Origin: a virus
Strand: one strand, 5' to 3'
Virus genome (UHGV): UHGV-1370141
DNA: 64,000 nt
The notes below the pieces were generated by a model, which had not been told where the DNA came from, did no database searches, and saw only the letters and a program-made list of their open reading frames with translations. The translations under genes and the position numbers were made by a program. Below, piece after piece: positions 1 through 64,000 of the stretch (the first letter of the stretch is position 1; every line of letters begins with the position of its first letter).

Positions 1-167
1 GGTATGGGAGACGAACTCTTTTGAGTCTGGGGAGCTTCGGCTCCCCCTACGACCCCTTATGCGTCCCGAAAAGCAAAAAAAAAACAGAAGGCTTATTAAT
101 TATGAACGGAAGATAACTACTGAACTAAGTAGGGGGTGTCGCCGCACCCCCTTTATTAGTTAGTAAC

Positions 168-383
168 TTACCTCCTTACAGGCGGTTGGTGAACATTGTG
201 GTTGTTAACCGTTTTCGGTGCCGCAACGAGGCCGAGACGAACATATTCGTCCATGCGTTGGTTAAACTGAATTTGTTTTTCACGATTTCGCATCGCGGTA
301 TTGAACAGCTGTATTTGATAATCGTTCATTTTCATTACCTTTCGTAATGTTGTAAAAACGTCAACAACTTTATGTGTTGACAC
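168..383 (-). CDS. hypothetical protein (71 aa)
   Basis: ORF track; followed by GC hairpin ~132-151. Confidence 0.4.
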   Translation of the reverse strand: MSTHKVVDVFTTLRKVMKMNDYQIQLFNTAMRNREKQIQFNQRMDEYVRLGLVAAPKTVNNHNVHQPPVRR

Positions 384-685
384 CGTACAGTAGAGACTGG
401 CGAAACAGTCTCTACTGCTTTAACTTCTCTTTGGAAAAGTTAAAGCTATGATAAGGGGTGTGTCACCACCCCTTGTTTTTTATCAGTTACTTCTCCTTTC
501 AACTATCAACTGGGTGTTTCTTGGATAAGCAACTTTGGGCTGAGTTAACGTTGGTTGCGCTATTTCACTAACCCTTCGTTGAAATTCGAGCTGTTTTACG
601 GACAACTCGTTTAACCTTTGAAACAACTGTTCATGTTTCATGAACTTTTCTCCTATGTTGAAGTTGCGAAAATAAATAAAGTGTA

Positions 686-711
686 CCCCTAATCCTTTTC
701 GGGATTAGGGG
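686..711 (-). terminator. rho-independent-type terminator hairpin
   Basis: CCCCTAATCC-TTTTC-GGGATTAGGG stem-loop just downstream of the 718 stop; A-run on plus side (T-run on transcribed strand). Confidence 0.5.
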
Positions 712-717
712 TTGCTT

Positions 718-1533
718 TTATTTAGTCGCTACGTATTGAACATGACCACATCCCTTACATTGCACATTGGCTTGCGGGAATGTTAGGCCGGTTAAAGGAA
801 CACGGATTTGATACTGTGCTCCACATTCTTCACAAACAAAATCGTGTTCTGGATAAACACGACCTTTCAATTTCTCATCCTTCCTTAACGTTTCAGCCAG
901 GAAATGCATGGCTCCTAACGCTTCATTAATCTGCTGTTCCCATTCACCGTCTAACGGATATGCGAAAGCACGAATCAACGTTTCCACCATCTCTGGCTTA
1001 TTGCTCACGTAGACGTGTTTCAATTCAAACTCTACACGTTGTAGACCGAACAGCACACGTGCAGTTACCGTTACATTATCTAACGTTTGTGAGAACACAC
1101 CGGTGTTGTCGTCTGCCTGTAATACAAATTCGGAGGCACGCTCGTAGTCAATATCACTCCACTCCACCAACCGTACGTTTTGTATTGCTTCTGCGACTTT
1201 AGGGTTACCGTAAATAGGATGTAGCAGAAAACCCAGGATAACTTCATTCATTGCTTTTAATCGCTCTAAGCGTACTACTGGGTCAGTATTAACCACGAGC
1301 AAGCGTAAAAGCCTGGACTTCAGCCAGCTAAGGCCGCAAGAAACGTTTACAGCAACCGTACAGACACTTACTTCTTTAGGCTCGAGGAGAATGAAACTCG
1401 GTTTACCTCCTACATTAGTTAGGTAAATAACAAACTCACCGCTATTAGACTTACTGATGATTTCCATCGAATCCGCTGGTACGAAATGGTCACTACTGAT
1501 GCCGGTCGGAAAATAGTCTTTGATAGTTTTCAT
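718..1533 (-). CDS. hypothetical protein with C-terminal CxxC...CxxC zinc-ribbon
   Basis: 271-aa ORF; C-terminal CEECG...CKGCG. Confidence 0.6.
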   Translation of the reverse strand: MKTIKDYFPTGISSDHFVPADSMEIISKSNSGEFVIYLTNVGGKPSFILLEPKEVSVCTVAVNVSCGLSWLKSRLLRLLVVNTDPVVRLERLKAMNEVILGFLLHPIYGNPKVAEAIQNVRLVEWSDIDYERASEFVLQADDNTGVFSQTLDNVTVTARVLFGLQRVEFELKHVYVSNKPEMVETLIRAFAYPLDGEWEQQINEALGAMHFLAETLRKDEKLKGRVYPEHDFVCEECGAQYQIRVPLTGLTFPQANVQCKGCGHVQYVATK

Positions 1534-1550
1534 TTAAAAATACTCCGATA

Positions 1551-1582
1551 GATAAAAAATTAAGGGCACCCGAAGGTGCCTT
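1551..1582 (-). terminator. terminator hairpin after lipoprotein gene
   Basis: plus-strand A-run then AAGGCACC-CGAA-GGTGCCTT. Confidence 0.5.
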
Positions 1583-1587
1583 ATACA

Positions 1588-1731
1588 TTAACCACGACCA
1601 GTGCACTGCGCAACGGAGTTACCGTTGTCGATGCAAGTGTCGTAGCCTTTATCGATATCCAGGTACAGGCAACCCAGAACAACAGCGATAACAACAGCGA
1701 AGATAGCTTTTTTGTGTTTTACAGAAATCAT
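1588..1731 (-). CDS. small lipoprotein (47 aa), not in ORF track
   Basis: MISVKHKKAIFAVVIAVVLGC...: signal peptide ending in lipobox L-G-C, two further Cys; RBS TAGGAG 7 nt upstream of ATG. Confidence 0.5.
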   Translation of the reverse strand: MISVKHKKAIFAVVIAVVLGCLYLDIDKGYDTCIDNGNSVAQCTGRG

Positions 1732-1779
1732 GATATAGCTCCTAATTAGGTATTCGATAAATGAGTATTACGTAATTCT

Positions 1780-1803
1780 CTCACCTAAGTAATATATATC
1801 TGA
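1780..1803 (-). promoter_or_regulatory. AT-rich promoter-like motif (class 1)
   Basis: transcribed strand TCAGATATATATTACTTAGGTGAG ~50 nt upstream of lipoprotein ATG; near-identical copy at 9569-9593. Confidence 0.45.
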
Positions 1804-1967
1804 AAATATTTTAATTAAAACACCCTCTAAAACGCGCTGTATCGCATTCTGACGACCTTTTATTTTTTAAACACCATTAATCGTCTTAAGGTGTAAAACA
1901 GCGTCTAAGACGCGTTTACGAGTAAATAAAAGGACATCCCGTTACCCACGAAGGTAACGGGATAATT

Positions 1968-2774
1968 TTACATCACTTGCATTTTGTTCACGACCGCAAG
2001 TTCTTCATCAGCAATACCGCTTTTCGATGAGATCGTAAAACGTTTATCGTTGATGACTTCTACGGCGTCACGAATATGCAGACCTTTCTCTTCAGTAATC
2101 GGGAGGATAGAATCGTTATCCTGCGGGCCGATTAACTGACAAGTAAACGGTACGTACGCGTTAAACGTGATATACGGACCTAGTTGCATAACCGGGAACA
2201 CTTCGTTGAAGTTGCTTGCCATTCCGCTGTCAGACGAAATTACTGCGTAACGAACAACAGCACGTAACGCAATGGTGTTTTCAGGATCGCGTGCTTCGCC
2301 AATCATCGTGAAACGGAAAGCATTGAACTCATAGTCGTCAGACTCAGCAAAATGCGTCGGAAGCAAACGTTCGATATACTTCGGATACGTTTCTGGTTCT
2401 CCTGGAACTACCGCATTCGCCAACTTCTGTGCGTAGAAATAGCAATACGCGAAACCGTACTGCGCTTCCAGTGCTCCCGTCACTACCGCAGTCGTGATTG
2501 CGTGCAAGAACAACAAATTACCCAAAGAACCTTTTTCTTCAATCGGTAATAAGCGATGGCCCTGTACTCCGTCAACCGTGTAGATAACAGAGACCGTTTT
2601 GTCAGCAGAAGACGCCATGACGAAATCTAGCTGACAATGCTCGCCGCCTGGAATAACCTTTAAGCAACGTTCTAACAGTTTGGACGGTTTAGCGAAATGT
2701 TCTTTTTCGTACTCGTCAATCTGCATTAACGTTTGACCAGACATGCGGAAAGTAAGTAAATTGCTCATTAACAA
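1968..2774 (-). CDS. hypothetical protein (268 aa)
   Basis: ORF track; RBS context AACCTAAAGGA before ATG. Confidence 0.6.
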   Translation of the reverse strand: MLMSNLLTFRMSGQTLMQIDEYEKEHFAKPSKLLERCLKVIPGGEHCQLDFVMASSADKTVSVIYTVDGVQGHRLLPIEEKGSLGNLLFLHAITTAVVTGALEAQYGFAYCYFYAQKLANAVVPGEPETYPKYIERLLPTHFAESDDYEFNAFRFTMIGEARDPENTIALRAVVRYAVISSDSGMASNFNEVFPVMQLGPYITFNAYVPFTCQLIGPQDNDSILPITEEKGLHIRDAVEVINDKRFTISSKSGIADEELAVVNKMQVM

Positions 2775-2800
2775 ATCCTTTAGGTTGCTGTCGACATAAC

Positions 2801-4120
2801 TTACGTTGTGGATGTAAAATTTTCATTAGTCAGCCACAACGTCAACTGACTAATGGTATTAAACCGTGGTGATGCCGCTGAACCACCATCAATTGCACCT
2901 TGGAAAACTTCTGCAACTAATGTTCCGTAACGCGTGTATACACCATAGTTATTCGCATAAATGTATTTTACTGCCATCCCAGGACGGAGTAAGCCGTACG
3001 TTGATGCGTTCCAGGTTGTTGCTGTTAGCGTCCCTTTCGCCGCCGCCAACTTAGACCGTTGCGGTTTATCTGTGTCCGAGAAGTGTTGGTTCGGGTCTAT
3101 TGGTGCGTTAACTACCCCACCTGGATATTGCGTCGGATCAGCCGCTGACACGAACGAATCTGACGTTGTAGCAGAAACATCGCCTGACGAGAAAGAAGAC
3201 GCACGGCCATCCAACGCACGGATAGACCCCACACGATAACCGGTACCTTGGTTTAGTGCTAGGGAGTCTTTATCTTCGAAGGTGTGGACATCACCACCAC
3301 ATATCAGGTAAATCACGTCACCGTCAATGTGGCAGGTCTTATTCAGATACGCTGCTTTCTCTTTCGGTAGGTTTATAATCACCAGCTTATTCTTCGCTGA
3401 TGAAAACTTCTTAGAGTCCCAAGGTTGGAAAATATACCAACGGTGTTTGTAGAGGAACACCCCCAGCCCTTGGCTATAAACCCCGTAACGATTCTGAAGG
3501 TAATCGAACACAGACAGGAAACTTTCCGAGTCAGGAATCAAAATATCCCGATAGGGCTGTTGCTCCTCTTCCTCGTACTCCACACCCACCAACTGACCTT
3601 CTGGCGCATCACCAGTAGGTAACGTATCTGCCAACAGTGCACGAACAACACTAAGGCCATCTGTCTCGTGATAAATCCCACCGACTTGACGGCAACGTAA
3701 GAACCACATCGACTCGTCCATCAACTCCAGGGTGACGACCGCTAACGCTTTCTGGTCAGACTCACCTAAGAACATCGTGGGCGATTCCATATCGGGATCG
3801 TGGTTGTTCACGACGATACCCCGATAGTCGAGTTTCGCAACGGTTTTCTTGTTCATTGTCCGCATTAGAATTTTCACAGACAAATCCCCGTCTGCGGAAG
3901 ACGTTAACACACGCTGTTGGCTTAACGGTATCATCACGGTAAGATGGGTGATAGTCGTTAAGTCCTGTGCGAAGTTACTGGCATGGATTATCGACAACGT
4001 TTTAAATACGCTGATAACTGTCCCACGTACCGTAATGATAGGTACGTATTCGATGGCCGGTAATCCCGCCGCTTGTGCAATATGCACGTTTGCTATGTTC
4101 TGTAACCGACCAAACGACAT
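2801..4120 (-). CDS. hypothetical protein (439 aa)
   Basis: ORF track, tightly packed in operon. Confidence 0.6.
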   Translation of the reverse strand: MSFGRLQNIANVHIAQAAGLPAIEYVPIITVRGTVISVFKTLSIIHASNFAQDLTTITHLTVMIPLSQQRVLTSSADGDLSVKILMRTMNKKTVAKLDYRGIVVNNHDPDMESPTMFLGESDQKALAVVTLELMDESMWFLRCRQVGGIYHETDGLSVVRALLADTLPTGDAPEGQLVGVEYEEEEQQPYRDILIPDSESFLSVFDYLQNRYGVYSQGLGVFLYKHRWYIFQPWDSKKFSSAKNKLVIINLPKEKAAYLNKTCHIDGDVIYLICGGDVHTFEDKDSLALNQGTGYRVGSIRALDGRASSFSSGDVSATTSDSFVSAADPTQYPGGVVNAPIDPNQHFSDTDKPQRSKLAAAKGTLTATTWNASTYGLLRPGMAVKYIYANNYGVYTRYGTLVAEVFQGAIDGGSAASPRFNTISQLTLWLTNENFTSTT

Positions 4121-4659
4121 TACAGTATACCTCCCCTTTTACGATAAATCGCTTCTATACGTCGCATTATCGTATCGTTAAAACGGTGTTGCTGCGTTTC
4201 TAAACGCACCTCTCCAAATAACGCTTGTACCGACGTCGCCATCGTCACTTCCGGTTTCTTAAAATAACCGTATCGGTTAGCAACGGGAAAGAGTTTACAT
4301 GCTAAGGCGTTGAACTGTCGGAGTCCTTCTATCGGCACTTTACGCGTCGTCAGATGAGGCTCTTGCATGTAATGTAACCAATCTGCTAGGTGTTCCATGA
4401 TATACCCGTAAACGATAATACCATCTTTCGGATCGTGAACATCTAACGCAGCACCGGTCTCTGCATACACCGCCACTTCAAATGGCCGCATATACACCGT
4501 TTTCTTGTTCAACAAAATCGCTCGTGCTTTCTTTTCGTCATCCGGCAAGAACAATCCGTGTTCTTGCGACATATACTGGGTAATGGTTGTCCATTCAGGA
4601 ACCCGCCATGCTACCCACTTATGGAACAGCATAAATGCTGCACTACGTTTCACTGACAC
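4120..4659 (-). CDS. hypothetical protein (179 aa)
   Basis: ORF track; abuts neighbours. Confidence 0.55.
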   Translation of the reverse strand: MSVKRSAAFMLFHKWVAWRVPEWTTITQYMSQEHGLFLPDDEKKARAILLNKKTVYMRPFEVAVYAETGAALDVHDPKDGIIVYGYIMEHLADWLHYMQEPHLTTRKVPIEGLRQFNALACKLFPVANRYGYFKKPEVTMATSVQALFGEVRLETQQHRFNDTIMRRIEAIYRKRGGIL

Positions 4660-4660
4660 A

Positions 4661-6031
4661 TTAATCCCTCGAATATCTTAAAAGCAGATACACCATCGGA
4701 ATGTAATAGAACTGTGCGTCTTTCGGGAGCTTATAAACTTCCTCAAACAGTTTTAACGCAATTACCGACGGTAGCGGACGTTTATGCAGGTACAAGTACA
4801 AGCCGTATTCCAACAACGAACTGTAAGAACCGTCGTAGAACGTCTCGCTTAGCAAATACGGTTTAAAGGACAGCGGTAGGAAGGCCGGAATAGACTCCCC
4901 TTCGTTCCCACGATAGTTTTCAACTTCAACCGGTTCAAACGGTTTCCATTCTGGCCACTGACCGGGGAAACGTTGCGCCATCCCGTAACCTGGCTTTAAC
5001 TCTTCCGTAAAGAACCGGGTATCAGAGATCAACGACCACGTTACCGAGTTACGATGTTGCATCGTACGGAAAGTTTTCGTTTGCCACACCGTGCTGTCAC
5101 GTTTGTAATCTGCTAAGAACGTTGGCGACTGTTGCATCAGCGCTGTCCACACCGTTTCAATGTCTTCCACGTTCATCGGTGGATGCGGATAAATCTGAAT
5201 ATCCTTACCTACGGTACGTAACCCCAGCGCGCGCACAAACAGCGCTAAGAACACGTCGTAGTAAGCACGGCTACGCAAACCGTCGCTGTGACGATCGTGT
5301 GGGAACAACAGCGTGGCCGTTTCACCGTCGTAGAAACGTTTCACATACGTCTGTTCAATGTCTTCAATCGCGTCAACGACTTCCAGGAACGCACGGTACT
5401 CTTTCGGTGTGAGAAGTGTATCACCACCTGTCCAGGCACGCTCTGCAACGTAGTAGTATTCACGTACGGTACAACGACGAATCGTTTCTGCGGTTTCTGG
5501 GTCAACTTCGAAGAGTAACGTGTATTCGATGTTGTACGTCGCGACTTTGTTATTCGACATACGCACAACGTTGGTAACGTTAAACAACGCGAAACGACCG
5601 TCACCGATAGGGGCGATGAAAAAGCAACCCTCGTTAGGGATAATCGAATTTGCAATTGTTGCAGCGCCTGACATGCTGAACGTTTTGTTCGTGGTGTCTT
5701 GGCTTCGGTCGAGCGGTGTCGTTACACGCAGCTCCAACCCGATAATTTTCTCCACCTGTTGGTCAGGTGTAAGCACTTTCGAATCGAAAAACTTCTTGGC
5801 GTCGTTTCTTCCTTTCAGGAAGTTAAAGAAGTCCACCGTCCACGCTGACCCTTCCAGATACTTCATTAAGTATTGCTTTGGAATACGGTCTAAATCAGTA
5901 ACGGTTGTACGTGTGGGTTGCGTAACGATATTGGTGGTTTCTTTTACACCGTCCTGTGGTTTATTTAATTCGGGGATAGGCCGGTCTACGGGTTCAAATG
6001 TTGACGGCTTATCACGCTTCGCTTTGAGCAT
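4661..6031 (-). CDS. hypothetical protein (456 aa)
   Basis: ORF track. Confidence 0.6.
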   Translation of the reverse strand: MLKAKRDKPSTFEPVDRPIPELNKPQDGVKETTNIVTQPTRTTVTDLDRIPKQYLMKYLEGSAWTVDFFNFLKGRNDAKKFFDSKVLTPDQQVEKIIGLELRVTTPLDRSQDTTNKTFSMSGAATIANSIIPNEGCFFIAPIGDGRFALFNVTNVVRMSNNKVATYNIEYTLLFEVDPETAETIRRCTVREYYYVAERAWTGGDTLLTPKEYRAFLEVVDAIEDIEQTYVKRFYDGETATLLFPHDRHSDGLRSRAYYDVFLALFVRALGLRTVGKDIQIYPHPPMNVEDIETVWTALMQQSPTFLADYKRDSTVWQTKTFRTMQHRNSVTWSLISDTRFFTEELKPGYGMAQRFPGQWPEWKPFEPVEVENYRGNEGESIPAFLPLSFKPYLLSETFYDGSYSSLLEYGLYLYLHKRPLPSVIALKLFEEVYKLPKDAQFYYIPMVYLLLRYSRD

Positions 6032-7520
6032 TCTCTGTCCCTCGCATGGTAATCACAGTCGAGTTCAGCACCGTCAGCAAGACGCGGGCTTCTACGTTAG
6101 GAATCAGTTTATTAATGTCGTCGACAACACTGGGCGGTAATACGGGTTTATCCCACCACCAGTCCGGTACATCCCATTTCGGGAATAACCATTCTATCAA
6201 CACCTTCGCGGCTTTAGGATAAAGCTGAAGTGGCCACAGGTTCATCCCTCGCCAGTCGAACATCACCGATTCGGTTAGGTAGTAACTCTTGTTAACTTTT
6301 AAATCACGTCCTTTCAAAAAGAAGGTATTGTCTTCCCAATGATAGAAACGCGGTTCGATGATTTGGCCTTCTTCGAACAGCTCCACACGGAAGACGCCTG
6401 TCTGCCCGGTAGGGTCTATTGCACGACAGTGTTCGATATACGGCAACAAATCTGGATTCCACTCGTACGGTAAATCCTCCACAGATAACACTTTCGGTGA
6501 GCTCATGTTGTCTTCATCGAATACAACGTCTGTTCCGAAAACGTGTAAGAGTTTATCTTTTAACGGGGAATGTGTACGGTGGAACTGTTCTGTCGGTGAC
6601 AGTAGATACGGTAAACGAATATACTGACGGGTTTCGTTAATCCACCACGTCGAATCGAGATTCTTTTGTTGCGGATGACGATACACCAGTTCTTCGTTAG
6701 ACACCCACGGTGGATCTATCTCTGGCCAGTATTCATCAGGAAGCGGTGTCTGGTTGATGATATACGGATACGAAACCACAATCTCTTCGGGACGTTGATA
6801 AGAGAAACGCACGACGAATGTAGCTTCCCAGTGGTTCTCGTCTTTATCCCAGGCAGGTGTCTGTACGTCGTATACAGTCTCTAAGCGAGTAGGTGCATAG
6901 CGAACCGCAATAGATTCCTGTCCACCGGCAACGTTAGCAGCGCGAAACACGTCGGGTGTAAAGTACGCCTTGAGATAGGCTTTAAAATCATCAAACGTCG
7001 GTACACGAGTCCCTGCGGCGACATAACAGGCATTCAACAGTTTCAGTGCTGGCTTCGGAATATAATAAAACGCTTCTGACTCGGTCATTGTCGAATAGCG
7101 ACCCATGTCCACTAACGAGTCTAAACGGTTTGTCCAGCGCAATAACTCATCGCGAGAAGCACTGGTACGTCGTAACGTCACCGTTACGTTATACATCGTT
7201 CTAACGGGCCAGGCACGCACCTGATCGACGGAGTTTTCAAAAAAGTACGGTTCGGCTTGCTGACCAACCTGGCGATTGATTCTAGCCCACTCATCGCGTT
7301 CTTCTTCTACTTCAACATACACCTTTTCAGGCGAGCTGTACTCAACTTCTGTACCGTCGCCTAACGTGGAATCGGGTTGATGTGCGCTATTGAATTCATC
7401 AAGGAAAACAACCGCTGCTTTATCAATACCTGATTCATTAAGTACACGTTGTATAACGCCATCGATTATCGGTTTGCGAATGGTCGCGTCTAACGACGGA
7501 ATTTCAAAATACTGTTGCAT
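6012..7520 (-). CDS. hypothetical protein (502 aa)
   Basis: ORF track. Confidence 0.6.
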   Translation of the reverse strand: MQQYFEIPSLDATIRKPIIDGVIQRVLNESGIDKAAVVFLDEFNSAHQPDSTLGDGTEVEYSSPEKVYVEVEEERDEWARINRQVGQQAEPYFFENSVDQVRAWPVRTMYNVTVTLRRTSASRDELLRWTNRLDSLVDMGRYSTMTESEAFYYIPKPALKLLNACYVAAGTRVPTFDDFKAYLKAYFTPDVFRAANVAGGQESIAVRYAPTRLETVYDVQTPAWDKDENHWEATFVVRFSYQRPEEIVVSYPYIINQTPLPDEYWPEIDPPWVSNEELVYRHPQQKNLDSTWWINETRQYIRLPYLLSPTEQFHRTHSPLKDKLLHVFGTDVVFDEDNMSSPKVLSVEDLPYEWNPDLLPYIEHCRAIDPTGQTGVFRVELFEEGQIIEPRFYHWEDNTFFLKGRDLKVNKSYYLTESVMFDWRGMNLWPLQLYPKAAKVLIEWLFPKWDVPDWWWDKPVLPPSVVDDINKLIPNVEARVLLTVLNSTVITMRGTENAQSEA

Positions 7521-7609
7521 TGGCTTGTTCCTTCGTTATAGTCATATCACAGGCGCGAAATGAAAAAAAAATAAAAGGGAACCGAAGTCCCCTTTTATGT
7601 TTATCTGTG

Positions 7610-7945
7610 CTATAACAGATAAGGTATACCCTCAAAGATAACCTCATCGTTAGCAAAGCCAACAGACGCTTCTTCACCGCCAGATGTGGTCGCCCAGATC
7701 TCCGCCGCAAAACGATGATTATTAATCAACAATCCGCGTTTGTTTTCGAACAACACGACCAAGACCAGCTTGATGCTTTTCTCGTAGTGTAAACGACGTA
7801 GAAACGCGTATTTTACGGGAGTACGGTTCCAAGTGAAACTGGCTATCTTCCCTTTCGCGACGCTGCCTAAAAAGAGTTTTTCTAAGGTTACAAACTCAGT
7901 TCCCATCTCTTTTCCAAATCTGATAATGCCAACGCGGAATACCAC
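7610..7945 (-). CDS. hypothetical protein (start probably internal, ~7906)
   Basis: ORF track; 5' end overlaps the DHFR gene end, internal Met likely true start. Confidence 0.4.
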   Translation of the reverse strand: MVFRVGIIRFGKEMGTEFVTLEKLFLGSVAKGKIASFTWNRTPVKYAFLRRLHYEKSIKLVLVVLFENKRGLLINNHRFAAEIWATTSGGEEASVGFANDEVIFEGIPYLL

Positions 7946-8432
7946 TTTCGGGTTTCGAATAATGTGTCAGGTTGTAATTCAGTCTGAAGACATCGCGATC
8001 GATTTCAGGGAAGAACGCATCCGCACCCTCTACCTTAACCTCAACACGAGACAAGTAAATCTTATCCGCATAAGGCATCGCCTGTTGGTAAATCTCTGCG
8101 CCGCCAATAATAAAGATTTCTTTCGGGTAATCTTTCTCCACGACCTCTTTCTTGAGAAACTCAATAACCGACCCCATGTCACCTTTAAGGTTCAACACAC
8201 CGTCGATGTCAGGAACACCTCCTTGTTTTCGTGTTAAGATAACATGGTGACGGTTCGGTAAAGGTTTATACCCCAACGATTCCCACGTCTTACGTCCCAT
8301 CACGATAACCTTACCTGACGTAAGTGCTTTGAAGTTCTTCAAGTCATCGGGAATATGCCAAGGGAGTTTATTGTCTTTCCCTATTTCATTATTAAGTCCC
8401 GCTGCTGCAATCAACGATACAGTAACTGTCAT
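7896..8432 (-). CDS. folA: dihydrofolate reductase
   Basis: SLIAAAGLNNEIGKDNKLPWHIPDDL...VIVMGRKTWESLG matches the DHFR N-terminal signature (recalled E. coli FolA / T4 Frd pattern). Confidence 0.85.
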   Translation of the reverse strand: MTVTVSLIAAAGLNNEIGKDNKLPWHIPDDLKNFKALTSGKVIVMGRKTWESLGYKPLPNRHHVILTRKQGGVPDIDGVLNLKGDMGSVIEFLKKEVVEKDYPKEIFIIGGAEIYQQAMPYADKIYLSRVEVKVEGADAFFPEIDRDVFRLNYNLTHYSKPESGIPRWHYQIWKRDGN

Positions 8433-8734
8433 TTCACAACTCCCATCGACTCTCTTAATTTCCGAATAAATGCTTTACGTGTAAGCTGACTGGTTTTGTA
8501 ACCGTCAGCAAGATGCCAAACGGTTACTTTTCGTCCAGCCGCCTCTAAATGAAGATAATTAATCTCACCTGTCCCCGTTTTGATTGGTTCGGCAAGCGGT
8601 ACCATCAACTCACCGTTCCACTCAGGCTCGTTTAGCTTAGGGATAACTAAACGTAATTCGATACGTTTAACCTGGTACTCGGTTTCACACTCTTCAAAAC
8701 GTATCACGTCTATTCGGTCGGCTCTCGGATTCAT
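8429..8734 (-). CDS. hypothetical protein (101 aa)
   Basis: ORF track; overlaps neighbours by 4 nt. Confidence 0.5.
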   Translation of the reverse strand: MNPRADRIDVIRFEECETEYQVKRIELRLVIPKLNEPEWNGELMVPLAEPIKTGTGEINYLHLEAAGRKVTVWHLADGYKTSQLTRKAFIRKLRESMGVVK

Positions 8735-8735
8735 C

Positions 8736-9287
8736 TTAACCTTCCATGTATTGTCTTATTCCGTACTCTGGTTCAATGTTTGAAACAGTTGAAGAAGGCA
8801 CCACGGACAACTGGTTATAGATTTTCAGTAAGTCGTCACGCAGCAGTTTTTGTTCGATATCCAGTTTGTAGGAAGCCAATTCTTTCGTTAACGGCGCAGT
8901 TAACACAACACGGGTCTGGTATCCGTCGAACGGTTGCGGGACACGGAGACCACGAGCACGATAGAAAGATTCTAACTTCGAGTAGTCGCGAATATAAGTT
9001 TTGGTTAGAATCGAATACCCTGCATCAAGCATGAACTTATAGAACGGTTTAAGTTCAATAAAACGGTTATACTCGAGGTGTTCTGGAATATAGAACTGAT
9101 AGTTACCGTACTCAAGAACTGACAACGCCGAACCGTTGCAATGGCTGTTGTTAACGAATATCGCTAAGCCAATCATAACTGGACGCGGAATATTCAGAAC
9201 TTTCTCACCGAACTGAACACGAAAGATTTCTTGCTGAATAGAAGACTCGGATACAACTTTAGCGTCTAAGATATTAAATTTGTTCAT
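8736..9287 (-). CDS. hypothetical protein (183 aa)
   Basis: ORF track; RBS CCTTTAGGAGAATAGAA-ATG; no ThyA/ThyX motifs seen. Confidence 0.55.
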   Translation of the reverse strand: MNKFNILDAKVVSESSIQQEIFRVQFGEKVLNIPRPVMIGLAIFVNNSHCNGSALSVLEYGNYQFYIPEHLEYNRFIELKPFYKFMLDAGYSILTKTYIRDYSKLESFYRARGLRVPQPFDGYQTRVVLTAPLTKELASYKLDIEQKLLRDDLLKIYNQLSVVPSSTVSNIEPEYGIRQYMEG

Positions 9288-9341
9288 TTCTATTCTCCTA
9301 AAGGTCGAAAAAATAAACGCCCTCTAGAGAGGGCCAATCAG

Positions 9342-9545
9342 TTATAGCGCTTTAATAAAACGTTTTACTGCCTGAACCTCTGGGCACTGAGAAACTTCTT
9401 TTCGCTTGTGCGCTATGATGGGTGTCACTAAGCAAACGACATCAGCGGTTGGTGTTTCCACAGTGACCACCATATCTTCGGTTGTCTGGAATTCTTTCTT
9501 GGATTGGAAGCGGTTCATGATAATTCTCCTAAACGTAATAAACAT
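9342..9545 (-). CDS. hypothetical protein (67 aa)
   Basis: ORF track; 5' leader hairpin GAGATTAC-ACA-GTAATCTC directly upstream, no obvious SD. Confidence 0.45.
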   Translation of the reverse strand: MFITFRRIIMNRFQSKKEFQTTEDMVVTVETPTADVVCLVTPIIAHKRKEVSQCPEVQAVKRFIKAL

Positions 9546-9568
9546 GTCGTAAGAGATTACTGTGTAAT

Positions 9569-9593
9569 CTCACTAAGGTAATATATATCTGAG
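9569..9593 (-). promoter_or_regulatory. AT-rich promoter-like motif (class 1)
   Basis: CTCAGATATATATTACCTTAGTGAG on transcribed strand, ~25 nt upstream of 9545 start. Confidence 0.45.
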
Positions 9594-9606
9594 TTTATTT
9601 TTAATC

Positions 9607-9655
9607 GAAAAAAAAAAGAAAAGGGAGAACCACCCCATTACAGGGTGGTTCTCTT
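9607..9655 (-). terminator. terminator hairpin
   Basis: A-run then GAGAACCACC-loop-GGTGGTTCTC, downstream of 9672 stop. Confidence 0.55.
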
Positions 9656-9671
9656 ACTAAACAATCAGAGA

Positions 9672-10937
9672 TTATTTAGATTTTTCGTAAGCAGCGATAC
9701 CTGCGGAGATATAACCGTTCAGACCGCCAGCCAGGTGTTTCTGAGTAGAAGCAATAGCTTTCTCTTGCAGAGACAGAGCCTGGTTAATACTGGTGATGTA
9801 ACGACGCGCGGTACGCACGTTTTCGGTCAGTTCCGGTTTTTCATCGATCTTGACTTTGTCGATTTCTTTCAGCAGCTTATCGATGCTGTCTTCGAAAGAC
9901 TTACGTGCGCTTTCAACTTTACGATAATCCTGAACGTTCTTCTCAATCTGTTTACCCACTTCGTTGAAGAAGGCATTGATTTTAGCCAGTTCGCCAACAG
10001 ACGGAGTTTTCACGCTGGTTTCAACGCTGTTTTCAGATTCGACGAAAGTAGAGGAGAAACCGCCTTCGTTATCGTACTCGGTCTTCACAGCCATGTTGCC
10101 GAGTTTGAAGTTCTTAAGATTGTCTTGTTTAGCCAGTTCGCTGAAATCAGCTTTCAGGCTGTCAATCTTAGCACCGTTACCTTTAGTAACATCTTCAACC
10201 AGGCCAGCGGCTTTAGAGGCCATAGAAGGCACTTTAGAGCTGTAGAAAGAGGAAACTTGGCTCAGGATGCCTTTCAGTTTCGCGACGTCGTCACCAACGA
10301 ATTTACCGTCGATGGACAGAGATTTAATGAAACCGCCAGAGATTTCATCTTTCTTCTGTTTGCCCAGCTTACGGATGATCGCGTCGTTTTTCTTCGCACG
10401 TGCCTGGATAGATTTACCCTGGTTGTGGAATTTCAGCCAACGATCTTTGATCTTACGACCCTGTTCTTTCAGCCAATCAAGGATACGTTTCATGAAGGCT
10501 TTAATGTCTTCCCACAGGGATTCACGAGCAACCTGACGGCGGTTACGAGAACCGTAGGATTCGTGAGCAACGGAAGAACGGTGTTCGAAGTTCCAGCGAG
10601 AACGGATGGATTCCTGAGCAACGTCCAGCGCTTTAGCAGCGTCGTCCGGCATGTCTTCTTCAGCGTCCATCGGCTCTTCGCCGTCTTCACCGGCATCTTC
10701 GCCGTCAGCAGCAGCCTGAGCTTCGTCCAGGACTTCCAGCTGAGCATCGGTTTCGTCGCCGTCTTCGGCCAGCAGCTCTGCGTCTGCGTCCATCGCTTCG
10801 ATCGGTTTGGTGTCATGCTCGATATCGGCCAGAGTACCTTCTACAGATTCTGCTGGCAGTTCGATGCCGTCTGGAACTACAGTAGAAGTAGACTCCATAG
10901 ACTCACGAGCAATTTTGTTTTTGTAGAAATTCGCCAT
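9672..10937 (-). CDS. acidic protein, paralog A (421 aa)
   Basis: conserved termini shared with 11020..12291 (MANF.K...ARESME / GKQKKDEISGGFI / NGY..AGI.AYEKSK); D/E-rich N-terminal third. Confidence 0.7.
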   Translation of the reverse strand: MANFYKNKIARESMESTSTVVPDGIELPAESVEGTLADIEHDTKPIEAMDADAELLAEDGDETDAQLEVLDEAQAAADGEDAGEDGEEPMDAEEDMPDDAAKALDVAQESIRSRWNFEHRSSVAHESYGSRNRRQVARESLWEDIKAFMKRILDWLKEQGRKIKDRWLKFHNQGKSIQARAKKNDAIIRKLGKQKKDEISGGFIKSLSIDGKFVGDDVAKLKGILSQVSSFYSSKVPSMASKAAGLVEDVTKGNGAKIDSLKADFSELAKQDNLKNFKLGNMAVKTEYDNEGGFSSTFVESENSVETSVKTPSVGELAKINAFFNEVGKQIEKNVQDYRKVESARKSFEDSIDKLLKEIDKVKIDEKPELTENVRTARRYITSINQALSLQEKAIASTQKHLAGGLNGYISAGIAAYEKSK

Positions 10938-11019
10938 TTTAAGCTTTTCCTCTAAGGGGAACGCGTTGTTCCCCTGATGATTTATTTCAAGAACTGTACG
11001 GAACTACGAATCTAAATGA

Positions 11020-12291
11020 TTATTTAGATTTTTCGTAAGCACCGATACCAGCACCCAGGTAGCCGTTCAGACCGCTAATAACGGTGTTAGCAACGTAGCT
11101 AACGGCGCGGTTCAGGGTCTGGTAGTTCTTCACAGACCAATCAGCAGCTTGACGTGCATTACGCAGGCCATCCCACTTGCTCTGGTCTTTTTCGGTATTC
11201 AGTGCGGTAGCAGCTTTCTCAGCAGCCTGTTGCAGCTTCACGATTTCAGCGTCATAAGCACGGAAATCTTTCAGTACAGCTTCGAAGCCTTTACCGATTG
11301 CTTCCAGAGCAGAAGCAGCGCCAGCCATTTCAGAAACGGACGGAGTTTTCACGTCTTTATCTTCAGACGCGTCACCGGTGCTCATGAATGCAATTGCAGT
11401 GAACTTGTGGCCGCCAGCCAGTTCTTTAGTACCAGACTGAACGTATGCGTTGCCCGGCAGAGCCAGCAGTTTGGACGCATCACCTTTTTCAAAGTTCGGC
11501 AGAGTGTGCAGTTTAGAAGCCGCCTTACCAAACAGTTCTACCGGCTGATCGCCACGCATTGCTTTGAATGCGTCGTCGTCACCTTTGCTCACAGCGGTCA
11601 CAGCTTCACCAGCTTGTTTTTCCAGAACACTGATGGAACCTTTAGCTTTGCCAGCGGTAACTTCTTTCGCGATAGCGATAGAGCCAGCAGCATCGAATTT
11701 ACCTTCGATAGACAGCTTGGTGATAAAGCCACCAGAGATTTCATCTTTCTTCTGTTTGCCCAGCTTACGCAGCATTTCCTGATATTTCTTCGCACGTTTC
11801 TGTGCGGTCTTACCGACGTTGAAATATTTCAGTTTCAGGTCTTTGATCTTCGCAATCACTTCTTTACAGAACTGAATGAAACGATCGTAAAGATCTTTCA
11901 GGGTTTCTTTCCAGCCTTCCTGCGCAGCAGCAGTCATGCCACGGCCACGGCGATAGGATTCACGAGCCAGTTTGGTACGTTCCAGGCACCAACGACGTGC
12001 GATGGATTCCTGGGCCACTTCGTGCAGGGCAACCGCTTCTTCCGGCATTTCTTCACCGTTAGCAACGGCTTCTTCCGCCTGATCGATAGCGTCTTCAGTA
12101 CGCTCAGTATCGGCGGCCAGAGTTTCACCGTCAGTTTCCAGCTGATCCAGTTCGCCATCCATAGAGGCTACTTCTGCAAGCTGGACGTCCAGGTTCTCTT
12201 CTGCCGGTTCAACGTTGCTGATACCGTCGATTACTTCATCGGCCGCTTCCATTGATTCACGAGCGGCGCGAGTTTTTGCGAAATTTGCCAT
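11020..12291 (-). CDS. acidic protein, paralog B (423 aa)
   Basis: tandem paralog of 9672..10937. Confidence 0.7.
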   Translation of the reverse strand: MANFAKTRAARESMEAADEVIDGISNVEPAEENLDVQLAEVASMDGELDQLETDGETLAADTERTEDAIDQAEEAVANGEEMPEEAVALHEVAQESIARRWCLERTKLARESYRRGRGMTAAAQEGWKETLKDLYDRFIQFCKEVIAKIKDLKLKYFNVGKTAQKRAKKYQEMLRKLGKQKKDEISGGFITKLSIEGKFDAAGSIAIAKEVTAGKAKGSISVLEKQAGEAVTAVSKGDDDAFKAMRGDQPVELFGKAASKLHTLPNFEKGDASKLLALPGNAYVQSGTKELAGGHKFTAIAFMSTGDASEDKDVKTPSVSEMAGAASALEAIGKGFEAVLKDFRAYDAEIVKLQQAAEKAATALNTEKDQSKWDGLRNARQAADWSVKNYQTLNRAVSYVANTVISGLNGYLGAGIGAYEKSK

Positions 12292-12350
12292 TTCGTTTAT
12301 TTCCTTTGGTTATATAACCCAATTACACGCCCCTAGAATGAGGGGCCCCC

Positions 12351-12911
12351 TTAGGGACGTGCGATTTTCAAAAACACTGCTAACGACGAGATCATGTCGG
12401 ACAACCCGTTCGGGCGTGTCATCCAGCGTGCCAGCAGTTCATGGTCTGCATAAGATAAAAGACGTTTGCTACACTCAACAGACTGGTGAGCGGAACCCAT
12501 ATTACGTACAGTACCCCGGCGACCAAACGCAGCAGCAAGAAGACGTGCACCCAATGAGCCCGTCTGTTCAACGTTCTTCGTATTGCGAACATCATTCATG
12601 TACGACGACAGCAATACGGACCACTGTCCTAACGTCACGGTGCGTCGTTTACCATCAAGCAGGAAGGCTACGCTTTCGTTATAAAACGTATTAAAGGTAA
12701 ATCCGACCTGCGGATATTCGTCATATAATACCTGCTGCACAGAGTCAGCAGCTAACAGACGAAAGTACGGCAATACAACCGCACACGCTTCCAGCGTTTT
12801 GTGAATAAGCTCGTCATCGTGTGTGTCGATTGGGTTTTTTGATAAAATCGACATATAGGTTTTAATGCGCTCTACGGCCACATTAAAATCGGGACTATCG
12901 TGCTCAAACAT
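12351..12911 (-). CDS. hypothetical protein (186 aa)
   Basis: ORF track. Confidence 0.55.
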   Translation of the reverse strand: MFEHDSPDFNVAVERIKTYMSILSKNPIDTHDDELIHKTLEACAVVLPYFRLLAADSVQQVLYDEYPQVGFTFNTFYNESVAFLLDGKRRTVTLGQWSVLLSSYMNDVRNTKNVEQTGSLGARLLAAAFGRRGTVRNMGSAHQSVECSKRLLSYADHELLARWMTRPNGLSDMISSLAVFLKIARP

Positions 12912-12928
12912 GAGGCTCTCCTAACGGT

Positions 12929-13864
12929 TTACACTAAACCGTATTTCTTCTCAAGACGCTCACGCTTATGCTTGAGTTCCAACAGATGCTTTTCACTTAG
13001 CTCGATGAGTTTTTCGATGTGCGCATCTCCCTTACCTTCCGCTAATTGCTTTTTGTAAAGCAGGATACGCAACTCCGCAGCTTTCGCTGCTTCTACGCAC
13101 TCGTCGTATTTATCCATCTGCCTTTCAGCAATATTCAAACGAACGCGAAGTACCAGTGAGATTGGGAACGGTACACTGCTCATTCCCAGCGGGTCAGTCG
13201 AGCCCGAACCGAACTGCTGAACCAACTCACCGTAAGTTTCGTCATTGAAAATCGCTTCTGGGATTTCGGCATAATCCGCTTTCAGTTTATTTACCGGCGT
13301 TGCCAAAACACGGATGGCGATGCAGTAAGAGACCGAACGAGTATTGAGGTATTGAAGGTCATTCGGACCGATGCCCTTCACTTCAATATTCGAACCTTCG
13401 ACAGCGGCAATCTCTTCTGCGGTAACGTAGTTAAGTAAAGTAGCACTGTAACCTGTGAAGAAATCAATCAGGTCAAGCAGTCTGAGCACCGTTAATTTAT
13501 TAAACGTCATTGAAGACGTGACTAACGATTTACCAATGTCACGCGCAATACATTGGTCTAAGAAAGAACGCAACTGCAACACGTTTTCCATCGAGGAAAC
13601 GATGTACTCTAACATCGATGGATTGCGGAGACCTTTGGCTTCCAGACCGGAAGTCCGCAGGTAGTTAACCACTTCATCGGATATTTCTTGTACCGTTTTC
13701 GATTTAAACGGTTTGCCTTCTTTCGACGCTACCAGTTCTTGTAAAGACTGGAAACGTGGTAAAAGTTGTTCGCCAATTGCATCACAGTTGGACGAAAGCT
13801 GATTTTTCAAGTTTGTTGCTTCAAAGCTCGGCAACAACATAGCGAGCATATTCGGGAATGCCAT
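12929..13864 (-). CDS. hypothetical protein (311 aa)
   Basis: ORF track. Confidence 0.6.
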   Translation of the reverse strand: MAFPNMLAMLLPSFEATNLKNQLSSNCDAIGEQLLPRFQSLQELVASKEGKPFKSKTVQEISDEVVNYLRTSGLEAKGLRNPSMLEYIVSSMENVLQLRSFLDQCIARDIGKSLVTSSMTFNKLTVLRLLDLIDFFTGYSATLLNYVTAEEIAAVEGSNIEVKGIGPNDLQYLNTRSVSYCIAIRVLATPVNKLKADYAEIPEAIFNDETYGELVQQFGSGSTDPLGMSSVPFPISLVLRVRLNIAERQMDKYDECVEAAKAAELRILLYKKQLAEGKGDAHIEKLIELSEKHLLELKHKRERLEKKYGLV

Positions 13865-13874
13865 GCCTTACCCC

Positions 13875-14981
13875 TTAAAGAACTGGCTGTGCGCCAGAGC
13901 GATACGCTTCAATGATTTTGTTCACATCGGCGCTACCGGACTTCGCTTTGCTGAAATCGGATTTATCAAGTTCCTGAGAACCGTTCTGACCGCGAGTATA
14001 AATAGTAACGCGGTTCCACGCGGTGTCCACTACCACGTAATAGACGGTTAAGGTGTCTTTAAAGACACGCTGACGAATATTGAAATCGTCAAACTCACCG
14101 CCTAGCTGGGCAGTCAGGCCGTCGATAGTGTCTTGAGAAACCACCATAACAGAAGAAGCGTTATTAATAGACGGTGCCAGCGTCAGCAAACCAGACAGCC
14201 AGTTGCCGTTTTTCTTCTCCATCATCTTACGATAGTAACCTGACTTATCGCGATAACGGTTCTTACGGTATTCTTCTACCAGGTCGTTACAGAACGCAAT
14301 GTCTTTAACATAGCTCAGTGCACCTACACGCGCACGCAGCCAACGCTCCCAGAACGTTTTCGTCTGGTCGCTGAATGCAATCAGTGTTTCAATCTGGTCG
14401 GTCGGAAGAGACTTAACGTCCAAACGTAAACGCATTGGAAGTTCGACTTTATTACCGTCACGTTCAAACGTTACAGAGAACATTTTCCCGTTAGACAGCC
14501 CTTCCTGATCGAACAGTTGTTTAATCGGGTCTGCTTTACCACCAGTAACGGAACCTTTGGATTCCTGTGCGACACGGCGGGTGGATTCGCCCACAGCAAT
14601 GGCGATTTTATCGTATGATGGTAATCCTAGGCGGGAAGATTCGCCGACTGCCAGTGCTGCTAAGCGTGAGCCGCTACGCACTGCGTTATCGAGTGCGCTA
14701 CGACGGGTACTTACTTGATCCAGCGTACCGATAATATCAACGTCAGGCACACCCGTTAACAGGGAGATTGCGGTAAGTTGGTTTCCTGCCAGCAAAACTT
14801 GGATTTTCTCCAGAATTCCCGGAAGGTAATCTAAACCCAGCAGGCTTTGTTCGACTAAGGTAATGTGCTCGTTATAGAGCACTGAGTTAAATTCCTCCGT
14901 CGACTCCGCACGCGAACGAAACAGCATGGGAAGTCTGGAGAGGAAAGAGACAACGCTTGTCTCAAACGTTTTTTCTAACAT
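13875..14981 (-). CDS. hypothetical protein (368 aa)
   Basis: ORF track; GGAG RBS inside palindrome shared with divergent gene. Confidence 0.6.
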   Translation of the reverse strand: MLEKTFETSVVSFLSRLPMLFRSRAESTEEFNSVLYNEHITLVEQSLLGLDYLPGILEKIQVLLAGNQLTAISLLTGVPDVDIIGTLDQVSTRRSALDNAVRSGSRLAALAVGESSRLGLPSYDKIAIAVGESTRRVAQESKGSVTGGKADPIKQLFDQEGLSNGKMFSVTFERDGNKVELPMRLRLDVKSLPTDQIETLIAFSDQTKTFWERWLRARVGALSYVKDIAFCNDLVEEYRKNRYRDKSGYYRKMMEKKNGNWLSGLLTLAPSINNASSVMVVSQDTIDGLTAQLGGEFDDFNIRQRVFKDTLTVYYVVVDTAWNRVTIYTRGQNGSQELDKSDFSKAKSGSADVNKIIEAYRSGAQPVL

Positions 14982-15007
14982 TTTCCTAATGAACTCCGGA
15001 GTTAAAG

Positions 15008-16312
15008 ATGAGTGACGAGACAGATAAGAACGATCCGGGGTATGACCCGAATACTGATTACGACGATTCTCTCCACAATCCGAATAACGCAGATGCGGTG
15101 CCTTCTGTTGCCGGGTATTTTAATAACCGACTCAGCAACAACAATCCGGCAACACCTTACGATGCAAACACCGAACTTACGGCATGGAACGATCGTATCC
15201 GCCTTACTGTAGGTTTGGGTCTTGCTGCGCAGCGTTTGACCAACCCCTACATGGGGTTCAACCATATGATGGCGTCTAACCCCACGCCAATCAACCGAGA
15301 ATACGGTGGTCTAACATTTATTACCCGGCCCGATTTCAACCTGTGCTACGACAACATTGCCAAGTCGCGTAAAATGTCAAACATGGCATTGCAGCCGAAG
15401 GACTCTTTAGATTATTCGATACTTGCTGCTCTCGACCCTGATTTCGAATTAGGGTTTTCGGACTCACCTGTTGAGAGCAAAACGGGGATACGAAGAAACC
15501 GCTTAGGTACTCCGTTTATGCCGCAGGTAAGATTCGATAATCTACAAGCGTTCATACCAATACTCAGTACACAGCTGATCAGTTTAAGCGGAACACCCGA
15601 TCAGTCCGTCGATAACTGGATGGCCAGTGAAGGTTTGATGCGTGAACAATGGGGTATGGTTGATTCTACGCACGAAATCAACAACGCGTTCTCTGTGTCG
15701 ATGTCCTTAAACAACCCTTACGGTGACCCATTAATGAGAATGATGGGCGTGTGGTTGGAGTATATGGCGGGTGTTAAGATGGGTAAGTTCCGTCCGAAGA
15801 TGCGCAACTCCATCCAACGACGCATTGATTACCAGTCACGTATCTACGGTCTACGTTACGATGCGTTAGGGAATATCACCCGTTTCTGGACAATTTGTGT
15901 AGCCTGGCCGATGAACGATAACGCGGGTCAAATGGCGAACGTCGATAACTCAAAACCGCAGTTAAACGACGACGTGACGATTAACATCAACTGGCAAGCA
16001 ATCGGGGCACGGTTTAACGATCCACTTTACATGGAGATGTTCAATAAAACTGTTGGGATGTTTAACCCTGATATGCTCCCGCAGCCCGGCTCAGTCGCTT
16101 CGGGGAATTTTATCCCGATGGCCAGCAGCCAACTTGTTCCTATCGCGCCACAGTTATTGCCTTTATTTAACTATTACGGTTATCCACATATCGATTCCGT
16201 ACGGCGCAAGCTTACCTGGTATGTCTACCAAGCAGACTATCAATATATTCTCAAGAAAGCAGGATTACTTGACAGTGTCAATGGTCTTGTTACAGAGGCA
16301 GGTACTAACTGA
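15008..16312 (+). CDS. hypothetical protein (434 aa), D/N/P-rich N-terminus
   Basis: ORF track; RBS GGAG 8 nt upstream. Confidence 0.65.
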   Translation: MSDETDKNDPGYDPNTDYDDSLHNPNNADAVPSVAGYFNNRLSNNNPATPYDANTELTAWNDRIRLTVGLGLAAQRLTNPYMGFNHMMASNPTPINREYGGLTFITRPDFNLCYDNIAKSRKMSNMALQPKDSLDYSILAALDPDFELGFSDSPVESKTGIRRNRLGTPFMPQVRFDNLQAFIPILSTQLISLSGTPDQSVDNWMASEGLMREQWGMVDSTHEINNAFSVSMSLNNPYGDPLMRMMGVWLEYMAGVKMGKFRPKMRNSIQRRIDYQSRIYGLRYDALGNITRFWTICVAWPMNDNAGQMANVDNSKPQLNDDVTININWQAIGARFNDPLYMEMFNKTVGMFNPDMLPQPGSVASGNFIPMASSQLVPIAPQLLPLFNYYGYPHIDSVRRKLTWYVYQADYQYILKKAGLLDSVNGLVTEAGTN

Positions 16313-19266
16313 TGAGTTCAACAACTTACGATACTTTGGCAAAGAAACTTCTGCTGTTCGCACACAACCCTGCGGCGATGCAGACAATGCTGCTAAACCA
16401 GCTTCAAGATGTTGAAGATGCCGATGGTCAGATTTATCTCCGTGACCCTACCGACCCTGTCGTTTATTTGGCAGAAATGGGAACGATGATGGGACACGCG
16501 ACGTTGATGGGGCTCCAGGAATCTATTCCTAAAACGTTCCCGTCAATGGCGCAGACTTACGATGACCTGTTCCGACACATGTCAGACGTGGATTACGTTG
16601 ACGTCTTTGCGCAGCCTGCTACTACAGAACTGTTACTGTTAATTGACGTTGACAGCTTAATCTCGAAAGCGTATCCGTTGCAAATCGCGGGGGTTCGTAA
16701 AGTCGTTATCCCACGTGACACGGTCTTTACGGTTTCTGGTTACACGTTTGCTATTCAATATCCAATTGAAATCCGCGTGCTTCCATACGGAACGAACGAG
16801 AACCCGGCTTTCCAGGTACTGTGGATTACTGAAACACAATCACCGATTTCACCGGTTTCCACGAACGCACTGGAATGGGAACTAACGTCCACTAACACAA
16901 CGTCGTCACAGCTGCTGGCTATTCATATCCCGGTTATGCAGTATGCAGTGAAAGAAGAAAGTAACACCGTCGAAGGTAACAACACTTTCGTCATGACCCG
17001 TGCTTACACTAACAAGTTCTTCTACGTTCGTGTTTGGATGAAAGCAACGGGCAGCAACAAGTGGGTAGAGATTCAGCACACCCACAGTCGCGATGTTTAC
17101 GACCCGAACACACCAACGGCGTTGATTCAGGTGGGTAACGGTAACATCCGTTGTACGATTCCGTCTATTTACATGGCGAAGAATCTCGTCAGTGGGACTA
17201 TCAGGATGGACGTCTATACGACCTTAGGGCCGTTGGAGTTAGACATCTCTGCATACCCGTCTGATGAGTATAGCTTCAGTCTACGTGACTTAAACGAAGA
17301 GTACGACGCGAACTATATCAACCCGATTAAAGCATTCTCTATTAAACAGCTTGCAGCAAAAGCTGGGAAGATGCTGTCGGGTGGTCGCAGTCAGCTCTCG
17401 TTCAGTGACTTACGTACTCGCGTTGTTAATAACGCTGTGGGTGCACGTAAACTGCCTGTGACGGAAAAGCAGCTCGAAGCTACGGTTTCCGATTACGGTC
17501 TTACGCTGTCTAAACCTAATGACTACGTGACCAGTCGTACGTACTTCATGACAGCACCGATGTTGGAATCGACGATTGCTAACGTCAGCTCACCGATTGG
17601 TACGATTACTGCGCCGTTCTATTTCTCCTGGAACGAGCTGGTTAATCTCCCGACAGTGAAAGTCAACGGTAATCGCCTGACCATTCTTCCTGACACACTC
17701 TATCGTTTTACGGATACCAGTCTGACTGTGGATGCCGAAATGACGGTGTTAGCGAAGACCATGCGTAAGGAAGACCTGATTAACGCAGCAAACACCAACC
17801 GTTATTTGTTTACACCGTTCCATTACGTTGTTGACATTAACAACAAAGCGATTGACGTGCGTATTTACCAGTTGGATAAACCGCTATTAAACTCCAAACG
17901 CTTTATTGCGACCAACGTCTCGACGGAGCTCAGCGTCGTTACTGCTGACTACACTATCGAGAAAACGGAAGCAGGTTATGTGTTGCGTACGATTACGAAG
18001 TCAGAGGCACCTTACCAGGCACTGACTGATGATCAAGTTTTTGCGCAGCTGTCTTTCCGTCCTCGTAATTCCGATAACACCTTGGCGTACATTAACGGTA
18101 CGTTAGTCGGTAAGCAGGGCAGTGAACGTGTTTGGGAGTTCTTGCTGGAAACTAACCTGGACGTTGACCGTAACGACGAACTGGTACTGACCAACACCCG
18201 TATTAACGGAAGTAACCCAACGGAAACCCCTGTCGCACTGCTGACAGATTTTAACCTGTTCTACGGTTGCACGGGTTATTACCCTGGGAACTACGAACGT
18301 GTAGAGATGGATACGTTAATCACAGCGCCTTCACGTGACGCTATCGGTATTACCCACGAGATATTCAAAATCGAACTGGGTAAAGCGATGACGTACTATT
18401 GGCGTAAAGCTCGTGCTGTTACTGACAGCATCAATTACGAGTATTACGACAAAGACGTGTTAGCGACGTGGGAAATTGACGTGGTGAAACGTGATGAGAA
18501 TGGGGTTCCGGTTTACACGTACGACGCAGGCCGTACACCACCGCTACAAATCACTTACGAACACCGTAAAGGCGATCCTAAGCTTGACGAAACCGGCCAG
18601 CAGATTATCCTACACCGCGAAGGGGACTTAGTAAAAGACGAGTACGGTAATCCTAAGATTGCGAAATCTCGTTCTATTAAGTTCCGTAGTGAAATGGCGG
18701 TCTTCGACGCACGTTATAAATTCGCTACCACAGCGTCTGCGAAATCCTATCTGAACGCAGTTATTGAGAATATCGTTAACTACGTGACCGTGGTTCTACC
18801 GACGTTAAAACCGATGTTGTTAGAACGTACGGAAGGGTATTTCGTTCCTATCACCACGATGGGTTATATCGATGCACGTACCGAAGACGGGGTGGTTACG
18901 CCGATACCGGCTGAAAACCAGTTTACCGTTCGTTATTACCTGACTGCGGCTAACCGTAGCAACAGCGATCTGTTAACGCAGATTCGTAAGAAAACGTCCC
19001 AAGTTATCAACGACTACTTGGGTTCACATCTTACTATCTCGGCAACAGAGATTGGTAATAAGCTCAGCGAAACGCTTGACACGTCGATTATCGGCGTTGA
19101 GTTGGATGCGATGGGGCCAGACAAAGACATGCGTCTGTTTACTGTGGTATCCGAAGCTGCGCGTGCAACGATTGGTAAGAGACTGGATATTGAAGCCAGT
19201 GGTGACATCGGTCTGAAAGACGATGTTGTTATCGTTTACAACCGTCACGACACCACCGCAGACTAA
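16312..19266 (+). CDS. hypothetical large protein (984 aa), possibly structural
   Basis: ORF track; start overlaps upstream stop (TGATG). Confidence 0.7.
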   Translation: MSSTTYDTLAKKLLLFAHNPAAMQTMLLNQLQDVEDADGQIYLRDPTDPVVYLAEMGTMMGHATLMGLQESIPKTFPSMAQTYDDLFRHMSDVDYVDVFAQPATTELLLLIDVDSLISKAYPLQIAGVRKVVIPRDTVFTVSGYTFAIQYPIEIRVLPYGTNENPAFQVLWITETQSPISPVSTNALEWELTSTNTTSSQLLAIHIPVMQYAVKEESNTVEGNNTFVMTRAYTNKFFYVRVWMKATGSNKWVEIQHTHSRDVYDPNTPTALIQVGNGNIRCTIPSIYMAKNLVSGTIRMDVYTTLGPLELDISAYPSDEYSFSLRDLNEEYDANYINPIKAFSIKQLAAKAGKMLSGGRSQLSFSDLRTRVVNNAVGARKLPVTEKQLEATVSDYGLTLSKPNDYVTSRTYFMTAPMLESTIANVSSPIGTITAPFYFSWNELVNLPTVKVNGNRLTILPDTLYRFTDTSLTVDAEMTVLAKTMRKEDLINAANTNRYLFTPFHYVVDINNKAIDVRIYQLDKPLLNSKRFIATNVSTELSVVTADYTIEKTEAGYVLRTITKSEAPYQALTDDQVFAQLSFRPRNSDNTLAYINGTLVGKQGSERVWEFLLETNLDVDRNDELVLTNTRINGSNPTETPVALLTDFNLFYGCTGYYPGNYERVEMDTLITAPSRDAIGITHEIFKIELGKAMTYYWRKARAVTDSINYEYYDKDVLATWEIDVVKRDENGVPVYTYDAGRTPPLQITYEHRKGDPKLDETGQQIILHREGDLVKDEYGNPKIAKSRSIKFRSEMAVFDARYKFATTASAKSYLNAVIENIVNYVTVVLPTLKPMLLERTEGYFVPITTMGYIDARTEDGVVTPIPAENQFTVRYYLTAANRSNSDLLTQIRKKTSQVINDYLGSHLTISATEIGNKLSETLDTSIIGVELDAMGPDKDMRLFTVVSEAARATIGKRLDIEASGDIGLKDDVVIVYNRHDTTAD

Positions 19267-19318
19267 AAAAAAATAAAAGCTACCCTACTCCCGAAAAGGA
19301 GTAGGGTACTTCTTTTTT
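19265..19318. terminator. bidirectional terminator between convergent genes
   Basis: A-run, TACCCTACTCC-loop-GGAGTAGGGTA, T-run. Confidence 0.6.
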
Positions 19319-20990
19319 AGTCGACGAGTTTATTAAACTTCCCACCTTTTACCAGTGGGTTGTTCTTAGCCCGTTTCAGAATCGTCGCCAGCGCACCGGC
19401 GGCAGTTGTCCAGGACTTAATCAGTTCCGTCGTAAACGCAACAGAATCCCACACGTTTCGGTCTGGGTCCATCACGGTCATCGTCGTCAATTCACGACCG
19501 ATACCCAATTCGTACAGATCTGAACGTTGTGCTTCGTCACGGAACGCTTGTTCCATCATCTGCCAAGCTTTGCTGTTCATACCAGAACGCGATTGGCGAG
19601 ACATGTCTTTCAACTGGCTAACCACTTTCTCGATCTGTTTCTCTACCACTTTGAAACGGTCAAGAGACGTATCGGCTGGCCCTTTGGTAATACCGCTACG
19701 GACTAACGTAATCAGACACGCTAACAGTTCACGAGAATCACCGCTGGTAAAGCTCAGCTCCTGGCGCATAATTTCCATGTTAGCCGCAGAACCGAAATAC
19801 GAGTTAACCCCCGCAGAAGCGATAATGAAACCATTACCGAACTCACGAGATGAATAGCCGATTAAGTCACGATCGGATTTCACCATTATCGTCGGTAACG
19901 GTGCGCCACGGCACGATGCAAAATCAGTTAACGCTATTTCAATTTCACCGTTAAGTAACGCCAGTGCTTGAACAATGCCCGTTGCGCTAATACGGTTTTC
20001 TTGATCCGTACCCAGCGTGCGGTCACCCGAGAAGTAATAGGTCTTGAGGTCTTTTAACGACTGTTCTAAACGTTTTAACCCTGCGGAGAAGCTCTCCAGG
20101 TTTCTTCCCATCTGGCGGTAGAACGCTTCGTTAGGAATGTTGACACCTGCTTTACGAACGTCCGCCGGTAAACCTTTGTACACTTCGTCACAAACCTGCT
20201 GACTGAATACTGCACAACCGACATTAGTACGCAGCAACGTATCGAGGATATCGTGGATAACCTGCTGTTCATTCTGACGACGTTTCGTGTAGTCTTTAAA
20301 CATCCCTACGAACGGAGAACGTCCCAGAGCTGCGCTAAGCTTATTCAACAGGTCTTCTGCGTTCATGTTCGTCAGGACTTCATCGGCCATCAGAATAGCC
20401 AATTCCAGGTTATTCAGTTCACCGTCTTTCAGTCCCTTCGACGCGTCCATATACGCTTCTTTCAGCGCGGTGATTTTCAGACGTTCAATGAAAGGAACCG
20501 CATCGATCTTCTCTAAGAGTTTGTCACGATACTCGTCCCCATCTACGTCAGCAGCCCCTGCAAACGGTACAGCGTTACTGATAATCCAGTTCAGGATTTT
20601 CATAATCCCCATCATTACCATCACGATAAGACTGATCTTACCGAAGTTCGCGTAAGACTCTAGCGCGATGACGGTTTCTTTCTGATGAGTACGGCTGTAG
20701 TTCGACGTCAGGATGCTCTGCACCGCTTTCGGAATGGTACCTGGACGCAAAGATTCCGTCGCTACGGCAACGTCACGGTTTAGACCCGCTTTACGAACTT
20801 CACGAAGAATCGCTTCAATCTGCGCGATAATACGTGAACCGTAAATCAAATCGGCTTCGTTACGCTGCATGTAGAGGTTGAGCTGGCTGACAGAATCGAT
20901 ACGTTCTTCCATTCGCTGTTCGATAATAGTTGGAAGTTCGTCGAGTTTCCATTGCGGTTGTGCAATGTTTGCTGTCATTTCCATACTCAT
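19317..20990 (-). CDS. hypothetical protein (557 aa) with one hydrophobic segment
   Basis: ORF track; ISLIVMVMMGIMKILNWIISNAV looks transmembrane. Confidence 0.6.
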   Translation of the reverse strand: MSMEMTANIAQPQWKLDELPTIIEQRMEERIDSVSQLNLYMQRNEADLIYGSRIIAQIEAILREVRKAGLNRDVAVATESLRPGTIPKAVQSILTSNYSRTHQKETVIALESYANFGKISLIVMVMMGIMKILNWIISNAVPFAGAADVDGDEYRDKLLEKIDAVPFIERLKITALKEAYMDASKGLKDGELNNLELAILMADEVLTNMNAEDLLNKLSAALGRSPFVGMFKDYTKRRQNEQQVIHDILDTLLRTNVGCAVFSQQVCDEVYKGLPADVRKAGVNIPNEAFYRQMGRNLESFSAGLKRLEQSLKDLKTYYFSGDRTLGTDQENRISATGIVQALALLNGEIEIALTDFASCRGAPLPTIMVKSDRDLIGYSSREFGNGFIIASAGVNSYFGSAANMEIMRQELSFTSGDSRELLACLITLVRSGITKGPADTSLDRFKVVEKQIEKVVSQLKDMSRQSRSGMNSKAWQMMEQAFRDEAQRSDLYELGIGRELTTMTVMDPDRNVWDSVAFTTELIKSWTTAAGALATILKRAKNNPLVKGGKFNKLVD

Positions 20991-21430
20991 GATAATTTGC
21001 CTCGCGTTTCATCCATGTAGAATTTCACTGCGTCGACAAAACGTTCCAGCCACAAGTTGATAGTGTTCCAAACATCATCACCTAAGGCTTCGTTGAAAAT
21101 CTCACGTACGGAGAAGTTTTCAATTGCACGACGTCCGCCCCAGGCGCTGTCGTAACGATTACAGAACAACGCAACGGTCAGGTCTTCGACAGTGCCTAAG
21201 TCAACGCAGTAAAGTTCGTTAACGTCGGATACCACGTTTTTCATCAGTGGACGAAGTTTGATTTGTGAAACTTCGTTAGAACCATACGGTCCGTTGTCTG
21301 GCATATCAGCATTATACGCCAGCGAGAATGCAACCAGGCCAGTCAGGGCACGCTGCGCCTGAACACCTTTACCTTCGTTAGCGCGTTTAAAATCCAGAAC
21401 TAACGAATTCAGAGAAACTTTATGCGTCAT
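20987..21430 (-). CDS. hypothetical protein (147 aa)
   Basis: ORF track. Confidence 0.55.
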   Translation of the reverse strand: MTHKVSLNSLVLDFKRANEGKGVQAQRALTGLVAFSLAYNADMPDNGPYGSNEVSQIKLRPLMKNVVSDVNELYCVDLGTVEDLTVALFCNRYDSAWGGRRAIENFSVREIFNEALGDDVWNTINLWLERFVDAVKFYMDETRGKLS

Positions 21431-21444
21431 GGTTTTACCTTTAC

Positions 21445-22779
21445 TTAATCGACGTTAAACATGGCAGAAGCGATACGGAGGTCATTCGACATATACTTCC
21501 CGATAGCGCGCTGATAATCCACCGCAGCACGGTCACGACGCCCTTTCGGTGTCAGCGTCTTCCAGATAAACTGATACAGGTTATCTTTGTCTTTAACCGT
21601 AAGTAGAATTCGATCAATTACCGCGATACCATCCAGAATGCGTTTACGTTGCTCGTTAGCCGCTTTCGTGTTTTTGTCTTTGATGGTATTCAGTTCTTCT
21701 ACCAGCGTACGGCGCATCGCTTCAAAACGTTCCTGCGGCGGATCGTAGATGGTGTTATCTGGGTCGTTCAGAATCATGCCAAACGTAACAGAGATAACCG
21801 GAAGAATCGGAATGGCAGCTTGGGCAATCAGCGCAGTCACACGGAACAACTCAATCGTCAGGTGAACACCCATGTTCATATACGACGAGTTACGCAGCAG
21901 ATAGAACGGGCTGGTTTCCATTTTGTACAGCGCAGAAGCTAAGTACGGGGCCGCACCAAAGCGGGCAGCGAAGTCGTCAGCAGCACGTTCCCAGGTACGG
22001 TTTGCAAAGCCTTGACTACCGCTAATGAACGGACGGTCTAACAGCAAATCTGTTACCAGGTGCATGTAGACGTTTTCTTTCTTGTACTCAGTGCAGATGG
22101 TCTCTGGCTGATTCACTTTCGTGTTCAGCATTCGTTCAACGTCTTTAACCACACGTAAACGAACAGCTGGGTCTTCGCTTTCCATGATACGGTTAGCCGC
22201 AGCGTCTGCCAGTAAATCCGTTACCACGGTACGCATCAGCGTACGGAAGTAATAATAAATGTGACCGACTTCATGAAGGATTACCGCAGCAACCTCCAAA
22301 TCGGTGAGCTCCAGTTTCTCCAACAGCACCGGGGTCAGGTAAAGCGGGGAACTGACTTTGCTCAAGTCGCCGCTGATTTTCGCACTGGAATCGTCAATGG
22401 TGCTGTTCAGTTCGTTTTCTTTAATGAACTTACTGTACATGTCCAGGTCTTTATTACCTGCGTACAGTGCGCGCGCCATTGACGCAATTACCGGACTGTT
22501 CGCGTCCAGTTTAGGCGGTTCTACACCTGCAAAGGCAACGTCGAATAAACCGAGTTCGCTACCGTTCTTAAAGTTAATGCTAATACCGTTGGTTTTAAAT
22601 ACCCAATCAGAAACACCAGAACTCTCGTAACCGGCCGGACTAAAGTCTCCGGCTGCACGAAATTTAGCAATAATGTCTGCCAGTTCTGCGAGTTTCTTTT
22701 TATCTTGGAATTTAATCGATTCTGCGGCTACAACCTTTGCATCCGCAACTGATGCAATGTGATTTTGCCAGTATCCCAT
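21445..22779 (-). CDS. putative zinc metallopeptidase-like protein (HExxH)
   Basis: HEVGH motif; start moved to internal ATG with RBS AAGGAAA (track start 22812 is GTG without SD). Confidence 0.5.
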   Translation of the reverse strand: MGYWQNHIASVADAKVVAAESIKFQDKKKLAELADIIAKFRAAGDFSPAGYESSGVSDWVFKTNGISINFKNGSELGLFDVAFAGVEPPKLDANSPVIASMARALYAGNKDLDMYSKFIKENELNSTIDDSSAKISGDLSKVSSPLYLTPVLLEKLELTDLEVAAVILHEVGHIYYYFRTLMRTVVTDLLADAAANRIMESEDPAVRLRVVKDVERMLNTKVNQPETICTEYKKENVYMHLVTDLLLDRPFISGSQGFANRTWERAADDFAARFGAAPYLASALYKMETSPFYLLRNSSYMNMGVHLTIELFRVTALIAQAAIPILPVISVTFGMILNDPDNTIYDPPQERFEAMRRTLVEELNTIKDKNTKAANEQRKRILDGIAVIDRILLTVKDKDNLYQFIWKTLTPKGRRDRAAVDYQRAIGKYMSNDLRIASAMFNVD

Positions 22780-22850
22780 TTGTGTTTCCTTTTGAGAAAT
22801 TACATTACCCACAAATCAGTATAGCAGCCGCTAGATTTGAGAGTGAAAAC

Positions 22851-24632
22851 ATGAATAACTATTACGCACCGGAAGACGTTGTTGCCAAAGAGTGCAAATT
22901 TGTTTCGTACGCAACCGATCAGCAGAAAGAAAACGACTTCGTGCTCATAAAGGAGGTCGTCCATACTAAAGATGGCAGATTCATCCCGCGTATCGTCATG
23001 CGTGAAAATCTGAAACGGCCTATCTACATTACTTTACCGCAACACCGTAACCATCAAGAAAAGAAAGAATACGAAGAACGCAGTAAGTGTCAGGAATACA
23101 TGACCACGGATGTGATGATGTCGCAAACTATCCAGATGGGTCTAGGGGCAAGATTTCCTGACAAAAAACGTTCATTACGTCAAGTCTGTACCTCTCCGTA
23201 CGTTTACTGGGCTGACTTACCCATCACCAGCTGGATTAAAGAAAGATATATAAAGAAATGGCCTAACGCCGTTTCACCTAATCGTATTTGCGTATACGAC
23301 GTGGAAACTCGAGAAGAAGACAAATCTCGAGATCCTTGGATTATGAGTTTTGTTTTGGATGACGAAATTCATTTCTTCGCAACGAAAGACTACGTTACAC
23401 GTTGTGGTCGTGAGAACTTCGAAACGCGACTAATTAAACGTGCTCAGGAGTTACTTTCTAAAATTGCTTTTCGTGGCAAAGACAAAGAAGGCAATTCTAA
23501 GACCGAAATCAAGGACGTTATCGCTGGATATAAAATCTTCGTTTACGAATGCTTAAACTCTGGCTGCTGTATTCAACGCATGTTTGAAGAGATTCACCCT
23601 CGTCTACCTGACTTATTAGTTGCATGGAACCACGAGTTCGATATTTCACGCATGTTAGAAGCACTAGAAGCCGCAGGGATTCCACCGGAAGACGTCTTTT
23701 GTCATCCTGATGTACCGAAACAATACCGTCGTGTTTACTTCAAGAAAGACGAAGCATCGAAGAAAACGGAATCGAAATCACTGACCAAAGCGCCTTCACA
23801 ACAGTGGCACGTACTTTATTGTACCGCATCGTTCTACTGTGTGGATGCAATGTGTCTATTTCGTTCACTGCGGGTTCACGAAGGTCAACGTCCTTCTTAC
23901 AAACTTAACGCTATTCTGGAAACCGAACTGGGCTTAAACAAGTTAGACTTGCCAGAGCTGCCTTACGAGGAGAAACTGGAATGGCACTTAAAAGCACAGA
24001 AAGAATTCCCGCTCGAATACTGCGTTTATAACATCTTCGATAACCTGATGATTGTGTTGTTGGATAAAAAGACGAACGACCTGTCTTCGGCAATTTCCGT
24101 ACTGGCAGGTTATTCGATGTACGATATCTTCCCTTCGTTACCGAAACGTATTTGTATTGCTTACACCTATTACCTTTATGAACAAGGGTTGGTTATCGGT
24201 TGTGTAGGTAGTGCAATGCGTAATGATTTCGATGAAGAGGTTATCGGTACGGACGGTTGGATTGTTACGTTAACTGCGTGTATGAACGCGGAAAACGGTC
24301 TGCGAGGAATCATTAAAGAGTTTGATGATTTCTACACTGCATTCCGTGGGCAAACCGCAGATGCGGACTTAACCCAGGCGTATCCTTCTGCAACGAACAT
24401 GATGAACCAGTCTCGTGAAACAACGTTAATCGAGTTACTGAGCATTCACGGTGTTCCTGAAGAAGTACGACGTCGTGTAGGGATTAACCTTACCGCAGGG
24501 CGTGTTAATGCAATGGAAATCGCAACAGACTTCTTCTTACTGCCAGATAAGAACGTTGTTTTAGAAGCATTCTTACGCCGTCAAGGTGAGGCTATTACCG
24601 ATCCGTTTGAATACATCAAAACCACTCACTAA
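22851..24632 (+). CDS. DEDDy-type 3'-5' exonuclease domain protein (possible N-terminal part of a split family-B DNA polymerase)
   Basis: Exo I VYDVETRE, Exo II WNHEFDISRM, Exo III YNIFD in the correct order and spacing; start moved to ATG at 22851. Confidence 0.55.
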   Translation: MNNYYAPEDVVAKECKFVSYATDQQKENDFVLIKEVVHTKDGRFIPRIVMRENLKRPIYITLPQHRNHQEKKEYEERSKCQEYMTTDVMMSQTIQMGLGARFPDKKRSLRQVCTSPYVYWADLPITSWIKERYIKKWPNAVSPNRICVYDVETREEDKSRDPWIMSFVLDDEIHFFATKDYVTRCGRENFETRLIKRAQELLSKIAFRGKDKEGNSKTEIKDVIAGYKIFVYECLNSGCCIQRMFEEIHPRLPDLLVAWNHEFDISRMLEALEAAGIPPEDVFCHPDVPKQYRRVYFKKDEASKKTESKSLTKAPSQQWHVLYCTASFYCVDAMCLFRSLRVHEGQRPSYKLNAILETELGLNKLDLPELPYEEKLEWHLKAQKEFPLEYCVYNIFDNLMIVLLDKKTNDLSSAISVLAGYSMYDIFPSLPKRICIAYTYYLYEQGLVIGCVGSAMRNDFDEEVIGTDGWIVTLTACMNAENGLRGIIKEFDDFYTAFRGQTADADLTQAYPSATNMMNQSRETTLIELLSIHGVPEEVRRRVGINLTAGRVNAMEIATDFFLLPDKNVVLEAFLRRQGEAITDPFEYIKTTH

Positions 24633-24673
24633 GAAAAAATAAAAGCTACCCTACTCCTCTCGGGAGTAGGGTA
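24633..24673. terminator. terminator between convergent genes
   Basis: A-run, TACCCTACTCC-TCTCG-GGAGTAGGGTA; stem identical to the 19281 hairpin. Confidence 0.55.
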
Positions 24674-24680
24674 ATGCTTA

Positions 24681-25190
24681 TTAAGCCGCGTTGAAGCAGT
24701 ACGCCAGCAGCTGTTGTAGCTCTGGGTCAGCTACGCGTTGCAGCAGACGGTTAACGTTGTCACGTTGTGCGAAGTTTGCTTTATCTTGAGAGTTAGCAAA
24801 ACGTACCAGCATGTTGATAAACACCACGTAAGTTTCACGTTCAGCAGAATCGTGGAACCAATCCAGGTGGTAGTTCACATTCGGGTAATAGAAGATGCTA
24901 CGCTTGTGTTTAATCGCAGCAGCAACGAAAACGTTAAAAGCGTCGATAAACGCTTGACCACGCAGTTCAAACAGGCTACGGAAAGACTGATGCAGTTTAC
25001 GGAAAGCGTCGTCTGCTTCCGACGTGTTTTTCGGTTTGTTGGTACCGATGGTATTCCCTGCTTCGTCTAACTGCGCAGCAATAAGGTTTACCTGATAAGA
25101 GTCATCTTGGCTATAAGCTACTGCCGCTTCTGCGGAGCGCTTAACAGCAGCGGGACGAGCATCTTGGGTAGAAATGTCTTTGGTTGCCAT
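24681..25190 (-). CDS. hypothetical protein (169 aa)
   Basis: ORF track. Confidence 0.55.
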   Translation of the reverse strand: MATKDISTQDARPAAVKRSAEAAVAYSQDDSYQVNLIAAQLDEAGNTIGTNKPKNTSEADDAFRKLHQSFRSLFELRGQAFIDAFNVFVAAAIKHKRSIFYYPNVNYHLDWFHDSAERETYVVFINMLVRFANSQDKANFAQRDNVNRLLQRVADPELQQLLAYCFNAA

Positions 25191-25202
25191 TACTAATAAT
25201 CC

Positions 25203-26504
25203 TTAGGTGATATGGATCAACGGATCGTATTCTTGAACGACGGTTTCTTTACCGTGCATTGCGGCCATTGCCACGGACATAACGTTAGAGAACGCTGACG
25301 AAATATCCGCCGCGATAGCGCGAGGTTCTTCACCTTTCGCTTCGGAGGAGCACGCAGTACAGCAGTCGATGTGGCCGTATTGACATAAGATGGGTCGGCG
25401 TAGGCGCACAACTTTCCCTAGCTGACTATTCAAAAACTCTTCCGTCAGGGAGGTTAACTTCCCATTAACCATCGCATTCATCCCAACGTAACGTTTTACG
25501 TTGTCTTTCGTGATAACCACAGGGTGCGTGAGTTTCGTCCCACAGTCACCTGCAACGATTCGGTGGTTCTGGAAAATCATCTGGATGATACGTACCTGTT
25601 CCCCACCCTTCGCGGTTTCTGCACCACGCGAGAACGAACCTTCACGAATAGAGTTAAATTTCGCGACCAGGTTATCCATTCCCGCCTTATCAACTTCCAC
25701 CAGTGCGTTAGGAATTAACGTATAGTTACCCCCTTCCTGGAAAGACGATTCAATCCCGTACATCAGCATCAACTTTCGACGACGCATTCGTGATTTCGGC
25801 GAGTTATAGAACTCGATAGATTGGTCACCCGACAACCACTGTTTATCCAGTTCGTCCAGTGCTTTTTCTATCTTAACGATCACTGCTGGGTCGTCTAACT
25901 CGTCCTTATGCTTTAACAGCAACGCATCACGTATTTTATACGCATCAGGATGCACTGTAAGGCTTCTAAGTGTACCTGTTGGTGCAATACCAGCGGTTAA
26001 CGGTGCAAGTTCGTGTAAGCCGCTTACAAAGCGTTCTATCATGCTCGGACGAATAGCACCTTCGTTCTCAGGTTCATCGGTCTCGTGATCCAAACAACGG
26101 CGGTGCATCTCTTTTCGGTACTCTAATGGGTTTTGTGAAACGCCCATATACGGTAAACGTGTGCCAAACGCATACCAGATAACAACCCAGTTAAAGATAT
26201 AACGTCCTACGGTAGTAGGAATCGGTCCTTCTAATCCTGGGTAGTCATCGACTTTCAATTCGAACTGTTCTTCGGGAATAAACAGTTCTTGGTCTTTCAC
26301 GCCATCAGTAATGGGCTGCCAATCGCCTTTCCCATCTTCTACCGCGTAATAGTGCGGCATTCCGTCAATATACGTAATATCAAACGCTTCAGGTTCTTCA
26401 CGATTCGACGGGAACACTGACATGTTGAATATTGCAATACGCCACACTAAACGACGCCAGGCTTCAGCTTTACAAGCCGCCACCAGAAACTCAAATCTCG
26501 TCAT
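25203..26504 (-). CDS. hypothetical protein (433 aa), C-terminal Cys cluster
   Basis: ORF track; CQYGHIDCCTAC. Confidence 0.6.
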   Translation of the reverse strand: MTRFEFLVAACKAEAWRRLVWRIAIFNMSVFPSNREEPEAFDITYIDGMPHYYAVEDGKGDWQPITDGVKDQELFIPEEQFELKVDDYPGLEGPIPTTVGRYIFNWVVIWYAFGTRLPYMGVSQNPLEYRKEMHRRCLDHETDEPENEGAIRPSMIERFVSGLHELAPLTAGIAPTGTLRSLTVHPDAYKIRDALLLKHKDELDDPAVIVKIEKALDELDKQWLSGDQSIEFYNSPKSRMRRRKLMLMYGIESSFQEGGNYTLIPNALVEVDKAGMDNLVAKFNSIREGSFSRGAETAKGGEQVRIIQMIFQNHRIVAGDCGTKLTHPVVITKDNVKRYVGMNAMVNGKLTSLTEEFLNSQLGKVVRLRRPILCQYGHIDCCTACSSEAKGEEPRAIAADISSAFSNVMSVAMAAMHGKETVVQEYDPLIHIT

Positions 26505-27378
26505 TGTCTTCCTCCGCTACCTTATAAATCTCCTTCAAGCTTTCCAGAGCAGGTTGCAAGATAGGAATAGGTTTTAACCCTTCGTTGTTGAGCTTCTCCA
26601 AGTTCTCTGATAACGCAGCATACGCATCTTCGTAATCCTCGTTATCGATAATCGATAAGCCCACTGCATACATTTCCAACAGCTCGGCTTCCGTGTAGTC
26701 TTCAACATCGAAGACCAGCGACTGCTGAACCACGGTCAAATCAGGCAGGTCTGGTAAGTTAAGGAATACGAACGCTGATGGGTTTTGAGGATATAAACGA
26801 AGGTAATCAGCGATACGTGACAAACGTCTGTCGTTACCTGCCGCTAATTGTTCGTCTACGGTCACAGAAGACAGGTAATTCCTCATCACGGTCATTACAC
26901 GAGGTGACACCCGAACAACCAAATCTTCGAAATGGATATTGTCATCGCCGTAAACGTAACGACAGATACTTTCCAGAATGTATTCCGGCGTCTCGCCCGA
27001 CATCACAATACCATAAAGCGTATCGGTGTCTTCAAACTCTTCAAACTTGGAAGTAATACCGTCCAGAATACGTACGGTTTCTTTGGGTTTATGGTAAACT
27101 TCCTGGGGATTTAACGCTATCCCTAGACGGTTACCTAACGCTACCGCACACTTAACGATAATGCCTTCTAATCGAACCGTTTCGTCTGCCGGGTCAGAAG
27201 ACGGTTGCCAGTACACATCACTTAACGCAACGTCGTATCCGTAGTCCATGCAAAGCGTGACTAAATCCAGAAACGGTGCAGCACGTTCCTCCGAACGATT
27301 GACGGTAAGAACGGCGGCGTAATCTGTATAAATGTCAATCATAGCCTTTTCCAATACAAGGGGTTCATACCAAAGCAA
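26491..27378 (-). CDS. hypothetical protein (295 aa)
   Basis: ORF track. Confidence 0.6.
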   Translation of the reverse strand: MLWYEPLVLEKAMIDIYTDYAAVLTVNRSEERAAPFLDLVTLCMDYGYDVALSDVYWQPSSDPADETVRLEGIIVKCAVALGNRLGIALNPQEVYHKPKETVRILDGITSKFEEFEDTDTLYGIVMSGETPEYILESICRYVYGDDNIHFEDLVVRVSPRVMTVMRNYLSSVTVDEQLAAGNDRRLSRIADYLRLYPQNPSAFVFLNLPDLPDLTVVQQSLVFDVEDYTEAELLEMYAVGLSIIDNEDYEDAYAALSENLEKLNNEGLKPIPILQPALESLKEIYKVAEEDNDEI

Positions 27379-27420
27379 AAAAAAAGAAAAAGCTAAGGGA
27401 GTCTATTAAGACTCCCTTAA
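27377..27420 (-). terminator. terminator hairpin
   Basis: A-run then AAGGGAGTC-TATTAA-GACTCCCTT. Confidence 0.55.
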
Positions 27421-27422
27421 AT

Positions 27423-27731
27423 TCAACCTTTCAACTTAAGCTCTTTCTCAAGATTTTGCAGTTCTGGGTCACTGCCAGCAACATCGTTCATGATTTTCTT
27501 AATCGACGCTTTACGACGATTAAGCACACGTAACATCATCATAATCTCCCAACGAGGACGATTAAGCCACTCGTCAAATGAGAGTCGATAATGTTCATTT
27601 ATCTGCTCACGCAAATAAACTTCCATCCAGATTTCGTGTAAGCTCCCGTATTCCGGGTTTTCGAAATCTGACAAGCCGACGTGCTTTGAACCGGTGTCCA
27701 GCCCTATCGACAAATCGTAAGCACCTAACAA
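27423..27731 (-). CDS. hypothetical protein (102 aa)
   Basis: ORF track. Confidence 0.45.
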   Translation of the reverse strand: MLGAYDLSIGLDTGSKHVGLSDFENPEYGSLHEIWMEVYLREQINEHYRLSFDEWLNRPRWEIMMMLRVLNRRKASIKKIMNDVAGSDPELQNLEKELKLKG

Positions 27732-27844
27732 TTCGTCATGCGCTTCTTGATAAGTGATAGGGCGGGTGCTGCGTTGCTTGAATAAAGAGGTGGTGTCTAA
27801 CTTAAGCGTGTTAATGACGTGGTCTGAAGGAATCTCTCTCGGGT

Positions 27845-29803
27845 CTAGCCAGTAACGCCGAATTGATCCCTCATAAACCGCTGAATCTCGAACACCACTC
27901 GAGATAGCTCGAAAAAAACGCGGTCCGGGGAAATCGTTACGATACCACGATACACGCCTTCTTTCTCGCCTTCATCGGCTTTACCACACGCTGGGCAACG
28001 TTGACCCATATACCCGAACACCGCCAGACGGCTACGGTCGTTGTACGTCGCAATAGCGCCTTCGAAGTTAGCCACGTATTTACGATCGGACGACAGTTCT
28101 TCCAGCATCTGGACGATCTTATCGTAATCTTTCTCTACGATAGGTTCTTCGTGGGATTCTTCACCGTCGTAGATTTCTTCCATAACGGTGATAGATTCAA
28201 CCATGTGCGCATAACGGGTTAGACGACGAGCTTCGGCGGTTAAGCGTAAGTGGTCTTCACGCTCACGTTCTGTGCCCTTCTCTGCCAACGCAGAGGTCGT
28301 GGCAGCGTTAGTTTCTTCAATCCAACGTTCGGTGTTGTCGAAGAATTTACCCAAAGTAGAACGACCGAACTTAACGATAATACCGTCTTGTTCGAAAATC
28401 GCTGATGGGTCTTTGATGTGTTCTTCAACGAACTTACGCTGGTCAGCACGGGTGATCGTCGCGTCGTCTTTACCGCGTTGAAGTGCCCACAGATTACGCT
28501 GAATGTCCGTATACAGAGAAGTCCCCATACGGATACAGCGTGCCAGGTTCAGACGAACGTCTTCCTGATGACCGCAACCTTCGTGACCACAAATCAGCGT
28601 CCACGGTAAACCACCTGGGAACTTCGCTTGCATAACGCCGATTAACAGTAACCAGTAGTCAGCAATGTCGATGGTATCCATCAGTACGGTCTTCATGTCG
28701 TTACCTTCGCAGTCTAAGCTGCAATCGGTAACAAACCGTAAAGCGAATTCGATCATGTGACTTAAGTACACACCAGAAGAAGCAGAGAGCATCAGACCGT
28801 AAGTCTGCATCCCAATCTTCGCGGTTTCTAACGCCAGTTCAATATCGAAGTCACAAATCTCGCGCTCCAACGGTGCACGGAAGCCGACGAAGATGCCCGT
28901 GGCAGGCAACCATACCCAGTTAGGAATACCGGATTTACGACGACGGCGCAGGGCTGCAATTGCACCTGTCTGCTGATTGAGACGGGTACTGATCAGACCT
29001 ACCGGTTTATTCATCCCCGGCAACTGTACTCGCTGCTCCCACGCTGTGTCGTCACGCGACAGGGCCACATCGAACGCTTGCAGGTTATTCTGCAAACGCG
29101 GTGGGGACATGTTCAGGGCACGATACAGACGTTCGTACAAATCGCGCTGTTCTTCGGACTTGAACAACATGCGCCCGTCTTTGCTTTTCGGAATACTTGA
29201 GAAGAATTTCTTCAGATCGTTTCCAACCAGGTTCGGGTCCTGGCAAAGACCGATAAGCGTGCCGAAGCTTGCCATTACACTGGCTTCTGAATCCTCTTCC
29301 ATTTCCGAGAACTCTTCGTGAACGGGCTGATCGCCGAAGTTGATACGATCAGTAGAAGCTTTCTCTTTTACTGCGGGTGTCGCTTCTGGTTCGTGATCCG
29401 CCGCTGGTGCATGAGGCTCAGGAGCCGGTGGAACATATTCTTCCCGCGTTTTCTCCGCTACCAGGACAGGTTCCGGTTTACGTTCTTCAACGACCACTTC
29501 TTTACGCTCTACAACTTCAGCAATGACAGGTTGTCCTGTCAGTTCGGTCTGTAGAGATTCAGGAAGGGGTTCTTCTTCGAACGTAGGCGGTTGAAGAATA
29601 GGTTCTTCTTTCACCACGTTCAGTCCTTTGTACGCTTCTTCAGCTTCTGCAAAGGACAGTTGTGGGTTGGCACGTTTAATGGCCATAATCCCATCGTCCG
29701 CTGACATAGTGCTGTAGTCGAGCTCAGGGATGTGAACCTGTACAGGTTCCGTCTGTAGACGACGGCGTCCATTGCCAGGACGTTGGTCTAATGAATCAGA
29801 CAT
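27845..29803 (-). CDS. hypothetical protein (652 aa), E/P-rich low-complexity N-terminal third
   Basis: ORF track. Confidence 0.6.
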   Translation of the reverse strand: MSDSLDQRPGNGRRRLQTEPVQVHIPELDYSTMSADDGIMAIKRANPQLSFAEAEEAYKGLNVVKEEPILQPPTFEEEPLPESLQTELTGQPVIAEVVERKEVVVEERKPEPVLVAEKTREEYVPPAPEPHAPAADHEPEATPAVKEKASTDRINFGDQPVHEEFSEMEEDSEASVMASFGTLIGLCQDPNLVGNDLKKFFSSIPKSKDGRMLFKSEEQRDLYERLYRALNMSPPRLQNNLQAFDVALSRDDTAWEQRVQLPGMNKPVGLISTRLNQQTGAIAALRRRRKSGIPNWVWLPATGIFVGFRAPLEREICDFDIELALETAKIGMQTYGLMLSASSGVYLSHMIEFALRFVTDCSLDCEGNDMKTVLMDTIDIADYWLLLIGVMQAKFPGGLPWTLICGHEGCGHQEDVRLNLARCIRMGTSLYTDIQRNLWALQRGKDDATITRADQRKFVEEHIKDPSAIFEQDGIIVKFGRSTLGKFFDNTERWIEETNAATTSALAEKGTEREREDHLRLTAEARRLTRYAHMVESITVMEEIYDGEESHEEPIVEKDYDKIVQMLEELSSDRKYVANFEGAIATYNDRSRLAVFGYMGQRCPACGKADEGEKEGVYRGIVTISPDRVFFELSRVVFEIQRFMRDQFGVTG

Positions 29804-29805
29804 CT

Positions 29806-30378
29806 TTATACCTCGGTAACGACTTCAGTGTCGGGTTGTTTTACTGCGGCTTCAGCTTGTTGAAGCAGATCGTAGGCTTCTGCGAAGGTGTGGCCCTGGT
29901 GCATCGCACGTTTTACAAAATCAGCGCGGCCGTTATACAACGACAGGATTTCAATGGCAGCACCCTGGATATCTTTACCCAGCCACACAGCTTCGGTCTC
30001 TAACGTGGTTACGTTCATGCTTTCCACGCTAAACTCGTCTTTCACAGACGCCCAGCTGTTGTTTTCCAGCATGGTTTTTGCATTGGTCGCAACCTTATCG
30101 ATCTCAATAAGTTTTGCACCCAGTTTTTCTTTCCCTTCTGCCATCAGGCCAACAAACGCAGCTTTGGCTTCGTCCAACGCTTTAATAGCAAAGGCTTTGT
30201 ATTCTGGCTCCTCCAGAGCTTCCAAGACTTCACGTTCTTTGTCGATACGCTCCGCCAGAATCTTCATCTGTTCTTCAAAGATAACCAGTAGTTTATACAC
30301 TGATTTCACGCTATCGCGAAGTTCTTTTTTCGCCAGAGTACGCGGGTTATAAGCGGGTTTCTTCTTACGACGTGACAT
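29806..30378 (-). CDS. hypothetical protein (190 aa), basic N-terminus
   Basis: ORF track. Confidence 0.55.
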   Translation of the reverse strand: MSRRKKKPAYNPRTLAKKELRDSVKSVYKLLVIFEEQMKILAERIDKEREVLEALEEPEYKAFAIKALDEAKAAFVGLMAEGKEKLGAKLIEIDKVATNAKTMLENNSWASVKDEFSVESMNVTTLETEAVWLGKDIQGAAIEILSLYNGRADFVKRAMHQGHTFAEAYDLLQQAEAAVKQPDTEVVTEV

Positions 30379-30439
30379 TTTAATATTCCTTTAACAAAAA
30401 AAGAAAGGGTGTACACAATATACACCCGTTCTGTACTTT

Positions 30440-30823
30440 TTAATTGCTATCGTGAGGAACAGCTACCCAACTGTGCCATTTCTCAGAGTATAGTCGATAA
30501 GCCACCTTCGGGTTTTCATCAATATTGCCCGCAGGGTTTTCAGACCACAGCACCCAACTGTAAAGCTCGTAGGACGAGGTATTGCGGATACTGGAGTTAC
30601 GCGTAATGTAATAACATTTACCACGTTGGAAAATCTGCATACCGGCGAAGTGTTCCGTTACCATATAGTAGTGGAACGCTACGGACAATGTTGGATCGGT
30701 ACAGAGTTTATCGACGACGTTTTCGACGTCTGGGTATGCCTTTAAAACCTTTTCGAGAAAACTTGCTAAGTTCAGCCCGGCATACGGTGCTGTTGGCTCG
30801 GTCGGCTGCGGCGGTAGTAACAT
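30440..30823 (-). CDS. hypothetical protein (127 aa)
   Basis: ORF track; 5' part overlaps helicase gene end, true start uncertain. Confidence 0.4.
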   Translation of the reverse strand: MLLPPQPTEPTAPYAGLNLASFLEKVLKAYPDVENVVDKLCTDPTLSVAFHYYMVTEHFAGMQIFQRGKCYYITRNSSIRNTSSYELYSWVLWSENPAGNIDENPKVAYRLYSEKWHSWVAVPHDSN

Positions 30824-32417
30824 TGGTTTTCCTTACAACATACGGTGAAGAGGCTATCTTAAACGACAACACGGAATCACTCAGCGACTTCTGACGCGCA
30901 TTCAAGTAATTGCAGTGTTTCCCTATCGAGAGTGAATGGAATAACCACACAACGGGATCGAGTTCACCCCAATCGTTGTGAAGTATCTTACGCGGACGAC
31001 CGGCCATCTGACGGTTTAACTGCTGGTCTTCCACAGGGGTGGTAATGTACATGTGGACCAACCCCGGTTTGTCAACCGCAGTGCCTGCTTTCCCTGGTGT
31101 TGAAATCGAGAAATCCGCTTGAATAAAGTCGTCATACGAATCCCCCGCGTTGTATTTCGCAACCATCAGCGCGTGGAACTTATCAGACTGTGCCAGTTTC
31201 TCTCGCACGTACTCTGTAAAGAACTCACACATCGCAACGGTTGCAAACAGCACCAACACTTTCTGACCAGGCTGGTAACTCGCCAGATATGTTCGCTCGA
31301 TGACGTCCCACACCATATCCGCGTAAGATAAGTGCATGTTCTCACTTATTAACTTACCTTCGAATAGCTTGTGGTTATACGGCGTCATCTTATTCGCCCA
31401 CCACGCAAACCGTTTATTCTCAATGCTGTAGTACAACGCTTTAACGTGTACAGCAGGAATAATCGGAATGAATATACGTGACTCTTGTGGAAAACGCTCT
31501 CGATACCGTTCGGCTAAAAACGCTTTTGATTCACCCGGCTGTAACGTCGCAGACATCTCAACAGACGGTGGTGGGTTGAGCATTATCCCTGCCATGTATA
31601 CCAGATGAAAATGCACATGCACTTCATCCATTGACAAGAACCCAACGCCTAAAGTGTTGTAGAAATCGTCAATGTTCACTGGGTTAGTTGCGGCAGTGTT
31701 AATGTACTCTTTAAGGAATCGTTGCAACGTTACCGTCGAGATAATGATAACCTTAATCCCACGTTTGTCTAATTCGCCTGATTCCCCCATTTCTAACGCT
31801 TCGTAGATAGCCTGAACGCCTTGGATAACCAAAACGTCGTCTTTCGACTCACGTAAGCCCGTTGGGTCTTCAGTTAAATCAAACATCCATTTTGAGATGT
31901 ACGTCGGACGGTGAATCAGTAGCGTCCTGACACCCTTACGTACCATTACTTTCATGTTCGTTTTCGACTTACCCATCCCTGTACCAATTTCAAAGATGGT
32001 TTGAAAACGATTTGGTTCGCAAGCCGTTTCAACCACAGCGTTCTGGTAAAAGAAACGTGATTTCTCATCGTCCTCTACCATCTTAAAGCCGTAGTTTTCA
32101 AACTTACACCGATAAGGTGTTCCCTGCGTTAAGTAATGCTCGTAAAGCTTATACTCAATGCCAAATTCGGTGGCCGTACGATTAATAATAATGCGTAAAC
32201 GCTCAGAAAAGTTCCTGTGGAAGATAAACGAGCGGAGAGAAGGTATATGCGCGTAATACGGATCGCCACGTTCAGTGAATATACGACCGTAATGCTTGCC
32301 CATCTTAGGAGCGTGCATATGTTCTTCTGCCCACTTAAGTATCGCCGACTCTATCTGTCGGCACGGGACTTCAACCCTCACCCCCATGCTGGTAAAGGTC
32401 ATGTGGAATTCGTACAT
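30708..32417 (-). CDS. SF2 (DEAD/DEAH-box-type) helicase
   Basis: Walker A GTGMGKS, motif II DEVH, motif III SAT, in canonical order. Confidence 0.7.
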   Translation of the reverse strand: MYEFHMTFTSMGVRVEVPCRQIESAILKWAEEHMHAPKMGKHYGRIFTERGDPYYAHIPSLRSFIFHRNFSERLRIIINRTATEFGIEYKLYEHYLTQGTPYRCKFENYGFKMVEDDEKSRFFYQNAVVETACEPNRFQTIFEIGTGMGKSKTNMKVMVRKGVRTLLIHRPTYISKWMFDLTEDPTGLRESKDDVLVIQGVQAIYEALEMGESGELDKRGIKVIIISTVTLQRFLKEYINTAATNPVNIDDFYNTLGVGFLSMDEVHVHFHLVYMAGIMLNPPPSVEMSATLQPGESKAFLAERYRERFPQESRIFIPIIPAVHVKALYYSIENKRFAWWANKMTPYNHKLFEGKLISENMHLSYADMVWDVIERTYLASYQPGQKVLVLFATVAMCEFFTEYVREKLAQSDKFHALMVAKYNAGDSYDDFIQADFSISTPGKAGTAVDKPGLVHMYITTPVEDQQLNRQMAGRPRKILHNDWGELDPVVWLFHSLSIGKHCNYLNARQKSLSDSVLSFKIASSPYVVRKTNVTTAAADRANSTVCRAELSKFSRKGFKGIPRRRKRRR

Positions 32418-32459
32418 GCTCCCCTCTTACAAAAAAAGAGGGGCGCAGGCCCCTCTCGT

Positions 32460-34559
32460 TTACTCAATAATCGTTGCTGCGACAGAATTGTCGTACAACG
32501 AAGCAGGACGTTTACGTGACGTATAGAAACGTACGTTGTCCAAGTTCTTCTGCTGTCCCTCAAACAACAACATCGGGATTGCAGAACGCATCGCAATCAG
32601 TGTATTGTGATCTTCGAAGCGTTTTCCTTCTGCGGCATCGGCATCCTCACTGTCAAACCCTACTGCCGGGAATGGGTTAGTAGGTGACTCAACACGAGAG
32701 ATTGCCAACATAATCGCGATGTGCGTCATCGGAATCCCTTTGAGCTTACGTTGGATATATTTGAACACGTAGAACAACGCATGAGTACATTGTTTTTCCG
32801 TGGCACCACGCATCTGAACGAGGGTAATCGGTTTAACCTTACCACTCTTCTTGCTCAAACGCATTGACTCGTCCGAGAACTGTTCGAAGTTATCTGACTT
32901 GTCCGATGCTACCGAACGTAAAATCAATTCCAACCCTGCTACAAACTCCGCCATAGATTCAGACCGATTCGTATAAATTAGGATCGGCCAGGACGGTTTC
33001 CATCCTTTTAGCGGAACACGCACCGTTTTCTTGCTGGGGAATACGAGCTTATCACGATTCTTCAAGAAGAAGCGAAGGAACGACTTAGAGAAGTTACCGC
33101 AGACGCCCATTCGAACGTCAATCGGATCTTCTGCCAGGATGTTCCCTTCTGCATCTAAACGAACAAACGTAAGGTCATTAATTTCCGGGAGTGCCGTTTC
33201 ATCAATATCGTCCAGGTCTTCATGATACGCAATCTGGCTAATCTCTGAATAGACTTCATCCGAAATTACCAGTTGGTATTCATCCCAGGTACCGTATTGC
33301 GGCTTCTCCAGTAAACTAATCCCTTTAACGGAGTTGTGCTTATACTCCGTGAGATAATCACGCATTCTTGGCGACAAGACCAAGTTCAGCAGATAACGCA
33401 GGAAGTCAAGGTGTTTCGTCGACAGAATACCTTGAGTGCCCTTTTCTGAAATTGCGGTTGACGCAAGGTGACCCGGTGATGTGCCAGGTGACAGGTTATA
33501 AATCAAGTCACCCATACACGTTGCACAGATAGTCTGTCGTGACATCCCTTTGCAACACATCGCGGTACGGAACTCGATAGGTTTGTTCAAGACTTTCTCA
33601 AACTCACCGTCTTCGAATCGTAACCACGGACCACCAGTACCTTCGAAGCGATAACGCATTCCTTTCATCGCTTTGAATTTCGCTTCTTCCAACGGCGAAT
33701 TCGTAAAGGTGTGTCTGTGTACGTGATGTGTACCACAGTCTTCGTAATCGAAGAACATCAGCACGTTAGCCGCTAACTGCAACTTACGCGATGCGTACTC
33801 TGCGTCTGCAATCTTGTCGGTATTATACAGGTGAGAACGCGATGTCGCACCTGCTTCTTTCAGTCGACTGATAACAGAATGCAAGCCGGTGAAGAAACCT
33901 TCCCATACCTGGTTAGAGTACACACGGGAGTCAATCTCTGAAGTCTTACCACGAATGTAAGCCTGGAGAATCTGATCCATTTTCAGTGTGCGGTCTAACA
34001 CAGACATGACAACTGGGTTGTTTGAGAGTCTCGGATCTTTAAAGATTTTCTCAATGAGTTGATAGGCTTCTTCTACCTTATCGTTACCTTCCTCATCGTA
34101 ACCCGTCGGATAGAGTTTAGACCATTCGATAATCAGCTTGAAGTTTTCATGCTGATAAATCTCCATCATCGTATCGTAGTCAATGGTAACACAATACGAC
34201 AACAGGTTTTTCACCGTCAGGTTAAACGCGTTTGCATAAACGTGCTGCGATAACAGGTAACGGGTATCGGCCAGATCCACTCCGGCCTTACGTGCTGCTA
34301 CAGCTGCCAACGACATAAAGCGCAGATGCGCATCGTCAGTTGCCGTGTCGCCATGCTTATACGCCATGTTCGACGAGATTGGCACTTGGGGATAAAACTG
34401 GGTTAATCCCCAATACGGCCAGCTCAACTTAATGTGTCGACCAGACATTCTCAACGTGACCCCATCGTCGAAGGACACGTCGTAAACGCCCCGAAGTAGC
34501 CACACCTGATCCGAATTCAACTTGCACAAGTCTCTTACGTGAACCGGAGTCGCCTTCAT
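32460..34559 (-). CDS. RNA polymerase beta'-like subunit, C-terminal module
   Basis: CATCMGDL ... ASTAISEKGTQGILSTKH resembles bacterial RpoC CAHCYGRDL ... AAQSIGEPGTQLTMRTFH (recalled). Confidence 0.7.
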   Translation of the reverse strand: MKATPVHVRDLCKLNSDQVWLLRGVYDVSFDDGVTLRMSGRHIKLSWPYWGLTQFYPQVPISSNMAYKHGDTATDDAHLRFMSLAAVAARKAGVDLADTRYLLSQHVYANAFNLTVKNLLSYCVTIDYDTMMEIYQHENFKLIIEWSKLYPTGYDEEGNDKVEEAYQLIEKIFKDPRLSNNPVVMSVLDRTLKMDQILQAYIRGKTSEIDSRVYSNQVWEGFFTGLHSVISRLKEAGATSRSHLYNTDKIADAEYASRKLQLAANVLMFFDYEDCGTHHVHRHTFTNSPLEEAKFKAMKGMRYRFEGTGGPWLRFEDGEFEKVLNKPIEFRTAMCCKGMSRQTICATCMGDLIYNLSPGTSPGHLASTAISEKGTQGILSTKHLDFLRYLLNLVLSPRMRDYLTEYKHNSVKGISLLEKPQYGTWDEYQLVISDEVYSEISQIAYHEDLDDIDETALPEINDLTFVRLDAEGNILAEDPIDVRMGVCGNFSKSFLRFFLKNRDKLVFPSKKTVRVPLKGWKPSWPILIYTNRSESMAEFVAGLELILRSVASDKSDNFEQFSDESMRLSKKSGKVKPITLVQMRGATEKQCTHALFYVFKYIQRKLKGIPMTHIAIMLAISRVESPTNPFPAVGFDSEDADAAEGKRFEDHNTLIAMRSAIPMLLFEGQQKNLDNVRFYTSRKRPASLYDNSVAATIIE

Positions 34560-36799
34560 TATTCTTCGCCCCTTTTCATTTTCACCAATTCAAACCCTTC
34601 ACAGCTGTGAATGTTTTTCATCATTCTGTCAATCTGCGAATCTCCTAATGGGAGCTTATTCCGGTCTACCAGTACGCCCGGATTGGAAGGAGTTTGAGAT
34701 CGGTACAGCCCTACTAAAATCTCTCGATGCACAGCAGGGTTATTTGCCCTATCGTGAACCTCTTCGTAGTTACCTGGACCATAACCCGCTAATAGTCGTT
34801 CTTCCGAAGGACCAGCCCATTTCAGCGTTTTATAGTTTACCGGATACGAACCACGTCCTTGGTTAGACGCATCAATCGTGCCCAGGTAGTTCAGGTACAT
34901 CGACGAAATACTTGAGAATTCACGTCCCGTTTTATCAAGCCGTAATGTTTCTACACCACCCACGTAAAACTCGTCTTTTGTCCATTCCTGTTTACCATCG
35001 TAATTGGTAATAAGCAGTTTCGACTTACGGGGTTTAAACTCACCTAAACGTTCACTGATTTCCACCGGAGTGTCATCAAGTTCGTGAGGTAAGTAAATGC
35101 GGATGGTGAAATCGTAAATCTCTTTAAAGAGTTCTCGCTGCAAATCCTCCGTAGGATGCGTAGCCTGTAACGTGTTCGCCCATTCTGGATTATAGCGTGA
35201 AAGGTAGTCCATCAGGATTTCCCAACACTCGCCAATACGCCCTTCATCCAGCATCGGTTTAAGACGCATCTTCAGTTGTTCAGATGCTGCTGACCAATAC
35301 ATGTGGAACAGCGCGGCGTAAGTAGAACGACGAATTACGGCGTTCATTGAACGTAGTACGTGAACACGTTCGCCGAACTCGTTAATTGGCATCTGTTCAA
35401 CTGGCAGTACACGACCCACAATCCCTTTCGTACCCGAACGGTCGGTAATCTTAGAAGACACCGTCACCGGGATCGGATAACGTACCGCGATACGAATTGT
35501 GTACGTGTTGATAGGATCGCTTAATCCACGCTGAACAGGTGAAGTCAGTTTAGAGATAATCTGTTGACTTACGTTCTCTTTACCGTATTCGCCGCGACGA
35601 ATTGCATCTTCAATCACTCCGCGAATTTCTTCACGAAACTCTGCGTAGACTTCGTACGTTTCAGATGCGAAAGCTTTCTCCAGCAACACACACGCTTTGG
35701 GAGACCAGATAACGTTTTTATCTCTCGACACGGAGAAATAGAAGCGAACAATCGCATTGTAGTAGTCCTTTAACGCCAATGCGTATTTGTCAAGCTCACG
35801 TTTGTTCTCTTCAGTACAGTTAATGTTATTCGTTCCATTACCGCATGACGTTTCATCACGCCAAACCTGAATATCAACAATGCGTGTTCCGCTACGTTCC
35901 ATCAGTTCGTGGTTGTTTTCCAAACGTGCTTTATAGTGTATCGGATCGGCATCCACGTAATCACAGTTATCGAAGAACGGAGAAACGTGTTGGGTTTCTC
36001 CTAAGGTTGCATCGATCGCTGCGTACAGGTCATCGAAACGACGAGAAGCGATAACTAACCCGTCATCACGAATCGCTTCACCCACGTCTGGGAAATAGCG
36101 CGGTACACGATTCCCCTCGGGATCGTTATAGCCGTAGGTATCCAGCAAGAATTCATCTTCACGTAAGGTTTTCTCAATAACTTTCAACCCATACCCGTGA
36201 AGCTTCTGTGCCGCTTCTTCGGAAATCGTGTAGGAATCTTCGATAATGTCTGGATGTGAAATGGTAACCGTTGGCAGCACCGCACTGTCTGCGAATTCAC
36301 CATCCACCATGCACGGCATTGTCGTCAGGATTTCATCCTTTTCTAACTGGTCGGTTTCACCACGTAACAAACTGCGCAGTTTTGGCGATTCCCATTTCTC
36401 GGAAGAGAACACGTTATCGTGATTAGTATAAAAGTTAATCTCGATAACATCTATCATTGTTTTGCCCGGAATACGGCATTCTGCACGACGGAAGAATATC
36501 GCGTGTTCCAGCGCACGGGAATCCCCACGACGGCCATAACGGGTAAACGTTGCGCGACGTTGTCTACCTTCCTTAGTTGTGTAATGACAGATGCTCCCAC
36601 TGTCTTCCACAATATCGTTAAACAGAAAATCGTGGTAATTGGTATCTGCTCCCGTAAAGTGAGGTGACGGCTCAGGATGATCAATCGGCACCGAGGACTT
36701 CATATGGTTACCTACCATCGATGCCCTTGCACCTGACACCTGTGCGATATTAACTTCACGGTCAGCGACGCTGCTCAATAGCTCAACTGGCGTTTTCAT
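34559..36799 (-). CDS. RNA polymerase beta-like subunit, C-terminal module
   Basis: SKITDRSGTKGIVGRVLPVEQMP resembles RpoB [24 protein letters not shown] (recalled); RBS AACCTAAAGGAG. Confidence 0.7.
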   Translation of the reverse strand: MKTPVELLSSVADREVNIAQVSGARASMVGNHMKSSVPIDHPEPSPHFTGADTNYHDFLFNDIVEDSGSICHYTTKEGRQRRATFTRYGRRGDSRALEHAIFFRRAECRIPGKTMIDVIEINFYTNHDNVFSSEKWESPKLRSLLRGETDQLEKDEILTTMPCMVDGEFADSAVLPTVTISHPDIIEDSYTISEEAAQKLHGYGLKVIEKTLREDEFLLDTYGYNDPEGNRVPRYFPDVGEAIRDDGLVIASRRFDDLYAAIDATLGETQHVSPFFDNCDYVDADPIHYKARLENNHELMERSGTRIVDIQVWRDETSCGNGTNNINCTEENKRELDKYALALKDYYNAIVRFYFSVSRDKNVIWSPKACVLLEKAFASETYEVYAEFREEIRGVIEDAIRRGEYGKENVSQQIISKLTSPVQRGLSDPINTYTIRIAVRYPIPVTVSSKITDRSGTKGIVGRVLPVEQMPINEFGERVHVLRSMNAVIRRSTYAALFHMYWSAASEQLKMRLKPMLDEGRIGECWEILMDYLSRYNPEWANTLQATHPTEDLQRELFKEIYDFTIRIYLPHELDDTPVEISERLGEFKPRKSKLLITNYDGKQEWTKDEFYVGGVETLRLDKTGREFSSISSMYLNYLGTIDASNQGRGSYPVNYKTLKWAGPSEERLLAGYGPGNYEEVHDRANNPAVHREILVGLYRSQTPSNPGVLVDRNKLPLGDSQIDRMMKNIHSCEGFELVKMKRGEE

Positions 36800-36828
36800 T
36801 TTAATGCTCCTTTAGGTTGATTCGGTAG

Positions 36829-36844
36829 GATAATATCTATCTCA
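36829..36844 (-). promoter_or_regulatory. AT-rich promoter-like motif (class 2)
   Basis: plus-strand ATAATATCTATCTC ~30 nt upstream of the 36799 start; same core at 58186, 60572, 50513. Confidence 0.4.
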
Positions 36845-36862
36845 CTTAATTTAGGAACAACT

Positions 36863-37186
36863 ATGCTTGAAGATTTTATTACCCTAAAAGAAATCATACC
36901 TGCGCCCTATACCAGCACCTGGAAAGTGCTGCACGATTACACAGATTTTCTGCGTAAACACCCACAAACTAAAGTAGAAACTGTAGACCCACGATTCAGT
37001 TATCCTGAGATTCACAATTTCTACGCTTATTGCAAACTGAAAGGTTATGCCGAAAACATCATCTACCCGATGATGCTACTCAATAACTTGGAAGACCCTA
37101 TGAACTTCACCCCTGAGATTACAGAGCTGATAGTTCCAGATGCCGGGGTCGTCGCCAGTATTCTTAGCACCATCGTAGACGATTAA
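36863..37186 (+). CDS. hypothetical protein (107 aa)
   Basis: ORF track; followed by bidirectional terminator. Confidence 0.5.
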   Translation: MLEDFITLKEIIPAPYTSTWKVLHDYTDFLRKHPQTKVETVDPRFSYPEIHNFYAYCKLKGYAENIIYPMMLLNNLEDPMNFTPEITELIVPDAGVVASILSTIVDD

Positions 37187-37215
37187 AAAAAGAAGGGACA
37201 CTGTCCCTTCTTTTT
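37184..37215. terminator. bidirectional terminator
   Basis: A-run, GAAGGGAC-ACT-GTCCCTTC, T-run. Confidence 0.6.
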
Positions 37216-37221
37216 ACTACC

Positions 37222-38601
37222 CTAGTACGAGCTCTTAAACGGACTCGTAGAAGCACTAGCAAATGGGTTGCTTGTACTACTACCAAATCCGCTAGACGAA
37301 CCAAACTGAGGCTGGCTGCCGAAAGAGCTGCCTCCGAATGATGAACCCCCGCCAAAAGAGTGCCCGCCACCAAACGTATTCGACAGCGAGTTCGGTTGAC
37401 CGAATCCACCTACGTCACCAAAACCGCTGTTCTTACGCTCGCCACCGAAAGCATCTACTACAGAAATCCGTCCTACCATTCCTGTACCAGCCAGGTTAGT
37501 TGTGTTGTGTTCTTCCACAAAACGCTGCATTGCTGGAGAAAGATTACCGAAGCTGTTCGTTGGAGTCATCCGTTGCTTACGCGCACGGAAGAACTCTACC
37601 GGATCGTCCAGGTTCGGCTTATCCGCATCAGACGCCTTCTTCGTCGGGATCTGTTCCGTTGCCGACGATCTGTCAATTCTGAACTCACGGGCACTGGTAT
37701 CACGCTCAGGATTGTCTGAACGTGGACCGGTGTTATACGGTAAGGTCTGGATGACATTATCGTAAATCTCCATGTTGTCCAGCTGTGAAATCCATTCATC
37801 GTCCAACGGGCGCAGTGGTGTGTGGTCACGTAGCCCTTTCACTACGTTATTGTAGTTTACCACGTACTGTGCCCAACCGCGTGCTAACGACCCGAAGTAC
37901 GGACGGGAATCGTTAGAACCGGTGACACTTGGATACCAACCGAACACAGTAGTCAGCAGGCGATGAATAATCACCTTATCCTGTTTACGTTGAAGCTTCA
38001 CCGAGAAGTACATTGCAGTACCGTCTAAGGATTCTTCTTCGAACATATGGCGATAATTAGCCACACGGTTAAACTTCACACCGTCGATAACTAAATCAGA
38101 TGCAATAAAGAGCTGGGTAACTTTGTGCTTTTTATCGCGCTCCAATAAGCCATAAACGTATTGTTTAACTGCTTCCCAGGATTTTACCAAACGATCGTCA
38201 AACGTCGGATCTTTCATCCCTTCACAAATCTGTTCCGTTAAGAACTTCTTGTACGCCGCAGAACGAATTGCTTTACCACTGGCAGCCGTTTCCAGAATAG
38301 CGTCAATCAACGCAAAGGAACGAATGAACAAATTCGCATTGATAGATTTCTTCAAGAAACGGATGGTGCCCGATTCACCGGCCAGCACAGATTCACAGAG
38401 AGGATGGAATGCCTGACATTCACGTCCATCGTCATCTTCCATTCCTTTCTTAATCATTGCCGACGTTGGAAGCGCCAGGCGGCGCTTCACTTTGTTGTAG
38501 GTAAATTCTGCTGGCTCACCGTCATCACGGGTAAGCAAATCGTTCTCGAAATCGAATCCTTGTGATTTAAGAAACGATTTATAGAATTCAATAATTTTCA
38601 T
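37222..38601 (-). CDS. hypothetical protein with ~90-aa C-terminal FG/SFG-repeat tail
   Basis: C-terminus GFGDVGGFGQ...FGGGHSFGGGSSFGGSSFGSQPQFGSSSGFGSS. Confidence 0.65.
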   Translation of the reverse strand: MKIIEFYKSFLKSQGFDFENDLLTRDDGEPAEFTYNKVKRRLALPTSAMIKKGMEDDDGRECQAFHPLCESVLAGESGTIRFLKKSINANLFIRSFALIDAILETAASGKAIRSAAYKKFLTEQICEGMKDPTFDDRLVKSWEAVKQYVYGLLERDKKHKVTQLFIASDLVIDGVKFNRVANYRHMFEEESLDGTAMYFSVKLQRKQDKVIIHRLLTTVFGWYPSVTGSNDSRPYFGSLARGWAQYVVNYNNVVKGLRDHTPLRPLDDEWISQLDNMEIYDNVIQTLPYNTGPRSDNPERDTSAREFRIDRSSATEQIPTKKASDADKPNLDDPVEFFRARKQRMTPTNSFGNLSPAMQRFVEEHNTTNLAGTGMVGRISVVDAFGGERKNSGFGDVGGFGQPNSLSNTFGGGHSFGGGSSFGGSSFGSQPQFGSSSGFGSSTSNPFASASTSPFKSSY

Positions 38602-38622
38602 TTATTAATCCTTGATATTTTT

Positions 38623-40326
38623 TTACTCGCCGAAAGCGCCGAATACACCGCCTGCGGTGGAAATGTTGTCAGGAGCACCAAAGCTACCGAAAGAACCGAA
38701 GCTATTGGTAGGCGCAGCCGCTGCCGTAGGAATGTTGGACAGGATATTAGTCCGGTTTTGTCCACGGTTGAATTCCTGATAACCTTCTTCTACTTTGTTC
38801 ATCAGCTGTGCCGTTTCAACAGCCAACTGATTGGTGTAGTTAAGGTCAGTTGTCACCCCACTGTGGATACGCGCTTTCATGAACGATGCGAAAGTGTAAT
38901 ACTCAGGCATCTCACCATCGAGTTCAATCTCAATGCGCGTTACCACACCAACGATACAAGTTACTGTCATGCAGCAACGGATACGGTTGTGTTTGGTCAC
39001 TTGTAGCATCAAACCTTGGAGATCGCTCATGAAACGACGTGCTAATACATCCGGCAAACCTTCGTCTGTTAATGCACCGAGAGTGTGGTGAGCAACTTGC
39101 AGCATCGGTTGTGTGGAAATATCCGCCATGCGGTTATCGTAGAAGAAGGTAATCTCACCAATCAAGTTACGGGACACGATTGGGCCGAGTACCATCGCCA
39201 AATCAAACGCAACCAGAGAACCTTGGGTAGAATAGTTATTACGTCCTACCCAATCGTCGGTACGTTCAATCTCACCGAAACCACGGCGGTCAGCTACCGC
39301 TAGAGATTGCGAAATCGCAATATCCAAATCTTGCGGGTTCATGATTGCGTTACGCAAATCAGCTAACTTAAACGCTGCGCGGTTGACTGCGTTCCAACCA
39401 CCAGACACATCCGACGTCGCGTTCGTTAACGCGGCACGGAAAGCACGGATCAGTTCGTAGTTATTGAAATTGCGCATTACCCCGATTTGGTTCAGCTCAG
39501 ATTCCACGCCAAGAGAATGGTCACCTGCAAAGAAGCTGTCTACCGTGCTCAGCTCTGTTTCAATCCCCATCGTGTTGATGAAAGAATTCGCAATCGCTGT
39601 AACAAAAGACTCAGGACGAGTCAGTTGACCAGACATCAGCTGCGGCGCGGATTGACAGTTCGCAGAGATAACCGTTTGGTCATCGTAAGTGAACTTCTCA
39701 CCTGCGTTAATCAGATTACGAATCGTGGATGCTGCTTTTGCAGTAGAGATTGCATCGATGGTGTGTTCACTGTAGCTATCTACTGTCAGAGTTTTAGACA
39801 GCACGTAGTTATCAACCAGACGGAAAGAATCTGGGTTGATACGACGTCCCCCGAACGCATCGGTAATGTACGTACACTGCAAGCCGTAGATTTCATTGAT
39901 GTATAACACCATGTCATCTGGCAGGTGGTTAAATACGGAACGCTCTGCCTGGGAGGTATAACCCGAGACGACATAACGGGTTTCCTGCGTACGACTTTCG
40001 TTAATCACGTTACCTACGATAATCGCAACGAAGTTATACACGCCAGTGTCACGGGAATTATACTGGAATTGTACCGGACGAGATTCATCATCGCTTACGT
40101 TAATCAGCGGAGTTTCAACGCCGGTCGGAGTATTATCAAACCCTACAATCTGCCCTAACGCTTCTTGATAATCTCGAGTCTTGGTCGCATTCTCGCCGTG
40201 TTGCGCCACAACGTTTACGAGTTCATCTAAAGCGTACTTAGATTCAAAGAACCCAATACGACGACGAATCTGTTTAGGAATTTCGTACACTGGGTTGATT
40301 TGAAGCTTTAGAAGTTTCATTGCCAT
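38623..40326 (-). CDS. hypothetical protein with C-terminal SFG-repeat tail
   Basis: C-terminus SFGSFGSFGAPDNISTAGGVFGAFGE; RBS CTAAAGGAGTATTTA. Confidence 0.65.
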   Translation of the reverse strand: MAMKLLKLQINPVYEIPKQIRRRIGFFESKYALDELVNVVAQHGENATKTRDYQEALGQIVGFDNTPTGVETPLINVSDDESRPVQFQYNSRDTGVYNFVAIIVGNVINESRTQETRYVVSGYTSQAERSVFNHLPDDMVLYINEIYGLQCTYITDAFGGRRINPDSFRLVDNYVLSKTLTVDSYSEHTIDAISTAKAASTIRNLINAGEKFTYDDQTVISANCQSAPQLMSGQLTRPESFVTAIANSFINTMGIETELSTVDSFFAGDHSLGVESELNQIGVMRNFNNYELIRAFRAALTNATSDVSGGWNAVNRAAFKLADLRNAIMNPQDLDIAISQSLAVADRRGFGEIERTDDWVGRNNYSTQGSLVAFDLAMVLGPIVSRNLIGEITFFYDNRMADISTQPMLQVAHHTLGALTDEGLPDVLARRFMSDLQGLMLQVTKHNRIRCCMTVTCIVGVVTRIEIELDGEMPEYYTFASFMKARIHSGVTTDLNYTNQLAVETAQLMNKVEEGYQEFNRGQNRTNILSNIPTAAAAPTNSFGSFGSFGAPDNISTAGGVFGAFGE

Positions 40327-40359
40327 TTTGTAAATACTCCTTTAGGTTATGCCGATAAA

Positions 40360-42021
40360 TTACTGATTAAACCACGCCACTTCTTCACATTTCTTCCTGT
40401 TCTGAATTAACAGGAATTCTGCTAACATGTTCTGAAGTCGTGGGTGTGGTGTGTAGCCTAACATCACTTCTCCACTCCGAAGCATTCTTGCTGCTTCAGG
40501 TGTTGCCCTGAGATTGAAGTTAAACGGCGCAATATGTTCACGTACCAACAACGTCAAAGACGTCTTCAATGTTGACTGTTCGTAGATATTGCGATTGGTA
40601 CGGTATGCCTGAGGATAAAATCTATCCGATTTTATTTTGATCTCATTATCAATAGGTTCGATTGGATAACCCCCATTGTTGGGATCTAAAACCATTTCAC
40701 AGCTTAGCAACTGTGCAATCTCATGCATTCCGTAGTAGATATAAATCGCTTGTGCGATCCCCATTGCATTCTTAAACGCAGCAGCGTCAATGTCCTTATA
40801 GGTTCTGCGGTCAGCAAAGCGATGCAGTGCGGCTGCAACCAACCACTCGTACAGTTCGTAGAACGGATATTGATGATTCAGGTGAATAGAATCAATCAGT
40901 ACCTTAGCATCCGCAGGAGCGATATCGATCCCTAAGGAACGAACCACACGACGATAATCGTTGAAAAACTCTTGGGTACGAACAAACTCTTTCATCGGCG
41001 CTTTAGAGCGCGCTTGAACCAAGTCTATCGCACAAGTTTTCCCTTTCTCACCGTTAAACATAATCTTTTCAGGATGCGCTTTTAAGATGACGTTCTGTGA
41101 CGAAATCTTTCCTGCAAATCCTGTTTCGATTTCCTGCTTGATATTAAAGTACATCCCTGCAACGATGTTGTTCTCCACCATCGTACCTGGAGGTAACTCT
41201 GCGCCGATGAGTTTCATGGCGATTAAGCGAATCACCGCGAATGCCATGATGTACTCTTCCACCATATCCGTACCGTAACCACAGATAGAGGCCAGCACCG
41301 TTAAGTTCGCACTGTTCGGTCCTTTATTGCCACCGTCCTGTACTTTCGAAATCACCGACACTAAGAAGTCCCGCAATTTACTGATTGCAGGTAGTTGTGC
41401 TATCTCGGTGTCGTAAAGCAATTCCATGCAATGGGTTAAGTTATAAACGCTTTTCCGCTTGGAGTCCACAGCGGCGCGTGTTGTTGGGAAAGCATCCATG
41501 ACCAAGAATACCGGAATGAACGGTTTTACCATCAACGACAGTATGACCAGTTCGTAGTAGTCTTGTACGATATACGTCATCTCTTTCGGATAGTTAGATG
41601 ACATTTCTTCGTAAGTTTCGTGGACGTTTTGAGGAATCCACACGGAGCTTTGTGGATAGAGTTGGCGGAATCTGTCCGCGTGGTGGAATTTGGCAATTTG
41701 TGCAACAATCTCTGGCGCATGTTTACGAATCGTTTCGGGTTCTTCATTACCCAGCATTTCTAACTCTTCGTACGCCGAGAATAATTCTTCCTTTTCCTCC
41801 GACGTTAACGTTGACCAATAACGTTCGATTTCCATGAACATAATTTTGTCATGGGTAACCACTTTGCCGGAGCTATCGCGTACGTCTGGCACATTCGCAT
41901 CTTTGCGTCCATTACGGAATCCGTTAAACCCTACTTCCTTATCACCGTAACTAATAATGAGACGGTCGCGATTTTTCTCAATACGCATTTTAAAATCTCC
42001 AGGGATAACATAGTCGACCAC
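40360..42021 (-). CDS. hypothetical protein (553 aa)
   Basis: ORF track; GTG start. Confidence 0.6.
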   Translation of the reverse strand: MVDYVIPGDFKMRIEKNRDRLIISYGDKEVGFNGFRNGRKDANVPDVRDSSGKVVTHDKIMFMEIERYWSTLTSEEKEELFSAYEELEMLGNEEPETIRKHAPEIVAQIAKFHHADRFRQLYPQSSVWIPQNVHETYEEMSSNYPKEMTYIVQDYYELVILSLMVKPFIPVFLVMDAFPTTRAAVDSKRKSVYNLTHCMELLYDTEIAQLPAISKLRDFLVSVISKVQDGGNKGPNSANLTVLASICGYGTDMVEEYIMAFAVIRLIAMKLIGAELPPGTMVENNIVAGMYFNIKQEIETGFAGKISSQNVILKAHPEKIMFNGEKGKTCAIDLVQARSKAPMKEFVRTQEFFNDYRRVVRSLGIDIAPADAKVLIDSIHLNHQYPFYELYEWLVAAALHRFADRRTYKDIDAAAFKNAMGIAQAIYIYYGMHEIAQLLSCEMVLDPNNGGYPIEPIDNEIKIKSDRFYPQAYRTNRNIYEQSTLKTSLTLLVREHIAPFNFNLRATPEAARMLRSGEVMLGYTPHPRLQNMLAEFLLIQNRKKCEEVAWFNQ

Positions 42022-42121
42022 AAAGATAAAATCTATCTAAGATAACTTCGACTGTGTTCTGCACACATACACGATAAGAAGCCCCAGGATTCCCTGGGGC
42101 TGAATTATTGTTTTACGTTAA

Positions 42122-42763
42122 TTAGATAATGTCGTCAAAACTGCTGTCTGGTGCGGGTGCTTTTGTTGCCTGTTGGTTGTAACCACCGCCGTTATTGTTG
42201 CTATTATAGCCGCCACGACCGTAGCTACCGCCACCAGTGTTGTTGAACTCGCGAGGTTTATAGTTGTCACGGAAATCTTCCAGGAAGATATCAGCATTCT
42301 TAATAAACGCACGCAGAGTACGTTCTGCCAGTTCTAAATCAGAAACCTGTTGGCCATTACGGAAAACACGATAACCTTTCGGATAGGTGAAGTAGAATTT
42401 CTTCTGGCGTGCGCCAGCTCCTGGGATCTCACCACTGATAGCCATGAACGGCGTCAGGTTTTCATCGCGGCCTACGTGCAAGCTAACTGGCGATTTCTTC
42501 CCTTTAGCATCTTCCCATTTGTGAACGATTTTCTCTGCCTTAACCAACACGGTGCGCAGCGTTTCGAAAATGTCCACACAAACGGTATAGCCAGCAGTAA
42601 AATACAAACCTTCGCCTTTACCGAAAGAATAGCTGAACTTCATCAGCTCAACGTCACCGTTGAATTCGTTAAGCTCGATACCCAGTTTACGGGTACGTCC
42701 CTGCTGATCTGGTTCGGTTTGCGGGTAAAGATATTTTTCTTTAAAGAAGTTTTTGTTAACCAT
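42122..42763 (-). CDS. SSB-like protein candidate
   Basis: Gly/Asn-rich linker followed by acidic C-terminal tip ...PAPDSSFDDII, reminiscent of the SSB C-terminal tail; N-terminal fold not verified. Confidence 0.4.
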   Translation of the reverse strand: MVNKNFFKEKYLYPQTEPDQQGRTRKLGIELNEFNGDVELMKFSYSFGKGEGLYFTAGYTVCVDIFETLRTVLVKAEKIVHKWEDAKGKKSPVSLHVGRDENLTPFMAISGEIPGAGARQKKFYFTYPKGYRVFRNGQQVSDLELAERTLRAFIKNADIFLEDFRDNYKPREFNNTGGGSYGRGGYNSNNNGGGYNQQATKAPAPDSSFDDII

Positions 42764-42821
42764 TTACTTTATCCTATTCTACATTTTCGGAGTGCTCAAA
42801 CTAACAAAACGTTCTGTAAAA

Positions 42822-43658
42822 TTAGCGAGCCAGTCTGTGAAGGAACTCAATTACGAAAGGTTCGTTTACCAACTTCAAGCAACTGTAGATACGATCCATC
42901 GTCGTGTCTTGTCGCCAGTGATATTTTTCAGCGGTCTTTAACACCACTTTACGAACTTTTCTGTCCAGGGGAGCGAACATATACCCGTCGCCAAATAACG
43001 TCAGGAACGCTTTGTTAAACGGGATCTGTTCGGGTTTACCGTTAAGTTTCGTGTACCATTCTAATCGACCTTTAATCTTACCCGTGTGTGACTCTAAGAG
43101 ATTCAGTAACGGGAAATCTTTGTAGGCCAATAAGTCGGCAGGGTAATGGGTTAAAATCAGCGTATCGTGCTGCCCTTTCGGGTATACATCAAAGCTTTCG
43201 AACTTCTCAGCATATTTTTCACCGTACAACTTTAACGTGTCATGTTCTAACGCGTTATAGTGTAACTGGTTGGGCGTCATCTTTTCCTGCCCACCTGCGA
43301 TAGTACGGAACGACGCTTCGGGAAAGATTCTGTTCGCACTTTTGTACGTACAGAGATAAGGGACACATAGCACCGAAGGCGCTACCGCTTTCGCGGTAGC
43401 GTAGATAGTATTGATATCTTCTTCAATCGATGCCAGCATCACTTCAGGCGTTAATCTTTCACGATTTGTCTCAAACGCGTAAAACGCGTTACGGAACAGC
43501 GTCCGTACATTCAGGTAAATTTCCTGATACTTGTGGATAGGGATCGGTCCCTTCCAGTCGGCATACTCTCCTTCATGGAGGAGCCCTTCAAAAGCCAACG
43601 ATGTGGCAATTGACATCTGATAAAACCCAAACGTGCGATCAACACTGATTGGGGTCAT
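42822..43658 (-). CDS. hypothetical protein (278 aa)
   Basis: ORF track. Confidence 0.55.
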   Translation of the reverse strand: MTPISVDRTFGFYQMSIATSLAFEGLLHEGEYADWKGPIPIHKYQEIYLNVRTLFRNAFYAFETNRERLTPEVMLASIEEDINTIYATAKAVAPSVLCVPYLCTYKSANRIFPEASFRTIAGGQEKMTPNQLHYNALEHDTLKLYGEKYAEKFESFDVYPKGQHDTLILTHYPADLLAYKDFPLLNLLESHTGKIKGRLEWYTKLNGKPEQIPFNKAFLTLFGDGYMFAPLDRKVRKVVLKTAEKYHWRQDTTMDRIYSCLKLVNEPFVIEFLHRLAR

Positions 43659-44803
43659 TTAATACTCCTGATAATGTCAGTAACAATTTGTGTATCGTAT
43701 TTAAACGGCACAAGTGCTTCTAACATAATCGACTCAACATTCTCTTCAGAGATAGTTTCTTCGACTTCAGCGTCGAGAGCGAAACCTGCTGCGAGAACTT
43801 GCTCTTCTTCAGGCGTACGAATACGCGTGCCTGAAATATGGAAAGAATATTGCGACTTCCATTTAGTAATGGCCTCGGCCAATGGAGAATCAGGATAATA
43901 TTCAATTTCCAACCGCCCTATCTCGTAGGACGGATGAGTATCAATATACTCTAACGCCTTGAGACACTTCGCATACTGCGATTCGTAGTCTTCTTCTGCC
44001 GCAATTTTTATTTGCGGGCAAGCGCGTTCGTTAACCAGGAAATAATCCCTGGCCAACTCAGGAGTGAAATCGACAATAGCAAAGCCTTTGTCCTCTTCTT
44101 CACCCATTACCAGACGATCGGGACTGCCTGGTACACGAATCTTACCCAACTGTTTTCGACGATGATCGTGGTGAATGATAATCAAATGCTTGACTAACGG
44201 TTCCCAAAAATCAGTGTGGAAAAAACGGGTAGACTCAACAGGAACTTGAAACTGAAAACAGCCATGCATAAAGCAGAAGTCCATCTGCTCTATACCGCGC
44301 GTGGCTAAAAGCTCAGCCATTTCCTTTTCCGTTGCGGTGGCGTCAATTGTCTCCGACCCTAGGGCTTTATACTCGTCCTGAACCCACCCAATCGTGGCAT
44401 CAAGTGCCTCGTCGTAGAAAACACCAATCTTATCCAGATACAAACAATCTGCGCCAACGGCTGAATTCAGCTCCTCGACAATTTTTGACTGTTTATGATC
44501 GTGGGACGGTGTTCCCTCCAGGACACGGATTGCCGTATTGGTGCTTTTAGCCCAGAACAACAACCAAGTTAAAAACCCTATGGCTTCTTGAGAATCTTCC
44601 TGCCGCAAGTGCCGGGAATCATCAAATAGATCACCAGCTATATAAATAGCGTCAATCGTGTTTTCAAACTTCACCAACGTCTCTTTCAACACATTAACAA
44701 TGTGCCACGTCGGTACACGGCGATGCAAGAGATGTACATCGCCTGTTGAAAAGATACGTTTAACGCCCGCAGGTTTCGGCGGAGGATTAGTAATCGTAAT
44801 CAT
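43655..44803 (-). CDS. calcineurin-like metallophosphoesterase (SbcD/Mre11-type nuclease candidate)
   Basis: ordered motifs GDVH, GDLFDD, GTPSHD, HHDH. Confidence 0.55.
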   Translation of the reverse strand: MITITNPPPKPAGVKRIFSTGDVHLLHRRVPTWHIVNVLKETLVKFENTIDAIYIAGDLFDDSRHLRQEDSQEAIGFLTWLLFWAKSTNTAIRVLEGTPSHDHKQSKIVEELNSAVGADCLYLDKIGVFYDEALDATIGWVQDEYKALGSETIDATATEKEMAELLATRGIEQMDFCFMHGCFQFQVPVESTRFFHTDFWEPLVKHLIIIHHDHRRKQLGKIRVPGSPDRLVMGEEEDKGFAIVDFTPELARDYFLVNERACPQIKIAAEEDYESQYAKCLKALEYIDTHPSYEIGRLEIEYYPDSPLAEAITKWKSQYSFHISGTRIRTPEEEQVLAAGFALDAEVEETISEENVESIMLEALVPFKYDTQIVTDIIRSIK

Positions 44804-45449
44804 CGAAACGTCTTGTTTTAACGGGTTCGGGTTTCTTCTCTACAACCTGGGCGGGTTTACTTTTACCTTCAATCTGATTGCAAAGTTCTTCCAACCCTTC
44901 TGGATAAGGAAGTTGACCGTTAACTTGATAGCGACGGAAAATCCAGTTTAAGAGATCGATGACTTTTTTTGCCCGCAGTGCATTTTCTTCGTACGACAGT
45001 CTCTCGATACCGTCTAACGTGTAATCGATCATCTGGTGCAACTGCTGCTCACCCACTTCGGAGATAATATCAGCAGTCTGCCGAATAGCTTCCGTCTCCT
45101 CCGTTAATGAGGGTTGACCTTCAACGTGTTGAAGAGAACGACCGGTATTCAGCAACGGTGGGATAGTGAATAACAGTTTAGAATGGTCAGCATCCGAAAC
45201 AATCTGTAACGGAACAAACGCGCTACCGACGTAATCTACCCAAGTGTCTTCGTTAAACGTACCGTCTAACATCCCTGACAACAAAGGTAAGCCCTGACGA
45301 CGGAACATCGATTCTGTAAAAACACTGCACACATTCTGGCCTTGCTGGAGTACGCTCTCCATTTCCAGAAGTTTATCGTATTCGAATTTAGCGCGGCCAG
45401 AAAGTTCATTAATAGGAACCCCATTAAATTTTCCTGGTTCTTGACTCAT
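44787..45449 (-). CDS. hypothetical protein (220 aa)
   Basis: ORF track. Confidence 0.5.
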   Translation of the reverse strand: MSQEPGKFNGVPINELSGRAKFEYDKLLEMESVLQQGQNVCSVFTESMFRRQGLPLLSGMLDGTFNEDTWVDYVGSAFVPLQIVSDADHSKLLFTIPPLLNTGRSLQHVEGQPSLTEETEAIRQTADIISEVGEQQLHQMIDYTLDGIERLSYEENALRAKKVIDLLNWIFRRYQVNGQLPYPEGLEELCNQIEGKSKPAQVVEKKPEPVKTRRFDDYDY

Positions 45450-45451
45450 CT

Positions 45452-45835
45452 TTATTCGTCCTCAATACGTGAAGTTTCAGTTTCGACATACCGTTCAACA
45501 TCGTACCAAATCCCGCCCGATTTCGCACGAGCTTGAATAATGATACGATAACGAACATCAGTATCGGGGAGATACTCCCATTTCGTTTCGACCTCAACGC
45601 CCTCAGGGAAGATATTCCCGTAAATAGCAGTCAGGTCAGATTTGACTTTGGAAGCAAGACCGTCGGGATCTTGTGCATACATTTGCTGTGCTTTTGCTAA
45701 TGAACGCACATTCCCTTGATAAATCTGCGATTGGCTATACCCTGCTTCTGTATAGTGATTCATTGCCTCACGAATACGTTCGCGGGGAGTTCTGGCCCAA
45801 CCGCGAGTAGAAACTGTTCCTACTGCAATAGCCAT
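45452..45835 (-). CDS. hypothetical protein (127 aa)
   Basis: ORF track. Confidence 0.5.
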   Translation of the reverse strand: MAIAVGTVSTRGWARTPRERIREAMNHYTEAGYSQSQIYQGNVRSLAKAQQMYAQDPDGLASKVKSDLTAIYGNIFPEGVEVETKWEYLPDTDVRYRIIIQARAKSGGIWYDVERYVETETSRIEDE

Positions 45836-45904
45836 CTTACTCTCCTATCACATTGATAGCTCGAGCTGTAATTAAGAAAAAATAAGGGGCCGAAGCCCCT
45901 CACT

Positions 45905-46492
45905 TTAGCAGGACGCACCAAGTTCTGAACAGGGATCTTCATCTTCCCAGTCAAAACTTCGCATACGTGCCCAGTTAATCTGCATGTCAACTTGCTGAAC
46001 GCGAGTAAGTCGATTGGAGCGATCTTCGTTGGATACCCAGTTCCAGATACGATCCTCGTCGTACTCCGTTGACATACCTGACGTAACTTCACGATAGTTA
46101 TCGTCAGTGTGCATGTACGCCGAGCCTCGGAATCGGTCTACCTTAGAGTAACCGTTCTCAAAGCCCGTCGCCATGTTATTGTTGTAGAGCTGTCGGTATT
46201 CCGGCATTGCAATTAAGAACGGTTGTAACGCCTCATTCGCAAACTGGAATTGCCCGATAGTTTCAAGTTGTCTTACTACATTCGTTGCATCGCTATTTTG
46301 AACCTTACGCGCAGCTGCGTACATTTCGCGGAAACGTTGCAATGAGATCAGTTCATTACACTTCTGCTTCACGCGCTCAACCATATCCGGTGCGAAACTA
46401 GACAGGTTAAAGTTCTCTTTGAAATAACGATACATACCGCTATTTTCGTCTTGACGCTGCCAAATAGACCCGCCTAGATTCCACATGCCCAT
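45905..46492 (-). CDS. hypothetical protein (195 aa)
   Basis: ORF track; terminator hairpin GGGGC-CGAA-GCCCC downstream. Confidence 0.55.
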   Translation of the reverse strand: MGMWNLGGSIWQRQDENSGMYRYFKENFNLSSFAPDMVERVKQKCNELISLQRFREMYAAARKVQNSDATNVVRQLETIGQFQFANEALQPFLIAMPEYRQLYNNNMATGFENGYSKVDRFRGSAYMHTDDNYREVTSGMSTEYDEDRIWNWVSNEDRSNRLTRVQQVDMQINWARMRSFDWEDEDPCSELGASC

Positions 46493-46498
46493 GTTTTA

Positions 46499-48456
46499 CT
46501 ACCCCGCCATTAAGATTAATTCTGAGTCGATGGCGATACCCGCCTCCAGATCTTCTTCGGTATCGCGTAAGAAACGGTTTTCCATGCTGATAAGCTCATT
46601 GTGTAACACCATGCTGCTAGACACTTCGTCTACGTTTGTGCTGGACATAAATCCGTTATCTGGGCGATAAGCCAGCGCCAAATCCATCTCCGTGGTATCG
46701 ACTAAAAGTCTAACCTGTAATTGGTCGCCGTCGAAATCCTGTTTGTCCACTCCATTCCTTTTGGAGCAGGTGTGCAATGACACCCTCCCATGTTTTCACA
46801 TGGGCACAGACTATATCATAACCGTAGGTATTGCTACCCGTAGGTCTCCCCCACTTCGCCGCTAAACTAAGCAGCTACTCTACTCGGTTTTACCCTTTCG
46901 ATAGTCGTTGAACGATTTTCATCGCTGCTGGTTATCCATTATCACAACCCTTAGCATTATTGGTTAGCATAGGCTATCTTACGAATTGTTTCTGACTTTC
47001 GCCACCCTGTCGGGATCGTAAGCTTTAGGAGTTTCCAGCAATTCGAGGGATACGCACTAGAGGTTTCCCGTCTAGTGGGCCAAATTTTAGCATTCGGAGC
47101 TTTGATGACGCGATCGGAGATACGTAACGAACACTGTGTAACATCAGGGTTAACAGCTGAGATAAATAATGTCTGAATAGACAACTGTACAAGCGTCGGG
47201 TTTCGTAGCGCTGATATCATCAGGCCGTAACCGCCACGAGACTCCTTAATAAGTTCGTTGATAATTTCATGAACCAACGGTACGTACTGCATTGATGCAA
47301 ATGCAATAACACGTTCACACTGCCGTGGTGTGAAGTTCCGTCGACCGAGTTTGTTTTCAATAGCTACAGATTCTAACGTCACTAGCCAACGCCAAGGTGC
47401 AATAACCTTCATAGCGTCATGCGGTTCTGAGATTGGAGAGATTGTTACACGACCACCCCACGGGATGTGTGTTGAACCTAACTTGGCACGATAGAATCCA
47501 GGTTTACCTTCCATCACCTCCTGACGATGGTCAATATAGAAGTACGCTAACTGGCGATTTGCTTTTAATGCGCGACTAATAATGAAATGGGTTGGGATGC
47601 GTCGTGCATTAGTATAAAGTAACGCGATGTTCTTAACCGCGTCTATTGCACCGGTATAAACAGGATCGATAAAGATACCCTGACGTCGTTCCTCCGTAAC
47701 GATCAGTTTGGGTGAAATGATTGGAAGATGAACCGGAAAGAAAGTGTGTGATTGTTCTTCGAAGAACTTTTTCCACTCTAAGCGAGTACGTTCGCTCTCA
47801 TATCGGTTATTTTTCGTTGGTGGATAAATTTCTTTCCAGACTTCAGGAGAAGTTAAGATATTGAATATTGTTCGATGGTGGTCAATAAAATTCCTAATGC
47901 CGCGTGGAACTTGATACTCGCTAAAGATACGTTTGATTATTCGGGATCGAGTACCTTCGTCTTTATCAGGTTTATAGCACGGATCTAACATCCACATCAA
48001 TAAATCAGAACCACGTTCTACGGTCACTTTGTTTCGGTTAAACTTCTTAAGTTTAGAACCGAAGAAAGCGTTAAACATCGACCAGAATCGTGGGTTAATA
48101 AAGTTGCCTATTTCCTCCGGGGCACGAATCCAGACTTCTGAAACAATACGATGTTCTGTCACTACATAGCCGCAGGTAGGACATCGCATACCGAGATTAT
48201 ATCGATGAACGATAGGTGCTTCACAATCAATACTACAAATGGGTGCCGAATTTAGCGTCTCGTCGACTGTCCGGTTCTGTAAGATTCGGTTAATCAACTC
48301 TGACGTCTCAATGGTGTCTTTATATTTCGCAACATCATTGATAATCATCGGCGGTTTATAGCCCTTTTCCTCCGCCTCTTTGAAAGCGTCACGTAACATT
48401 TTATCGTGACTGATTAATCGCCCTGATACACCGAAGTATTGTAATCTGTCTTTCAC
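46499..48456 (-). CDS. RNA polymerase beta'-like subunit, N-terminal module; intron-interrupted (exon 1 ~47150..48456, exon 2 46499..~46783)
   Basis: exon 1: Zn finger CSIDC...CPTCG, GKPGFYRAKLG...GGRVTISP, ISALRNPTLVQLSIQTLF; exon 2: HTCSKRNGVDKQDFDGDQ ... FMSSTNV. Confidence 0.65.
46784..47150 (-). other. group I self-splicing intron (no internal ORF)
   Basis: minus-strand GTTCAACGACTA (R-like) and GATATAGTCTG (S-like) P7 elements, P9-like hairpin before exon 2, frame change between exons, no RBS; boundaries approximate. Confidence 0.65.
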
Positions 48457-48470
48457 GCCAAATCCTCAAC

Positions 48471-48512
48471 AAAAAAAGAGAGGGAAGGGACAGGGGGTTT
48501 TTCCCCTGTCCC
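48471..48512 (-). terminator. intercistronic terminator/attenuator hairpin
   Basis: A-run then GGGACAGGGG-loop-CCCCTGTCCC between the 612-aa gene and the RNAP gene. Confidence 0.55.
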
Positions 48513-48544
48513 TAATTACTACCAATTACGCACTACTACATCTG

Positions 48545-50383
48545 TCAGACAGGGCTGTAGTTACCGGAAGCGAATGACATGTTGTAGTCACTGCCGAAGG
48601 AGTTCGGGCCGTTACCAGACAGAGTGAAGTTTTCACCGCCGTTGTTGAAGAACAACGTATTAGCCAGGCTATTGACTGCGGTAACACCATTCACTTGGAA
48701 GATGCAGTTATCACGCACGTAGTCCAGCAGCGCTTTGGCGAATTTCGGGTTGATTGCCAAATCGGTGGACTCGCCAGTTACGACCGGCTGTTTGCTGCCG
48801 AACAGGGAAGCGGCCAGCTTCAGCAGGTACAAACGCTGTTCAGTCGCGTTGAACTGACGGTGTGAGTAAGATTGCGCGTACAGGTAAGTGTAGGCATCGT
48901 GTTGGTTATCACCAACTTTGCTCAGAACAGACACCAGGTCCTGATCCTGGAAGCTACGTTTCTGGCTGTTGCTGAAATACTGACCGGAAACAGTCGGTAC
49001 GCCAGCGATAACAACGTGGTTGCAGGTGATGGTATTAACTTTCAGCATTTCAGCGAAACGCTGCGTGAACACCGTAGCACCTTTCGGAGCCATGTTGTCC
49101 AGGATGGTCAGGATGTTAGACAGTGTACCAGTGTTACCCTGGGAAACTTCACTGAACATCGTGGAGAGACCACCGATACCGTTACCAGCACGATGGTTCA
49201 CAACCAGCGCAGCTTCTGGGTAGGCGAACATGTTCAGGCACTCTTCGATAGCTTCGCGGTTGCCATCGATTTTGCTCAGGTCCGGACGTTTGTCACCCCA
49301 CTCTACGTATTCCATAACGCGGGAGAAACGACGATCGGTTTTGTTGAGAGAGTGCATGAAGCGTTCACGCCAGCCACCGATAGCGGCGATTTCTGCAAAG
49401 GCGGCCAGTTCAATCAGCTGACGTTCGATTGGTACCATAGCCCCGGAAGACTGAGAGTCCATCAGAGAAACAACAACTTCTGCTTGCAGCTGTTTGTAAT
49501 CCTGTACGCCATTTTCAGGTGCACGGCGGCCAGTGTAACGCAGGTTGATGTAACCCACACCCGCAACGCTCGGATAACCCTGAACACGTTCAGAGGACAT
49601 CAGCGTCGGGTTAGTATCGAAGCTACCGGTCTGAGTGTGTTCAACCTGAACCATCAGGTCAGCACGTTGTGCAGAGCCGTTAACGTCAGTCAGAGAACCT
49701 TCGTCTACCGCAGTTACCTGTGCAACGAAGCGATCGCCACGAGTCAGTTTCAGCTGACCCAGGTAGCCCGGAATACGGCCAAAGATACCCAGAGTCAGCT
49801 GACCCATCAGCTGGATAGCCCACTCTTCGGTCAGCGTTTTACCCAGGTCTGGAATGCAGTTCATTACCATGAATTGCACAGACGACAGGTTCTGCTGTTC
49901 GCAGATTTGTTTGGTGATGGAATCCATTACGCCAGCCTGACCGAACAGAGATGCCAGGGTGTAATAAGTTTCTTTACCGTTGATTTCACGGAAGCGTACA
50001 GACTGACCGTGTTCGAAGAACAGGATACCGTACATCCAGTGGCTGCCGTTTTCATCTGCTGGCGCAGCAACGTATGCCGCAGAACCCATTTCTGGATTCA
50101 CACCATCGATAACACCGCAGCGGAATTTGCTCAGGTACGGGTTACGTTCAACCATCTTCGCAATCAGCGCGGTGAAATGTGAAGCGGCAGAAACGTAGGA
50201 CATATAGCCGAACGCTTTATCGAAAGTGGAGATATTCTTAGACATACCACCGAAAGCATTTGCTGCGTGGGTGTTATCCACACTGCCTGCACCAGCACCT
50301 ACACCACCAAAAGACGGAGCCGGGTCTACACCAGCAGCGCCAGCATTTACGTTGTTAGGAATTTCGTTAAACTCTTTAGCCAT
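48545..50383 (-). CDS. chmA: 612-aa protein with Gly/Ala/Ser-rich terminal extensions; chimallin-like nuclear-shell candidate (alternative: structural protein)
   Basis: flexible N- and C-terminal segments, strong RBS, own terminator, immediately upstream of the RNAP beta' gene; identity inferred from context only. Confidence 0.45.
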   Translation of the reverse strand: MAKEFNEIPNNVNAGAAGVDPAPSFGGVGAGAGSVDNTHAANAFGGMSKNISTFDKAFGYMSYVSAASHFTALIAKMVERNPYLSKFRCGVIDGVNPEMGSAAYVAAPADENGSHWMYGILFFEHGQSVRFREINGKETYYTLASLFGQAGVMDSITKQICEQQNLSSVQFMVMNCIPDLGKTLTEEWAIQLMGQLTLGIFGRIPGYLGQLKLTRGDRFVAQVTAVDEGSLTDVNGSAQRADLMVQVEHTQTGSFDTNPTLMSSERVQGYPSVAGVGYINLRYTGRRAPENGVQDYKQLQAEVVVSLMDSQSSGAMVPIERQLIELAAFAEIAAIGGWRERFMHSLNKTDRRFSRVMEYVEWGDKRPDLSKIDGNREAIEECLNMFAYPEAALVVNHRAGNGIGGLSTMFSEVSQGNTGTLSNILTILDNMAPKGATVFTQRFAEMLKVNTITCNHVVIAGVPTVSGQYFSNSQKRSFQDQDLVSVLSKVGDNQHDAYTYLYAQSYSHRQFNATEQRLYLLKLAASLFGSKQPVVTGESTDLAINPKFAKALLDYVRDNCIFQVNGVTAVNSLANTLFFNNGGENFTLSGNGPNSFGSDYNMSFASGNYSPV

Positions 50384-50430
50384 TTTATTTATCCTTTAAA
50401 GGTTTAATACAATTGTAGTGTTGGTTCACG

Positions 50431-50546
50431 TAGATAACATATACCTGAGATATTTTAGAATGCGTCTAGAACACACATAACTCAAAATAGTTAACCACCG
50501 AACCATCACATAGATAATATCATTCTCAGATATTTTTCAATGTGAG
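50431..50546 (+). promoter_or_regulatory. two tandem ~35-bp promoter-like direct repeats in a divergent intergenic region
   Basis: TAGATAACATATACCTGAGATATTTTAGAATGCG and TAGATAATATCATTCTCAGATATTTTTCAATGTGAG. Confidence 0.4.
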
Positions 50547-50589
50547 TAGAATGTGACCGTTTCCTATGTGTAACCCCAAGGAGTCAGTC

Positions 50590-51651
50590 ATGTTCAGTCA
50601 AGCCGAGTTAAACCAAGCAGTCATAAAGGGGCGCTACGAAGACCCTTCTGCTATACAATTGGTCAATGCCGTAAAAAATAATAACCAGCGCATTCGCAAC
50701 TATTTAGAATCGATTCAAACCAGCGTTGGTTCTGGTCATCTCGTCCTAAAAATCTTAGCAGCTATCGGCTATGCCGGTGAACCCACGTACGAAGAAATCG
50801 AATGGGCTTGTCGTCGAAAGCTGTCAGATATCGGCAACGCTCTACGCTTAACTTCTGTGGGGGAGTATGGTCAAGTTTTTAACGGCGCTTTTATAGAAGG
50901 TCAGGATGAAATCATCTCGTTAGTTGCGAGACCTGTCGATCCTAATCTTTCTTTCCGTGACTACACACCGGCGGTTTACCTTTATCACGAATACACGAAT
51001 CTTAACTGGACGCTCGGTAACGGAAAACCCCGAGGGATCAGCATTATCGAGATAAATCTGGTTGCACTACTGTGGCAATATGTTCTTGCTGAACAATACT
51101 ACCGAACACAACCAGAACCCATCACGCGCTTGGTATACGCGCAGCGACACATCATTTACAGGATGTTACCCAGTTACATGGATATCGCTTTATTAAATAT
51201 TCATCGTGCGATTGCCTTCGGTAAAGAGATAGAAGAAGAAAACCCGTTACGAGTTATTCCGACTCCGCCTCTACGCGATTTAGCAATCCGTCACGCGAAA
51301 GCGATTTCAAAATCGTTACGTGCTGGTAAACCTCTACCTGCGGTTGTCATGGCTCACATACCTCAGATTTTCGAAGACCCGAATAAACCGTCCACGGCGT
51401 TGGATCGAATTCTGTTTAAAGAACCCGGTTCGACAATTCAAGGCAGTTGGCATCGAAATATCGTCAACTGGTATTGGGCATTGTTCTGCCTGCAATACGA
51501 CAACACGAGCATGGGTAAATACAAATCTAATCTGATGGTAAGGATTGCCCGTTTCGAGGATGCAAAGATTCTGGAGAAACTTACACGTTCGGCAAGAAAC
51601 TACTACCGACACGAGTTAATTCTGCCATTATACAGTGCGCTCGAAAAATAA
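50590..51651 (+). CDS. hypothetical protein (~353 aa)
   Basis: start moved to second ATG, which has RBS AAGGAG 6 nt upstream. Confidence 0.6.
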   Translation: MFSQAELNQAVIKGRYEDPSAIQLVNAVKNNNQRIRNYLESIQTSVGSGHLVLKILAAIGYAGEPTYEEIEWACRRKLSDIGNALRLTSVGEYGQVFNGAFIEGQDEIISLVARPVDPNLSFRDYTPAVYLYHEYTNLNWTLGNGKPRGISIIEINLVALLWQYVLAEQYYRTQPEPITRLVYAQRHIIYRMLPSYMDIALLNIHRAIAFGKEIEEENPLRVIPTPPLRDLAIRHAKAISKSLRAGKPLPAVVMAHIPQIFEDPNKPSTALDRILFKEPGSTIQGSWHRNIVNWYWALFCLQYDNTSMGKYKSNLMVRIARFEDAKILEKLTRSARNYYRHELILPLYSALEK

Positions 51652-51773
51652 GACTTACTCTCCCCCGCTGAGGACTCTTTCGAATCCTCATATAATAGAG
51701 TAATAACGTTGCACAAGTGTGCAACGTTACCTCTTTATTTTATCGCAAAACGTTAGGGGCTAACGTTGAACGG

Positions 51774-54071
51774 TTACTCCTCATCGAATGTTTCTTCTTC
51801 ATCTTCCTCCTCATCATCCTCACCTGCCCTTTCTGATTTCTTGACATACTGTACTTCCGCAAGCTCTTTATACAATCCTTCGTCTTCAGCGGTTTTATCG
51901 TAGAAATCCGACAGTAAACGCATACGGTTTTTATCCATCATGAACACACCTAAGCATTCAAGGATGTGATAGTACGGTTCTACGGTGGAGAACGCCGTGC
52001 GACGAATGTCCGCAATTTCGATCAATTCTTTAGGAATACCGTAGTTCTCTACTAAGTGCTCTGGCAGAATCAACGTTTTGTATTTACGGAAATTGTTTTC
52101 CTCAAACCACGCGGTTGCACCGTTTCGGATAATCGGATCTTCGATGCTGTCCAACCACTCTTTAATCTTGGTTTTGTTTTCTAAAACCACCGGTAGTTTT
52201 ACAGCGTCGTAAGGCGGTTCTTCCAAATGGCCAAACTTCGGACCAAAGATGGCGTTGTACATTCGATGATAGTGATAGTTTTTCTCGTCCTTCTCGTTAT
52301 AAGCGCTACGTTCCTTAATGTTCGTTGTTTTCAGATAGCCCGGATTACCCGAACGAATGGAATCCATAATGGTGTGTTCAATCTGCGCAACCTTTTCCAG
52401 TAACGGAATGATTTCAATCTGGTCACCACGTGCGACGACTTCACACAGTCCTTTAATAGTATTCTTAAACTCCTTCATGATAATCGGTGGAATGTTCGAG
52501 GTACGTAAAGACACCCCTTTTACTTCCAGCTCGGGATCTTTTTTCAACTGACCTTCCTGACCGGTAATCAGTGAGAAGTAGTGTTTTGCTTTAGTCGTTA
52601 ATGCAAACGAATCGAACTTAAATTCGTTCTTCATCGCGTACAAGAACAGACGTTCTTTCGCTACACCGATATTCGCAGACATACTCGCCATCAGGTGACG
52701 GAGGTGTTGCGTTGCAATATAAATCATTGCATTGGATACACGAGTTGCTTCTTCACCGTAATGCTTACCAGTATACCAAACCGCCCACCATTGTGCAGTC
52801 ATCATTGTAGAGTCGGTATCTGAAACCACACCTACCCGACGAACCACATCCGGCATTCTTGCGATATTAATCGGTAAGTTTTTAGTGGTCAGGATATTGC
52901 GAATTAAAAGTGCGTACTTACCGATGGTTTTCTGTAAGAACAGTGCGGAACGAATCAGCTCCTTATAGTCGTCCTGCTGATCCCACGGTAATGGCTTTTT
53001 CTTATCGTCGAGTTTCTTAACGTGGCTGAACGCTTTGCCCATCGGCACCACGTCAGTACGGAACTGGGAGATGATGATCTGCATGTCACCATCAATGGTT
53101 TTTTCCGCAGCATCCCAGTCTTCGACTTCGTCAATCATCTCACGAGAAATCAACGCGGTAATAAAACCACGCATGAACTGATCGTTGTACTTCGCAAGAT
53201 GATAAAAATCACCCATGTAAACAAATGCCGCGCGAGTGAGCGGAGAAACATTTGATACATAGTGCTCAACAAACTCCATCCCCTCTTCGTTCTTGAAATA
53301 AAAGTCCGCAGAGTAATGAATCACGTCCATCACTTCTTCTACGGTCGGATAATGAAGCTCGTACGTATCCATACATTTCTTGAAGCTATTCCAATCGGTT
53401 AACGTGCCGATGGACAAGAAATGATCGATGATACGTGACGGTGTGTCGTAATGACGATTACCGCCTAATAAACGTTCGTTACCTGCGTTACCGAATGAGG
53501 TTGCAGTACGGCAGGTTGATGTTAAAACAGAGTGTGAAGACTGGTTAAAGATGATCGTGTACGGAGAAGAGAATGCGCCCGACATCCCGTTGTTCAGAGT
53601 CTTGACTGCGTTCTGTTCATTCTTTTTGTTAATCTGTAAAACTCTATTACCTGCTGCTTCGGCAGCAAACATCTCTTTTTTCACCGCTGCACGTTTAGCT
53701 ACGTTAGCGGCAGTGAATTCTGATAGCTTGGAACGTTTGATGTGTTCTGGGATATAAAACGTTAACGACGGTGCGGAGATAATCTGTTTATCGATTACGG
53801 TTTTAAACAGTTTATCAACAGTTGTGTATTTCTCTTCACGGTCTCCTGTTTTCTGATTACGCACCCACATCTTACACAGCGGTGATTCGGTTGATAACTC
53901 ACCGCCAGGTGCCAACATCTCGTCAACTTCTTTACGACATAATTCCAAAGGGTATTTTTGTGCGGTTACGTTGTGAATGTATAGCGCAACCTGTTCACGA
54001 TAAGCATCGTTAATATCGATATCACGATGGTACTCGTCTACCGATAAACGAAAAGGAGAATTGTATTCCAC
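51774..54071 (-). CDS. hypothetical large protein (765 aa) with DTDS motif and acidic C-terminus; polymerase-like?
   Basis: VVSDTDSTMM resembles family-B polymerase motif C and a K-H-Y lies ~60 aa later, but motifs A and B were not found. Confidence 0.6.
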   Translation of the reverse strand: MEYNSPFRLSVDEYHRDIDINDAYREQVALYIHNVTAQKYPLELCRKEVDEMLAPGGELSTESPLCKMWVRNQKTGDREEKYTTVDKLFKTVIDKQIISAPSLTFYIPEHIKRSKLSEFTAANVAKRAAVKKEMFAAEAAGNRVLQINKKNEQNAVKTLNNGMSGAFSSPYTIIFNQSSHSVLTSTCRTATSFGNAGNERLLGGNRHYDTPSRIIDHFLSIGTLTDWNSFKKCMDTYELHYPTVEEVMDVIHYSADFYFKNEEGMEFVEHYVSNVSPLTRAAFVYMGDFYHLAKYNDQFMRGFITALISREMIDEVEDWDAAEKTIDGDMQIIISQFRTDVVPMGKAFSHVKKLDDKKKPLPWDQQDDYKELIRSALFLQKTIGKYALLIRNILTTKNLPINIARMPDVVRRVGVVSDTDSTMMTAQWWAVWYTGKHYGEEATRVSNAMIYIATQHLRHLMASMSANIGVAKERLFLYAMKNEFKFDSFALTTKAKHYFSLITGQEGQLKKDPELEVKGVSLRTSNIPPIIMKEFKNTIKGLCEVVARGDQIEIIPLLEKVAQIEHTIMDSIRSGNPGYLKTTNIKERSAYNEKDEKNYHYHRMYNAIFGPKFGHLEEPPYDAVKLPVVLENKTKIKEWLDSIEDPIIRNGATAWFEENNFRKYKTLILPEHLVENYGIPKELIEIADIRRTAFSTVEPYYHILECLGVFMMDKNRMRLLSDFYDKTAEDEGLYKELAEVQYVKKSERAGEDDEEEDEEETFDEE

Positions 54072-54125
54072 GGCTGTCCCCGAAAAAGGCAGTTTAACTC
54101 GGCTATAAGGATGGCAGGTAACGTG

Positions 54126-54165
54126 AAAAAAGAAAAAAAAAATAAACCCTCTCCGAAGAGAGGGT
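54126..54165 (-). terminator. terminator hairpin
   Basis: long A-run then ACCCTCTC-CGAA-GAGAGGGT. Confidence 0.55.
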
Positions 54166-54172
54166 CTTAACT

Positions 54173-54586
54173 TTAACCGGCTTCGTTTTCAATGATTTCG
54201 ATTTCGACGTCATTGAATCCGCGTGCGTTGAGCGCTGCTACCAGATCGTCTTTTTCTTGTTTGTTGTCCAACTGAACCACAAACCGTGCAGTGAGGCTTT
54301 TCACCACACGAACTTCACGTACCCACGCATCCGCAGTGACGCCGATGCGGTTACTGGAGTCCTTAAACAACATGTAGTTGTACGCGGTCAAATCGTTAAC
54401 CGGTTGTCCAACCAAAGACGAGTAAATGTTTTTCTGGATAGCGGCTAAATCTTCACCTGAGTTTTTAGCGAGCTCATAACCCACCTTTGACGCGAGTACA
54501 CGGACTCGCGTTTCGTTACCACGTAACGGGGTATCGTAAACGATGTTTACAATTGAACCCGGTTCGATGTTACTGAAGTCGTACAT
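54173..54586 (-). CDS. hypothetical small protein (137 aa), operon member
   Basis: ORF track; last gene of nine-gene cluster. Confidence 0.55.
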   Translation of the reverse strand: MYDFSNIEPGSIVNIVYDTPLRGNETRVRVLASKVGYELAKNSGEDLAAIQKNIYSSLVGQPVNDLTAYNYMLFKDSSNRIGVTADAWVREVRVVKSLTARFVVQLDNKQEKDDLVAALNARGFNDVEIEIIENEAG

Positions 54587-54589
54587 TTT

Positions 54590-55192
54590 TCACCCTTTCA
54601 TTTTAATCAAGAATGTAAATGACAAGAACAAACTACCCTGACCATAACCCGGATTATAGACTTTAATAGCAAGTTCCAGTCCAGAGACTTTTCCCTTATG
54701 CGCTGTACGAAACAGTTCTAAAGCAGGTCGACATTTCTCGTCAAACATTCTGACCAGCTCCTCACGAAACGTCTCAACAGCGTGCTCACGAAGAACATCC
54801 CAAGAGGAATCGCCTTGCAATTTACAGAACTCGTAAATTTCCAAAAGTGGTTTCATGTCATCGAGAACTGCGTCTGTATAACAGGTCTCCATCATTGACA
54901 TGAAATTCCACTGTCGATATTCCTTATTCAACCCTTTTAGGTATTTATCGAGTTTGGCTAACTCATTCTTGTTACCAGGAAACTTAATCGTACCGGAACG
55001 CTCGTTCAAGCATTTGTTGAAAATGCGCGTGACGTCATCGGGATTTTCAATATCCGTAGGTAATGAAATCGTTAGCTGGTCAAACAAATTCATCGATTTT
55101 ATCAGTAACTCTTTATAGAAGTCACCGCCGGAAACATATTCCAGTAAACCTAAATTCGGCTGAACAAAGTGATCGCCACGCACTTTATACAT
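54590..55192 (-). CDS. hypothetical small protein (200 aa), operon member
   Basis: ORF track. Confidence 0.55.
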   Translation of the reverse strand: MYKVRGDHFVQPNLGLLEYVSGGDFYKELLIKSMNLFDQLTISLPTDIENPDDVTRIFNKCLNERSGTIKFPGNKNELAKLDKYLKGLNKEYRQWNFMSMMETCYTDAVLDDMKPLLEIYEFCKLQGDSSWDVLREHAVETFREELVRMFDEKCRPALELFRTAHKGKVSGLELAIKVYNPGYGQGSLFLSFTFLIKMKG

Positions 55193-55624
55193 TCAAACCT
55201 CTACTCGAATAAAACCTTTTCCCATCTCTTTCATAAACAAAGAGACTCTCGACCTTTTTGATCCTTCCTCTGCGGTATAGCCGCTTTCTCGCCACAAACT
55301 CTCCACCAACAAACGTATACGATGGTAGTCGATGCCTTTATCAATCTCTTCCCACATTAAAGAATGCGAAAAGATAATAACCTCATCTTCAGGATACATT
55401 TGTGACAACTGGGTGAGAATAAAATAGCGGTTGGGCGGGATGAACGTCAAAAACGTTTCACCCTCGCCCATCCGTTTAACGATAGAGCGTACCGATTCCT
55501 CAGCATACTTCGCCAGAAACAGATACGCCAAATCAGGTTTCACTTTACATTGATCCGCCATTTTAACTCGCGAAAGCAGTTGGTCCCGAAAGAACACTTC
55601 CGAAACTTCCATATAGAGTATCAT
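55193..55624 (-). CDS. hypothetical small protein (143 aa), operon member
   Basis: ORF track. Confidence 0.5.
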   Translation of the reverse strand: MILYMEVSEVFFRDQLLSRVKMADQCKVKPDLAYLFLAKYAEESVRSIVKRMGEGETFLTFIPPNRYFILTQLSQMYPEDEVIIFSHSLMWEEIDKGIDYHRIRLLVESLWRESGYTAEEGSKRSRVSLFMKEMGKGFIRVEV

Positions 55625-56069
55625 AACAGATAATCACCAATTCGCTAAAAGACTCACCTGACCAGTTTTCTAACTGACCTGGGAACATAGAGTTAATAAG
55701 TCCGGCTAACCCTGTTTGTGTTTCCAATTCACGAATGAGAATATCGGCAGCGGTTCCGATTGCGAGAATATGTTGGTCCTCAGTACCCTGCGTGGAAAGG
55801 AAGCTAATACTTTCTACCGTAGTACCTGGGATGGTATTCTCATCATACGCAACGGACATCACCATTTCTTTAAACAGTTCAGGATTACGGCTTTTCACAC
55901 CGATAATGTACGCAGTTGCAAAGTCCTCATAGAGTCGACGTATATCGTACTCTGATACGGACAACCTGCTTGTTTCGAGAACCTGCACTAAAACTTCGCG
56001 CACGGCGTCGTAGAACTTCAACCTGCCGTAATCAAGTACATGTTGTGCTACGTGAAAGTAGTATCTCAT
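55563..56069 (-). CDS. hypothetical small protein (168 aa), operon member
   Basis: ORF track. Confidence 0.5.
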   Translation of the reverse strand: MRYYFHVAQHVLDYGRLKFYDAVREVLVQVLETSRLSVSEYDIRRLYEDFATAYIIGVKSRNPELFKEMVMSVAYDENTIPGTTVESISFLSTQGTEDQHILAIGTAADILIRELETQTGLAGLINSMFPGQLENWSGESFSELVIICYDTLYGSFGSVLSGPTAFAS

Positions 56070-56578
56070 TAGAGCATCTTCCCTGCCAAGTTACCGAGCA
56101 ATAACTCAACAACGCTGAGGAGTCCAACCGACATCGTTTGAATAGCCTCAGGGTTCTCGAATTCGGGGTATTTTACCTGTTCGTAACGAACCAGAAACTC
56201 CACAGCACCAGGCTTATTGGTACAATAACGCGCACCTACCCATGTACCAAAACGGGTGAACCAATGCGGGTGACTAGAGACCGCGAGTAAGTACGCTTTG
56301 GCCACATCTTGAACGGCTTTCACATAAGTGAGCGCTCTTTCACCCTCAATGATATACCCCTGGGCATTTAACTCGCGAGAGATAAATTCAATGGTACCCT
56401 GTATCGCAAAACGATCCAGCTTAGGAAACTCCCCAGTTATTCCATACTGAATCGCATAGTTTAACACTTCGTTAAGATCGGTATTGATTTCTCGCAATAT
56501 CGAGTTGGGATCGAATTCGGTTAATGGACCACAAATGAATTGATAGTCCGGGATAATAAAGTAGCTCTCACGCACCAT
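56069..56578 (-). CDS. hypothetical small protein (169 aa), operon member
   Basis: ORF track. Confidence 0.5.
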   Translation of the reverse strand: MVRESYFIIPDYQFICGPLTEFDPNSILREINTDLNEVLNYAIQYGITGEFPKLDRFAIQGTIEFISRELNAQGYIIEGERALTYVKAVQDVAKAYLLAVSSHPHWFTRFGTWVGARYCTNKPGAVEFLVRYEQVKYPEFENPEAIQTMSVGLLSVVELLLGNLAGKML

Positions 56579-56972
56579 AAATCACTCCTGTAGTATACAT
56601 TCGCCATACACCACCACCTACATGAAACAGAAGAAAATCTGATTTCGGTAAGAATGGGACTTCTTCCTCTAAGCGTGCCCATAACGACTTAGAGGCTAAC
56701 AGCTCGGTTTCAATAACATGATTAAGGCAGTAACTGTTCGGTTTCTCCAACTCAACGATGGGATACCGCTTCATTATATCTAAGAACAACTCTTGAACTG
56801 TCCGCTTATCGATTTGGAACTTCCGTCGCATCACTTCCAGTCTTACTAACTGTTCGACATAATAGTCCACAGTATCCGCCACATCGAGGTACTGAAGAAA
56901 CGCTGTCCGTTTAACTACTTTTAGAATCTCTGCGGTTGTCCACGGAAACTCAATAAAGATCGTCATAGGCAT
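56568..56972 (-). CDS. hypothetical small protein (134 aa), operon member
   Basis: ORF track. Confidence 0.5.
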   Translation of the reverse strand: MPMTIFIEFPWTTAEILKVVKRTAFLQYLDVADTVDYYVEQLVRLEVMRRKFQIDKRTVQELFLDIMKRYPIVELEKPNSYCLNHVIETELLASKSLWARLEEEVPFLPKSDFLLFHVGGGVWRMYTTGVIYGA

Positions 56973-57384
56973 CAGTTACCTTCTTTGGAATAAATCGGAG
57001 GAAGTGTCCGTCTAAACGAAAGTAGAAACGCCAGCCGCGTGGAGGAATGCCCATTTCCTCGCACAACGCGTTTCGTACATAACTCGTTATCAAACGAACA
57101 TCTTCTTCCGTTGATTTCGGTCTAAACGACCTGACTATCGTGGTCACACAATGAGTATCCCATAAACCGGTCTCTGTAAAGTTCGGTATGAGATACTCAA
57201 GTAATGACAGAATCACGTACTTCAGTTGTTCCGCATCTGTACCAGAATACGACGACAACCTATCGTCCGCGAGTATGCGTTGGTACGCTTTATACGTCAC
57301 GTGTTCGAGTAGGGTGATTCGGATCGTATCTTTTTTCTGGGAAACAGTTGCGGTAGTGGACAAATCGGATATCTTCTCCAACAC
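56950..57384 (-). CDS. hypothetical small protein (144 aa), operon member
   Basis: ORF track; 5' end overlaps upstream gene, true start may be internal. Confidence 0.45.
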   Translation of the reverse strand: MLEKISDLSTTATVSQKKDTIRITLLEHVTYKAYQRILADDRLSSYSGTDAEQLKYVILSLLEYLIPNFTETGLWDTHCVTTIVRSFRPKSTEEDVRLITSYVRNALCEEMGIPPRGWRFYFRLDGHFLRFIPKKVTDAYDDLY

Positions 57385-57919
57385 GAAGCTCCATCATTGC
57401 AATCTGGCCACGTGGTGTTAAGTGGGGTTCTATCTCAACCGTAAGGTAAGGATTAAACGGTTGGTTTACCGCCTCGAACCCTTGCTTTACTAATTGCTCA
57501 ACCTCACACAACAACACATCGTAACAATCATCAAAAGCCAATCCCAATAGATACGACTTTGGACGTAAAACACAAACTTCACGCTGTTCAAACCCTACGG
57601 GTGTTTCGCCAAACACGGTCTGTTCAATACGTAACCGACGCGTTTGGATCGTTTTCGGTGGGCTCATTTTGCCACTGTTCACCAGAAGGTTCGTCAATAC
57701 AAAAGAATCTGTGTAGTCTTCTAAAAAGTCCGGTAATCGTGTATTAGGCATTCGCGGAATAGAATAAAAAATGTCCTCCAATGCAGTGTGTATCAGTTGT
57801 ACAGTAACGGCCTGTTTCTCCTTTACGGTCATCCGCAAAGCGGGAGCGTAGGTTGTTTCTTCCACCGCTGCCCAGAAGTTATGATAAACTGTAGCTGGAT
57901 TGAAGTGTATTTTGACCAC
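57290..57919 (-). CDS. hypothetical small protein, operon member
   Basis: ORF track; probable internal start near 57832 overlapping upstream stop. Confidence 0.45.
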   Translation of the reverse strand: MVKIHFNPATVYHNFWAAVEETTYAPALRMTVKEKQAVTVQLIHTALEDIFYSIPRMPNTRLPDFLEDYTDSFVLTNLLVNSGKMSPPKTIQTRRLRIEQTVFGETPVGFEQREVCVLRPKSYLLGLAFDDCYDVLLCEVEQLVKQGFEAVNQPFNPYLTVEIEPHLTPRGQIAMMELRVGEDIRFVHYRNCFPEKRYDPNHPTRTRDV

Positions 57920-58152
57920 GTTTGCACAACTCCGTTTTTGTAAGAAAATGGACTGGAATGGTCACGACCTAAAGCACCAATCATAAACCAAGCGTCCGAA
58001 CCAAAATATCTTTCTGCAATCTTTAAGCAATCGCTGGGTAGGTTGTGTATCCCAGGATAAATCAGTTCCTGCATCGCTGTTAGAATTTCCTCAGGACGAT
58101 AGCGAACTGAATGGCTAGAGTCTGGCAGAAAACCAAAAAGTACGCGCGACAT
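57829..58152 (-). CDS. hypothetical small protein (107 aa), first gene of operon
   Basis: start moved to MSRVLF ATG preceded by AAAGGAGTATTTAAAGTTA; the track's longer N-terminus would cover the promoter-like motif. Confidence 0.5.
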   Translation of the reverse strand: MSRVLFGFLPDSSHSVRYRPEEILTAMQELIYPGIHNLPSDCLKIAERYFGSDAWFMIGALGRDHSSPFSYKNGVVQTWSKYTSIQLQFIITSGQRWKKQPTLPLCG

Positions 58153-58185
58153 TAACTTTAAATACTCCTTTAAGGGAACATCACA

Positions 58186-58200
58186 GAGATAATATCTATA
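58186..58200 (-). promoter_or_regulatory. AT-rich promoter-like motif (class 2 variant)
   Basis: plus-strand GAGATAATATCTATA ~35 nt upstream of the corrected start. Confidence 0.4.
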
Positions 58201-58318
58201 CGAAAAAAGTTCGAGTATAGTGCGCACAGGAAGGGCATAGAGTGTATTTTTTAGTAGTGGTGTAGTTACCCATTACCCGATCCTATGAACCGTTTTACAG
58301 AGCTAACAGGAGCACACA

Positions 58319-59131
58319 ATGAGTGTCATCGACTACTGTCTACGGAGAATACGTCGAGAGATTCCAGAACCGATTCTTCGCGCTGCGTTTGTACCCAAAA
58401 ATCTTCGCTATTACGGTGTTGCGTCTTCCTTAGATAACGAGATTACTGAAAAGGTATTTAAAGAATACCTTATCCCAGAAGTTTCCCGTCTAGGTCAATA
58501 CACCGAAATCGACCTCCAAGGTTTACCTTTTGAGAACGACACCCAGGATTACTACTCACGTATCTATTACCTGGATGACATTAAGACCGGGGGTAGACCG
58601 ATACTGGACGTCCACATTGCCGTAACGCCGGTGGCAGGGCAAGCGTACACCTTACCCCCAGCAGGATCTTATTTAGACGGGGCAACTTCAGGGGTGCTGG
58701 CCTCCACGCAACAAGTAGTGGATAGTCAATCTGCAATGCCGCGTATCTCCTCACCCGAAGTTAAGAAACTTGGGCCGAACACCATCAAAATCAAAGACCC
58801 AGGAATGTTCGTCTACGCAACTAAGCTTCAAGTTAAGTTTGCAATGTCTGATGACTTAAACGAAATCAAACCGGCCTTCTATCCGGTAGTTGCAGATATG
58901 GCACTGTACGCCACTAAGCAGGTCATCTACAACAAAATGATTTTCGATATGGATTCAGGTCATCTTGAAAACGGTATGGAGTTCGGGGCGTTTAAAAACG
59001 TTATCGAAGGCTATTCCGACGCCGGGGAAATGTTCAACGACAACCTACCACGCCTACAGCGTGCGATGGTTCACAACGACGACGCAGGCAACCGTTACAA
59101 CTACATGTCTGGCGGTCGTTTCAAATCTTAA
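58319..59131 (+). CDS. hypothetical protein (270 aa)
   Basis: ORF track; RBS AGGAG. Confidence 0.6.
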   Translation: MSVIDYCLRRIRREIPEPILRAAFVPKNLRYYGVASSLDNEITEKVFKEYLIPEVSRLGQYTEIDLQGLPFENDTQDYYSRIYYLDDIKTGGRPILDVHIAVTPVAGQAYTLPPAGSYLDGATSGVLASTQQVVDSQSAMPRISSPEVKKLGPNTIKIKDPGMFVYATKLQVKFAMSDDLNEIKPAFYPVVADMALYATKQVIYNKMIFDMDSGHLENGMEFGAFKNVIEGYSDAGEMFNDNLPRLQRAMVHNDDAGNRYNYMSGGRFKS

Positions 59132-59174
59132 CAAAAAAAGAAAACCTACCCACTACTCCGTTCGAGTAGTGGGT
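59132..59174. terminator. bidirectional terminator
   Basis: A-run then ACCCACTACTC-CGTTC-GAGTAGTGGGT. Confidence 0.55.
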
Positions 59175-59184
59175 CTTATCGTTT

Positions 59185-59565
59185 TCACTGCAACATATTT
59201 TTTAAATGACATGCGGTTCCTGTTGTCCATGCCACACCGTTGCGAATGTTTTCAGGTTGGGCATTCACAAGTCGACGTAAAGAAATGATATTCTCCGCAG
59301 GGCCAGCAATCGGTAAGCTGTACGGAACCGTCATCTCTGCCATATATTGCACGACATCATCGTAACCCTCAGGTACACCCCAGTCGATGACTGAACCTTC
59401 AGCAATATCGCTGTAGCGTGTATTTTTGTATTCGTCAGGATGTAATACAAACCCCCACTCTAAAGACGAGATAAGTTTTTTGTCTAACTCGCACCGTAGA
59501 GTAATTTTACTCAATGCGTCCGGGTGCACCAAAATCACGTCCAGCGGACGCAGTGTAGTATTCAT
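59185..59565 (-). CDS. hypothetical protein (126 aa)
   Basis: ORF track. Confidence 0.5.
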   Translation of the reverse strand: MNTTLRPLDVILVHPDALSKITLRCELDKKLISSLEWGFVLHPDEYKNTRYSDIAEGSVIDWGVPEGYDDVVQYMAEMTVPYSLPIAGPAENIISLRRLVNAQPENIRNGVAWTTGTACHLKNMLQ

Positions 59566-59584
59566 TTTTCTCTCCCACTATAAC

Positions 59585-59986
59585 TCAATGGACATTAGAC
59601 AGCTTATTGGTTGCCTGGTACTGGAAACTACAGATTGCATCCAATAACACAGAGAAAGCTTCCATAACGGTAATCTGTTGGTTTATAACAGCATGACTGA
59701 TTTCAACCATAAACGACTGTACAAACTTTGATGTTGTAGCACAGACTTCGTTTCGGGTAATGTGATAATTCGTCCTGATAACAGGGACATCTTCATGCAT
59801 TAAAACAGAAGACACATCTTCAGACTCCATGCTATCAAACCATTCTTTAAAAGCAGGGTATTCAGTAATAATCGGCATTAGCATGTAGATAACATGAAAC
59901 CCCAATCGACTACGAATTGCAACTTCGTTCGGAAAACGCTTTTGTTCTAGTAAACTATAAAAATCGTATTGTGGTTGTTCGTTCAC
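59585..59986 (-). CDS. hypothetical protein (133 aa)
   Basis: ORF track. Confidence 0.5.
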   Translation of the reverse strand: MNEQPQYDFYSLLEQKRFPNEVAIRSRLGFHVIYMLMPIITEYPAFKEWFDSMESEDVSSVLMHEDVPVIRTNYHITRNEVCATTSKFVQSFMVEISHAVINQQITVMEAFSVLLDAICSFQYQATNKLSNVH

Positions 59987-60079
59987 GGTACCACCTCCTA
60001 TAAATACATACCAGTACCGTAAAAATCAAAAAAAATGGGGACACGCAGTCCCCAAACACCCTCTATAGCTGATTTATAG

Positions 60080-60520
60080 TTATACTAATTCGGCAACGTG
60101 TCGTTCGTGGTAGAGCTCTGCTAACTGCTTCGTTTTAATACGTAACTCACCTCTGTCGTAAACTAATACCCGACCTGCCCCGTTTGTTCCTAACTCGGTA
60201 TAAATCGCTAAACCGTACCGTCTTACAAATTCAATTGCCGGGAACGTAAATTCTTCACCGTCACAACGAAACACCAACATACACCACGGATTAGGGTTTA
60301 GGTGCTTACGCTCTTTCCCGTCCGCCCACCGTAAACTAAATTCATTCCGATTACGATTCAACACACGTTCAACGAATCGCTCTACTAACTTACCGGTTGG
60401 CCCATCTTCAGGTAACGCTTGCCACACGGAGAAATGTCGTGACAGAAACGGACGAATAACCGCCGCTTCTTCGAATGAATAACCCATACCCATTAATCCT
60501 TCAATCGCATCTAATTTCAT
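60080..60520 (-). CDS. hypothetical protein (146 aa)
   Basis: ORF track. Confidence 0.55.
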   Translation of the reverse strand: MKLDAIEGLMGMGYSFEEAAVIRPFLSRHFSVWQALPEDGPTGKLVERFVERVLNRNRNEFSLRWADGKERKHLNPNPWCMLVFRCDGEEFTFPAIEFVRRYGLAIYTELGTNGAGRVLVYDRGELRIKTKQLAELYHERHVAELV

Positions 60521-60563
60521 TTTATCAGTTCCTAAAAAGTCGAAGTAAACGTTTCACGCGAAC

Positions 60564-60588
60564 ACTCACTAAAATAATATCTATCTCT
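60564..60588 (-). promoter_or_regulatory. AT-rich promoter-like motif (class 2)
   Basis: plus-strand ACTCACTAAAATAATATCTATCTCT ~45 nt upstream of 60520 start. Confidence 0.4.
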
Positions 60589-60601
60589 AAAATTTTGCGA
60601 T

Positions 60602-60638
60602 AAAAAAGAATATACCTACCTCCTTTCGGAGGTAGGTA
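60602..60638 (-). terminator. terminator hairpin
   Basis: A-run then TACCTACCTCC-TTTC-GGAGGTAGGTA. Confidence 0.55.
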
Positions 60639-60740
60639 CGTTCCCTGGCATCGGCATGAAACTACAGGATTAAACCCTTCAGGGCATGAGAATGGGCATT
60701 CTCGAAGGGCGGGCTTTAGCTTTCGGCAGAGCTAAACTGG

Positions 60741-61388
60741 TTATCTCAGGTTATCGATGGTTTTACCTTCACTGTTCATGATGTAAACCGCATCACCTGG
60801 ATAGAAAAATTCGTAAGCATCGTCGACATGTAACACGCCGATAGCCTCGTCAACAGAGTGCTTACCGCTACGGAGCTGATTCTGATAGAAAGTATCACCG
60901 TCTTCGTTGATCAACTCGCGGACTAATTCGACTTCTTGAGATGGAATTGCAAAAGACATCTCTTCTAGGGTAAACCCTACAAAACGGCACACAAAGTCGA
61001 CTGTTACCCCAGGAACATAAATTTCATCGACGGACGTTTCTCCGGTATCCGGATTAAACGGTCGAATAAAAACGACACGTCCAGATGGTGAGGTAGCTTT
61101 CTGTCCTGGAAATGCCCAGGCCCAACCGTCGGTGTTTTTCAGAAATGGGTAAATGGCAGTCAACGTTGACGCTATAAGCAGAGGATCTAACCCTATCAGG
61201 GTCTCATACTCAATCCGAGTGGGTTTTCTCGGCAAATCGATGGCGCTGTTAAAACATAATTCGTTATTTTCGCCGTTAACGACTTTAAGTGCTTCTTTGT
61301 AAACACGGGACATTTTGTCACCTAAACGTACACGTTCGTGTACAGTGATGACTCGATCACCGTTAATGATACGTTTAACTGTAAGCAT
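60741..61388 (-). CDS. hypothetical protein (215 aa)
   Basis: ORF track. Confidence 0.55.
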   Translation of the reverse strand: MLTVKRIINGDRVITVHERVRLGDKMSRVYKEALKVVNGENNELCFNSAIDLPRKPTRIEYETLIGLDPLLIASTLTAIYPFLKNTDGWAWAFPGQKATSPSGRVVFIRPFNPDTGETSVDEIYVPGVTVDFVCRFVGFTLEEMSFAIPSQEVELVRELINEDGDTFYQNQLRSGKHSVDEAIGVLHVDDAYEFFYPGDAVYIMNSEGKTIDNLR

Positions 61389-62041
61389 TTCTGTTACCTC
61401 GTTCTGTTACTACTACTCGTTCTGTTGTACGTCGCTATACCCCGACGTGTGGGTTAATGGGACGCGTTGAACGTCTGTTGAGGCGCAGCAGGCAGTGGCA
61501 GCAATGACAGCAAGGGCAGCAATGGTACAAACGCCAACGCGAATAAAAAACGCTACTGTCACTGAACACAGCTTCAGAATACTGACAATAACGCAAAAAG
61601 GGTGTCGCTAACGGGTGTCGAGCCCCAGCCTCGGTGTGTAGCCACGTCACCAGGCATAGCGACAAAGTTCGGTACTGGTCAAACACAGCATGACATGGGA
61701 CGATGAAGGTTTACAGGTGATCATCGACCAGTACCGTCGAGTTAACACGTAACTCTCAATTCACATTACAGGGTATTCACGTTACACTTAGGGGAAATAC
61801 CCAATAATTAAATTCTTGGTGGGTGCAGGTGGGAGGTTTTATCCTCCCACCGTACAACCGTTTAGGTGGTCTAACCACCAGGGTCTCACGACCCTAACGT
61901 AAGTCCGAACTTAATCGGTAGGTGTTTACACGTTTTTAAGGAGCTTTCTACCCGTGAGCAAGAGCAGAAGTTATCAGAACAACCGACGCTCAGTTGAAGG
62001 CTGACGAGTTTGTAACTCTTGTTCGATTGCTCTAATCTGGG

Positions 62042-62114
62042 CGACCAATGGCAGGATTCGAACCTGCGAAATAACCGATTATTAGTCGGGTGTTAATTCC
62101 TCTAACTTCAATGG
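62042..62114 (-). tRNA. tRNA-like gene, possibly degenerate (anticodon loop reads as AAU)
   Basis: hand-folded cloverleaf: T-arm GCAGG-TTCGAAT-CCTGC, D-arm GTTA/TAAC with GG loop; but A at position 8, a U-U acceptor mismatch and a C-U anticodon-stem mismatch. Confidence 0.4.
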
Positions 62115-62124
62115 TCTAAATCCA

Positions 62125-62625
62125 TCAAAACAGCTTAAGTGATTGCGTTTGTCCGCCGCTGTACAGGTCGTAACGTTTCGCCACTTCCACCGCAGTGGGG
62201 GCGTCAACGCCAGCGCCTAATGCACCCAGGGCATAGTGAGCACCTGAGCCTATCGCATACGGTGGCTCTACAAACACGTAACTGGCGTATTTGTTGTCTT
62301 TGCACTTCGAGGCATCAATAACACGCCCGTCTGTCAAAACAGCAAGTACGATAAATTCAATCTGTTCGGGATACGTCGTTTCAAAACGAACCCCACCCCG
62401 TTCGATACCGCCGAAACGTTCAAGCGTGAGTTCTTGACGCACGGATTGCAATGCGGCGACATCACCTGCCAAACCAATCGCTTTCACGTCCTCACCCAAA
62501 AGCTTCCACGTCGTACCCTCAGGCGGCGTGTGAATCTTACGGTATTGCGTAGCAGCGCTTCGCTCTTCCACGGTGACTTGGCCATCGCAAGCTAACGTCT
62601 TTCCGTCAAAAACAATCGTGGTCAT
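62125..62625 (-). CDS. hslV: HslV-like Ntn-hydrolase peptidase (proteasome beta-type)
   Basis: MTTIVFDG...ACDGQVT...GLAGDVAA...AIGSGAHYALGA matches HslV MTTIV...AGDGQ...GFAGG...AIGSGG pattern (recalled); start overlaps upstream stop (TAATG). Confidence 0.65.
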   Translation of the reverse strand: MTTIVFDGKTLACDGQVTVEERSAATQYRKIHTPPEGTTWKLLGEDVKAIGLAGDVAALQSVRQELTLERFGGIERGGVRFETTYPEQIEFIVLAVLTDGRVIDASKCKDNKYASYVFVEPPYAIGSGAHYALGALGAGVDAPTAVEVAKRYDLYSGGQTQSLKLF

Positions 62626-62969
62626 TATGGCGAACCCCAATCCATGATGAACGTAGCCATGCACTGCTCGGCGTGTTTCATGATAGCTTTGTGCAAGCAT
62701 CTCTGAACCGCTGAGAACAGGTAAGGCCGATAACACACATGCGACTCCTTGGGAGACGGGGTGTGAGTAACCAACTGACCATCGGTGAGTTTAACACAAA
62801 CCGTAACAAGCTCTGTGTTTCGCCAATGGTTCACTGACACTGTCTCGATGCAGTTTAGCAGCGACGAATCATAACAACCCCAATTCTCGGGCGCTTTTAG
62901 CAGCCTGCCCAATTCATCGAGTCGGTACGGGACATTCGAACCGATGTTCGGAACGTCTTTGGAATCCAT
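62625..62969 (-). CDS. hypothetical protein, translationally coupled to hslV-like gene
   Basis: start moved to MDSKDV ATG preceded by GGAG; track start 63065 lies in ORF-poor sequence. Confidence 0.4.
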   Translation of the reverse strand: MDSKDVPNIGSNVPYRLDELGRLLKAPENWGCYDSSLLNCIETVSVNHWRNTELVTVCVKLTDGQLVTHTPSPKESHVCYRPYLFSAVQRCLHKAIMKHAEQCMATFIMDWGSP

Positions 62970-63649
62970 ATTAAAATCTCCTGCCGTGGTTTGTGTCACA
63001 CCAACAGGAAACTCTGTAAAAAATAATTCAGCTGCGTACCGGCGTTTCTCAACGGGAGTACGCACCCCTCTCGTCTTTGCGAGCCGTCAAGCTAGAGGAC
63101 ATCACACTGCCAGCGCTACCTGGAGCAGGGTTGTTTCGACGCAACGTCGTAATTCGGATTCTGGCCGCACCTCTGGGAGCGCATCCCACCGTCGGCTGCC
63201 CGCAGGTAAGTTCTACGGACCTCTCGCCAACGTCGCCCCCAGAGGCTGCCACGGTTCACTCGGATTTTCTCATGTCGGCCACGCGTCGCTGATAGCGCGG
63301 CTTCCCCCAAACTTCGTAAGTCGCGGGAACGGTACCGAGCACCTGAATTCGTGGGGTTTACCAACCCCTGAGGTTTTTATCCGAAGTCACGGAAACCCCA
63401 TAGTAAAACAAACCGCCAGTGTTAGGCCGAACGTTTTGTTTTTCCCAGCACACGGTGAACTAAAATCCATGCACTTGAAAAAACACCCCTGGCCAATAAC
63501 CAACCAGGGGGTTCGAGCTCTGCTGAATCATCGCAGACAGTAATCGTGTTGAGCTGTGAGCAGTAATACCTGAACTCCGAAAAATCTTCGTGGTTGTAAA
63601 TCAACCCCACGCAAATCCTCCGAACATACCATAGGGTTTTAACGTTCGG

Positions 63650-63858
63650 AAAAGGGGAATGGGGGTTTACCCCTTGGGTCAGGTGTTCAGGATCTCCCCG
63701 GAAGGGTAACCCCTACCCGATCCCCCAGGTGGGGATTTTACCCTGGCGAATTACCCCGGGTACGATTTTCGGTTTTTCCGGAAAATACCGCTCACCGATC
63801 CCCACCCCCTCACCGGGGGTCAGAGCGAGATCAGATCTCATAATAAGGATCGCGCGCG
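63650..63858. repeat. GC-rich cluster of short palindromes and G/C tracts
   Basis: GGGGAATGGGGG, CCCCAGGTGGGG, TTTTCCGGAAAA (perfect 12-bp palindrome), CCCCACCCCCTCACCGGGGG, GATCGCGCGCG; no credible ORF. Confidence 0.45.
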
Positions 63859-63977
63859 TTTTATATATATTTATATATAATATATATTATATATAATAAT
63901 TATATTATTAATATATTTATTTAATATATTTATATTTATTAAAATAAATATATATTAAAATATATAATTAAATAATA
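63859..63977. repeat. 119-bp tract of pure A+T
   Basis: no G or C between ~63859 and ~63977; TATATA/ATTAT-type low complexity. Confidence 0.7.
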
Positions 63978-64000
63978 CCAAAAGGTATTATTATTTTGAT

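Follow-up and report, generated by a model that had tools for sequence, protein, structure and literature searches.

The DNA analyzed here, a stretch of 64,000 nucleotides referred to below as the window, derives from an SPN3US/Asesino-type, nucleus-forming jumbo phage, and the GC-rich interval and adjoining A+T tract at its right-hand end are half of a conserved noncoding locus of ~1.8 kb found in SPN3US/Asesino-type jumbo phages. At the center of this locus sits an A+T-only tract, a real, reproducible, and genome-unique element that carries CG/CA clamps, CCT-N-AGG-type palindromes, and dense GATC sites on both sides in every lineage. Beside it, sequence comparison predicts a structured minus-strand RNA of ~0.85 kb, spanning roughly 63850 to 63015. 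We infer that the tract is a DNA-level cis element and the most easily unwound point of the genome, and we put at roughly 40% the probability that it acts as the unwinding element of a transcription-coupled phage replication origin. The features of the locus and its neighborhood are collected in Table 1.

Table 1. Coordinates of features in and beside the noncoding locus (window positions)
Feature	Position	Strand	Remarks
tRNA-Ile	62040-62116	-	
HslV-like peptidase gene	62125-62627	-	
114-aa ORF	62625-62969	-	GGAG 8 nt upstream
Same-strand genes downstream of the predicted RNA	62040-62969	-	
Predicted RNA, 3' domain	63017-63262	-	Most conserved part; invariant AGACGAGAGGGGUG and CGGCUCG
Predicted RNA, middle part	63263-63576	-	Conserved blocks ACCUGAA, CUAACACUG, and UUUUUCGA (alignments A1-A3)
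GC-rich, lineage-variable hairpin region	63577-63826	-	Holds most of the "palindrome cluster"
Conserved box, three GATC sites and a short hairpin	63827-63850	-	Plus strand GAGATCAGATCTC-ATAATAAGGATC; RNA sense GATCCTTATTATGAGATCTGATCTC
GATC sites left of the tract	63691, 63719, 63797, 63829, 63834, 63848		
Left GC clamp, (CG)4, alternating purine-pyrimidine run	63851-63858	.	Read from the sequence
AT-only tract	63859-63977	.	Left part of a ~195-bp AT-rich core extending past the window end
Small palindrome AATACC-AAAA-GGTATT interrupting the tract	63974-63989	.	Read directly
Continuation of the AT-rich core	63990-64000	.	Cut off at the window end

The 119-bp run of pure A+T described in a first-pass annotation of this DNA was confirmed and is unique in the 64-kb window, where the next-longest run of A and T only measures 18 bp. 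The AT-rich core to which it belongs is truncated by the window end, and in same-lineage relatives it continues for ~75 bp more, up to a second GC clamp. The final GAT of the window (63998-64000) represents the first bases of a conserved GATCC, and beyond the window end the sequences of L120 and L142 continue with TTTTGATCCTAAAGGAATAATATATTTATAAATAAATATATTATACTATA, next CGTGTGCGCACGCACACGCG, and next TATAAGGAAGAGATC. In every lineage, an alternating CG/CA run of 8-30 bp flanks the tract on both sides. Counterparts of the small palindrome that interrupts the tract take the form AATACCTAAAGGTATT in the window lineage and in SPN3US-like phages and of two ATATCTAAAGATAT copies in Asesino and EaH2, and a related palindrome, GATCC-NNN-AGGA, is positioned at the right edge of the tract in all relatives; these small palindromes could form a binding site for a dimeric protein. 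The motifs flanking the tract are found nowhere else in the 64-kb window. Large inverted repeats across the tract amounted to just low-information AT-on-AT matches, and comparison of the left and right noncoding halves detected no similarity, so that a giant palindrome or duplication was dropped as an explanation.

The tract is base-for-base identical in the independent assemblies L110, L120, and L142, and homologous AT tracts with matching flanks were identified in SPN3US-like phages, in Asesino/EaH2-like phages, and in two metagenomic lineages. One architecture is common to five lineages, including the SPN3US-like MET_P1_082_240 (MET), Asesino, and EaH2 (cultured phages), and the coding genes of the five share ~72-76% nucleotide identity, in patches only. 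In the complete 243-kb MET genome, the tract is the longest AT-only run, the densest GATC window, and the most AT-rich 150-bp stretch (85% vs. 71% for the next). These comparisons dispose of the chimeric join that the first-pass annotation had raised as a concern. An artefact of assembly, or a chimeric join where a contig stops, would fit the location of the tract at the window end and the seven contigs that end in or at it, with L110 (a 224,834-bp contig) ending inside the tract and L039 and L018 beginning there. However, L120 (a 224,530-bp contig) and L142 both read through the same 119 bases from one flank to the other, L118, L123, and L009 do so for variants of them, and homologous tracts lie internal to the finished genome record of MET and to the isolates Asesino and EaH2. 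With an identical tract in three other assemblies, misassembly is refuted as far as sequence comparison reaches, and we give it next to no weight; assemblies break here frequently because of the base composition of the tract. The tract is therefore a predictable assembly break point in 220-250-kb genomes, and contig ends found there are not to be taken for physical termini. The SPN3US record also starts about 100 bp away from the tract, and record starts in this phage family are a matter of convention (PMC6256631).

In the close relatives that span the tract, 13 GATC sites fall within 570 bp centered on it (22.8 vs. 2.3 per kb), and the remainder of the noncoding locus, outside these 570 bp, contains none. 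Six of the sites lie to the left of the tract, one inside it, and six to the right, and the cluster is conserved in other lineages. Their contexts are mixed (AGATCA, GGATCG, TGATCC, and CGATCC) and do not represent one repeated hexamer. The relatives encode a DNA adenine methylase or methyltransferase, and by adenine methylation of the flanking GATC sites the phage's own methylase may modulate use of the tract.

The evidence for a structured RNA to the left of the tract comes in part from its 3' domain, for which covariation was tested in an alignment of 13 sequences and 42 pairs (alignment A5) against 500 shuffles and slid controls. In this alignment, 96.5% of cells pair, compared with 86.8% in shuffles; 15 pairs have changed on both sides; and the covariation score is 0.37, compared with 0.195 in shuffles and at most 0.09 in the slid controls. 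None of the 500 shuffles reached the observed value for any of these three measures. By our own tally ~94 of the 546 cells are G·U, equivalent to A·C on the plus strand. RNAalifold applied to the whole region gave -51.8 kcal/mol for the minus strand vs. -27.5 for the plus strand, and -151 vs. -113 when rerun with ribosum scoring, and the long-range helices of the RNA covary and favor the minus strand. Compensatory pair changes beyond those of the controls were thus found together with a strand preference, the combination that characterizes structured noncoding RNAs. The ends of the RNA were placed by conservation, which exceeds that of the neighboring coding genes. The first-pass annotation was right that ~1 kb here is devoid of convincing open reading frames (ORFs): across 62970-64000 there is no conserved ORF, and the longest stop-free stretches switch strand and frame among relatives. 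A 199-aa ORF at 62944-63543 on the plus strand was rejected as a gene, as it is not kept in relatives.

Within the middle part of the predicted RNA, a terminator-like hairpin followed by a U run is found at 63510-63486 on the minus strand. The hairpin is always present but its sequence is lineage dependent (CCTGGCCAATAACCAACCAGG, CCTGGGTAACAATCCCAGG, or CCCTGGCTGGTGAAGACCAGGG), and the lineages of L040 and L066 lack the U run; it could be that what we treat as one RNA is really two transcripts. The tract-proximal portion, 63577-63850, is a lineage-variable hairpin region of the same RNA. Among nine sequences of the window lineage, stems in 63577-63826 persist, whereas indels alter loops and whole hairpins, and two pairs have changed to U·G pairs possible in the minus sense only (CG in four and UG in five sequences; AU in seven and GU in two). 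Identity to close relatives across 63577-63826 is 90-99%, vs. 82-97% for the adjoining coding genes, and in other lineages the sequence of this part is unrelated and forms hairpins too. The exception is the box at 63827-63850, the only part of 63650-63858 that is conserved across all lineages; it is unique in the window when up to three mismatches are allowed and may contain the promoter and the 5' end of the RNA.

The GC-rich interval singled out in the first-pass annotation, 63650-63858, is compositionally exceptional: it is 57% GC, vs. a window mean of 46%; it contains 11 runs of at least four G or C bases, vs. at most six (mean 0.54) in other 209-bp stretches of the window; and it is the only 250-bp interval of the window with six GATC sites (mean 0.58). 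Both G/C runs and GATC sites reach their highest density in the window here. The perfect palindrome TTTTCCGGAAAA that had been reported is present at 63774-63785, but on neither strand does the predicted folding energy of 63600-63850 improve on dinucleotide-shuffled sequence (z = -1.2 and -1.1); most of the "palindrome cluster" is therefore to be expected from base composition. The minus-strand G-quadruplex potential that had been proposed did not hold up: there is no canonical motif (loops of up to 7) in the 64-kb window, and the one relaxed motif (loops of up to 12), on the minus strand at 63696-63726, is absent from L009, which is 88% identical, and from all other lineages. That this interval acts as DNA, through G-quadruplexes, cruciforms, or iterons of an origin, might be argued from its unequaled G/C-run density, from the relaxed quadruplex motif, and from four copies of T[TA]ACCC within 63667-63751, yet we think it very unlikely. 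The richness in G/C runs is lineage specific (9-11 runs in the window lineage vs. 1-5 elsewhere), folding is at shuffle level, the variation is of the kind expected of RNA, the U·G pairs being confined to a single strand, and the interval runs on without a break into an RNA in which the distal helices show covariation. The GC-rich part is better assigned to the minus-strand structured RNA than to a DNA palindrome or quadruplex module.

The HslV-like peptidase gene and the tRNA genes share the strand of the RNA and lie directly downstream of it. The same order is found in SPN3US-like phages and in Asesino, in which the RNA is followed directly by an HslV-family peptidase gene and then by tRNA genes, 14 of which are annotated in Asesino.

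If the tract is the unwinding element of a replication origin, it would melt, and transcription leaving it may help to open or prime it, in a manner comparable to T4 oriF and oriG, the T7 primary origin, and ColE1. Leftward transcription from the tract would produce the large RNA, and rightward transcription would probably produce a second RNA of ~220 nt. The first ~220 nt of the right-hand side show a weak plus-strand preference (22 G·U cells vs. 2 A·C) and terminate in a hairpin and T run on the plus strand, while folding of the right-hand noncoding half as a whole clearly favors neither strand. [quoted passage not shown]

Base composition lends weak support to an origin at this position. 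Across the 64 kb to the left of the tract, the minus strand is enriched in G at the third-codon positions of genes of either orientation (GC3 skew of +0.048 for minus-strand genes and -0.114 for plus-strand genes), and this left arm shows the polarity expected of an origin. In MET, the detrended cumulative GC skew is lowest 0.6 kb from the tract and highest 115 kb away, and a two-switch fit to GC3 yields a plateau for the origin-like switch, 177-190 kb, that includes the tract (186.6 kb), although the permutation result was borderline (1 of 60). In Asesino, the detrended skew reaches its lowest point some 10 kb from the tract, and the two-switch fit chooses 90-116 kb instead (4 of 60 permutations). 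Comparison of the two sides of the locus gave the expected sign of skew in three lineages, with overlapping confidence intervals. Because ~86% of the genes are on one strand, plain skew is confounded by transcription, and because the GC3 fit is borderline in MET and not reproduced in Asesino, we do not rest the proposed origin on it. The first-pass annotation had offered an origin with an unwinding element, a packaging or terminal region, or an assembly boundary; all three were reasonable suggestions for a place that is indeed special and has a genome-unique tract, with the qualification that composition backs the origin only weakly.

At T4 oriF and oriG, the T7 primary origin, and ColE1 RNA II, transcription enters the unwinding element and the transcript forms the primer. 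The locus resembles these systems in that an AT-rich unwinding element would adjoin transcription units, a structured RNA is predicted beside the element, and host initiator boxes are not required. It differs from them in that the well-supported RNA reads away from the tract and in that the tract exceeds their elements by far in length and purity (119-195 bp, entirely or nearly free of G and C), is GC-clamped, and is GATC-flanked. As in E. coli oriC and P1 oriR, an AT-rich region is embedded among closely spaced GATC (Dam) sites, of which oriC has 11 within about 245 bp and this locus 13 within 570 bp. Unlike those origins, the locus lacks host-type initiator signals. Motifs were counted in the 1.7-kb L142 locus, which is 97% identical to the window after the anchor, and this contains no DnaA box (TTWTNCACA), whereas the 64-kb window contains five, none of which is at the locus. 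Neither a match to the oriC-type 13-mer GATCTNTTNTTTT nor an IHF site or iterons were detected in the locus. A host-type initiator is unlikely in any case, since most host proteins are kept out of the protein shell in which the phage replicates (review PMC13282480).

Much of this layout would also be expected if the tract were a divergent promoter hub and nothing more, that is, a shared UP-element-like, easily melted region of two outward promoters without a role in replication, serving the large minus-strand RNA and the HslV/tRNA operon on one side and the small plus-strand RNA on the other; we consider this possible but rather unlikely. The left RNA, predicted on the minus strand, reads outward from the tract, the right-hand ~220-nt segment has the weak opposite preference and terminal hairpin described above, and both flanks display, facing outward, a GC run, a TATAAG, TATAAT, or TTATTAT-like hexamer, and GAGATC...GATC, the -10-like reading of these boxes having been made by eye. 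At the right edge of the locus, moreover, the upstream minus-strand gene ends in a strong terminator, which makes a new promoter necessary somewhere within the locus. Set against this, the recurrent promoter motif of the phage, AGATA-N-ATATTA-YCT-N-GT, which occurs at eight minus-strand sites in the window, is unmatched here: in a position weight matrix scan in which true sites score at least 21.9 and background reaches 12.7, the best scores were 6.5 in 63540-64000 and 13.0 in the AT-rich part past the window. The boxes on the flanks are absent from the rest of the window, and a sigma-70 scan for a promoter of the RNA returned nothing beyond plus-strand TATAAT matches within AT-rich sequence; phiKZ-type phages are not known to depend on the host sigma-70 polymerase. 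Plus-strand TAATAAG/TATAAT-like hexamers left of the tract, which are consensus matches only, could read into it. No known promoter depends on a GC-clamped stretch of 120-195 bp of A+T alone that is accompanied by clustered GATC sites, and divergent transcription is also compatible with an origin, as transcription-primed origins share the arrangement.

Another function to be weighed is that of a P1-type headful pac site, with GATC clusters around a central region and methylation-controlled cleavage by terminase, which appears improbable. P1 pac comprises 162 bp inside pacA, in which a single hexamer (TGATCA/G) recurs seven times alongside an IHF site. Here too, GATC motifs occupy both sides of a central region, in a symmetric 6/1/6 arrangement shared with other lineages, the phage encodes its own adenine methylase, headful packaging is assumed, and the large terminase gene is about 4-5 kb from the locus in MET and Asesino. 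Unlike P1 pac, however, the locus is noncoding, has a pure A+T center and heterogeneous GATC contexts, is without an IHF site, and neither lies in nor adjoins a terminase gene. T4-type packaging is not known to need a unique pac site, and near-identical SPFM phage records start at scattered positions, which fits random permutation better than a strong pac end. For this family, headful packaging has been assumed on the strength of terminase homology, one paper invoking phiKZ and another T4 gp17 (PMC6256631; PMC5694885). Still less probable in our estimation is that the tract is a functionless, slippage-prone AT-rich spacer that is tolerated between two noncoding RNA genes and whose main effect is to break assemblies. 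Its length and sequence are very different between lineages (about 64 to 195 bp), it shifts in length by indels within the window lineage (119 bp, 96 bp in L118 and L123, and shorter in L009), AA/TT dinucleotides show no phasing in it, and the seven contigs terminate there; the length variation implies that much of the tract may indeed be slippage-prone spacer. However, an AT-only tract, clamps, palindromes, and a GATC cluster have been kept in place across five lineages, the tract is 100% identical in three relatives although adjacent coding genes there differ by 3-5%, and nothing comparable exists elsewhere in the 243 kb of MET. We continue to prefer an unwinding element of a transcription-coupled origin.

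A broader proposal, about which we are appreciably more doubtful, is that the locus is an initiation or genome-organizing center that would combine a clamped, methylation-marked A+T element with two undescribed structured RNAs, the 0.85-kb RNA representing a new large ornate class and aiding initiation, as primer, opener, or scaffold, or else the handling of the tRNA cluster. GOLLD and ROOL are large ornate noncoding RNAs of phages and prophages that constitute Rfam families, and both multimerize. The predicted RNA is similar to them in being large (0.6-0.85 kb), highly structured, phage encoded, and on the same strand as and beside tRNA genes. It differs in being coupled to an AT tract, in belonging to jumbo phages of enterobacterial hosts, and in having no match to any Rfam model: a cmscan search (E <=1) covering window positions 60000-64000 and five related loci gave no hits other than tRNAs and, outside the region, chance matches. 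The literature searched likewise contained nothing on this locus, or on a noncoding RNA or origin in SPN3US-like or nucleus-forming phages, and the RNA is previously undescribed. It would join the few known large ornate phage RNAs, the functions of which are unsolved. In 43 deposited genomes, the region of the RNA is unannotated or overlaid by spurious small ORFs, and in L090 an HNH endonuclease ORF has been inserted, in the RNA sense, in a variable loop. A scan of genome contigs produced chance matches in GC-rich bacteria and one phage contig that had been binned as a Bacillota MAG.

The end of the window holds 119 consecutive A/T bases (63859–63977, read directly), the second-longest AT-only run of the 64-kb window being 18 bp. 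In the 209 bp before it (63650–63858) there are 11 G or C runs four or more bases long, against a maximum of 6 and a mean of 0.54 in other 209-bp stretches of the window. Direct reading and counting thus confirm a G/C-run-rich stretch abutting an A/T tract, as the first-pass annotation had described. GC content is 57% in this stretch versus 46% in the window, and its six GATC sites make it the sole 250-bp interval of the window with six. The palindrome cluster proposed there was borne out in part: the perfect palindrome TTTTCCGGAAAA is present at 63774–63785, but on neither strand is 63600–63850 predicted to fold more stably than dinucleotide shuffles (z = −1.2, −1.1). The proposed minus-strand G-quadruplex potential reduces to a single relaxed motif (loops ≤12) at 63696–63726, and no canonical G-quadruplex motif is present in the window. 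A G-quadruplex or iteron element acting at the DNA level is highly improbable.

The region matches jumbo phages of the SPN3US (Seoulvirus) and Asesino/EaH2 (Erskinevirus) groups in patches of 72–76% identity; these groups are nucleus-forming (PMC13282480). None of the 43 matching GenBank phage records has an annotation under the matched stretch. Genes lie almost all on one strand, minus in window orientation. In the differently permuted record of MET_P1_082_240 (MET; OQ383623.1), a complete 243-kb SPN3US-like relative, the homologous intergenic stretch measures about 1.8 kb, and the same layout (see table) is found in Asesino, EaH2, the metagenomic lineages L040/L089/L092 and L066, and the close window relatives L009, L018, and L039. 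The flagged locus is confirmed as real and conserved, and the window end falls within its AT-rich core. Asesino also annotates a tRNA-Ile(aat), one of 14 clustered tRNA genes that follow the large RNA described below.

Features of the locus and its surroundings (window coordinates unless stated; layout elements run left to right in window orientation)
Feature	Position	Strand	Remarks
Promoter-like motif (first bases)	9593, 60589, 1804, 50529, 50449, 58204, 36845, 42041	minus	
tRNA-Ile	62040–62116	minus	anticodon AAT, unusual; sole tRNA found in window
HslV-like peptidase	62125–62627	minus	among last genes before flagged interval
114-aa ORF	62625–62969	minus	among last genes before flagged interval
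Terminator-like hairpin	63486–63510; U run 63476–63485	minus	middle of large-RNA region
Right-hand noncoding region	L142 reverse strand, about +985 to +1650 from anchor; L002 5085–5745; L003 (Asesino locus) 1070–1530		
Layout 1			~0.85 kb conserved noncoding sequence
Layout 2			box GATC-NN(N)-GATCTC-N-TAATAAGGATC
Layout 3	left of tract		CG/CA alternating run
Layout 4			AT tract, about 64–195 bp, with small palindromes inside: AATACCTAAAGGTATT, or ATATCTAAAGATAT twice
Layout 5			GATCC-NNN-AGGA
Layout 6			second CG/CA alternating run
Layout 7			TATAAGGAA or TATAATGAA, then GRGATC
Layout 8			further conserved noncoding sequence, about 450–650 nt, up to bidirectional terminator

Scanning metagenomes and genomes with a conserved motif yielded additional copies. 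The identical 119 bases, flanked alike, are present in the independent contigs L110, L120, and L142; L118 and L123 have a 96-bp variant, and the tract is read straight through in L120, L142, L118, L123, and L009. Because identical or variant copies are spanned by several other contigs, the tract is genuine, and an assembly artefact is scarcely credible. The suggestion of an assembly boundary nevertheless holds in one respect, as seven contigs, some of 150–240 kb, start or stop at the tract (L039, L018, L110, L116, L124, L113, and L122), and the SPN3US record starts ~100 bp from it. For the SPN3US phage family, base 1 is placed by aligning records with relatives, and headful packaging is assumed (PMC6256631). 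With record starts conventional, contig ends at the tract indicate a habitual assembly break point and are not evidence of a physical end. L142 (JAEWFE010000254.1, 13.7 kb), which carries the large RNA, the 119-bp tract, and the right half, is labelled part of a Bacillota metagenome-assembled genome; it shares 97% identity with the window beyond the anchor and is almost certainly a mis-binned jumbo-phage contig.

Left of the tract, a structured RNA very probably exists on the minus strand. When the 0.87-kb left region was aligned for nine sequences from five lineages, RNAalifold gave −27.5 kcal/mol and 36 pairs, 12 with changes on both sides, for the plus strand, versus −51.8 kcal/mol and 57 pairs, 22 with changes on both sides, for the reverse complement. 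Many of the minus-strand pairs are G·U where the plus strand has A·C, and an independent ribosum-scored run gave −151 (minus) versus −113 (plus), with 169 versus 104 G·U cells. The 3′ domain (63017–63262, minus strand) was tested with 13 sequences, 42 pairs, and 500 shuffles: 96.5% of cells pair versus 86.8% in shuffles, 15 pairs have changes on both sides, and the covariation score is 0.37 versus 0.195, none of these values being reached in any of the 500 shuffles. Sliding the partners by 1–3 columns lowered the covariation score to ≤0.09. In 63577–63852, nine window-lineage sequences retain the stems, with indel variation in loops and in entire hairpins, and two pairs change to U·G in the minus sense only. 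No conserved ORF over the region was found among relatives, and it is more conserved than the adjoining protein genes; against L009, identity is 96.7% in the 3′ domain and 83.8% in coding genes. Judged by conservation, the RNA would run from ~63850 to ~63015. Rfam contains no match to it in the window and five relatives, and no description of it was found in the literature searched.

These results change how the GC-rich part is read. Apart from the GATC/TAATAAGGATC box, the sequence of 63650–63858 is unrelated between lineages, and richness in G/C runs is peculiar to the window lineage (9–11 runs versus 1–5 in others). Among the readings offered by the first-pass annotation, that of an origin composed of GC palindromes and an unwinding element is half right: unwinding is a plausible role for the AT tract, but the GC-rich part very probably forms the variable end of a large, newly recognised structured RNA gene.

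The tract stands out as a DNA element. In MET it is the longest AT-only run of the 243-kb genome (71 + 35 bp versus 18 for the next) and the most AT-rich 150 bp (85% versus 71%), and it lies within the genome's densest GATC window. In L142, 13 GATC sites fall in 570 bp centred on the tract, 22.8 per kb versus 2.3 per kb in the window, with no further site in the other 1.1 kb of the locus. Genes for a DNA adenine methylase occur in relatives. The locus lacks DnaA boxes, IHF sites, oriC 13-mers, and AA/TT phasing, the boxes flanking the tract have no second occurrence within the window, and the left and right noncoding halves are unrelated to each other. A P1-like pac site is quite unlikely and a functionless spacer slightly less likely still. 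The second densest GATC cluster of MET (~107.9–108.3 kb, 7 in 400 bp) lies within the portal protein gene.

Because 86% of genes are on one strand, third-codon-position skew was split by gene orientation. Coding-strand GC3 skew in the window is +0.048 for minus-strand genes and −0.114 for plus-strand genes (6 of 7 negative); with these opposite signs, the minus strand is G-rich whatever the gene orientation, up to the tract, as would be expected on the left side of an origin. MET has window-like polarity over 80–180 kb and reversed polarity over 180–220 kb and 20–80 kb, its detrended cumulative skew reaching a minimum at 185,972, 0.6 kb from the tract, and a maximum at 70,740. A two-switch fit placed the origin-like switch on a 177–190 kb plateau, with a modest gain over the no-switch model that 1 of 60 permutations equalled. 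The fit for Asesino picks another region (4 of 60 permutations), its plain minimum being ~10 kb from the tract. Comparison of the two sides of the locus, over 30 kb each way in MET and Asesino and over ~29 kb to the left and about 7 kb to the right in the window lineage, gave the expected sign in three of three lineages, with overlapping confidence intervals. Our preferred explanation is that the locus would be an origin coupled to transcription and marked by Dam-type GATC sites; given the modest, borderline MET fit, the Asesino mismatch, and the overlapping intervals, we hold it as the best available guess (probability about 0.4) and not as a finding.

Transcription could also account for the locus by itself, as a divergent promoter hub only. 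Beyond the window end, on the far side of the tract, the conserved noncoding region of 450–650 nt contains the invariant blocks TTTTTGATCG(T/G)CGCGGCGG, ACCCAAGTGTAC, and CTGGTTAAAAA and hairpins that differ in sequence between lineages, and it probably represents one or two more RNAs. Its first ~220 nt have a weak plus-strand preference (22 G·U versus 2 A·C cells), contain a hairpin with a different sequence in each lineage, and finish with a GC hairpin and T run on the plus strand; fold comparison over the whole right half favours neither strand. Divergent transcription away from the tract would fit this pattern, if thinly. However, the phage's recurrent promoter-like motif, (C/T)T(C/G)AGATA(T/G)ATATTA(C/T)CT-N-GT, found upstream of minus-strand genes in the window, has no match within or near the tract, and a hub alone is rather unlikely. 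In short form the motif reads AGATA-N-ATATTA-YCT-N-GT; eight minus-strand sites score at least 21.9 and the next best 12.7, and the motif resembles the phiKZ early-promoter core, TATATTAC.

The large-RNA region may be one transcript or two, given its internal terminator-like hairpin and U run. Across several lineages the hairpin keeps its place while its sequence changes in a compensatory manner, and the U run is absent in the L040 and L066 lineages. A short form occurs in L066, L119, and L129, where the TAATAAGGATC box lies 439–539 nt after the anchor versus 780–850 nt elsewhere, and that lineage dispenses with ~300 nt of the variable part. Three small "hypothetical protein" coding sequences of Asesino, gp289, gp288, and gp287 (L003 152–325, 377–595, and 1172–1381), overlap the structured RNA and the right-hand noncoding region and are probably spurious, since there is no conserved ORF there. 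In L090 (IMGVR_UViG_2974508059_000001, 244,950 bp; reverse strand, about 1097–1966), the RNA gene carries a ~612-nt insertion in a variable loop near window position 63100. The insertion contains an ORF, oriented like the RNA, that has an HNH endonuclease signature (...HSCDNPACINVDHL...HQENMQD); it resembles a homing endonuclease that has inserted into a peripheral loop.
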